From IMG/VR virus record IMGVR_UViG_3300042465_004912, positions 1 through 32,204 of that record: a stretch of 32,204 nucleotides of DNA; one strand, given 5' to 3'. This document shows positions 1-32,204 of the stretch, one piece after another. The notes below the pieces were generated by a model. The model was not told the origin of the DNA. It did not search any database and saw only the letters and a list, made by a program, of their open reading frames with translations. The stretch's first letter is position 1. Each line of letters opens with the position of its first letter. This DNA comes from a virus (Duplodnaviria > Caudoviricetes). A program made the translations under genes and the position numbers.

Positions 1-6
1 CCGCTG

Positions 7-3000
7 ATGAACTACAACCCAGCGGAGCCTACAAAAACGACTGCCGCATGGGCATCGTCTCGTGAAGGGGTAGCCGCGTTGTTGCGGGACATGGCTAAAA
101 CCAACGTCATTTGGAAGGACAAGAAGGACGGGCGGCACTATGCCTTGCTTGCTCCCAACGCAATGGATCAGGAGACCCACAAGTCTAACGTCAACGCTGG
201 CATAGTTTTCGTGGCGGACATGGCGCACGCTGTTGAAACAGGGGTAATCAACAAGGCAGACAACGAAAAGCTGTTGGCCAACATCCGTTCCAAAAACAGT
301 ACTTTGGCCGCTTTCCCTGGCTTTACTGACCCCGGCGCACTTGGGTTCTTTGGCAACTTGAGCTTTGAAAACCGGGTAGTGGTTTTTGATGCTATGCAAA
401 CCGCTGAAGCCCTTGCCGCTGGGGCACCAGTAAGTGACGTAATGCTACTGACTACACGGGACCAATCCTATCATGGGGTGGAACCCGGCGCGATGTTGTC
501 GATGTTGCTTATCGATATTGATCGAATGGCAACGCAAGTTGACGGAAACTGGGTGCTGCGTAATGACCTGAGTGCAGCCGACTTTAACGTCCCTCCTCAT
601 TTGTCTTACGACACCATCATTCCGGGGCGATTGATTGCACACTTTAGAACACCGATCCCGCTGGACGTTGCGATCCCTGCAATGATCGTTGGTTTCAAAA
701 TCGCATCTGACGTCAAGAACACGGCAAAGCGGAAAATGGATCCGCCAAAACCTCCGGGTAAAGTGGGTCGCCCCGGCTACCTGCTTACCAAGCTTCCAAA
801 AGGCATCGATGGTCAGTTGCTCACCAAAACCTTGATGACGGCAATTGAGTCCGTGCAGGATTTAGGTAAAATGGGCATTCACCCGCCAGCGATCCGTGCC
901 CTTACGGATGCGGTAGAGGGCACATGGTTGACAGTAAATACCGAAAAGGGCGCAGGGTTGAAGGAATTTCTTAAAGCACAGGCGCGATCTGAGGCGCGAA
1001 ACACGCTGCGGATTTACTCCCAAAAGGAAATGATCGAGCTAGTAGAAGCCGGGACCGTTGAACTGTATGCCCTTGGCAAAGAAGTCGCCGAACGAGACGT
1101 TGCCTTTGCAATTCACAAAATGCCGGACGGCACCAAGGAGCTGCGATCTGCAATTAACAACACCGGGGTGAAGGGCATGCTGCCTTTAATCGTGGCGCGG
1201 GCAATTGAAGCAGGGGCAAATCGACTGGAAGTCTATGCCGTACCAACCAAAGCCAAGCCAAAGGGAGTGCTGCCCACTGCGTTTGCAAAGCACGGCTGGG
1301 TTCAACTTGGCAAGCGCATCCCATACGATCGCAACAAGCTTGGAACAACCGAAGCCGAACGGGCGCACAAGGAAGCGGCCTTGAAGGATTTGTGGATGTC
1401 TCAAGGTTGGGATGGACAAAAGATGCCGGATCGGGTAATCATGTCCCATGGAGGAATCAGAACAGAAACTATTGATGACCCGACTGGACTCAGCTTGGCC
1501 GAACGAAAGACTGCGGGCGCTCGGTCCACTCCAGACAAAACTGCTGCACAAATTCGTGGGGCAGTCGGTGACGGAATACAAGAAAATGTCCCCACCGGAG
1601 GAAGTGCTGGCGGGCCTGCTGCTGGACGTGGAAGAGTCCTACCCCGAGGAACTGATACCACTGTCCAAACTCTTGAGTCCGCAAACCTGACCCCGGCCCA
1701 GCTTCGGACACTTGGGCTGACTGCCGCAAGGTACGAGGCATTGAAGGCAATTGCGGCACAGGGTGCCGGTTACAGCATCAGCACCCGGCAGAAGGCATCT
1801 CTGAAGATGCAGATGACACGGGATGAAATCCTTGATGCCATCGACAAGAGCAAGGACTGGAAGGACTTCTACACCACTTACCAATACCTGCTGGACGAGT
1901 ACTTTGGGGAAGACTCAGCGGCGTTTCAGTCGATCCTGTCAATCACTTCGCAGGCTACTTCAGTCAAAGCCAACGTCGCCATTGCCCTGCGGATGTATGG
2001 GTACTGGAAGCGGGGCGAAGAGTTTGATGGCAAGAAGCGAGGGGAAGCAGAATCCGGTGCGCTGTCTGGGGTTCTGAAAAATCTGGAGCGGTGGCGTGAC
2101 GACGTTGCGCTGTCCGGGCGGAAGATTTCCAACTACCAAGCGGCCAACGAAGGCGGGGAAGGTGCGACCGAGAAGGTGGTGGTTGACCGGCACATTGCCA
2201 ACATGCTGTTTGGCACCAAGACCCCAACGGACGCGCAATACACCGAGGCTGAAAAGGTCTTGACCGAGATCGCCCAGAGCATAGGGTGGGAACCGCGACA
2301 GGTCCAAGCCGCCCTCTGGGCAGCATCCATTCGCAAATCAGGAACCGAACCAGCATCATATGACCAATACCTCAAAACCCTCCGAGAACGAGGAACCATC
2401 TACGAGAGAACTGGAGCAACTCCTGGAGGAGGTGGAATCTTTGCAGCAGGAGTCGAGCGACCAATTCGGCGACCTGTTACTCGCCGAGGTGCTCGAAAAG
2501 CTGGGACAGAACAGTACAGCATCAGCACCCGAGGAGGAGCAGGAGCAGGTGACGGAGGAGGAGGAATTGGAACTAGGGCAACTGCGCCTTTACGAGGTAC
2601 GCCATCGGTCCCAGGCTTTAACGGGCCGGATTCCCGATTGGTTACCGTTGCCGAAGACTACGCCAAAAGCATTGGAATCGAGCTTCGACGCCAGTCCGAA
2701 TACGCCACAGTAGACGATGACAGGGGCAAGCGGATTGCAGATGCCTACGAGGCAATGCCACATGCCCCGGACGATCCTGCCGTAAAGGAAGCTTATGATA
2801 ACCTGATAAGGCAGACTACCGCACAGTACAACGCACTGGTAAATGCTGGCTATAAGTTCTGGTTCATTGACCCAAAAATCCCAGGCAACGAAGCTTACGC
2901 AAGCTCCCCATATAACGCACTAAGGGACATCAGGAACAACCAGCAGATGGGAGTATTTCCCACACTTGTTGGGTTTGGCTCCGGCGATGCTGCGGCGGAT

Positions 3001-6000
3001 ACTAACCGGATGCTTGAAGAGACCGGCATTGAGTGGCCAAGGGGTGGCCTAAACGGACGCATGGGCAAGGTGCTTGCCAACGACTTATTCCGAGCGGTGC
3101 ATGATGCCTTTGGTCACGGTCTGGAAGGCGCTGGCTTCCGTGGCCGAGGAGAGGAGAACGCATGGCAGGCGCACGTTCGCCTGTTCACTGGCAGTGCGGT
3201 GGGGGCAATTACTAGCGAGACCCGTGGGCAGAACAGTTGGCTTAATTATGGCCCGTACGGGCAGGCCAACCGGAAAGCATCAACTGCGGACACCGTGTTC
3301 GCTGAACAGAAAACCGGACTGATGCCGGAGTGGACATGGACCGAGGGGAAGGTTGGCGACATGCCCGAAGAAGCACCGGCAGAAGACGGGTACAGCATTG
3401 CAAGCAGCAGCAGGCTGGAACGGATCATGGCACGGCTTGACGAAATCGCCATCGATCCCGAGGTGCGGTTTGACATGATGCAGCGGGCGAGTGCTGCACT
3501 TGCTAAAATGGCACGGGACATTGAGTTCCGTGATGATGTTGCTGTAGTTTTGAGCAGCGACGAAGCAGAGAAGTTCCAAGGGCAGCAGGCGAACGCTATG
3601 GCCCAGCTTATCGACCGATACAGTGCCGAGGAGCAGCAGAGGGTGCGCGACAACGAGGAAGCCATGAAGGCACTCAAGGCAGAGCATGAGGCGGCACTGC
3701 AAGACCTGAGCGTGAAAGCAGACATCGAGGCGGGAGGCGCACAGGAGGACGGCTGGACGACGGACCAGAAGGATGCGCTGAAGGTGCGGCAAAGGCTGGA
3801 GCAGACCACGCTCCAAGCACGGCAGCGTGCGGCGGTGGTGGCACTAGAGACTAAGCAACGCCGGGAAGGTGACGCGGCCAAGGCAAGCGAAGCGAAGGAA
3901 GTGGCACTGCTGAAAGAGAAGCAGGGGGCCGAGCGCAAGACCCGTGCAAAATCGGAAACAGAGCAGACCAAACGGCAGGACATGCTGGACGCTTTGTCCA
4001 CGTTGGACGCGATCCTGACCCCATTTCCTGCCGAGGTACGGACCAAAGTTGGAGGCTTTGTCTCGCTGGCTAAGCTGCGGACCAACGAGGCAATGGAAGC
4101 CTACCTCAAGGACCGGGTGGAGAAGCTGAACAACGCAGTCGAGAATTACCTTCGCAAAGACTACGTCGAGCAGATCAAAGACCTGATCAAAAAGGGCGAT
4201 GCCAAGCGGGCCACTGGCAAGAAACCTGGCGGCAAGTTGGGTGCAGAAGGGCACGTTCTGTTCGACGCCGTGAAGGCAGCGGCAGGCATGTCCGAAGAGG
4301 AGACCAACAAGGCGATCATGGCCCTTAGTGATGCCATTGAGAAGGCACGCATGGACGATCCTGACGCGGTGCCGGTGCTGGCTGAGAAGCTGCAAGCTGC
4401 GGTCATGTTTGGCGACCTGAACGGCAAGACCCGGACGGCACGGGACTTGGCCAACGCATTGACTTGGCTAAAAGAAAACTACGAACGGGAGCGGACCAAA
4501 TGGCGCATGGTCGAGGAAGCGCGACTTGCCGAAGTCGCACGGCTTTCGGAGTCAGGCGTAGACTCGCTTGATGGAGCTACCACCGACTCTGACCGGCTCA
4601 ACTCAACGGCTGAGCTTGGGGAGTTCCGCGCTGGATCGTCAGGATTCAGCGGTGCCATGCGGGCATTGTTTGGGAAGGACTCCGAGTTGTTCAAGCGGTG
4701 GACGGCAGCATCACGCAAAGCAATCATCCAACGGACCACTGAGTTCCAAGCACTTCAGAAAGACTGGCGCGACCTGAAGGACCGACTCTACGGCAAGGGC
4801 TGGAAGGGCGATCGGAAGTTGTACGACGACATCGTCGAGCCTGTGGAGAAGTCCGGCGTGACAATTACGGACAAGATGAAGAAGTCCCGCGAGACGATCC
4901 CGGTCAATACTGCCGAGAACATCCTTGCCGGGAAGGCACCGGAGATTGCAGAACAATACACCGACGCAGAGAAGGCAGAGATGCGAGTAGCACTGGATGC
5001 AAACGTCCTTGAGAAGCGACCGAAGGACACGATCTCCCTGACTAGGATCAGCGGCAGCACGGTGGGCAGCGAGATCATGCTTTCCCAAGGGCAGGCGATG
5101 CACATCTCACTTATGTGGCGGCAGGCGCAGGGACGGGCACCAATGGAGGCGCACGGGTACACTGAGGAGACCATCAACCAAGTGGAGGCGTTTATGTCGC
5201 CCGAGGCTAAAGCCATCCGCGACTGGATCGCTTCCCGGTACACCGCCGAGTGGGGAGACCTGAATGCAGTGTTCGCCGGTATGTTTGGCGTGAACCTGCC
5301 GCAAATTGAGAACTACTCACCGCTGACGTTCTGGAGTCAGCAGCGCAAAGAGCTTGCCAATCCTGACCCGAGCGGTGGTCCGATCATGGCGCAGGGCGGA
5401 ATGAGCACCGGAATGCTTAAAGAGCGTGTTGAAAAGCACGGAGCAGAACCACGGATCGTAAATGCCGTGGACGTCTTCTTCGACCACATGCGGCAGGTAG
5501 CCCACTTCAAAGCGTTTGCTGAGCTTGCGCGGGAAATGCGGGGCGTGATGAGCAAACCGGAAATGCGGCGGGCACTTGCAGTGAAGCACGGAGAGAACGG
5601 CACAAGGTTGATGGACAAGTGGATGGATGCCATGGAACAGGGCGGATTGACCCAGAAGCCGGGATGGTTTGAAAGCCAACTGGCAAACATGGGCGGGGCG
5701 CGGGCCGTGGCAGTGCTGGCTTGGAACTTCAAATCCGCCTTTACCAACGTTCTAAATTTGCTTGGCACTGCCCGAGTTATGCCGCCGGACCAGTACGTCA
5801 AAGGGCTTTTCCGTCTCTTCAGTGGACGACTCAACTGGTGGGTTGGCAAAGGCTCTACGTTCCAAAGCAGCGAGATCATCCAACGCCGCATCAATAGCGG
5901 GATGAGTCCCGAAATGCAGGCAGGCATGTCACGCATTGCCAACATGCGACCTAGTATGCTCAAGGCGTTCATGGAAGGCGGCATGGCCCTTCACGCATAC

Positions 6001-6900
6001 AGTGACGCAATCTTCACCAGTGGTTCCGTTGCCATTGCCTACGATTTCCATCTACGGGAGTTCCTCAAGGATGGCATTGCCCCAGAGGAAGCTCAACGGA
6101 TGGCACTGGCAGCGACCGAGCAGTCGATTGCTGACGTCACCCAGCCAACGGAGTTCCTCGATAAGAGCACCGTGGAGATGGAGCGCAACGCCATGGCGCG
6201 GGCGATCTTTTCTTTCCAATCCGATCCTCGGCAGAAAATGGCACTTCAGATGGAAGCCTACGCTGAGAAGGATTGGGGGCGGCTTGTTAAACTTGTGATC
6301 GTTGACCATGTGGTTACCGGCTTGATCATGCAGACGATCACCAACGCATGGCGCGATGCCAACGACGACGACGATGCCGACGACGTTTTTGATCCCCTGC
6401 ACTGGCAGTTGTCTGACTACCTCATTGCTGCGGCAATCGGGCCATGGTCTGCGTTGCCAATGTTTGGACCTGCCATCGATGCCGTTGGCGCTGCCTTTAA
6501 GAGCGGTCCAGCAATCAACGAGAGCATCCTGACCTCTGCCGGATCGTGGGCAGGGCGCGGGGTGCGGATGGCTACCTCAGAGAAGGGCAAGGTTGAGCCT
6601 TACGAGATGACCTCGGACGTCATCCGAGGCACGGCAATTGGCACTGCGATCATGACCGGAGATGCCCGGTTTGCGGTAGTGGCACGGGTGGGATCGACTG
6701 CCTTCGACTTGCTCGACAACTACATTGAAACCGCTGAAGAAAGCATCTCGCACGAACTCAAGATGCGCCGACTGAAGGACAAGGAACTAAACCCTCCTGC
6801 CGAGAAGACTGCCGAGGAGGAAGCCCAAGCCAAGGTGGACAAGGCGGCAAAGAACCTGCGGGAACTGGAGCGACTACGCGAGGAGCAGAAGGGCAAGTAG
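7..6900 (+). CDS. Giant modular internal-virion/ejection (polyvalent) protein, probably 5'-truncated. Contains GNAT-like, glycosylase-like and HDxxGH modules, then a long helical C-terminal region
   Basis: 2297-aa ORF whose frame is also open at 1-6 (CCG CTG), so it probably starts upstream. Lies just before the tail fibre, where podovirus ejection proteins usually sit. Motifs: ARAIEAGANRLEVY..LPTAFAKHGW (GNAT-like); WKDFY..SITSQ..KISNY..VVVDRH..QVQAALW; RAVHDAFGH..GEENAW..ETRGQNSW. Coiled-coil/helical C-terminal half. Confidence 0.75.
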   Translation: MNYNPAEPTKTTAAWASSREGVAALLRDMAKTNVIWKDKKDGRHYALLAPNAMDQETHKSNVNAGIVFVADMAHAVETGVINKADNEKLLANIRSKNSTLAAFPGFTDPGALGFFGNLSFENRVVVFDAMQTAEALAAGAPVSDVMLLTTRDQSYHGVEPGAMLSMLLIDIDRMATQVDGNWVLRNDLSAADFNVPPHLSYDTIIPGRLIAHFRTPIPLDVAIPAMIVGFKIASDVKNTAKRKMDPPKPPGKVGRPGYLLTKLPKGIDGQLLTKTLMTAIESVQDLGKMGIHPPAIRALTDAVEGTWLTVNTEKGAGLKEFLKAQARSEARNTLRIYSQKEMIELVEAGTVELYALGKEVAERDVAFAIHKMPDGTKELRSAINNTGVKGMLPLIVARAIEAGANRLEVYAVPTKAKPKGVLPTAFAKHGWVQLGKRIPYDRNKLGTTEAERAHKEAALKDLWMSQGWDGQKMPDRVIMSHGGIRTETIDDPTGLSLAERKTAGARSTPDKTAAQIRGAVGDGIQENVPTGGSAGGPAAGRGRVLPRGTDTTVQTLESANLTPAQLRTLGLTAARYEALKAIAAQGAGYSISTRQKASLKMQMTRDEILDAIDKSKDWKDFYTTYQYLLDEYFGEDSAAFQSILSITSQATSVKANVAIALRMYGYWKRGEEFDGKKRGEAESGALSGVLKNLERWRDDVALSGRKISNYQAANEGGEGATEKVVVDRHIANMLFGTKTPTDAQYTEAEKVLTEIAQSIGWEPRQVQAALWAASIRKSGTEPASYDQYLKTLRERGTIYERTGATPGGGGIFAAGVERPIRRPVTRRGARKAGTEQYSISTRGGAGAGDGGGGIGTRATAPLRGTPSVPGFNGPDSRLVTVAEDYAKSIGIELRRQSEYATVDDDRGKRIADAYEAMPHAPDDPAVKEAYDNLIRQTTAQYNALVNAGYKFWFIDPKIPGNEAYASSPYNALRDIRNNQQMGVFPTLVGFGSGDAAADTNRMLEETGIEWPRGGLNGRMGKVLANDLFRAVHDAFGHGLEGAGFRGRGEENAWQAHVRLFTGSAVGAITSETRGQNSWLNYGPYGQANRKASTADTVFAEQKTGLMPEWTWTEGKVGDMPEEAPAEDGYSIASSSRLERIMARLDEIAIDPEVRFDMMQRASAALAKMARDIEFRDDVAVVLSSDEAEKFQGQQANAMAQLIDRYSAEEQQRVRDNEEAMKALKAEHEAALQDLSVKADIEAGGAQEDGWTTDQKDALKVRQRLEQTTLQARQRAAVVALETKQRREGDAAKASEAKEVALLKEKQGAERKTRAKSETEQTKRQDMLDALSTLDAILTPFPAEVRTKVGGFVSLAKLRTNEAMEAYLKDRVEKLNNAVENYLRKDYVEQIKDLIKKGDAKRATGKKPGGKLGAEGHVLFDAVKAAAGMSEEETNKAIMALSDAIEKARMDDPDAVPVLAEKLQAAVMFGDLNGKTRTARDLANALTWLKENYERERTKWRMVEEARLAEVARLSESGVDSLDGATTDSDRLNSTAELGEFRAGSSGFSGAMRALFGKDSELFKRWTAASRKAIIQRTTEFQALQKDWRDLKDRLYGKGWKGDRKLYDDIVEPVEKSGVTITDKMKKSRETIPVNTAENILAGKAPEIAEQYTDAEKAEMRVALDANVLEKRPKDTISLTRISGSTVGSEIMLSQGQAMHISLMWRQAQGRAPMEAHGYTEETINQVEAFMSPEAKAIRDWIASRYTAEWGDLNAVFAGMFGVNLPQIENYSPLTFWSQQRKELANPDPSGGPIMAQGGMSTGMLKERVEKHGAEPRIVNAVDVFFDHMRQVAHFKAFAELAREMRGVMSKPEMRRALAVKHGENGTRLMDKWMDAMEQGGLTQKPGWFESQLANMGGARAVAVLAWNFKSAFTNVLNLLGTARVMPPDQYVKGLFRLFSGRLNWWVGKGSTFQSSEIIQRRINSGMSPEMQAGMSRIANMRPSMLKAFMEGGMALHAYSDAIFTSGSVAIAYDFHLREFLKDGIAPEEAQRMALAATEQSIADVTQPTEFLDKSTVEMERNAMARAIFSFQSDPRQKMALQMEAYAEKDWGRLVKLVIVDHVVTGLIMQTITNAWRDANDDDDADDVFDPLHWQLSDYLIAAAIGPWSALPMFGPAIDAVGAAFKSGPAINESILTSAGSWAGRGVRMATSEKGKVEPYEMTSDVIRGTAIGTAIMTGDARFAVVARVGSTAFDLLDNYIETAEESISHELKMRRLKDKELNPPAEKTAEEEAQAKVDKAAKNLRELERLREEQKGK
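1448..1690 (+). CDS. Candidate nested gene (+1 frame) inside the giant protein, 80 aa, acidic and Leu-rich
   Basis: ATG falls exactly where the GNAT-like module ends (PDRVIMSH). Product looks helical (PEEVLAGLLLDVEESYPEEL), while the host frame over the same stretch becomes a Gly/Arg/Thr-rich linker. Confidence 0.5.
   Translation: MEESEQKLLMTRLDSAWPNERLRALGPLQTKLLHKFVGQSVTEYKKMSPPEEVLAGLLLDVEESYPEELIPLSKLLSPQT
1771..1787 (+). repeat. 17-bp direct repeat TACAGCATCAGCACCCG, copy 1 (encodes YSISTR)
   Basis: Identical copy at 2515-2531 and partial copy TACAGCAT at 3391-3398, all in frame. Confidence 0.9.
2360..2713 (+). CDS. Candidate nested gene (+1 frame) inside the giant protein, 117 aa, very acidic
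   Basis: Starts just after the QVQAALW end of module 2. Amphipathic acidic helices (RELEQLLEEVESLQQE, DLLLAEVLEKL). The host frame reads as GGA-rich Gly runs, the expected shadow of GAG/GAA codons in +1. Confidence 0.5.
   Translation: MTNTSKPSENEEPSTRELEQLLEEVESLQQESSDQFGDLLLAEVLEKLGQNSTASAPEEEQEQVTEEEELELGQLRLYEVRHRSQALTGRIPDWLPLPKTTPKALESSFDASPNTPQ
2515..2531 (+). repeat. 17-bp direct repeat TACAGCATCAGCACCCG, copy 2
   Basis: Exact match to 1771-1787. Confidence 0.9.
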
Positions 6901-6912
6901 CCGAGGATTTCC

Positions 6913-6945
6913 GTCTTGATTTCCTCCGGCAAGGTAACCCGTAGT
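6913..6945 (+). promoter_or_regulatory. Putative late-promoter motif GTCTTG-N14-GGTAACCCGTAGT
   Basis: Same motif with the same spacing at 29161-29193. Both copies are intergenic and head a structural gene block. Confidence 0.55.
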
Positions 6946-6952
6946 CTCCCCC

Positions 6953-9097
6953 ATGGCACTGGATACTGAACTACGAGCGACAACCTACGCTGGCAACGGC
7001 TCGACTGCTTTAGCGTACCCGATCCTCTTCCCGTATCTCGATTCCGCAGACATCAAGGTGCAAGTGCAGGCGGCTGGCGCAGCAACGCCAACGGTGCTGA
7101 CCGAGTCTGCTTACACCGTGCATGATGAAGAGGATGACGGCGCACCATACGTCACGACGACTGCCGCCTATCCTTCGACCACTACCGTCCAGATTTTCCG
7201 GTTCATGGATTACCTTCAGCCGGTTGTCCTGCCAGAGGGCGGCAAGCTTTCGAGTGTCATCATTGAACAGGCACTGGATCGTGTGACCATGCTGGCAATG
7301 CAGGGCGGCGACGGTGGGTATACACTGCCTTCTGCCGGATCGCGGGACAGCGTAGTGTTTGCTGATGCCGGGGCAAGAGCAACAACGGTTGCCGCCCGTG
7401 TGGGACAACTAGGCGTGCAGACCGACAACGGCAGCGTCTGGCGGGCACTCTCAACCTTTGCTGGAGACTGGCAGGAGATCATGCCAGCGATCCGATCCAA
7501 CGAGCGTAACGTCCACACGCAGTCACAGTTGATTGCCGCCTTTACCGATACTGCCGCTTTGACCATCTACGTCCGCAAGGACATCGACCTGAGCGTGTCA
7601 ATGACGATGGGGGCCAATAAGACCTTGGTGATGGGTGACTACAGGTTCACCCAAGTTGGGGCAAGTACCCTTATTTTGATGGGAACGGTTGTGGCGGATC
7701 GTCGTCAAATCTTCTCTGGGTTTACCTCCGGCCAAATTACTGGAACCTTTGGGGGCGAGGTGTACCCGGAATGGTGGGGATTAGTTGATGGATACCACGA
7801 TATCGCCATCAATATGGCGATCAGGGCGGGGCGGCTGGCAACATCCAATTTCGGCATCAAGGTATCTCTCGGTCCACGACAGTATGATGTTTCGGCACCG
7901 ATTGACATGGCTTCGCAAAGCTGTTTTCTGGAAGGGCACGGAAGCGCCACAACCATCTTGATGAGCACAGCCAACTGGGACACCGCACAGTGGCTCAAGG
8001 CTGAACAGTGGGGTCCGGTCGATGATGTTTTGAACCACGCGGCAATGGTCTGGATCGGAGGGGAGCCTTTACCAAGCCCCCGCTTTGCGAGCACCTACAG
8101 GAACCAAGTGAGAGGCATTGGTATTAATTGTTATGCTGCCTCATTGGCTTACGCCGGGGTAAATCCCGTGACTAGGATCGGCACTGGAGCCAAGCGCGTT
8201 TCGGGCATCTCCAGTAAAGCCGGGGTGGAGGAGTGCTCCATCATTGATGATGTAGTGGTCAGTTACGCCAGCGGGTTTGGAATTGGGTTCTGCCGTCACC
8301 GGCAGGTGGGGCAGGCGTTCACCGCCGCCACCGTAAACGGATTGACTATTTCCAATTGTTGGATTCTGGGTCCGACGTTCCGTGACTCGGTCCCCATCAA
8401 CTTTAGCCAATGGACTAATAACTGCAAACTCTCGGTCACCACGGTGGACATCGGAGTGGCTAAGTCAATCAGTGCCGACTACGGGGTTGCGGTGGCAGGT
8501 GACCTGTCGGGCACTGGGGCAATCATCTACCCACTTCCCGCGTGGATTGTGACCTACCCTCTCGCTGCGATTGTGGCTCAAGGATTTGTCAGCATCGAGG
8601 ACGTCCACATCGAGGGTGCCACCATCGGGGTCCATGTGCTGGAAAGCTCTGGTATTAATAACGTCTACGTCCGAAACGTGAAGGCTTACGGCATGATGGA
8701 CCGGGCACGCAGCGCAGTCTATGAACTGGATGGCAAAAGCGGAGTTCCACCCACCAACACCGCCAATTATGCATACAGTTGTGCCGTAATGATTTCCGGC
8801 CAAGGGGAGGCAGCGGCCAACGGGCGCTTTAATTGGAAAGACAGGGTCTCGCTGCATAACATTAGTGTACTTGGGCTTTGTGCTTACATTGTACGAGATT
8901 CGATGTATGAGGTCGAGAGAACGTCATACGGCATGGGCGATGCCTACTCCCGCACTGCCGGAGTAGGTGGCATTGTGTCCTACATGCGTGGCAATGCATG
9001 GGTGGACAGTGCTGCGCCAGGTAGCACCGTCTGGAACTCCCCGGCAAGCGCACCACAAAAGGCAGAGCGGACCTACTTCATCGGACCTATTCACTAA
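6953..9097 (+). CDS. Tail fibre/tailspike: T7 gp17-like N-terminal anchor plus probable beta-helix (pectate-lyase-like) depolymerase region
   Basis: N-terminus TYAGNGSTALAYPILFPYLDSADIKV...EQALDRVTMLAMQ. VYPEWWG...IAINMAI..FLEGHGSATTI is a typical tailspike beta-helix entry, followed by V/I/G/N-rich strands. Confidence 0.8.
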   Translation: MALDTELRATTYAGNGSTALAYPILFPYLDSADIKVQVQAAGAATPTVLTESAYTVHDEEDDGAPYVTTTAAYPSTTTVQIFRFMDYLQPVVLPEGGKLSSVIIEQALDRVTMLAMQGGDGGYTLPSAGSRDSVVFADAGARATTVAARVGQLGVQTDNGSVWRALSTFAGDWQEIMPAIRSNERNVHTQSQLIAAFTDTAALTIYVRKDIDLSVSMTMGANKTLVMGDYRFTQVGASTLILMGTVVADRRQIFSGFTSGQITGTFGGEVYPEWWGLVDGYHDIAINMAIRAGRLATSNFGIKVSLGPRQYDVSAPIDMASQSCFLEGHGSATTILMSTANWDTAQWLKAEQWGPVDDVLNHAAMVWIGGEPLPSPRFASTYRNQVRGIGINCYAASLAYAGVNPVTRIGTGAKRVSGISSKAGVEECSIIDDVVVSYASGFGIGFCRHRQVGQAFTAATVNGLTISNCWILGPTFRDSVPINFSQWTNNCKLSVTTVDIGVAKSISADYGVAVAGDLSGTGAIIYPLPAWIVTYPLAAIVAQGFVSIEDVHIEGATIGVHVLESSGINNVYVRNVKAYGMMDRARSAVYELDGKSGVPPTNTANYAYSCAVMISGQGEAAANGRFNWKDRVSLHNISVLGLCAYIVRDSMYEVERTSYGMGDAYSRTAGVGGIVSYMRGNAWVDSAAPGSTVWNSPASAPQKAERTYFIGPIH

Positions 9098-9106
9098 TCC
9101 CCAACC

Positions 9107-9346
9107 ATGGAAATTGCCGATCCTCTGATTATCACCGCGATTGGTTCCCTGACCGGAGCAATCGTCATCCTGTTCCAACGCTCCGAGAAGTGCCTGCAAG
9201 CGAGGGACAAGCAGGAGGTGCGAATCGATATTTTGGAGCGTGCCATCTACGGATGTCCAATCACGGAGTGCCCAAACAAGCCCACATGGAAAGCGCCGAA
9301 TACTACTACCCTGTCCTGCTCGTTAAACCCAAACACACAACTATGA
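9107..9346 (+). CDS. Small membrane protein (holin/antiholin-like)
   Basis: N-terminal TM segment (LIITAIGSLTGAIVILF) plus short coiled coil. First gene of the lysis cluster. Confidence 0.5.
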   Translation: MEIADPLIITAIGSLTGAIVILFQRSEKCLQARDKQEVRIDILERAIYGCPITECPNKPTWKAPNTTTLSCSLNPNTQL

Positions 9347-9501
9347 AAAACTGGAAAACTACCTTCGGAGGATTGCTTGCTGCGCTTGGTCAAGGTCTCG
9401 GACTGAGCCTGCCCCCAGAATATCTCTGGATTGCTCAGGCGTTGGTGGGTATTGGTGTGCTCGTCATGGGCTACAGTGCCGTTGACGCCAAAACACCATG
9501 A
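9343..9501 (+). CDS. Holin-like protein with two TM segments (52 aa)
   Basis: MKNWKTTFGGLLAAL...ALVGIGVLVMGYSAVD. ATGA overlaps with both neighbours; start reassigned from the ORF track's 9190. Confidence 0.65.
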   Translation: MKNWKTTFGGLLAALGQGLGLSLPPEYLWIAQALVGIGVLVMGYSAVDAKTP

Positions 9502-9743
9502 AACGAACCATCCTCACATTATGCGCCGTAATGCTTTGCGGCACGCTGCCTTCCTGCATCAGTCTGACCGCAGAGATCGGGCTACCCGGCAGCGGAACAC
9601 CCGGCAATTTATCCGGCAAAATTGGCGGCACTTGGTCTTGGCCGCTGCCGAAGACCGAAGAACCTGCGTTGATCACTACCGAAGAGGCGTACAACATGGT
9701 CGCCAATGGTCCCGGCAAAAACCCTGTCCTTCCAATGCCATGA
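9498..9743 (+). CDS. Lipoprotein, possible spanin component
   Basis: Signal peptide MKRTILTLCAVMLCGTLPS-C with lipobox-like LPSC and a Pro/Gly-rich mature part. Lies in the lysis cluster. Confidence 0.55.
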   Translation: MKRTILTLCAVMLCGTLPSCISLTAEIGLPGSGTPGNLSGKIGGTWSWPLPKTEEPALITTEEAYNMVANGPGKNPVLPMP

Positions 9744-9958
9744 ACGATACTGAAGACCTTACCTTCAAGGACCACTTCTGGTTGATTCTGTTCTGCCTGT
9801 TTGCCATGGCATCGTTGCTCACCGCACTAATCCGTGCCGGAGTGGACGTACAGGACAACACACGGAGCCGTTACCACGACGCTAGCCTTGACCTTGAGAC
9901 GCAGCCGGTCACGACCACGCAGGCATACTACGAGCGGGAAAAAGCGACTGACAAATGA
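9740..9958 (+). CDS. Single-TM membrane protein (72 aa), possible inner-membrane spanin
   Basis: MNDTEDLTFKDHFWLILFCLFAMASLLTALI. ATGA-coupled on both sides. Confidence 0.5.
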   Translation: MNDTEDLTFKDHFWLILFCLFAMASLLTALIRAGVDVQDNTRSRYHDASLDLETQPVTTTQAYYEREKATDK

Positions 9959-10443
9959 ACTACTCTTTCGACCAGTACTTTCGTTGGTTGCTGCCTTGGG
10001 AAGGGACGGTCTACGAGAACGTGCCCGGTGACTCAGGGGGACCAACGAAGTACGGGATCGATCAGCGCAGTCACCCAACGGTCAATATCCGCGCACTGAC
10101 CGAAGCTAAAGCCAAAAAGATTTACCGGAACGATTACTGGCGGGCAATCGCAGGCGACCAATTGCAAACCAGAACCGCATGGGCAGTGATGGATAGCGCA
10201 GTCAACTGCGGCACCAAGCAAGCCGTGCGATGGCTGCAACGCGCTCTCAACGTCGAGGACGACGGGAGACTAGGCCCGGTGACCTTGGCCGCAGCAGCGG
10301 CATCACCAGACGGTCCTGTGGCTATGTCAGTCCTGCGCCAGCGTGGCGACCACTACCTTGCACTCGGCAAGCGTCCGCAGTTCCGCAAGTTCTTGAAGGG
10401 CTGGCTGAACCGCAACGAATCCCTTCGCAAAGTCCTCACTTAA
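9955..10443 (+). CDS. Endolysin, glycoside hydrolase family 108 with C-terminal peptidoglycan-binding domain
   Basis: WEG..ENVPGDSGGPTKYGI catalytic motif, IYRNDYW, DSAVNCG, LQRALNVEDDGRLGPVTL, FLKGWLNR. Confidence 0.9.
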   Translation: MNYSFDQYFRWLLPWEGTVYENVPGDSGGPTKYGIDQRSHPTVNIRALTEAKAKKIYRNDYWRAIAGDQLQTRTAWAVMDSAVNCGTKQAVRWLQRALNVEDDGRLGPVTLAAAAASPDGPVAMSVLRQRGDHYLALGKRPQFRKFLKGWLNRNESLRKVLT

Positions 10444-10451
10444 ATACAATT

Positions 10452-10775
10452 ATGCAATTTACCGTAAACGCTTCAGCAAACAACCAAGCCATCGTCTTCA
10501 CCCCGCAGCTTGGCCAAGGCAAGCTCCTGCTTGAGAACGTCAGCGCCACCGTTGCCTGCTACTTCCACCAAGGGCATTCACTTAACTCGGCGCTGGTAGC
10601 CAGCGGAGCGGAACCCGGCACGGTCACCGTCAACACGGAGTCTGCTGCCCATACGGCCAACTCCTCCCGGCTTGCTGCTGGCGAGTCCATTGTGCTGGAC
10701 TTCACCAACGCAGTGCGTGTCCACTCCGGTGCGGCCAACGTCGCAATTACAGTCAACGCCACTCCACTGACCTAG
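10452..10775 (+). CDS. Hypothetical beta-rich virion protein (107 aa)
   Basis: ATG after an A-rich leader, phage-like codon usage, SRLAAGESIVLD motif. Start reassigned. Confidence 0.55.
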   Translation: MQFTVNASANNQAIVFTPQLGQGKLLLENVSATVACYFHQGHSLNSALVASGAEPGTVTVNTESAAHTANSSRLAAGESIVLDFTNAVRVHSGAANVAITVNATPLT

Positions 10776-10776
10776 T

Positions 10777-10941
10777 ATGCCATCATCCGTTCCATCCGTT
10801 CCGTCGATCAAAGGCAAGGGCAAGCTTGGCATTGGCATTCGTGCGCCGATTGCTACTGCTGGCGGCACGTCCACCTACATCCAATCAGACAACACTAAGT
10901 TTTTCCAGCCCGACGGTTCATCCCTTTACCTGATCCCATAA
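10777..10941 (+). CDS. Small hypothetical protein (54 aa), below the ORF-track cutoff
   Basis: MPSSVPSVPSIKGKGKLGIGIRAP...FFQPDGSSLYLIP* exactly fills the gap between neighbouring genes. Confidence 0.55.
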   Translation: MPSSVPSVPSIKGKGKLGIGIRAPIATAGGTSTYIQSDNTKFFQPDGSSLYLIP

Positions 10942-10945
10942 TTTT

Positions 10946-11905
10946 ATGCCTGACTACACCGTAAAAGCCGATGTCGATTCGATGCTCCGTGCCGACAACG
11001 ACGCAGGAATCAGATCCGCCATCGGCCTAGGCCAAACGGACGCGCCGACGTTTGGCGGATTAAATTTATCTAATGGCTGGCAGTTTGTAACAAATTCTAG
11101 TTTTATTCGTATAAATAGTAGTTCAGGGGGGCAGGGACACATTCAAATAGGAGCTGGATATACTATCTTAAATAGTAGACAGTTAAGTTTTCAAGATGCT
11201 ACAATTTTTAATACCGCTGCCAACATTCTTGAACAAAGAAACGGGGGCAGCAGACAAGCCTTCCGAGTCTACAACACTTACACCAGCGACACTGTTTACG
11301 AGCGGGCCGTGATGGGCTGGAATGCAACTACTGGCAACCTAGATATTGGAACTGAGTTTCTGGGCGGTAGCGGAATGGCGGCAAAGCCGATTGATTTTGT
11401 GACTGGTGGGGTGGCGCGTTGGCAGATTTCTGCGGCTGGGCATTTGATGAGCGCGGGAGTGACAGACAACCTCTACGACATCGGCGCGAGTGGGGCGAAT
11501 AGGCCGAAGAATATTTATTTGTCTGGGTTTATTTCCAGTGAACTTGGCTACGGAAAATCTGGATTGAGCGGGGCAAGTCAGGGCCTTCAATTTAGTGGCA
11601 GCACTACAAATATCGTTGGAGGAGCAGCCGGAGCTTCGGTGCAACTAGTAACCAATGATGGCACTCTATACATTAGCTGCATACCAGGGCTGACCAGATT
11701 TGTCGGCACCACCTCCGCATTCCCCGCGATCAAGCGCAGCACCACAAGCCTGCAAGCCCGTCTTGCTGATGACAGCGCATTTACCAACATCCAAGGCAAG
11801 CTGACCACAGACACCGCATACACTGCCACTGTAGTCGTCCCAACCGGATTCCTGACGCTCTACGATTCGACCGGGACTGCATACCGGGTGCCTTGCGTCG
11901 TCTAA
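10946..11905 (+). CDS. Second tail-fibre/receptor-binding-like protein
   Basis: Gly/Ser/Thr-rich beta composition, LEQRNG..QAFRVYNTYT, YDIGASGANRPKNIY and a C-terminal GFLTLYDSTGTAYRVPCV typical of phage fibres. Confidence 0.65.
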   Translation: MPDYTVKADVDSMLRADNDAGIRSAIGLGQTDAPTFGGLNLSNGWQFVTNSSFIRINSSSGGQGHIQIGAGYTILNSRQLSFQDATIFNTAANILEQRNGGSRQAFRVYNTYTSDTVYERAVMGWNATTGNLDIGTEFLGGSGMAAKPIDFVTGGVARWQISAAGHLMSAGVTDNLYDIGASGANRPKNIYLSGFISSELGYGKSGLSGASQGLQFSGSTTNIVGGAAGASVQLVTNDGTLYISCIPGLTRFVGTTSAFPAIKRSTTSLQARLADDSAFTNIQGKLTTDTAYTATVVVPTGFLTLYDSTGTAYRVPCVV

Positions 11906-11917
11906 TCAATCCCACAC

Positions 11918-12109
11918 ATGACCCCAACCTACAAACAAAACCTAGTCACCAGTCGCCAAGCCAACCTCGCCGAGCAGCATGATCTGCGGGAGAGGCTTAA
12001 GCAGTTGGAATCCGAAGAAATCCAGTTGAAGGGCGCAATTGCCATCCTGACTCAGATCGAATCTGCCGAAGCCGAGAAGGCCAAGGCTGAATCACAACCC
12101 ACTACCTAA
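11918..12109 (+). CDS. Small coiled-coil protein, possible fibre chaperone
   Basis: Heptad pattern LRERLKQLESEEIQLKGAIAIL. Directly follows the fibre gene. Confidence 0.55.
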   Translation: MTPTYKQNLVTSRQANLAEQHDLRERLKQLESEEIQLKGAIAILTQIESAEAEKAKAESQPTT

Positions 12110-12115
12110 TAACAT

Positions 12116-12454
12116 ATGGCTACCATTACCATCCCACTTGATACTCCGGCAGAACGTCCTGAGGTTCCGTCGAAAGTTTACAACGAAATCTACATCATGG
12201 ACCTTGCCATCAGTGCGCGGTCTATGGGAGCGCAGGACAGCATCTATGTTGAGTATGTCCCATTTGACCAGGCTACTGGCGACCGGCTTCTTTCGGATCG
12301 GCGGGAGGTGAGGCTTCCGTTTTGGGAGGCCGTGAATTTGATTCCTTCCGCTGCGGATGCTTTTGCTGCGGTTGCGCTTTGTTTGCCGGATTTGATTGCT
12401 TATCAGGCGGCTAAGGAAGCGGCGGCTTTGGTTCCGGTTGATCCTGCTGAGTAA
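12116..12454 (+). CDS. Hypothetical protein, possible tail-fibre assembly protein
   Basis: 112-aa ORF, last gene before the terminator. Confidence 0.55.
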   Translation: MATITIPLDTPAERPEVPSKVYNEIYIMDLAISARSMGAQDSIYVEYVPFDQATGDRLLSDRREVRLPFWEAVNLIPSAADAFAAVALCLPDLIAYQAAKEAAALVPVDPAE

Positions 12455-12466
12455 GTTCATCGTCCC

Positions 12467-12505
12467 AGCCCTTGAGTGGTTCCGACTGCTCAAGGGCTTT
12501 CTTTT
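12467..12505 (+). terminator. Rho-independent terminator ending the late/lysis operon
   Basis: AGCCCTTGAG...CTCAAGGGCT stem followed by TTCTTTT. Confidence 0.85.
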
Positions 12506-12530
12506 GCCCATGTCCTAAAAAGACTTTAAA

Positions 12531-12564
12531 CAGTCATTGACGACTGCAATCTTTGTGTCATCAT
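12531..12564 (+). promoter_or_regulatory. Putative sigma70-type promoter (TTGACG-N16-CATCAT, TG extension) with inverted repeat CAGTC-N6-GACTG over the -35
   Basis: TTGACG at 12537-12542 and CATCAT at 12559-12564. Lies just after the terminator, 9 nt before the RHH gene ATG. Confidence 0.55.
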
Positions 12565-12573
12565 CTGAGGCAT

Positions 12574-12759
12574 ATGGAACTAAACAAAACCAAACCAAGC
12601 ATCCACGTTGGGTTCAAACTGGACCCAAGGGATTATCTCAAGCTGGGCTTTATTGCGTCCAAGACCGGAACAAGCCGGTCACACATTGCCAAGGAAGCAA
12701 CGCTTCAGTTTCTCGCCGGACTCGGTGGCGGCAACAGCAAGGGAGGAACATCCAAATGA
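12574..12759 (+). CDS. Ribbon-helix-helix (CopG/Arc-like) DNA-binding protein
   Basis: IHVGFKLD strand, then DYLKLGFIASKTG and TSRSHIAKEATLQFL helices. Confidence 0.65.
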   Translation: MELNKTKPSIHVGFKLDPRDYLKLGFIASKTGTSRSHIAKEATLQFLAGLGGGNSKGGTSK

Positions 12760-12953
12760 GCACGTTGCAGCTTGAAGCCATGCAAAAAGCCGGTGAAGGC
12801 GACATGCTCCTTGGCATTATCTACATAATCCTCGGTAGCTTGGGTCTGCTTATCCTGTGGCATTTCTCGCACGAACGTCGTCTGCTGGATCGGCAGCGCC
12901 GTCAGCAAATCCGCCGGGAGTGGCGAGCACTTAATGTTCGCGGACTGAACTAA
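12756..12953 (+). CDS. Small single-TM protein
   Basis: LLGIIYIILGSLGLLILW followed by an Arg-rich tail. ATGA overlap. Confidence 0.55.
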   Translation: MSTLQLEAMQKAGEGDMLLGIIYIILGSLGLLILWHFSHERRLLDRQRRQQIRREWRALNVRGLN

Positions 12954-12963
12954 AAATTTCCGA

Positions 12964-13016
12964 CCAGTCGCCTGATCTAAACAAACCCTTGGAGGGGAGC
13001 GGGGTCAGGCGGCTGG
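12964..13016 (+). other. Intergenic RNA stem-loop
   Basis: CCAGTCGCCTGATC (12964-12977) pairs with GGTCAGGCGGCTGG (13003-13016), 14 bp including 2 G-U pairs. Confidence 0.6.
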
Positions 13017-13039
13017 AAGGATTACAACACAACACTACT

Positions 13040-13240
13040 ATGACGACAAACCAAGACCAAGACCCCATCTGGATCACTCAACAGCAACTGGCTTCCCGTT
13101 GGGACGTCAGCACCATGTTTTTGTGGAGGCTGCGGAAAGACAAAAAGATTACGGCTTACCGGATCGGCAAGCGTGCCGTGCGCTACCGGCTCAGCGACGT
13201 TGTTGCAGTCGAAGCCAACCTCGGGATTGCCGGAGAATAA
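13040..13240 (+). CDS. Excisionase/AlpA-like winged-HTH DNA-binding protein
   Basis: WITQQQLASRWDVSTMFLWRLRK..RIGKRAVRYRLSDV. Confidence 0.75.
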   Translation: MTTNQDQDPIWITQQQLASRWDVSTMFLWRLRKDKKITAYRIGKRAVRYRLSDVVAVEANLGIAGE

Positions 13241-13259
13241 TCATCAACTAAATCAACCA

Positions 13260-13958
13260 ATGTCCACTGAACTCAAAACAATCACCGCACCATCTGCCCC
13301 GCCGGTCTCAGCCCTTGCCGTACTGGCAAGCAAGCTGCACTGCGATCCCAGCAAGCTACTGGCAACGCTGACCAGCACCGTATTCAAGGGCGCGACCACC
13401 GAGGAGCTACTGTCCTTGGTTGTCGTTGCCAATGTGTACGGTCTCAATCCTTTGCTGAAGGAGCTATACGCCTTCCCTGCGAAGGGCGGGGGCATCGTCC
13501 CAATCGTCTCAATCGACGGCTGGCTTCGCATCATCAACGACCATTCGCAGATGGACGGCATCCGAACGACCGTTGAGGATGGACCGGACGGCTTGCCGAT
13601 CTCCTGCACCTGCGAAATCTACCGGAAAGATCGCAGCTACCCTACGGTAGCGACCGAGTATTACAGCGAGTGCAAACGCAACACGGAGCCGTGGAAAATG
13701 GCTCACCGCATGCTGCGTCACAAAGCCATCATACAGTGCGCCAGAATCGCCTTTGGCTTCTCCGGCATACATGATGAGGACGAAGGTGCTGTGATCGGCG
13801 AGAGGCCCGCCAAAGGCCGGGAAATCAACACTGCACGCACCGTGCCCCTTGATCCGTTCGCAGCCGCCCCGGTGACGATCCTGCAAGCCACTGAAAGCTG
13901 GGACACTGAGCAATCGGACGAGGAAAACTTCATCGATGACAACGGAGGTGCAGCGTAA
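13260..13958 (+). CDS. bet: Lambda Bet/RecT-family single-strand annealing recombinase
   Basis: YGLNPLLKELYAFP..GGIVPIVSIDGWLRIINDH..CTCEIYRKDRSYP..EYYSEC..PW..HRMLRHKAIIQCARIAFGFSGI closely follows the Red-beta motif series. Confidence 0.92.
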   Translation: MSTELKTITAPSAPPVSALAVLASKLHCDPSKLLATLTSTVFKGATTEELLSLVVVANVYGLNPLLKELYAFPAKGGGIVPIVSIDGWLRIINDHSQMDGIRTTVEDGPDGLPISCTCEIYRKDRSYPTVATEYYSECKRNTEPWKMAHRMLRHKAIIQCARIAFGFSGIHDEDEGAVIGERPAKGREINTARTVPLDPFAAAPVTILQATESWDTEQSDEENFIDDNGGAA

Positions 13959-14341
13959 TGAACATCAGCGAAACAATATCGAACGTGCGCCAATGGGGCT
14001 TGGACAAAGGCATCACGGGAACCGGAGGTTTTGGCACCTTGCTTGGTCAATTAAGCAAATCCCAAGAAGAACTTACGGAAACACGGGATGCCGCTTTGCT
14101 GTTTACGTATTCGGGATGGGGACAGCACCGTGAAGAATTGGCGGATGGGATCGGCGACTGCACCGTCACGTTGATTCTTGCTGCGGAAATGGCTGGACTG
14201 AAATTTGAGAAGTGCTTGGAAGCTGCCTATAACGTGATCAAAAACCGCACCGGGAAGATGATTGATGGGCAATTTGTCAAGGACGAGGGGCAGGTGATCA
14301 GTGACACGGAGTACACCGAGGAGGTCCAAGACAATGCTTGA
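13958..14341 (+). CDS. MazG-like nucleotide pyrophosphohydrolase
   Basis: QWGLDKGI..QLSKSQEELTE..DGIGDCTVTLI..CLEAAYNVIKNRTGKMIDGQFVK. Confidence 0.85.
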   Translation: MNISETISNVRQWGLDKGITGTGGFGTLLGQLSKSQEELTETRDAALLFTYSGWGQHREELADGIGDCTVTLILAAEMAGLKFEKCLEAAYNVIKNRTGKMIDGQFVKDEGQVISDTEYTEEVQDNA

Positions 14342-14771
14342 TCTGCTCTTCTCCGATGAGGATGCCGACTTCCGGCTTTTAAAGTGGGGACTCGACCGGC
14401 ACGGGTACGCTCGACGCACGATTAACAATAAACCTCTGCCTCCCGTCCGTGCCTTTGCCCACCACTTGGTGCTGGAGCGATCCTACGGACGTCGTCCTGA
14501 CTGGTCAATCCGTGAAGTCTGCGACCACATTGACCGCAACAAATTGAACAACCGCCGGGAGAATCTTCGCATTGTCTCAATTGTCGAAAACGCACGCAAC
14601 AAGGATTACAGCAACTGCAAGTACTACATCAAAACTCCTACAGGAAAGTTCCAAGCACAGTACTGGCACAACGGAAAGACCATCTACATTGGGCTTTTTG
14701 ATACCCCAGAGGAAGCAAGGGCAGCAACACTCGCCGCAAAGGCAAAGGCATCACAACCAGAAACATTATGA
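14334..14771 (+). CDS. HNH endonuclease with C-terminal AP2 domain (homing-endonuclease-like)
   Basis: CDHIDRNKLNNRRENLR..N (HNH_3-like) plus KFQAQYWHNGKTIYIGLFDTPEEA (AP2-like). Confidence 0.88.
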   Translation: MLDLLFSDEDADFRLLKWGLDRHGYARRTINNKPLPPVRAFAHHLVLERSYGRRPDWSIREVCDHIDRNKLNNRRENLRIVSIVENARNKDYSNCKYYIKTPTGKFQAQYWHNGKTIYIGLFDTPEEARAATLAAKAKASQPETL

Positions 14772-15400
14772 TCATTCACGAAAAAGTTATACAGGGTTCA
14801 GACGCATGGTTTGCTTTGCGCCGGGGACGACCGACAGCGTCCCGGTTCAAGGACATCATCACCGCAGCCAAGGGAGACCTGTCCAAGTCTGCGCCAGCAT
14901 ACATTGCCGAGTTGATCGGCGAATGCTTTGTGCCGGACTGGATTGACTTTGCTGGCAATAAGTTCACCGACAGGGGCACCGAGCTTGAGCCGGTGGCACG
15001 CAAAGCATTTGACGACTACACCAACTACAAGACGACCGAGGTAGGCTTTGTCACCCGCGCAGACGGAGTTGTTGGATGCAGCCCTGATGGACTGATCACC
15101 GGACCTTCCGGCGGATACATGAGCGGCGTGGAAATCAAGTGCCCCTCCCCTAAAGTCCACGTTTGCTGGATCATGGCAGGAGGATTGCCGGACGAGCACA
15201 AGCAACAAGTGCATGGCAGCATGGCAGTGACCGGGCTGAACTCATGGCACTTCTTCAGCTACTTCCCCGGCTTGCAGCCCTTCCACACAATCGTCCACCG
15301 GGATGCCTACACCGCAAAGCTTTCCGCTTCCCTCGACCAATTCCTTATCGACTATGCCGCTGCCAGATCAGCGGTGATTCCCAAACTCTCTCTCACATAA
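14768..15400 (+). CDS. YqaJ/lambda-exonuclease-family recombination exonuclease
   Basis: QGSDAWFALRRGRPTAS, RGTELEP.AR, GCSPDGL, EIKCP, QVHGSM. Confidence 0.9.
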   Translation: MIIHEKVIQGSDAWFALRRGRPTASRFKDIITAAKGDLSKSAPAYIAELIGECFVPDWIDFAGNKFTDRGTELEPVARKAFDDYTNYKTTEVGFVTRADGVVGCSPDGLITGPSGGYMSGVEIKCPSPKVHVCWIMAGGLPDEHKQQVHGSMAVTGLNSWHFFSYFPGLQPFHTIVHRDAYTAKLSASLDQFLIDYAAARSAVIPKLSLT

Positions 15401-15417
15401 ATTAAACACACAACACT

Positions 15418-15756
15418 ATGTCTCAAATCCTCACACTTAAAATCGACGTCATGAAGCTGGACCGAGAAGCTTTCTACAAAGGCGACAAGGGTACCTACGC
15501 AACACTTTCCGTTTTTGTAAACGACGAGAAAGACCAGTACGGAAACTTCGGCATGGTCAAACAAGACCTTGGCAAGGAGCGCCGGGAAGCCGGGGAGCGC
15601 GGGCCAATCGTTGGCAACGTCACCCGTATCAACAACCAGCAGAACAACGGTCCCGGCATTGCCAATCAGATGCGTCCGCCAATGCAGCAAGCCACTCCTG
15701 TTCGTGGAGCAAGCAACAATTACCAACAAGACGAATCGGATTCCATACCGTTTTAA
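15418..15756 (+). CDS. Putative single-stranded DNA-binding protein
   Basis: Beta-rich N-terminal domain, Q/N/P-rich linker and acidic DESDSIPF tail. Follows the exonuclease. Confidence 0.65.
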   Translation: MSQILTLKIDVMKLDREAFYKGDKGTYATLSVFVNDEKDQYGNFGMVKQDLGKERREAGERGPIVGNVTRINNQQNNGPGIANQMRPPMQQATPVRGASNNYQQDESDSIPF

Positions 15757-15770
15757 CTTAAACCAACCTC

Positions 15771-15801
15771 GCCCGCTCCTTGAGTAAATCAGGGGGCGGG
15801 C
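15771..15801 (+). other. GC-rich intergenic hairpin without a U-tract
   Basis: GCCCGCTCCTTGA-GTAAA-TCAGGGGGCGGGC, 13 bp including 2 G-U pairs. Confidence 0.55.
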
Positions 15802-15802
15802 A

Positions 15803-16066
15803 ATGCCATCAACCAAGATGACCCCGCCAAAATTCTCCAAACCAAAACAGAATCTGTGCCCATCTGAAGTTCAGAACCGCAGGGACTACCGCACGATCTT
15901 TACGATCCGGCGTCCCAAAATGGAGCACATTTCCACTAAGCCTGTTGGCGCAGGCATGGTTCAATCTTTGCGTCCCGTTTGGGATGAGTCTGACAAAGCC
16001 GAAGCGGAAATGAAAGAATGGATTTCCGTCAACAACCTGCACGACCGTGAAACGTCGTTACGCTAA
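15803..16066 (+). CDS. Hypothetical protein
   Basis: ORF tiles the operon. Confidence 0.45.
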   Translation: MPSTKMTPPKFSKPKQNLCPSEVQNRRDYRTIFTIRRPKMEHISTKPVGAGMVQSLRPVWDESDKAEAEMKEWISVNNLHDRETSLR

Positions 16067-16081
16067 GAAACCAACCAAGCC

Positions 16082-16429
16082 ATGATCATTTCAACCGAAC
16101 TTGCCGCATCCCTGCAAAACATTTTGCCCTACGTTGTCACCCGTGTAATCAACTGCGGCGAGGAAGCATGCGGAAAACTTAACTGTTGGAATTGCTGGGG
16201 ATCAGAAAAGGCAGAAGCAGAGGCAACCGCAGCTGAAGCGATCTTGCAGCAAGCAAAGAAAGTCCTCAAGGCATGGAAAGCGGACCAAAAATGCAACTGT
16301 GATGCAGGGGATTTCCGTCACCGGACGATTCCTCCTATCTGTCCTGAATACTTTGGGGACGATGAATTTTGCGGCGTTTGCTGGCATGATAAAGAATGTC
16401 ATCAACCCAAACCAGAAACCACAATATGA
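16082..16429 (+). CDS. Cys-rich hypothetical protein (possible zinc binding)
   Basis: CWNC and CGVCWH..CH motifs, A/C-rich leader. Confidence 0.55.
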   Translation: MIISTELAASLQNILPYVVTRVINCGEEACGKLNCWNCWGSEKAEAEATAAEAILQQAKKVLKAWKADQKCNCDAGDFRHRTIPPICPEYFGDDEFCGVCWHDKECHQPKPETTI

Positions 16430-16632
16430 CCCCAGAACAACGAGAAAAACTAAGGGCCGACATCCACAGGGTCGCCTCAGTCCTGCCTGTTGAGGTGCTG
16501 GCCCTTGGCTACATCCGATACGAGAAATTGCGACTGCTTAACGCATCACAATATGCGGACTTAAATCGGAAGACCTTAACAGGGCAGGGTCATTTTGATG
16601 ATCTTGTCGATCAATTGGAGGAGCCGAAATGA
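16426..16632 (+). CDS. Hypothetical protein
   Basis: ATGA-coupled ORF MTPEQREKL... Confidence 0.55.
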   Translation: MTPEQREKLRADIHRVASVLPVEVLALGYIRYEKLRLLNASQYADLNRKTLTGQGHFDDLVDQLEEPK

Positions 16633-16832
16633 GACGAGCCATCTATGTCGGAGACGACACTGGACTCCTGCGGTACGGCATGACCGGGACCATTACTTTG
16701 TTTGGATCGCCCGATCCTTCCTTCGTGTGGTTTGCCCCTGACGGTCAAAGGCATGGAGCATGGATGATCTACCGTTGCGACTGTTACGTTGCCACCGAGG
16801 ACCAACAAAGGCACTGCCCCAGCCGCGCATAA
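16629..16832 (+). CDS. Hypothetical protein
   Basis: ATGA-coupled ORF. Confidence 0.5.
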   Translation: MRRAIYVGDDTGLLRYGMTGTITLFGSPDPSFVWFAPDGQRHGAWMIYRCDCYVATEDQQRHCPSRA

Positions 16833-16851
16833 TTAAACCAACCACAAAACC

Positions 16852-17100
16852 ATGAGCGACACCTTAGAAACAGACATTCTGCTTGAAGGAGAGGGCACGC
16901 AGTGCAGCGTAAACATAGTCAAATTGCTCAATCTCTGCCGCAAGTTTGAGCGCGAGCGCAACGACGCCGTCGCCGCAATAAACGACTGCGTGAATTGGGC
17001 TAACGGAAAAGAAGACGAATGGGGGACTCGTGCTGAAAACTCCTTTAATTTCCTGCATCGTTTTTTGGCCAAATGCAAAACCGACCAGCCAAAATTATGA
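16852..17100 (+). CDS. Hypothetical protein
   Basis: A/C-rich leader CAAAACCATG; LCRKFERERN motif common in small phage proteins. Confidence 0.55.
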   Translation: MSDTLETDILLEGEGTQCSVNIVKLLNLCRKFERERNDAVAAINDCVNWANGKEDEWGTRAENSFNFLHRFLAKCKTDQPKL

Positions 17101-17417
17101 CCCCGATCCAAGACCGCCTTTTCCTCGCTGCACTAGCTCAAGCCGGAATTCCGGCCCCGGTTGCTGAGTATAAGTTCCATCCGATCCGCAAATGGCGGTT
17201 TGATTTCTGTTGGCCGGACCAAAGACTGGCGTTGGAAATTCAGGGCGGTATTTTCAACAACGGCAGGCACTCCCGAGGGGCGGCAATGCTGAAAGAGTGG
17301 GAGAAGCTTAATACGGCTGCTGGCATGGGATTTCGACTCATCTATTGCCAGCCTGCTGACTGCATTAAAATCGAAACCATCAACGCCATCAAGGCCGCAC
17401 TAAACCCAACCAATTAA
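17097..17417 (+). CDS. PD-(D/E)XK endonuclease (Vsr/DUF559-like, possible resolvase)
   Basis: EYKFHPIRKWRFDFCWP..LALEIQGG..GRH.R...EKLN.A. Confidence 0.8.
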   Translation: MTPIQDRLFLAALAQAGIPAPVAEYKFHPIRKWRFDFCWPDQRLALEIQGGIFNNGRHSRGAAMLKEWEKLNTAAGMGFRLIYCQPADCIKIETINAIKAALNPTN

Positions 17418-17421
17418 ACCA

Positions 17422-18054
17422 ATGAGAAATGTAAACTGCCCCAAGACCAAAGTCTGGATTCGATCCGATGCTTTTGGAGGACTTGGCACCAAATTTGAAC
17501 CGGCATGGCTTGTATCTGTCAGGGCCATGAGGAACCGACCGTTTTGTTTTCAGGCTTGGATCGAAAAGTTCGCGGCTTGTTATGACAAGATTCCGCCGCA
17601 GTGCTTGTATTGGTTTGAACCGGACGAAAACCACAAACCACTCCCGTTGCATAAAGTGCAGATGTGGGAATGTTTGTCAGGTGCCATCGAAGTGTGGAGG
17701 AAAGACCAACTTAACGACGTCCCGGTGCTGGTCAACCTCGGCAAGGGATCGCCACCAATCCGGGGGCACTACTGGTTCACAATTGATTTCATGCCAGAAT
17801 CACAGGCACAAGGTATCCTCGACGTTGGCGACTCGGAACTGCTGGAGGAACACAAGGAAGGCAACGTGATCCGGTTGGAGAACGGACAGATTGCGATCTA
17901 TCCCAACAACCGCATCAAGTGGCTTCCCGTGTCTCTGACCGGCAAAAACGCGGCCAGCACAATCCCCAACTGGGACGTCGCCACTAACGCTCAATGGGAC
18001 GAGTGGTGGTCCGACAGCGACGAAATCCTCGGCGACGCAAAATGGGCATACTAA
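17422..18054 (+). CDS. Conserved-looking phage hypothetical protein (Trp-rich)
   Basis: 210 aa with YWFTIDF..EHKEGNVIRLENGQIAIYPNNRIKW. Confidence 0.6.
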   Translation: MRNVNCPKTKVWIRSDAFGGLGTKFEPAWLVSVRAMRNRPFCFQAWIEKFAACYDKIPPQCLYWFEPDENHKPLPLHKVQMWECLSGAIEVWRKDQLNDVPVLVNLGKGSPPIRGHYWFTIDFMPESQAQGILDVGDSELLEEHKEGNVIRLENGQIAIYPNNRIKWLPVSLTGKNAASTIPNWDVATNAQWDEWWSDSDEILGDAKWAY

Positions 18055-18063
18055 GACACGACC

Positions 18064-18342
18064 ATGACAGACGAAGAGAAAGCCAAAGCCAGAGCACAAG
18101 CCAAGCGGTTCCTGCCTGCACCATTACCCGATCCGCCAACCGATCCGGCACCGGCACAGAAAAAGCGCACCAAGAAGATCAGGGACATGCCCATGAAGGT
18201 CTACGTCAAAAGAGCAAGATCGATCAGGATGTACTCTGTCCAGCTTTGCAAGGATGGCAAAATCTTCACTGCCGGTGAATACCCAACGGTCGAGGATGCC
18301 TGCCGAGCCGCGCAGGAGTGGACCGACAAGCTGGATAAATAA
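18064..18342 (+). CDS. Small protein with AP2-like DNA-binding C-terminus
   Basis: YSVQLCKDGKIFTAGEYPTVEDACRAA. Confidence 0.5.
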   Translation: MTDEEKAKARAQAKRFLPAPLPDPPTDPAPAQKKRTKKIRDMPMKVYVKRARSIRMYSVQLCKDGKIFTAGEYPTVEDACRAAQEWTDKLDK

Positions 18343-18418
18343 TCCTTGCGCGATTTCGGGAACCTGCTTGAATGCGGTATCCCGATGGGATGCGGAATTG
18401 AACCCCCGCTCTGAGAAC

Positions 18419-18508
18419 ATGAAAACTTTGCCACCCCTCCAAGAATTGTCTGCGTTTGTTCCGCAGGGTTCAACTTTTCTGGAGGCGGTGGCCTTTTTAT
18501 TGTTATGA
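18419..18508 (+). CDS. Candidate 29-aa leader peptide coupled to the replication initiator
   Basis: MKTLPPLQELSAFVPQGSTFLEAVAFLLL* reads through the hairpin, and its TGA overlaps the initiator ATG (ATGA). Confidence 0.4.
   Translation: MKTLPPLQELSAFVPQGSTFLEAVAFLLL
18430..18498 (+). terminator. Long attenuator/terminator-like hairpin directly upstream of the initiator gene
   Basis: GCCACC-CCTCCA...TGGAGG-C-GGTGGC stem followed by CTTTTT, 6 nt before the ATG at 18505. Confidence 0.65.
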
Positions 18509-19302
18509 GAATCCGTACAATCAAACCCGAGTTCTTCCTGCATGAAGGGCTTGTTGAACTGGAGCAATCCAGCAAGCTGCCTGTTCGCTTGGCTTTCATT
18601 GGCCTTTGGTGTATTGCAGACCGTGAAGGCCGGTTCAAATGGGAACCACGCAAACTGGGAGTGCAGGTCTTCCCTTACGAGTCAGTGAACTTTGCCGAGG
18701 TGCTGGGTGCCCTTGAGGGGACCGGCATGATCCTGCGCTACGGAGCATCCGGTGAGTATGGGTGCATCCCCAGCTTCCTTTCCCATCAGTGCATCAACCT
18801 GCGGGAAGCGAAGTCCAACCTGCCGGAATACACGGAAACGCATGTGCATGCACGTGCATGCATGGAAGTTACAAACGAGGCAGAACTCTTCGTAAATCCT
18901 GCACGTGGGGAAGGGAAGGGAAAGGAAGTGGAAGGGAAGGGAAATGGAAGGGAAATGGAAGGGAAGGAGTTTGGCGATTCCGCCAAGCAAAAAAACACTG
19001 CCAAGGCAAAATGCCCAGAGGAGGTCGAGGCGTTTGCCGTGTCCCTCGGGTGCCCTGCCGGTCAAGGTGCTGCCGCCTATTGGAAATGGGAAGGCAACGG
19101 ATGGACGAACGGCAAGGCACCGATCAAGGACTGGAAAGCAACCGTCCGGTCATGGAAGGCGCAGGGCTATGCTCCATTCCTGCCCGAGGCTCCGGCCAAG
19201 GCAGCACCAAAGTCATTCGCGCAAATCGACCGAGAAGACAAGGAAGCCTCCCGGTACGGTGCGATCACCATCAAAGCCAAAGTACTAACCTTAGAAGGAT
19301 AA
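18505..19302 (+). CDS. Phage replication initiator (lambda O-like organisation)
   Basis: N-terminal RIRTIKPEFF..FIGLWCIADREGR, central low-complexity linker, C-terminal NGW..GKAPIKDWKATVRSW. Followed by a DnaC-like gene. Confidence 0.8.
   Translation: MRIRTIKPEFFLHEGLVELEQSSKLPVRLAFIGLWCIADREGRFKWEPRKLGVQVFPYESVNFAEVLGALEGTGMILRYGASGEYGCIPSFLSHQCINLREAKSNLPEYTETHVHARACMEVTNEAELFVNPARGEGKGKEVEGKGNGREMEGKEFGDSAKQKNTAKAKCPEEVEAFAVSLGCPAGQGAAAYWKWEGNGWTNGKAPIKDWKATVRSWKAQGYAPFLPEAPAKAAPKSFAQIDREDKEASRYGAITIKAKVLTLEG
18845..18969. repeat. Probable replication origin inside the initiator gene
   Basis: Perfect 18-bp palindrome TGCATGCACGTGCATGCA (18845-18862), a second TGCACGTG (18900-18907), then a purine-rich run of GGGAA/GGAAG units to about 18969. 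Confidence 0.55.
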
Positions 19303-19306
19303 ACTC

Positions 19307-19954
19307 ATGAACGAAATCCCAGACGCAATCGACCCACTCGAGATCACCCGGAAGTTGCAACGCGCAGTCGATGCCCACCAGAAGTTCCAGCATGCCCCGC
19401 AAATCGCCGGAAAGGCACCAAACAGCGAGGATATGGAGAAAGTAGGGTATCCACTGCGGGCACTGCTTTGCGTGCCTAAAATGGAGGGTATTGGACTGCA
19501 ATGGGCGCAGCAGCTTTTACCACTCGCCATGGGTGATGGTCTCATCATCCTCGCTGGCAACCCCGGCACCGGCAAAACGGTGATCGCCACATGGCTGGGA
19601 CTCCGGCGGATATTCGCCGGGAAAAGCCCAGGCAAGTTCCTGACTGCCTACGAACTATTCTCCCGCATGAAGCAATGCTGGGGCAAGAACGAGGACAGCG
19701 AGGCAGTGCTGGCAGCGTGGAAGAAGACGCCATTTCTCGTGATTGATGAGGCGCAAACCCGTGCCGGGACCGAGTGGGAAAACAACGTGTTGGACGAACT
19801 GATCAACGCCCGGTACGCGAAGATGCTGCCAACGGTAATCATTGCGAACATCACGATGGAGACCGCACAGAAAAGCCTCGGGCCGCGCATAATGGACCGG
19901 GCCAACGAGTGCGGCGGGATCGTGAACTGCGACTGGGAAAGTTACCGGAAGTGA
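19307..19954 (+). CDS. DnaC/IstB-like AAA+ ATPase (helicase loader)
   Basis: Walker A GNPGTGKT, Walker B FLVIDE, INARY..MLPTVIIAN, LGPRIMDR, WESYR. Confidence 0.9.
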   Translation: MNEIPDAIDPLEITRKLQRAVDAHQKFQHAPQIAGKAPNSEDMEKVGYPLRALLCVPKMEGIGLQWAQQLLPLAMGDGLIILAGNPGTGKTVIATWLGLRRIFAGKSPGKFLTAYELFSRMKQCWGKNEDSEAVLAAWKKTPFLVIDEAQTRAGTEWENNVLDELINARYAKMLPTVIIANITMETAQKSLGPRIMDRANECGGIVNCDWESYRK

Positions 19955-20124
19955 ACACACTCACCGCAAACGCCGACAAAACGATCCGTGCCGCCAATGC
20001 AGCCGGAATGTCTGATGCTGCCATTTTGCGACTGATCGCCCAGATCATCGTCCGGCTGGAACGGCGAACTACCTGCACCCGGTGGGAGATGGTGGAGTTG
20101 CTGAAGCGATTGCTGGATCACTAA
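19951..20124 (+). CDS. Small hypothetical protein (GTG start)
   Basis: GTGA overlap with the DnaC-like stop; helical product. Confidence 0.45.
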   Translation: MNTLTANADKTIRAANAAGMSDAAILRLIAQIIVRLERRTTCTRWEMVELLKRLLDH

Positions 20125-20166
20125 GTGGGCACGATAAAAATAATTGAAGAAACTTCTTAAATGTAG

Positions 20167-20194
20167 TTGACGGCATTGGATTGGCGTGTACTCT
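20167..20194 (+). promoter_or_regulatory. Putative strong early promoter TTGACG-N16-TACTCT with AT-rich UP-like element
   Basis: Hexamers at 20167-20172 and 20189-20194, preceded by an AT-rich tract at about 20134-20162. Heads a run of small genes. Confidence 0.65.
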
Positions 20195-20232
20195 GGTGAC
20201 GGGAATTAACCCAGCCAAACAAGCCAAACCAA

Positions 20233-20571
20233 ATGACCAACCAAGCAGTTCCAGAAGTCTTTGTCCTCATCCGCTTTGTCAACGGTGACCAACTCACCCG
20301 CCGGTTCCACGCCTGTGAAAAAGCATGGCAGTGGGAAATCAAGACCCGGCACGAATACGCCAACCGCCGCAACAAGGAGACCCGAGTCGAAGTGCTGCTT
20401 AGCCTGTATGCAGGCTGCACCACCACCGGCAAGTCTTACGGCGGCATCCTCCACGGTTACGACCGATACGAGAACAACCTGCCCAACTACATCCGGCAGG
20501 AAGAGCAACGCCAAGCCAAGGCGCACTCCGAAGCCGAGATCAACGACATCCTTAATAAGTTCGCCGCCTAA
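20233..20571 (+). CDS. Early hypothetical protein
   Basis: First ORF after the promoter, with an A/C-rich leader. Confidence 0.6.
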   Translation: MTNQAVPEVFVLIRFVNGDQLTRRFHACEKAWQWEIKTRHEYANRRNKETRVEVLLSLYAGCTTTGKSYGGILHGYDRYENNLPNYIRQEEQRQAKAHSEAEINDILNKFAA

Positions 20572-20579
20572 TTCACCCC

Positions 20580-20598
20580 GCTGGGTTCCATCCCCAGC
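20580..20598 (+). repeat. T-arm-like hairpin 1 (GCTGGG-TTCCATC-CCCAGC)
   Basis: 6-bp stem with 7-nt TTCNATC loop, intergenic. Confidence 0.75.
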
Positions 20599-20620
20599 AA
20601 CTTCCAACCAATCCAATCCA

Positions 20621-20911
20621 ATGCAAACACGCCGTAAATCCCCCACTCTGACCACCGAAGAACGCGCAATTCTTGCCCTCCGTGCCCAAGGTGCCGCCCT
20701 TTGGCGCACCCGCAAAGGCACCAACCTTTCCGATCGCCATGTGCAGGGTAGCTGGGGCGACTACAGCTACTGCGCCCTCGACACTCCCGAGGGACTGACT
20801 GCCGAGCAGTACCTCAAAGCACTTAACGCCGCACGCCAACGCAGCTATCCCTCCTTCAAATTGGAAGACGGCAAAGTCATTGAAGAAAACTACTACTCAA
20901 TTGGCGACTAA
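20621..20911 (+). CDS. Early hypothetical protein
   Basis: MQTRRKSPTL... after an A/C-rich leader; start reassigned from 20261. Confidence 0.6.
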   Translation: MQTRRKSPTLTTEERAILALRAQGAALWRTRKGTNLSDRHVQGSWGDYSYCALDTPEGLTAEQYLKALNAARQRSYPSFKLEDGKVIEENYYSIGD

Positions 20912-20919
20912 ACATTTTA

Positions 20920-20938
20920 GCCGGGTTCAATCCCCGGC
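20920..20938 (+). repeat. T-arm-like hairpin 2 (GCCGGG-TTCAATC-CCCGGC, followed by ACCA)
   Basis: 6-bp stem with 7-nt TTCNATC loop, intergenic. Confidence 0.75.
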
Positions 20939-20962
20939 ACCAATCCCAACCAACCAACTACC

Positions 20963-21238
20963 ATGAGCAATCCAATCACCACCCACTCCCGCCACAACCA
21001 CTCCGTCACCGAGTACTTCTCCCGCAAAGACGACGACGGCGACGTCATTTACAGCTTCTCCAAAGATTTCACAGATACTTGGGACCAAGCAACGGAAGAC
21101 GTCCATGAACGCAAGAACAGCGACCCATGGCTCCGCATTGAGGAACTGGAAGCCAAGCTGGAGGCTTTGCAGGAAGAACTCAACGACTACCACTGGGCGC
21201 AGGACGTTCGCTCCAATCGCGTTGCTGAGTATTGCTAA
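20963..21238 (+). CDS. Early acidic hypothetical protein
   Basis: Asp/Glu-rich with a C-terminal coiled coil. Confidence 0.6.
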   Translation: MSNPITTHSRHNHSVTEYFSRKDDDGDVIYSFSKDFTDTWDQATEDVHERKNSDPWLRIEELEAKLEALQEELNDYHWAQDVRSNRVAEYC

Positions 21239-21245
21239 ACATCCC

Positions 21246-21266
21246 GCCGGGGTTCGATCCCCCGGC
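21246..21266 (+). repeat. T-arm-like hairpin 3 (GCCGGGG-TTCGATC-CCCCGGC)
   Basis: 7-bp stem with 7-nt TTCNATC loop, intergenic. Confidence 0.75.
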
Positions 21267-21289
21267 CAACCACCAACCAAACCACCACC

Positions 21290-21637
21290 ATGACCACCAT
21301 CCCTAAACTCATTCGCTATTCTTCCCCCGCCGGTCCCTACTGGTATCACCCCGATCACCCCGATTGCCAAGATGGCAACGTCGTCCACGAGGAGCCAGAG
21401 GGCTGGACTCTGCCGGAAGCCACTGGCATCGAAGCTGAGGTGATCCGGGACATTGCTGACAGGCAGCGTCTGGGCATCAAGAAGTACGGATGCACCGTCG
21501 CCGATAGCCTCGACAACATGTGCCAGCATGCTTACGAGGAAGCCCTCGACCTTGCCATCTACCTCAAGGCCGAACTCAGGCACCGGGTTAACGATCCGAA
21601 CTACAAGCACTACACCCATCACCAACCAAAACCATGA
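21290..21637 (+). CDS. Phage protein with possible all-alpha NTP-pyrophosphatase-like domain
   Basis: RQRLGIKKYG.T....QHAYEEALDLAIYL motif. Confidence 0.55.
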   Translation: MTTIPKLIRYSSPAGPYWYHPDHPDCQDGNVVHEEPEGWTLPEATGIEAEVIRDIADRQRLGIKKYGCTVADSLDNMCQHAYEEALDLAIYLKAELRHRVNDPNYKHYTHHQPKP

Positions 21638-21873
21638 ACAGATACGACCCGATACAATTCTTTGACCAAGGAGGCTCCACGCTGGGGCAAATGGAACGGC
21701 GCGACGATGGAGACTGGGTGCCGTTTGAGGATGCCGAGAAACTCCGCGACGCGCTGGAGCAGATTGCAAAAATCTATGAAATCCCAGAGCGGTCAACCAT
21801 GCATGCGCTTGCTGCTAAAGCTTATGATATGCGCTGCATTGCCAGAAACGCACTACTTTTGGAGCAACCATGA
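21634..21873 (+). CDS. Hypothetical protein
   Basis: DGDWVPFED..LRDALEQIA..IARNAL, ATGA-coupled. Confidence 0.55.
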   Translation: MNRYDPIQFFDQGGSTLGQMERRDDGDWVPFEDAEKLRDALEQIAKIYEIPERSTMHALAAKAYDMRCIARNALLLEQP

Positions 21874-22112
21874 AAGCAAAACCCCAAAAGACAGCCCATT
21901 CCGGCTTTTTACGCGAGCAAGTAAACCTCCTAAAGGGACACGGATGGATTGCTCACGCGAAGGAGTTTGAAGCAGCAATTACGGCTCTGCAAATCATCCA
22001 CACATGGGCAACATTTGACGGCGGTCGATGCCTTGATCCGCAAAACGTCGAGAAGCTGACCAAAAAAGCGCTGAAGGGATTTATTACAAGCAACCCAAAA
22101 CCAAAACCATGA
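21870..22112 (+). CDS. Hypothetical protein
   Basis: ATGA-coupled ORF. Confidence 0.55.
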   Translation: MKAKPQKTAHSGFLREQVNLLKGHGWIAHAKEFEAAITALQIIHTWATFDGGRCLDPQNVEKLTKKALKGFITSNPKPKP

Positions 22113-22498
22113 CAAAAGAAACCGCGTATCTCTACCTCCCGATTGTCCAAGCCCTTACTGAGGGCAAAACGATCCAGCATGGAATCGAGTGTGGACAATC
22201 AATAGTCTGGGATGATGTGAAAGACGTAAAATTCATTGAGTGCCCGGAAAAATACCGCATCAAGCCCGAACCAGTAATGATCCCGCTGGGGCCGGAGGAT
22301 GTGCCGCCGGGGAGCGCCATCAGGGGTATCGGATTCCCCGAATGGTGGATGGTAACAGGCGTCGCAAAAATCCAGATTAACTGTGGGGAAAGAACTTGGT
22401 CAACCTACGAGGCTCTTCAGAAAAATTGTGAGATCAAACGCCCCGGCGAGGACTGGATGCCTTGCCACAAGCCAGCTACAATTAATCCAAAACCATGA
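22109..22498 (+). CDS. Hypothetical protein
   Basis: ALTEGKTIQ..W..YRIKPEP motif common in phage accessory proteins. Confidence 0.6.
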   Translation: MTKETAYLYLPIVQALTEGKTIQHGIECGQSIVWDDVKDVKFIECPEKYRIKPEPVMIPLGPEDVPPGSAIRGIGFPEWWMVTGVAKIQINCGERTWSTYEALQKNCEIKRPGEDWMPCHKPATINPKP

Positions 22499-22728
22499 GC
22501 GAACTATTCGACGTTGAAGAAACCAAAAGTCCTCGCCTGATCTGGATGGATCGGCACGGGATTAAAGTAATTGCATTAAGAACCGGAGCCAAGTCTTTTA
22601 ACCGCTGGATGGCGTATAGGCATGACAGAGACTTCATTAATGCCAGTGCTTATGGACCAACCGAGGACGACGCAATTACCTTGCTTGCCGTTAAGTTGGG
22701 CATCCGGCTCTGGAACGAAAAAATCTAA
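22495..22728 (+). CDS. Hypothetical protein
   Basis: ATGA-coupled ORF. Confidence 0.55.
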   Translation: MSELFDVEETKSPRLIWMDRHGIKVIALRTGAKSFNRWMAYRHDRDFINASAYGPTEDDAITLLAVKLGIRLWNEKI

Positions 22729-22746
22729 TCAACCAAAACAAACACC

Positions 22747-22947
22747 ATGGACGCAAACGACCTGAAACAATACGAGACCATCATCAAACGCAAACCCGGT
22801 AGGCCAGCAGGCTCCGGAAATGGCCGCAAGGTCACCACTCGATCCATCTGCCTGTCCATCGTAGACTGGGACCGTCTAGATGCCGAGAGGGGCAGTCTAA
22901 GCCGAGGAGAGTGGGTACTCAGCAAGATGGGCAATATCCCCTATTGA
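22747..22947 (+). CDS. Small DNA-binding protein (AT-hook-like KPGRP plus RHH-like segment)
   Basis: RKPGRPAGSG..TRSICLS..DWDRLD...SRGEWV. Confidence 0.55.
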   Translation: MDANDLKQYETIIKRKPGRPAGSGNGRKVTTRSICLSIVDWDRLDAERGSLSRGEWVLSKMGNIPY

Positions 22948-22977
22948 TATCCCGGAGTTTGCGGAATACGCGATTTC

Positions 22978-23343
22978 ATGAAGTTGCTGATCATTACCGC
23001 CGAAGTGCTGAAGATGCTGCCAGGCCAAGGGCAGGGCACCTTCCGCAAACTCCTTGCCGCCCGGTGGATCGCGCCATGCACTCCCACAGTGCGACCGCTC
23101 TACCGATCCGCCGACGTCCTCGCCTGTCTCTCCCGTCTAGAGGCAGGCGAGGTTCCTGTACCCATCTACCGATGGCAATCATGCCTTGGCACCGACTCCC
23201 GCGCCGTCTCCCACCTGCTGCCCCTTAATGGCACCCGAGCCTACTGCGGCAAGACCGGCGAGTGGATGTCCCAAGCGAATGGCGCTGTCCAGTGCTCACG
23301 CTGCCAAGGTGCAGCCAAATCAATTACCGTCGAACCATCATGA
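22978..23343 (+). CDS. Hypothetical protein, Xis-like N-terminus with zinc-finger-like C-terminus
   Basis: PLYRSADVLACL; H...YCG...CSRC. Confidence 0.45.
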   Translation: MKLLIITAEVLKMLPGQGQGTFRKLLAARWIAPCTPTVRPLYRSADVLACLSRLEAGEVPVPIYRWQSCLGTDSRAVSHLLPLNGTRAYCGKTGEWMSQANGAVQCSRCQGAAKSITVEPS

Positions 23344-23735
23344 CCGATCCAACCGAACCGCTGGCGCTCCTCTGCGACGTCTGCAAAATGAAGTTCGTCC
23401 AACTCCTTCCCAAGCTCATGCGACAACTGGGGGACAACTGCATCAAGCTTTGTCGCAGATGTTCCTGCCAGACAAAACACACGATGCGTCCCATCAGTGA
23501 ACGAGTAAGTCGTATCGAACCGGCTCCGCACCAAAAGAAGCGCAAAGCACCATTGCAGTACAGTGCTGGCAAGACCGACGACGAAGCCATTGCCGCCGCA
23601 GCAGAGCGTGCAGGAGTCAGCATCCGCAAAGGAAAGTACAACGAGGAGACATACGGTAAACTGAAGTCACGCCTGAACCTTATCTCTGGCGGGAAGGAGA
23701 AGATGCCGTGGATGTACGGACTAGGGGAACTGTAA
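23340..23735 (+). CDS. Hypothetical zinc-finger-like basic protein
   Basis: CDVC...CRRC, ATGA-coupled; start reassigned from 23262. Confidence 0.5.
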   Translation: MTDPTEPLALLCDVCKMKFVQLLPKLMRQLGDNCIKLCRRCSCQTKHTMRPISERVSRIEPAPHQKKRKAPLQYSAGKTDDEAIAAAAERAGVSIRKGKYNEETYGKLKSRLNLISGGKEKMPWMYGLGEL

Positions 23736-23770
23736 ATTGACAGCAACCCGGTTTCCGTGGACTACTAAGC

Positions 23771-24127
23771 ATGACAGCAGGACAACTCAGATTTGCAGCC
23801 GGGATCGCGGCAGGACTCGGGGTCACCGAATCCTATGCCAAGGCATTCCCGAAATCCAAGAACCCAGAAAAAGACAGCGCAAGACTCATGTCAGAACGCA
23901 ACCCGGAAAAAGCCGGAATCACCGCTGAGATACAGAGACTCAGGATGAAAGCCGAGGACCGAGCCGGTGGTGTAGTCATGGACCTGATCGAAAAGCGCAC
24001 GATCCTCGCCCAGATCGCCAGAGGCGCAGAGAAGGACAACGACCGGATCGCCGCCATCAGAGCAGACAACGAACTCGGGCCGGACGGCTCCGACAACAAG
24101 TTGATTATCACCATCAATCGGGTATGA
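23771..24127 (+). CDS. terS: Terminase small subunit
   Basis: QLRFA....G...TESYAKAF..SARLM, DRIAAI. Immediately upstream of TerL. Confidence 0.75.
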   Translation: MTAGQLRFAAGIAAGLGVTESYAKAFPKSKNPEKDSARLMSERNPEKAGITAEIQRLRMKAEDRAGGVVMDLIEKRTILAQIARGAEKDNDRIAAIRADNELGPDGSDNKLIITINRV

Positions 24128-25434
24128 CCGTCACCCTGCCCCACAGGTTCGAGCCTCGACCGTACCAGCGGGGCATCATGCAAGCCATCTGCCAAGACGG
24201 CGTGAAGCGGGGCATCTGCGTGTGGCACCGAAGGGCGGGTAAAGACAAGACCTTCCTGAACATCATGGCCATAATGGCCGCACAGAAGATGGGCAACTAC
24301 GCCTACTTCTTCCCCACTGCCGTCCTCGGGCGCAAAGCCATGTGGGACAACATCGATGCCAACTCAGGCATGAAGGTCATCGACCACCTGCCGCCGGAGC
24401 TTGTGGCGAAGACCAACGAGCAGCAGATGAAGATCACGCTGGTCAATGGCAGCACGATCCAAATCCTCGGGACCGACACGCTCGACGTCGTTGGCGGCAA
24501 CCCCATTGGCGTGATCTTCTCCGAGTCAGCCCAGCACAACCCACTGGCATGGGACTACATCCGTCCGATCCTGCGGGAGAACGGCGGATGGTGCATCTTC
24601 AACGGAACGCCGCGTGGGAAGAACTGGTTCTATGACTTATTGGAGACCAATCGGGAAAACCCGGACTGGCATGTGGAGCGGCTCAGCGTGGAGGACACTG
24701 GCGCACTCAGTGCCGACGATGTGCAGGAGGAGCGGCGTTCCGGCATGCGCGAGGAGATGATCCGGCAGGAGTACTACTGCGATTTCTCCATTGGCCTTAT
24801 TGGTGCCATTTACGCTGATCTGCTGGACGAAGCGCGTGCCGACAACCGGATATCCAAAGACGTCGTCTGGGAGCGTGGATCGCTTGTCTGGACGGCATGG
24901 GATTTGGGAGCACCGGAGAACACTGCGGTATGGTATTTCCAAGAGATCGGAGGGGAGATCAGGGTCATTGATCATGACAGCGGTCTGCAACTTGGCACCG
25001 CACAACGAGTGGCCCACATGATCAAGAAGGGCTACAGCTACGCCGGTCATCTACTGCCGCACGATGCCGAGGCTACCCAGAAAAACTCCCTGTCGTTCAA
25101 GCAGGAATTGCAAAACGCCGGACTTGCCAACATTAAGGTAGTGCCCCGCACTCAGAACATCTGGCACGGCATCAGCAGGATGCGCGAGGTACTGCCCCGC
25201 TGCCGCTTTGCACTGCCGCAGTGCGCTGCTGGTATCAACGCACTGGAGTGGTACCACAGGCGCGAGGACAAGGCTAAGGGCTACATTGCCAATGAGCCTG
25301 TCCACGACTGGTCAAGCCACACTGCTGATGCCTTCCGTTATATTGGGGAAGCCATGTTGCAAGGAATGGTGGGCCGGAACAGTCTAGGTCATCAGTTCTT
25401 TGCCCCTCCAACCGTCAAGAAATACAGTGCCTAG
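24124..25434 (+). CDS. terL: Terminase large subunit
   Basis: PRPYQ, WHRRAGKD (Walker A), IFSESA, FNGTPRGKNWFY, QEYYCDF, AWDLG, LPHDA, PVHDWSSHTADAFRY. Confidence 0.95.
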   Translation: MTVTLPHRFEPRPYQRGIMQAICQDGVKRGICVWHRRAGKDKTFLNIMAIMAAQKMGNYAYFFPTAVLGRKAMWDNIDANSGMKVIDHLPPELVAKTNEQQMKITLVNGSTIQILGTDTLDVVGGNPIGVIFSESAQHNPLAWDYIRPILRENGGWCIFNGTPRGKNWFYDLLETNRENPDWHVERLSVEDTGALSADDVQEERRSGMREEMIRQEYYCDFSIGLIGAIYADLLDEARADNRISKDVVWERGSLVWTAWDLGAPENTAVWYFQEIGGEIRVIDHDSGLQLGTAQRVAHMIKKGYSYAGHLLPHDAEATQKNSLSFKQELQNAGLANIKVVPRTQNIWHGISRMREVLPRCRFALPQCAAGINALEWYHRREDKAKGYIANEPVHDWSSHTADAFRYIGEAMLQGMVGRNSLGHQFFAPPTVKKYSA

Positions 25435-25894
25435 TCATGCATGGGACAAGGCAGAGGAACTGACCGAGGGGATCGGTGGCTCGTCATGGATTGAGGACGT
25501 TACCGCTCACTTAGCCAGTGGCGGCATCCTGATTGCCTCAGAGGAGTTCGTCATGCTGTTCCGGTCAGTTGATACCAGTTGGCCCGAGGACCGGCTGGAC
25601 GATCCATGGCAGGTCGATCCGGCAGGAGATGCATGGTACGTTTGGATGATTGTCGGAAACCTGCGGCACGTCGTTGGTCTGGTTCGATCAGGCACTTGGC
25701 CGGAGAAACTGGCAGTTGCTTTCCACCGAAGGGGTAACCCAAAGTGGTATCAATTGGCCAACCTGATCAGCAAAATCGATGAAAAAACCCAACAACGACA
25801 AAGCCGTCAAGCAGCAGAAGCAGGCGAACCAGCAGTCGCAGAAGAACTTCAACACCCAGATGAAAATGATGCAGCAGCAGATGAAGCAGGCTGA
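25427..25894 (+). CDS. Hypothetical protein between TerL and portal (GTG start)
   Basis: Protein-like core (DAWYVWMIVGNL, VAFHRRG). The 3' end overlaps the next gene. Confidence 0.5.
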   Translation: MPSHAWDKAEELTEGIGGSSWIEDVTAHLASGGILIASEEFVMLFRSVDTSWPEDRLDDPWQVDPAGDAWYVWMIVGNLRHVVGLVRSGTWPEKLAVAFHRRGNPKWYQLANLISKIDEKTQQRQSRQAAEAGEPAVAEELQHPDENDAAADEAG

Positions 25895-26105
25895 AGCCGT
25901 CCAGTTGCCTACATACGAAGCGCCTGCTCCTAGTCCGACCCGGTCTAGTGCTGACGTTGCTGCCGCCGGACGGGAAATGCGGATGAGTCGTCGCCGGAAG
26001 TATGGGTTCAATCAGAGCGTGACTCCGAGCGGAGTGCAGGGCATGGCATCAGGCATGGTGGCAAACAACCCTACCGCCATGCTGGGTGGCGCAACTAGCT
26101 ACTAA
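25779..26105 (+). CDS. Small Gln/Met-rich virion protein preceding the portal
   Basis: Low-complexity product ending in LGG, TAATG-coupled to the portal, as in T7 gp7-region proteins. Confidence 0.6.
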   Translation: MKKPNNDKAVKQQKQANQQSQKNFNTQMKMMQQQMKQAEAVQLPTYEAPAPSPTRSSADVAAAGREMRMSRRRKYGFNQSVTPSGVQGMASGMVANNPTAMLGGATSY

Positions 26106-27739
26106 TGGACGCAAAAGCCGAGAAACTCTCCCTAGAGGCTGCACAGTTGCAGGCAGAAATGTCATGCTTCCAGAGCATCTGGCAGCAGTGCGCTGACCAT
26201 GCTTTGCCGCTCCGCAGGCTGGGCTTCACTCAGCAGGGCAGCAGTTTCACCGAGGACACTAGGCTACAGTCTGACGTTGCTGTCGATGCCCTCAACACGC
26301 TGGCAAGCGGCATGACCTCATGGGTCACCCCAAGCCAGCAAAACTGGTTCCAGTGGGAAGCCAACGAGTCAGTCAACGGCAGCGAGGCAGTGAACATGTG
26401 GCTTTCGGATTGCACCGCGAGAGCACACAAGGCACTAGCCAACAGCAACTTTTACCACGCTGTCCACCTCGGGTATCTGGACCTTGGTGCGTTTGGCACC
26501 GTTGGTCTGTCCGCCGAAGCCGGGAAGGATCGTCCGCTCAACTTCCGATGCTGGCACGCTGGCACATTTGCCTGTGCCGAGAACGACGAAGGAACCGTGG
26601 ATCGCGTCTTCCGCTTCTTCACTCTTACTGCCAACCAAGCGGTTGAGCAGTTTGGAGATCAGGCACCTGCCGTCTGCATCAAAGACGTCGAAGGCAACAA
26701 GCGGCACACAAAGCACCAGTTCATCCATGCCGTGTACCCTCGGGACCGCAAGGACCGCAACCCTGCCGGTGGGCCAATGGGCATGCCGATTGCGTCTTGT
26801 TACCTGCACCAGCACAGCAAGACCATCGTCAAGGAAGACGGCTTTGAGTCGATGCCGGTGATGGTTAGTCGCTGGCTCAAGTGGAGCGAGGAATCGCCCT
26901 ACGGAGTCTCCCCTGCAATGCTGTCAATTGCTGACATTCGCGGGAGCAACTACCTTGAAAGCCTGATGGCAGCAATGGCCAACCTGAAGGTCAATCCTCG
27001 GGTCATCACCAAGACCGGAGCCGTTGGCATGGTGGACCTTGGGCCGGGTGGAGTTACTCAGGTCAGCGACATGAGCGATGCGCCACAAGTCTGGGCCGAT
27101 CCTTCCGACTACCGGGTGGGACTTGACTTGGTCAACCGGGTGGACACTCGCATCAAGCGGGCCTTCCACATGCCGCTGTTTGAGCAGTTCGCGTCCTTGG
27201 AACGGCAAGTCACCGCCACCGAAGTCCGAGCACGGCAGGCAGAGCAGTTGGCACGCATTTCACCGGCATTCACTCTGCTGACCACGGACTTGATCAATCC
27301 ACTGCTGGAGCGTGTCTTCATGATCCTCTTCCAAGCGGGACGGTTCCCACAACCGCCGCAGGAAGCCTTCATTCAGGATGCCGCCGGTCAGTGGCGTTTG
27401 CTGTACCCTCAGACGATCCAGATCAGCCGGATGTCTCAAGCCATCGAAGCGCAGAAGGAGCAGGCGTTTGCCAGCACCATTGAGACGTTCTTCCCGTTGA
27501 TCCAAGCCCAGCCAGAACTATTGGACGACTGGGACTTGTCTGCTGCTCAGCGTGATATTGGACGCGGCAAAGGAGTGCCTTCCAAGTACTTCCGATCCCT
27601 TGAAGACAAGGCTATGATGCAGCAGGCACGGGCAGAAGCTCAGCAAATGGCACAGCAGCAGGAAGCTATTACCGAGGCAGCAGTCAAGAACCCTGAACTG
27701 GCAATGCAAGCCGCAGGAGCAATGGGAGGCGCAGCGTAG
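26105..27739 (+). CDS. Portal/head-tail connector (T7 gp8, BPP-1 Bbp21 type)
   Basis: 544 aa with LASGMTSWVTPSQQNWF, SNFY....YLDLGAFGT, RW....SPYGVSP, VTATEV..R..E, LINPLLERVF. Confidence 0.93.
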   Translation: MDAKAEKLSLEAAQLQAEMSCFQSIWQQCADHALPLRRLGFTQQGSSFTEDTRLQSDVAVDALNTLASGMTSWVTPSQQNWFQWEANESVNGSEAVNMWLSDCTARAHKALANSNFYHAVHLGYLDLGAFGTVGLSAEAGKDRPLNFRCWHAGTFACAENDEGTVDRVFRFFTLTANQAVEQFGDQAPAVCIKDVEGNKRHTKHQFIHAVYPRDRKDRNPAGGPMGMPIASCYLHQHSKTIVKEDGFESMPVMVSRWLKWSEESPYGVSPAMLSIADIRGSNYLESLMAAMANLKVNPRVITKTGAVGMVDLGPGGVTQVSDMSDAPQVWADPSDYRVGLDLVNRVDTRIKRAFHMPLFEQFASLERQVTATEVRARQAEQLARISPAFTLLTTDLINPLLERVFMILFQAGRFPQPPQEAFIQDAAGQWRLLYPQTIQISRMSQAIEAQKEQAFASTIETFFPLIQAQPELLDDWDLSAAQRDIGRGKGVPSKYFRSLEDKAMMQQARAEAQQMAQQQEAITEAAVKNPELAMQAAGAMGGAA

Positions 27740-28146
27740 TGGGCACCTTAACTCCACTTGAACAGGCACTGTTCCAGACGATCCCGTTGGACGAGTTCGC
27801 CGCTGCCTGCCGCAGTGCATTCTCCGGTCAGTCCGGCGTGATCCTGAAGAAGGCGCTGTGCTCCGTCGCGCATCCTTACTTTGCGCCAGTGGGCAAGGAT
27901 GCTCTGGAGACCTACCGCAAGATTGGCCGCGCCGATGTGGTCAACCTGCTCCTGCGCTACAGCGAAGCAGAAGCCACCGCATCAACCATCCTTAACCATG
28001 AACCAACCATCACGCCAGAAACGGCCATACAACAGGAAGCCGGTAAGCCCTCCCGCAAAGCAAGACTACGAACCAGCGGAAGTGGGGCAACGCACGAGGG
28101 CACCGATCCCTCCGTGCCCACCGATGACTTTATCGGAGGGGACTAA
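27739..28146 (+). CDS. Small head-associated protein (Bbp19-like)
   Basis: FSGQSG.ILKKAL...TYRKIGRADVV, in its usual position after the portal. Confidence 0.55.
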   Translation: MGTLTPLEQALFQTIPLDEFAAACRSAFSGQSGVILKKALCSVAHPYFAPVGKDALETYRKIGRADVVNLLLRYSEAEATASTILNHEPTITPETAIQQEAGKPSRKARLRTSGSGATHEGTDPSVPTDDFIGGD

Positions 28147-28195
28147 GACCCCTGCCGTCGTCGAGTGGAAGGCCAAGTACGGCCACTTAATCTAA
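27998..28195 (+). CDS. Small Pro-rich hypothetical protein
   Basis: AACCATG start, ending GTKTPAVVEWKAKY. Overlaps the low-complexity tail of the previous ORF. Confidence 0.45.
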   Translation: MNQPSRQKRPYNRKPVSPPAKQDYEPAEVGQRTRAPIPPCPPMTLSEGTKTPAVVEWKAKYGHLI

Positions 28196-28212
28196 CCAAA
28201 ACCAACACAACC

Positions 28213-29109
28213 ATGCCCGAAGAACTAGTACCCGTCGAACAGACAACCCCAGCCGCACCAGTTGCCGCCGCACCAGTGGATGCGCCATGGCAGCAATCCA
28301 TTTTCACGCCGGACGGTCAGTTCGTGCCGGAGTGGCAGACCAAGCTTCCTGCCGACTACGAAGAGGATCGCGCCCTGCTTGCCAACTTCAAAGACCTCAA
28401 GGGAATCACCAAGAGCCTCAAGGAGAACATGACCGCAGCCAGGGCGAAGCCGCCCGGTCTGACCATTCCTGCCGCTGATGCTGCGCCGGAAGTACAGGCG
28501 GCATACCAGAGTGAACTCAAGAAGCTCTACGGAGTGCCAGAAACCGTGGACGGCTACAAGTTCGACAAGCCTGCCGCGTTGCCTGACGGCGTGGAATGGA
28601 GCGACGACGCTGCCAAAGCCTTCGCCAACAAGGCGCACGAGCTTGGATTGACCCCTAAGCAGGCTCAAGCCTTGGTGCAGTATGACATGGACAGGCTGAC
28701 TGGTGCGACGGCGTCACAGCAAGCGGAGGCGGCTCAATTGGCCGAGTACGAGCGGGGCGAGATGGCAAAACGCTGGGGCGACAAGGTGGACACTCACCTG
28801 TCCCTTGCTGCCCGGTTGGCGACCACGATGAATCTACCCAACGCACGGGAACTATTTGATCCCAAGTCCCCACTCTTTGCTGGAGTAGACATGACTGCTG
28901 CCTTCGCCCAGCTTGCCGGTCAACTCGGTGAGTCGAAACTGGTCAGTGGTGCAGCCGTTGCCAACCTCGGGCCGGAACAACTCGCCAAATCAATCATGGG
29001 AGACAAGAGCAACCCAGAGTACGAAGCCTTCCGCAACGCTAGTCACCCCAACTCGGCAGCAGTCCGAGCCAAGGTCGCTGCACTGTGGAAGCAGGCATCA
29101 CCAACTTGA
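28213..29109 (+). CDS. Capsid scaffolding/assembly protein
   Basis: LYGVPETVDGY, FANKAHELGLTPKQAQAL, RWGDK, HPN..AV.AKV; lies between portal and capsid. Confidence 0.8.
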   Translation: MPEELVPVEQTTPAAPVAAAPVDAPWQQSIFTPDGQFVPEWQTKLPADYEEDRALLANFKDLKGITKSLKENMTAARAKPPGLTIPAADAAPEVQAAYQSELKKLYGVPETVDGYKFDKPAALPDGVEWSDDAAKAFANKAHELGLTPKQAQALVQYDMDRLTGATASQQAEAAQLAEYERGEMAKRWGDKVDTHLSLAARLATTMNLPNARELFDPKSPLFAGVDMTAAFAQLAGQLGESKLVSGAAVANLGPEQLAKSIMGDKSNPEYEAFRNASHPNSAAVRAKVAALWKQASPT

Positions 29110-29122
29110 CGTCAATCGAATC

Positions 29123-29160
29123 AGGGCCGCTCTGGAAAGTTCCGGGGCGGCTCTTTTTCT
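29123..29160 (+). terminator. Rho-independent terminator
   Basis: AGGGCCGCTCTGGA-AAGT-TCCGGGGCGGCTCT followed by TTTTCT. Confidence 0.8.
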
Positions 29161-29193
29161 GTCTTGCAATTGGAAATAAGGGTATCCCGTAGT
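29161..29193 (+). promoter_or_regulatory. Putative late-promoter motif GTCTTG-N14-GGTATCCCGTAGT
   Basis: Matches 6913-6945. Located directly after a terminator and upstream of the capsid gene. Confidence 0.55.
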
Positions 29194-29311
29194 GATGCAC
29201 GACTGAGTCCCGGACATCCGGCTTAACTCACCAAGTCGGCGCAGCAGATACGGCCCGAGATCGGCCTACCGGATGATGCAGCGAGATTGAAATTCTCACT
29301 CACATAACATC

Positions 29312-30259
29312 ATGTCCGATTATTCTGCTTCACTCACGATCCCCGATCACTTCCGCCGACAGTTCTCCACCCAATGGGAAATGGAACTGCAACAAGCCAA
29401 TCAGAAGTTTGCTTCTGCTGGCACTCTTGAATCCGCTTGGTCCTCCAAAGAATACGTTTGGACTGACCTCGACATCATCGAAGCCGCCGAGACCACTGGT
29501 CAACGCTTTGGCGACAGCAACCCGTCCGACGTTGGCGGTGGTAAGCGCAAAGGCTACCAGCGCCAGTTTGAAGTTGGCATCAAGCGCGACCAGTGGGACA
29601 ACCAGTGGCTCAACACCCAGGCCCTTCCTGATTCTGATATCATCATGAACATGAAGGCTGGGTTGAACCGCAAGATGGACTCCGTGTTCATTGAAGCCGC
29701 CACTGCCGCCAGCCTTGGTGGTGCCGATCCGTTCAACACCTCCATTGCCCTTCCTGCTACCTCTGAGATTGCAGTCAACTACGCTTTGACTGGTGCTGCC
29801 ACCAACATTGGTCTGACCCCGTACAAGATTCTGGAAGCCGTAAAACGCTTTGAGACCGCTGAAGTGGACGTCGAGCAGGAAGAGCTTTACCTCGCCATCA
29901 GCCCTCGCCAGAAGCTGGACCTCGTCACTTTCGTTGCTTCCGCACCAAACGACATCTGGGCCAAGATCGTTGGTCAGTGGCTCTCCGATAGCCAGACCGG
30001 CAAGCCGACCAAGCTGATGGGTTTCAACACCATCATCAGCAACCGTCTGTTCACCACTGGTAGCGCCAGCACCGACGTCCGCACCTGCGTTGCCTTCACC
30101 AAGTCCGCCTTCAAGGTCTCTCCGATCTCCCAGCGCCTTGAGATCGACAAGCTTCCCACCAAGCGCCATGCCCTCCAGATCATGAGCTACGCTGCTTTCG
30201 GCGCAGTTCGTGTGAAGGACGAAAAAGTGCAGGTCATCTACTGCGACGAGTCCCCTTAA
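29312..30259 (+). CDS. Major capsid protein
   Basis: 315 aa with QFSTQWEMELQQ..K, GLNRKMD, AISPRQ..DL, KLMGFN.I.SNRL, FGAVRVKDEKVQVI.C. Strong codon bias, follows the scaffold. Confidence 0.88.
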   Translation: MSDYSASLTIPDHFRRQFSTQWEMELQQANQKFASAGTLESAWSSKEYVWTDLDIIEAAETTGQRFGDSNPSDVGGGKRKGYQRQFEVGIKRDQWDNQWLNTQALPDSDIIMNMKAGLNRKMDSVFIEAATAASLGGADPFNTSIALPATSEIAVNYALTGAATNIGLTPYKILEAVKRFETAEVDVEQEELYLAISPRQKLDLVTFVASAPNDIWAKIVGQWLSDSQTGKPTKLMGFNTIISNRLFTTGSASTDVRTCVAFTKSAFKVSPISQRLEIDKLPTKRHALQIMSYAAFGAVRVKDEKVQVIYCDESP

Positions 30260-30301
30260 TCGCAAGCCATGAAACCCCTACCCCTTAACTAGAAAAACAT
30301 C

Positions 30302-30760
30302 ATGCCTTCTACCTTCTACTCTGATATTGAAACAAAGCGCCGCACACCATCCCTCTACACCGTTGTCGATCAAGCGGCAGTGGAGCAAGAAGTGCGCTAC
30401 GCCAAGTTCCGCGTAACCCTTACTGGCACTGAGGACGCTGACAGCAATATCGTCCTTACCAGCCAACTTCCCGCTGACAACATTGAAATCATCCCAGAAC
30501 TTTGCTTTAACCGCAAAGTGACTGGCACTTTTAGCATCACCCAAAAACTGCAAAAAGTAAACGCTGCCGGGACTGCTGCCGACTTGACCACTGCCGTGTC
30601 TTACACCGGAGCAGAAAAGGTCGCGTATGTGGCAAATGACGCCCTTATTCGTCCCGTCCTTGGCAAGACTGATGCCCTGCGTGTCTTCCTCACCGCTGTC
30701 GCCACGACCAACGCCGGAGCCTCGTTCGACGTTGAGATCGCTTACCGCAAGAAGCGCTAA
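30302..30760 (+). CDS. Probable capsid-associated/decoration protein
   Basis: Beta-rich 152-aa protein between the capsid gene and the terminator. Confidence 0.55.
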   Translation: MPSTFYSDIETKRRTPSLYTVVDQAAVEQEVRYAKFRVTLTGTEDADSNIVLTSQLPADNIEIIPELCFNRKVTGTFSITQKLQKVNAAGTAADLTTAVSYTGAEKVAYVANDALIRPVLGKTDALRVFLTAVATTNAGASFDVEIAYRKKR

Positions 30761-30776
30761 AATTGGTTCATTGGTT

Positions 30777-30813
30777 GGCCCCCGGCCTGGACTTGTGCCG
30801 GGCCGGGGGTTTT
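30777..30813 (+). terminator. Rho-independent terminator after the capsid genes
   Basis: GGCCCCCGGCCTGG...CCGGGCCGGGGGTT followed by TT. Confidence 0.75.
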
Positions 30814-30826
30814 GCTATTTACGCTC

Positions 30827-31459
30827 ATGACTGAAACGACACTCGCAAACCTTGCCCTCGGGCATATTGGAATGGCACGGATCGCAGACCTGTCCGAGAA
30901 CACCGTGACGGCAGAGCATGTGCGCCGGATGTTTGACGCGGTCAGGGACAACCTCATGCGGGCCTACCCTTGGAATTTCGCGGTGCGCCGGATGCAACTG
31001 ACGGCATCTGCGACCGCTCCGGCGTTTGAATACACCTACGCTTATCCGTTGCCCAGCGACTGTCTCAGGGTGCTGGAGATCAACGGATGTCCTCCCGGCG
31101 TGGGTAGCGTGCCGTTTGAAATTGAGGGCACCGAGGTGCTGACCAACCTGACCACATGCAAGCTGCGATATCTGCGGCGAGTGGAACAGGTCAGCCTGTG
31201 GGATGCCAACTTTTGTGAGTTCTTTGGCTACGAGCTTGCCAAGGCGATTGCTCCTTCCTTTACTCTCCAGACCTCTGCCATCCAGATGCTTGACGCACTG
31301 GCTGCACCGGCAAGGGCAAGGGCCGAGGAGACCAACGCCGCTGAGACCATGACAAGAGTCATCCCGTACCACGAACGCATGGACTCTTACACCTCTGCCA
31401 GATACGGTGCTGGGTTCCCCAATTACCCCGATCCCGTAAACACTGAAATCTACCCATAA
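30827..31459 (+). CDS. Tail tubular protein A/adaptor (T7 gp11-like)
   Basis: LANLALGHIG...I, YPWNFAVRR..L, YAYPLPSDCLRV, FEIEG. Confidence 0.85.
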   Translation: MTETTLANLALGHIGMARIADLSENTVTAEHVRRMFDAVRDNLMRAYPWNFAVRRMQLTASATAPAFEYTYAYPLPSDCLRVLEINGCPPGVGSVPFEIEGTEVLTNLTTCKLRYLRRVEQVSLWDANFCEFFGYELAKAIAPSFTLQTSAIQMLDALAAPARARAEETNAAETMTRVIPYHERMDSYTSARYGAGFPNYPDPVNTEIYP

Positions 31460-32204
31460 TGGCACGGATACTAACCAATGCATTCAACGCCGGGGAACTT
31501 ACGCCGGACCTGATGGGTCGCGTGGACCTTGAGTCGCTGAAGAAAGCCTGCCGGGTATGCCGGAACTTCCTTCCTCGGACGCTGGGCGGGGTGCGTCGTC
31601 GTCCGGGAATGCTGTATCTAGGGGAAGCCAAATACAACACGAAGCAGTGCCGGTTGCTGCCGTTCAACTTCAGCACCACATCCCGGTTCGTGTTGGAGCT
31701 TGGTGATGGATACCTGCGCTTCTGGAAGGACGGTGCCTTGGTGCTGTCTGGTGGAGTGCCGCTTGAGCTTGCCGCCCCATGGACCGAGGCGCAGCTATTT
31801 GGCATCCAGATGGTGCAGGTGAACAACCTGATCTTCTTCACGCACCCAAGTTTTCACCCACAAGAACTTCGCCGGATCAGCGACACCAGTTGGACGCTTG
31901 CCGACTTCGCATGGAATTGGCCAGCCATGCGTGACCTGAACGACACGACCGGCACGATGACCTGTTCCGTCACGACTGGCAGCGGCACTTTGACAAGCTC
32001 CGTTGCCCACTTCACCAACGAGAACATTGGGAGCTACTACCAGATCACCCACCGCAGGGCAGTGGCTACAGAACAGCTTCCGCTGACGGCAACGGCTACT
32101 ACAACGGCACTGCGGGTGCTGGGTGCGTGGGAGCTTTATACTTTTGGGAAATGGGCCGGAGAACTGTTCCTTGAGGTTCAAAAGGTGGACGGCACTTGGC
32201 AGAC
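31459..32204 (+). CDS. Tail tubular protein B/nozzle (T7 gp12-like), 3'-truncated by the window
   Basis: TAATG-coupled start; MARILTNAFNAGELTPDLMGRVDL..NF....GGVRRRPG..RLLPFNFS..LELGDGYLRF. Absent from the ORF track, presumably because it runs off the window end. Confidence 0.88.
   Translation, partial: MARILTNAFNAGELTPDLMGRVDLESLKKACRVCRNFLPRTLGGVRRRPGMLYLGEAKYNTKQCRLLPFNFSTTSRFVLELGDGYLRFWKDGALVLSGGVPLELAAPWTEAQLFGIQMVQVNNLIFFTHPSFHPQELRRISDTSWTLADFAWNWPAMRDLNDTTGTMTCSVTTGSGTLTSSVAHFTNENIGSYYQITHRRAVATEQLPLTATATTTALRVLGAWELYTFGKWAGELFLEVQKVDGTWQ

Follow-up and report, generated by a model that had tools for sequence, protein, structure and literature searches.

Organization of the Giant Gene and Its Nested Reading Frames

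The window, that is the whole stretch of DNA analyzed here (32,204 nucleotides), is a podovirus-like phage contig of 32 kb that carries genes for terminase, head-tail connector, capsid, tail tube, tail fibre, endolysin, and RecT/YqaJ. Its first 6,900 nucleotides belong to a giant open reading frame, and the two ORFs that a preliminary description had placed within it, 1448–1690 (ORF1) and 2360–2713 (ORF2), are both present in the +1 frame of ORF 1..6900. The frame of the giant gene is referred to as the host frame. The following features were defined:

1..6900, + strand: gene for a giant polyvalent protein, predicted to be a virion protein; 2299 aa here, 5′-truncated in the contig
913..1464, + strand: GNAT-fold module in the host frame (AF2 model and structure comparison)
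1436..1438, + strand: TAA in the +1 frame, four codons 5′ of the ORF1 ATG (sequence)
1448..1690, + strand, +1 frame: nested gene 1 (ORF1), 80 aa, product predicted to be a helical partner of the GNAT module
1675..1760, + strand: helical tail motif, conserved in the host frame, with which the GNAT module closes behind the nested gene
1771..1785, + strand: YSIST module junction
1813..2400, + strand: DUF7178-like helix-hairpin-helix (HhH) module with OGG2-type Lys and Asp
2360..2509, + strand, +1 frame: conserved core of nested gene 2 (ORF2), an acidic, predicted helical peptide of ~50 aa
2510..2713, + strand: lineage-specific read-through extension of nested gene 2, over the junction into the next module
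2515..2529, + strand: YSIST module junction
2580..3405, + strand: next module (HDAFGH motif, phrog_3170) and junction, with no nested gene behind it; internal control

In a near-identical relative (L119) the counterpart of the giant protein is 3422 aa long, and its gene follows those for tail tube A, tail tube B, and three unnamed ORFs; in the window the tail fibre gene lies downstream of the giant ORF. Internal virion proteins occupy this position in T7-like gene order, in agreement with the virion setting proposed in the preliminary description, and the giant protein is probably packaged in the virion. Because its relatives carry the Pfam domains ART-PolyVal, Kinase-PolyVal, PBECR5, LPD37/38, and zeta-toxin, the giant protein was grouped with the polyvalent proteins as characterized in the main-text passages of PMC5512222. 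YSI[S/A/T] motifs form the module borders of the giant protein, and modules are swapped at these motifs in its relatives (two modules are missing from L002, and in L007 another module stands ahead of DUF7178). Positions 1300–2800 are covered by a single contig of a relative, which differs by 21 substitutions and one in-frame insertion of 6 nt; the nested layout is therefore no assembly error.

Related DNA came mostly from lake metagenomes, with no RNA dataset among the listed sources, and a GTDB scan returned one MAG contig, which was insufficient to fix the phage host. Searches by tblastn of 50,697 annotated phages gave zero matches for both window modules and for a distant GNAT homologue, and one match, Tunturi_3, for a distant DUF7178 query. 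Loose ends in lake runs at window positions 1718 and 1798 match relatives that diverge or swap modules there, and the variants therefore share the same lake samples. Elsewhere in the window, 17422–18054 matches phrog_3704, which is labeled ferredoxin.

The Two Enzyme-Like Modules

Based on the AF2 model (pTM 0.73), the first module has a GNAT fold (fold match with VIA Z 11.7, rmsd 3.2 over 143 residues), and the best 50 structure matches listed for it are all GNAT-fold proteins; acetyl transfer is only putative. The window module had zero matches in Pfam and NCBIfam, and a sequence comparison with the PDB gave nothing useful. Its family, which is without a Pfam name, comprises 184 representatives at E ≤ 0.001. 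Among the 140 representatives with enough sequence, the median G+R content was 0.30 in the 60 residues behind the module versus 0.14 within it, which suggests that the nested-gene arrangement extends across the GNAT family.

The strict pattern of the host-frame tail motif occurs in 74 out of 145 GNAT representatives, where it lies a median of 80 aa from the module. A total of 61 out of 145 GNAT-family proteins terminate within 110 aa past the module, and the tail helix, for which no Pfam family was found, is kept even where the giant protein terminates soon after the GNAT module. Since ORF1 is followed by this conserved helix of the host frame, the small gene sits within the GNAT module, and the read-through is under selection in its own right. 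Many relatives of the module are 700–900-aa proteins that end at the tail helix, and the module is often preceded by a shared domain of ~300 aa that belongs to no known family (window 1–870; P0143, P0160, P0184, and P0194).

The second module matches DUF7178 (PF23802) with E 4.5e-4 and 20.6 bits, under the 27-bit Pfam cut-off, whereas its relatives reach 27.2–54.9 bits; its Atlas score for DUF7178 is 0.97. The K, D, and H residues are invariant across 49 DUF7178-like module sequences, and the G-x-K...D-R-H pattern, which is shared with OGG2-type 8-oxoguanine glycosylases/HhH-GPD proteins, aligns to the catalytic-type Lys and Asp of the OGG2-type enzymes. The six best Foldseek matches are OGG2 (E 0.03–0.4, from a weak model with pTM 0.51), but the OGG-like matches are all weak (E 0.03–0.9, VIA Z ≤5.3). 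Since the matches also include further HhH enzymes and 8z2m, an HhH transferase of phage origin that modifies bases, the reaction is not fixed. Thus, of the two enzyme assignments made from the sequence earlier, GNAT is borne out at the level of fold, and the glycosylase-like assignment is retained as an HhH/OGG resemblance through weak matches. The Tunturi_3 match (L164:3902-4498) corresponds to gp111 of Tunturiibacter phage Tunturi_3 (PP885686.1), annotated “portal protein,” a DUF7178-like protein of 198 aa (profile E 1e-7) that stands alone and ends ahead of the module's last helix.

Conservation of ORF1 and ORF2

The ORF1 start codon (1448) lies two codons beyond the PDRVIM motif of the GNAT module, which ends at nucleotide 1443, in agreement with the proposed start close to the last module motif. 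All 13 nonduplicate loci with a complete GNAT module carry a +1 ORF of 75–142 aa at the module end, a count that leaves out 10 further GNAT matches cut by the locus end. Members of at least 70 aa occur in 12/12 loci, compared with a mean of 3.9 and a maximum of 9 under a synonymous-recoding null, and six positions are invariant in the family (L, Q, L, L, P, and E). In the comparison with the 78%-identical L108, dN/dS is 0.16 in the +1 frame and 3.2 in the host frame. Overall, +1 identity exceeds host identity in 45 out of 66 pairs; for the four most distant loci it is not above host identity in the comparison with the window, but the +1 frame is favoured when these four are compared among themselves. 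A profile search returned 34 database proteins that gene callers have already annotated as separate genes. The start-context test is weak for ORF1 (9/12). By these comparisons ORF1 is a real, conserved, and selected gene. Its product is only mildly acidic (D+E 16%, K+R 11%), which corrects the preliminary description, where both peptides are called acidic.

The ORF2 start had likewise been placed within a few codons of a module motif, QVQAALW; the W of this motif ends at 2319 and the ATG follows 14 codons further, within the module's conserved last helix. A survey of 99 loci and the window (71 nonduplicate) revealed a +1 ATG ORF of at least 40 aa behind the DUF7178-like module in 62 out of 71 loci. 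Such an ORF was present in 49 out of 50 representatives, which were obtained by 90% clustering after removal of nine exception loci (L048–L051, L098, L102, L103, L105, and L086), seven of which form one clade with a fused extension on DUF7178. Controls gave 0/50 in the +2 frame and 7/49, 6/49, 10/50, and 9/50 at shifted anchors, and the synonymous-recoding null gave a mean of 12 and a maximum of 20 out of 50. ORF2 had been described as a gene of 117 aa, but it stops at 48 aa in the 74%-identical L053, and 45 out of 50 members of the family have at most 67 aa (median 54), so the remainder in the window is a local read-through.

Selection on ORF2 varies along its length. In the helix dN/dS is 0.49 in the +1 frame versus 0.83 in the host frame (13 independent pairs), whereas the first 12 codons are host-dominated (1.18 versus 0.37). 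The local +1 score is above that of the host frame in only 51% of pairs, and the frame advantage of ORF2 is thus modest. Taken together, the sequence comparisons indicate that ORF2 is a real, conserved gene of about 50 aa. The preliminary description had also noted an excess of GGA, CGA, and AGA codons in the host frame, and the counts confirm it: these three make up 13 of the 81 host codons that ORF1 overlaps and 26 of the 118 that ORF2 overlaps, whereas elsewhere in the giant gene they number 50 of 2100. Beneath ORF1 and the ORF2 helix, it is the host linker and not the small gene that is the weakly constrained frame. The view taken in that description, that both ORFs are under selection, is supported.

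ORF1 and ORF2 had zero matches in Pfam, PHROG, NCBIfam, and PADLOC. Atlas matches of ORF1 were generic eukaryotic helical fragments and were rejected because of low recognition. Three loci (L039, L062, and L080) have a host-frame stop within the nested ORF, which gives a partial overlap and not full nesting.

Start Sites of the Nested Genes

The ORF2 start overlaps an anchor Tyr codon of the host frame that reads TAT-G in 41 out of 49 cases, compared with TAT in 92 out of 214 other Tyr codons, and loci that do not use this Tyr have an ATG at another host codon (10 position classes, 11 tree changes). The clustering of start positions on the tree was not counted as co-evolution since the parts are physically linked. 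Upstream third positions are A in 50% of cases versus 26% after recoding, and the leader is less structured than recoded versions in 46/50 loci, compared with 24/50 and 31/50 at two upstream control offsets. These tests show, at the level of sequence, that the ORF2 start context is under selection.

Genes of the window are mostly without a Shine–Dalgarno (SD) site (median −0.1 kcal/mol), and an A-rich, unstructured ORF2 leader fits such a phage. The nested starts score only about −4.3 kcal/mol with a GGA far upstream; classical SD sites were considered as evidence for these starts and rejected given this weak score and the mostly SD-less genes. Across 6953–31459, most gene starts are without an SD site and are preceded by A/C-rich leaders, a hint that the host lineage is SD-poor.

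Linkage of the Nested Genes to Their Modules

When 164 redundant loci (1.17 Mb) were searched in six frames, the ORF1 profile gave 38 matches, all in the +1 frame directly behind a GNAT module, and the ORF2 profile gave 103, all in the +1 frame directly behind a DUF7178-like module; since the profiles were derived from these loci, the matches are a measure of specificity and not of discovery. According to hhalign (probability 0.15%), the two families are unrelated to each other. Module identity correlates with +1 identity at r = 0.68 and with host-linker identity at r = 0.59. Within these loci, a one-to-one linkage of each nested family with its own enzyme module is shown by sequence position. 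Both genes display the layout of toxin–immunity pairs, a small cognate gene directly behind an enzyme domain. Each small gene has its start between two YSI junctions, so a module swap would carry enzyme and partner along together.

A survey of 41 giant proteins, in which 26 segment families recur, used an automated rule for a coding-like +1 ORF and found such an ORF behind the DUF7178 segment family in 32/41 cases and behind two GNAT-containing families in 4/9 and 3/4 cases; for GNAT, inspecting the loci directly gave the 13 out of 13 noted above. One further family scored 1/3 and 22 families none, so that a regular coding-like +1 ORF occurs only behind the DUF7178 and GNAT-containing families among those surveyed. 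Structural coiled-coil and N-terminal segments had no nested partner in this survey, and the HDAFGH module was followed by a nested gene in 0/4 cases. A putative ART-PolyVal segment family, assigned by resemblance, had 0/7, and thus not every candidate effector has a partner.

Additional nested +1 ORFs were observed behind other modules. ORFs of 72–79 aa lie behind a zincin-like metallopeptidase module (L159:566-781, L162:9651-9887), with AAGGA or AGGG seven nucleotides upstream and conservation above that of the host frame; a likeness to free-standing small phage genes was considered and dropped since it had no family support. Single loci carry a 72-aa ORF directly behind a zeta-toxin module (L149:14781-14996; PF06414, 43 bits, above the cut-off) and a 77-aa ORF behind an LPD37 module (L154:8334-8564), and a 76-aa ORF follows a Dam-like methylase module (L047:368-595; DPPYY motif, weak PF02086). 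The four members of the fused-extension clade that were inspected with long flanks (L159–L162) contain a 60-aa +1 ORF behind the extension fused to DUF7178, with GGGAG upstream (L159:2114-2293 and L160–L162) and a frame advantage of about zero.

Possible Functions of the Nested Genes

We put a probability of roughly one half on the explanation that the nested genes are translated from their own starts and that their products would bind and silence the modules in the phage-producing cell. Ribosomes would initiate internally on the late mRNA at the nested ATGs, whose SD-poor, A-rich, and unstructured context would resemble the starts of the phage's ordinary genes. During synthesis and packaging of the giant protein, its acetyltransferase-fold or glycosylase-like domain would be kept inactive by the small protein. 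On ejection, the giant protein would enter the next cell, with the small partner left behind. In the host frame, the same DNA would encode a flexible Gly/Arg-rich spacer.

The case for inhibition draws on linkage, selectivity, and the precedent of MuF immunity ORFs and Rpn antitoxins; linkage alone fits an inhibitor, a chaperone, or an activator alike. In the portion of PMC5576092 that treats MuF polymorphic toxins, small immunity ORFs are described behind 89.4% of MuF toxin genes, and as in the giant gene a virion-carried enzyme domain is followed by a small ORF, there proposed as immunity; the MuF toxin is C-terminal and the small gene lies past its stop codon, whereas ORF1 and ORF2 lie inside a continuing ORF, once per module. 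RpnL/RpnS, as presented in part of PMC10327210, likewise represents a gene within a gene with an internal start, and RpnS blocks the enzyme of the long product. However, RpnS is read in frame, being the C-terminal domain itself, and serves host defence, whereas the partners considered here are phage-encoded and out of frame, with both ORFs in +1.

A stronger form of this reading had been advanced in the preliminary description, namely that toxin–immunity cassettes were captured in frame. It is unproven: no free-standing module-plus-partner operon was found among the few solo forms sampled, no ORF2 homologue lies behind the free-standing Tunturi_3 gp111 or in the solo loci L086 and L105, and for ORF1 the host frame resumes a conserved motif, which places the small gene within the module. 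More tentatively, polyvalent proteins may contain a general out-of-frame antidote layer, with each dangerous module carrying its inhibitor in the linker and armed by ejection.

It is unlikely that the nested proteins are instead module-specific chaperones or assembly adaptors that confer folding or packaging and ejection competence and have no antidote role. The one-to-one linkage fits this equally, partners also occur behind modules that are not obviously toxic (LPD37, methylase-like), and the conserved host-frame tail helix after ORF1 points to a multi-part assembly unit; against it, the coiled-coil and N-terminal structural segments and most modules are without a nested partner. Co-acting subunits or helpers, such as an activator, a substrate adaptor, or a protector of phage proteins or DNA, are unlikely. 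Intragenic products may be complementary, as with Cas11d within cas10d in the examples given in PMC10327210, and linkage and co-divergence (the above r values) would fit equally, but a need that arises after ejection could be met by an in-frame fusion, and a separate frame would be most sensible for a product that is left behind.

We regard it as improbable that the nested ORFs are untranslated shadows of the Gly/Arg-rich linker or decaying relics. The giant gene does contain eight +1 ATG ORFs of at least 40 aa, most by chance, but the null tests, dN/dS, and a bimodal codon score that sets ORF1/ORF2-type nested ORFs apart from shadow ORFs are all contrary, and hydrophobic motifs are kept down to about 30% identity. 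The six other +1 ORFs of the giant gene are unsupported; two were scored (1823: −0.61; 3074/3101: −0.37). Programmed +1 frameshifting, which would yield truncated proteins that end in the module and a helical tail, is very improbable: the shared strand, the +1 offset, and the position directly behind the module would suit it, as would the 29/50 ORF2 loci at which the +1 frame is open for more than 10 codons ahead of the ATG, but the ATG is selected and relocates when lost, and internal initiation is favoured because a +1 stop lies 2–7 codons before the ATG at 11/12 ORF1 loci (at most 10 codons before it at 21/50 ORF2 loci) and no slippery word shared among ORF1/ORF2 loci was found.

Relation to Known Systems

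In lambda, the small gene Rz1 lies wholly within Rz, in the +1 frame, and its product works with the host-frame product; these spanins are membrane and lipoprotein parts of the lysis machinery. ORF1 and ORF2 differ from Rz/Rz1 in their position behind enzyme modules, and since neither contains Cys, both are without a lipobox and neither would be a lipoprotein. The polyvalent proteins treated in the main-text passages of PMC5512222 share the giant multi-module virion protein, the GNAT, ART, kinase, zeta-toxin-like, and LPD domains, and the cassette-like recombination; nested partner genes are not described in these passages, and the words “overlap,” “linker,” and “glycosylase” each have 0 occurrences in the main text. 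Searches of open-access main texts turned up no account of partner genes nested in polyvalent proteins. Embedded genes and toxin–immunity pairs are already known; what is new are the two small-protein families and a directly testable hypothesis. Annotation pipelines miss nested genes when the giant ORF is intact, and two whole protein families have thereby been hidden.

If the nested proteins are inhibitors, they would explain how injected enzymes can be built without poisoning the phage's own factory cell, provide a simple sequence rule by which toxic modules could be recognized among the unknown polyvalent domains, and supply ready-made enzyme–inhibitor pairs testable in E. coli. Should the antidote layer be general, an effector could be stockpiled safely until ejection, and Gly/Arg-rich linkers would mark toxic uncharacterized modules and supply their inhibitors. 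Even as chaperones, they would represent a clear case of dual coding kept over deep divergence in a DNA phage. Tunturi_3 is a cultured phage, which makes its gp111 handy for assays.

Follow-up and report, generated by a model that had tools for sequence, protein, structure and literature searches.

The window, by which we mean the entire stretch of 32,204 nucleotides that was analyzed, is a 32-kb virus record encoding a T7-like portal, a capsid protein, a terminase, RecT-like and YqaJ recombination proteins, a replication initiator and a DnaC-like loader. The phage is podovirus-like; no close cultured phage was found, and its best terminase matches are less than 40% identical. Homology and context indicate that the host likely belongs to the Verrucomicrobiales. 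Among 62 matches to the capsid protein, the sole organism-named one is from Prosthecobacter (41% identity), and the hairpin pattern described below has 10 genome matches, two of them with the full layout; these two lie in an Akkermansiaceae assembly and a Verrucomicrobia assembly, in both of which phage-like neighbors surround the hairpins. Following the replication genes, an AT-rich tract leads to a promoter-like site and then to a run of small genes without function by family, arranged as follows:

20167..20194, + strand: promoter-like site recognized by pattern (TTGACG, 16 nt, TACTCT), with an AT-rich tract upstream
20201..20212, + strand: weak 3-bp hairpin GGG-AATTAA-CCC close to the presumed 5' end of the transcript, outside the family described below
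20233..20571, + strand: gene 1, 112 aa, no family, C-terminal Ala-Ala
20580..20598, + strand: copy 1 of the T-loop hairpin, 6-bp stem, loop UUCCAUC, starting 8 nt past TAA, 41 bits
20599..20620, + strand: leader after copy 1, A/C-rich, G-free, unstructured, without a Shine-Dalgarno sequence
20621..20911, + strand: gene 2, 96 aa counted from ATG, no family
20920..20938, + strand: copy 2 of the T-loop hairpin, 6-bp stem, loop UUCAAUC, starting 8 nt past TAA, 40 bits
20939..20962, + strand: A/C-rich leader after copy 2
20963..21238, + strand: gene 3, 91 aa, no family
21246..21266, + strand: copy 3 of the T-loop hairpin, 7-bp stem, loop UUCGAUC, starting 7 nt past TAA, 49 bits
21267..21289, + strand: A/C-rich leader after copy 3
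21290..21637, + strand: gene 4, 115 aa, matching PHROG families of unknown function

Genes 1 to 3 have zero matches in PHROG or Pfam, and gene 4 matches only unknown-function PHROGs, which leaves the suggested host-takeover role of this gene array a conjecture. From its pattern, which recurs in the relatives L018, L020 and L021, we infer that 20167..20194 is a strong early promoter; a consensus promoter scanner gave no flag at these positions. The promoter spacer at 20173-20184 is the exact 12-nt reverse complement of 20613-20624, spanning the gene 2 leader and start, which may be chance. Farther along the window, two long GC-rich terminator-like hairpins lie at 29123-29154, before the capsid gene, and at 30777-30811, after the gene next to it.

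Each intergenic gap (49-51 nt) behind genes 1, 2 and 3 carries one hairpin, whose end lies 22, 24 and 23 nt from the next ATG for copies 1, 2 and 3, respectively. A preliminary description of this DNA had listed the three hairpins with their stop and ATG spacing, a T-A/C-G swap in the stem, ACCA behind copy 2 and a lack of U-tracts, and all of this was confirmed (U-tracts follow 0 of the 3 stems). The small hairpin at 20201-20212 that it also listed is present, but it folds like shuffled sequence (z -0.06) and has no family-model match. The three copies are the sole TTCNANN hairpins with at least 5 Watson-Crick pairs on either strand of the window, and 300 dinucleotide shuffles of the window gave a mean of 0.07 hairpins of at least 6 bp, with a maximum of 1. 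The hairpins dominate the fold of their spacers, which have z-scores of -4.1, -4.1 and -2.6 for copies 1 to 3 and energies of -10.7 to -15.1 kcal/mol. In a search with the family model, to whose training set the three copies belonged, they were the only strong window matches (40-49 bits), the next best scoring 13 bits. None of the three spacers holds a promoter-like site.

These hairpins belong to a real family of RNA motif with a 5-9-bp GC-rich stem and a UUCNANC loop, and exact-pattern scans placed the element in many further viral contigs. Two complementary searches were chosen against circularity, one with the loop fixed and the stem free, the other with the stem fixed and the loop free; many of the sequences are related, so that all counts given here are of sequences and overstate independent events. 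With the loop and only 2 bp fixed, a pattern estimated to match about 320 stored stretches, 81 of 104 unique viral matches have 5-9-bp stems of varied sequence that keep their pairing. In the converse search, which fixed one stem type and left the loop free, YYCNANC caps 73 of 105 unique hairpins and 73 of the 77 with seven-base loops. Within those 73 loops, U54 occurs in 72 and U55 in 69, both together in 68, C55 in 4 and C54 in 1; C56, A58 and C60 are present in all 73, and position 57 accepts any base (a pyrimidine in 14). Positions 54, 56, 58 and 60 are thus constrained within the family while 57, 59 and the stem vary freely, which argues for selection on the bases that are held. Of 15 bystander hairpins in family loci, unmatched by the search patterns, 11 carry the T-loop. 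In alignment A1, double changes occur in 6 of 8 stem pairs (0 of 500 shuffles did so), a statistic drawn from 72 of 111 non-redundant rows that had been pre-selected for the stem; because of this pre-selection, the claim of covariation rests on the loop-fixed search instead. Irregular stem pairs, counted with no rows dropped (n=21), comprise 12 G-U and 3 A-C (p 0.035), an excess that favors function as RNA on this strand. Covariation, loop conservation and G-U bias together support the suggestion of a loop-conserved cis element acting at the RNA level and tied to mRNA stability or processing.

The motif is apparently uncatalogued, having no counterpart in Rfam or in the literature searched, where no description of it was found. 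The Rfam search that had been proposed returned no match at the window hairpins at E up to 5 and no relevant match in the window overall, none at 12 genome loci, and none at 3 loci under relaxed E. The available portions of three motif-discovery papers (PMC5737381, PMC10690425 and 10.64898/2026.09.15.751765) contain no T-loop or Verrucomicrobia passage in their text. Five core strings are absent from 6 supplementary files of PMC10690425, whose files 1, 2 and 4 lay outside the comparison and may hold the motif.

For counts of anatomy and position, 189 unique hairpins were reduced to 170 by removing 3 within tRNA or tmRNA genes and 16 without G-poor flanks. The hairpin is 17-25 nt long, and its stem has 5-9 bp in every one of the 170 copies. 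The T-loop-like cap, and the ACCA after copy 2, had suggested a tRNA-like punctuation mark for cleavage by RNase P or RNase Z, a reading to which we now give next to no weight: the stem is not the 12-bp acceptor-plus-T stack, and NCCA directly follows it in just 15 of 152 copies without a U-tract. Nor is there a match to a tRNA or to Rfam, ARAGORN reporting 0 tRNAs in the window and in 21 loci. Identity with a tRNA or t-element was likewise rejected, given the lack of an approximately 12-bp acceptor-T stack, of a cloverleaf and of an Rfam match, and the rarity of CCA, which follows the stem in 1 of 3 window copies. A general T-arm pattern picked up mostly tRNAs in viral contigs (106 of 120 loci under a relaxed ARAGORN setting).

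The layout in which the hairpin sits is broader than the motif itself. A second stem type, with 103 hairpins, gave the T-loop in 12 of 19 seven-base loops; each of the 12 has C60, and in leader-type contexts no loop but this one occurred. In metagenomes, the same stem type gave 6 of 116 hairpins of the T-loop type, plus 5 leader-type hairpins with different loops. A third stem type carried the T-loop in only 3 of 114, many of the rest having GNRA, UUCG or other loops in the same order of stop, hairpin and leader. This search, having given mostly other loops, shows that the stop-hairpin-leader layout is common among phages and that the T-loop cap marks one group. AT-rich phages (L217, L232, L236, L240, L246, L268, L278 and others) combine this layout and the GC stem with loops of GNRA, UUCG or CGCAAU type. 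These observations bear on a reading in which the hairpin is a generic spacer, its cap being a well-folding piece that arose from one tRNA fragment and was spread by recombination with no protein reader. Such a reading would accommodate the other loops in the same layout, the near parity of 5 other loops to 6 T-loops in the leader-type metagenome matches, the existence of C55 variants, the similar T-arm of tRNA-Val in a genome of the likely host order, and the T-loop that caps a different repeated hairpin in Verrucomicrobiales chromosomes. We nevertheless consider it quite unlikely, since the selection evident at positions 54, 56, 58 and 60 runs against it and since the loop is uncommon as a terminator cap (5 matches in 301 genomes of the phylum versus 3 for a control). 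The same count ruled out a role of the loop as a phylum-wide terminator cap.

The position of the element is defined from the upstream side. Among copies found with stop-free patterns, 67 of 72 follow a stop codon at a median of 8 nt, 44 of them within 7-10 nt, and over all copies the median stop-to-stem distance is 8 nt alike for 6-, 7- and 8-bp stems; this constancy implies that it is the base of the stem, and not the loop, that is tied to the stop. From stem to ATG the distance is loose, with a spread of 9-43 nt; an ATG lies within 45 nt of 137 of the 152 non-U-tract copies, and a Shine-Dalgarno-like word occurs in 1 of these 137 leaders. Family leaders are 84% A+C in the subset counted. 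A stop-codon readthrough fusion was considered and rejected, as gap lengths modulo 3 are distributed 51/46/34 in 131 gaps (p 0.17). A U-tract follows the stem in 18 of 170 copies, most of them from one lineage, so that the preliminary verdict that the hairpins are not terminators holds for the window and not for the whole family. In L345, L358, L408, L427, L163 and L177, the U-tract abuts a TTGAC-type site in a compact terminator-plus-promoter junction, and copies of this kind tie the element to 3' ends.

The upstream genes are small and likely early: 76 of 88 have no PHROG match, 11 match unknown families, and 1 is a major head gene. This last copy (L357:1498-1538, - strand) indicates that the element is not confined to early genes. 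Several upstream proteins, including that of gene 1, end in Ala or Ala-Ala; with stop-free patterns the enrichment is weak (16 of 60 versus 36 of 257, p 0.03), part of the Ala-end excess having come from CTAA inside the search patterns. Such ends resemble protease degradation tags. Promoter-like sites lie upstream on the same strand of 41 of 113 copies, versus 13 on the opposite strand. With a stricter spacer, 38 copies have such a site; the hairpin comes after the first gene in 22 of them and after an earlier copy in 13, and in none of the 38 does it form a clear primary 5' end. In L142, L168, L195 and L349, the ATG of the first gene stands about 6 nt after a -10-like box, which suggests leaderless early transcripts.

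A hairpin between two genes could instead serve the downstream one. In a processing scheme, RNase E/G would cut the spacer behind the stop and the hairpin would cap the 5' end of the downstream cistron, giving single-gene messages. The nearby ATG of most non-U-tract copies fits this scheme, as does the presence of RNase E/G above cut-off in 5 of 5 likely host genomes (RNase Y is found in 1 of 5), and the absence of the hairpin from primary 5' ends would fit if only processed ends need protection. The copies that are U-tract terminators, however, could not cap a downstream message, and the spacing is anchored to the stop and not to the start. RNase E sites are AU-rich, unlike the C/A-rich stop-to-stem spacers with their 16% U. 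We regard a processing mark of this kind as unlikely, albeit with some chance of being correct.

Copies per genome range from one to five. In 40 hand-picked records of at least 20 kb (20-97 kb), the family model has 69 matches; 3 of these records encode a T7-like portal and 9 an integrase-like gene, showing that unrelated phage types share the element. Such a spread suggests either a host reader or no reader. It also weakens the suggestion that the hairpins are boxB-like sites for a phage protein, and the wider idea of transcription control, in which a boxB- or put-like pause or antitermination hairpin, bound at its loop by a host or phage factor, would decide whether the early operon is read through. 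The position of the hairpin directly behind the first gene after a promoter-like site can be likened to that of the lambda nut sites, which are found close to early promoters; terminator forms also retain the loop. Set against this are the unrelated phage types, upstream genes that share no common family, and the fact that no boxA-like companion motif was seen in alignment A1, and we judge transcription control improbable.

Comparison of 5 close relatives shows how the array changes. L018 lacks gene 2 and has a single hairpin consisting of the copy 1 5' arm with the copy 2 loop and 3' arm, a hybrid that is what exchange between copies would leave; in place of gene 1 it has an 80-aa gene that is mostly different. 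The sole difference in L017 is at the end of gene 3, and gene 4 is shortened in L020. In L019, a change of two bases in copy 3 (7952-7972) disrupts the inner stem and the closure of the loop, either a natural loss or an assembly error, making copy 3 broken in 1 of 5 relatives. Another gene indel, at 21634-21873, is bounded by leaders without a hairpin. By these alignments, recombination at the repeat happens, but gene indels do not need the repeat, and the gene loss at a hairpin (1 of 5 relatives) looks secondary. A cassette boundary for gene swaps had been among the original suggestions, and the hybrid in L018 together with the RecT-like and YqaJ proteins of the phage is in keeping with it. 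That early-gene gain and loss should be the main service of the repeat is nonetheless very improbable. A single copy is present in 22 of 40 records (7 of 10 where the record is near-complete), the divergence of stem sequences from phage to phage lowers homology, and the G-U bias points to RNA; the part of the suggestion that stands is recombination as a side effect.

If the loop has a reader in the host, the pseudouridine synthase TruB is a plausible one, as had been proposed. TruB was found above cut-off in 3 of 3 Verrucomicrobial genomes (the host itself being deduced), and GUUCNANNC stands in a 7-nt loop on a paired stem in 3 of 3 window copies. According to the sections available, E. coli TruB modifies GUUCNANNC stem-loops in vitro, those of 6 bp fastest, with weak binding (KD >1 uM; PMC13492117), and TRUB1, its human homologue, favors 6 paired positions together with G at -3 and a pyrimidine at +5 (PMC5340967). 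The hairpin has in common with the mRNA substrates of TruB, Pus4 and TRUB1 described there GUUCNANNC, the 7-nt loop, G at -3, a pyrimidine at +5 and at least 6 paired positions, and its predicted fold fits the published optimum of the TruB family. It differs in that those substrates, in the same excerpts, are scattered eukaryotic mRNA sites or test RNAs, whereas the phage motif is repeated, positioned and a predicted substrate. Copies with C55 (found in 4 of the 73 loops and twice in L208) cannot be pseudouridylated, which argues against a strict TruB requirement. The loop also differs from host tRNAs. Among the 30 best of 52 loci in a genome from the likely host order there are 20 distinct tRNAs, of which 20 have a purine at 57 and 17 have U60; the phage loop, with any base at 57 and an invariant C60, may accordingly be shaped by something besides tRNA mimicry. 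The other enzyme suggested for this role, TrmA, finds no backing: TrmA, TrmFO and RNase J occur above cut-off in 0 of 5 likely host genomes, most of them incomplete, and TrmA and TrmFO have weak partial matches only.

We tentatively favor a reading, drawn from sequence and position, in which the hairpin would be a 3'-flank element, serving as a stabilizing barrier to 3'-to-5' decay and as a translation insulator, with a loop that is likely modified by TruB; this may well apply. Starting from the observed hairpin, stem covariation, loop conservation, spacing and position, the functional steps that we infer would run as follows. The hairpin would work as RNA, and its stem base would lie immediately outside a ribosome that terminates at the stop, so that it could fold whenever the gene is read. 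After cuts farther downstream, it would halt exonucleases and leave longer-lived promoter-proximal messages, and at the same time it would block re-initiation, the next gene beginning anew on its own A/C-rich leader. An added U-tract would turn it into an intrinsic terminator. Finally, the T-loop cap would recruit host TruB, which would pseudouridylate the loop and likely stiffen or shield the hairpin. This recruitment is the weakest step of the mechanism and is optional in some copies; a barrier role by itself needs no conserved loop, which counts against the 3'-flank reading. A stronger form, which is possible if rather doubtful, would have Verrucomicrobia phages equip the 3' flanks of their first early genes with optimal TruB substrates, so that binding and pseudouridylation by the host enzyme would set mRNA lifetime and the hairpin would be an epitranscriptomic cis element under selection in phages. 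As a review puts it in the part available, pseudouridylated E. coli mRNAs have shorter half-lives in a truB mutant (PMC13602947), and host pseudouridylation of phage RNA is described, in the text available, for RluA on MS2 (10.64898/2026.10.15.759028). In the literature searched, host modification of viral RNA appears only for MS2 and plant viruses; if the dependence on TruB were true, DNA phages would rely for early gene expression on a host factor that modifies tRNA. The motif predicts a pseudouridine at loop position 2 and RNA ends adjoining the stem, and natural variants with C55, a U-tract or a broken stem offer ready controls. Even without a role for TruB, it serves as a marker of early operons and of likely Verrucomicrobial hosts among uncultured phages.

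The nearest structural parallel, on the sources as available, is the T-arm mimic of brome mosaic virus, an intergenic enhancer carrying m5U54 and pseudouridine 55 (PMC13191261, PMC2602774). Both are stand-alone T-psi-C arm mimics in viral intercistronic regions, and in brome mosaic virus loop mimicry is needed for function. That virus, however, is a plant RNA virus with a 150-base replication enhancer that acts with a viral protein, whereas the present element is a 17-25-nt mRNA hairpin tied to stop codons in bacterial DNA phages. In position, the hairpin resembles a ribosome termination structure (RTS), which is a fold just past the stop codon that insulates translation (PMC7518266). There, to go by the passages available, a stable fold stands at the edge of the terminating ribosome where the gap exceeds 25 nt, as is also the case here; an RTS is defined by folding energy without a sequence motif, unlike the phage loop, which is conserved base by base. 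The PeSLs of T4-type phages (PMC2839356), in the excerpt available, are poly-G/poly-C intergenic stem-loops among small early ORFans, and both systems show gene loss through exchange between copies (here in L018) and forms combining a terminator with a promoter. The window copies differ in having no promoter, U-tract or Shine-Dalgarno sequence, in their fixed T-loop and in the family's occurring mostly once per genome. Identity with PeSL was rejected because the window copies do not form a unit of promoter, terminator stem-loop and Shine-Dalgarno sequence. Intercistronic stem-loops that stabilize messages include the REP element in malEFG and the pufBA hairpin. Like these, the phage hairpin sits behind an upstream cistron and is not a terminator; its stem is shorter, its T-loop cap is conserved, and it is phage-specific. 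On the strength of these comparisons, we suggest that the motif is a variant that joins the intergenic stabilizer and T-arm-mimic elements.

Hairpins of related form also appear in the chromosomes of the likely host order. A model search of 151 genomes of that order, with only 43 candidates per genome scored, gave 32 with a match at E 0.05, mostly weak, and at this scope a missing match carries little weight. In Verrucomicrobiales chromosomes (L591:1490-1560 on the - strand, L598 and L601), a T-loop-type loop caps the hairpin that ends a repeated element; this element has 8 model matches in G052 and no Rfam match, and its ends look like what we take to be a small group II intron with domain VI. 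TruB-type hairpins of 7-8 bp are common to the genome pairs L585/L592 and L586/L587, where they are apparently coding and may be host mRNA substrates.
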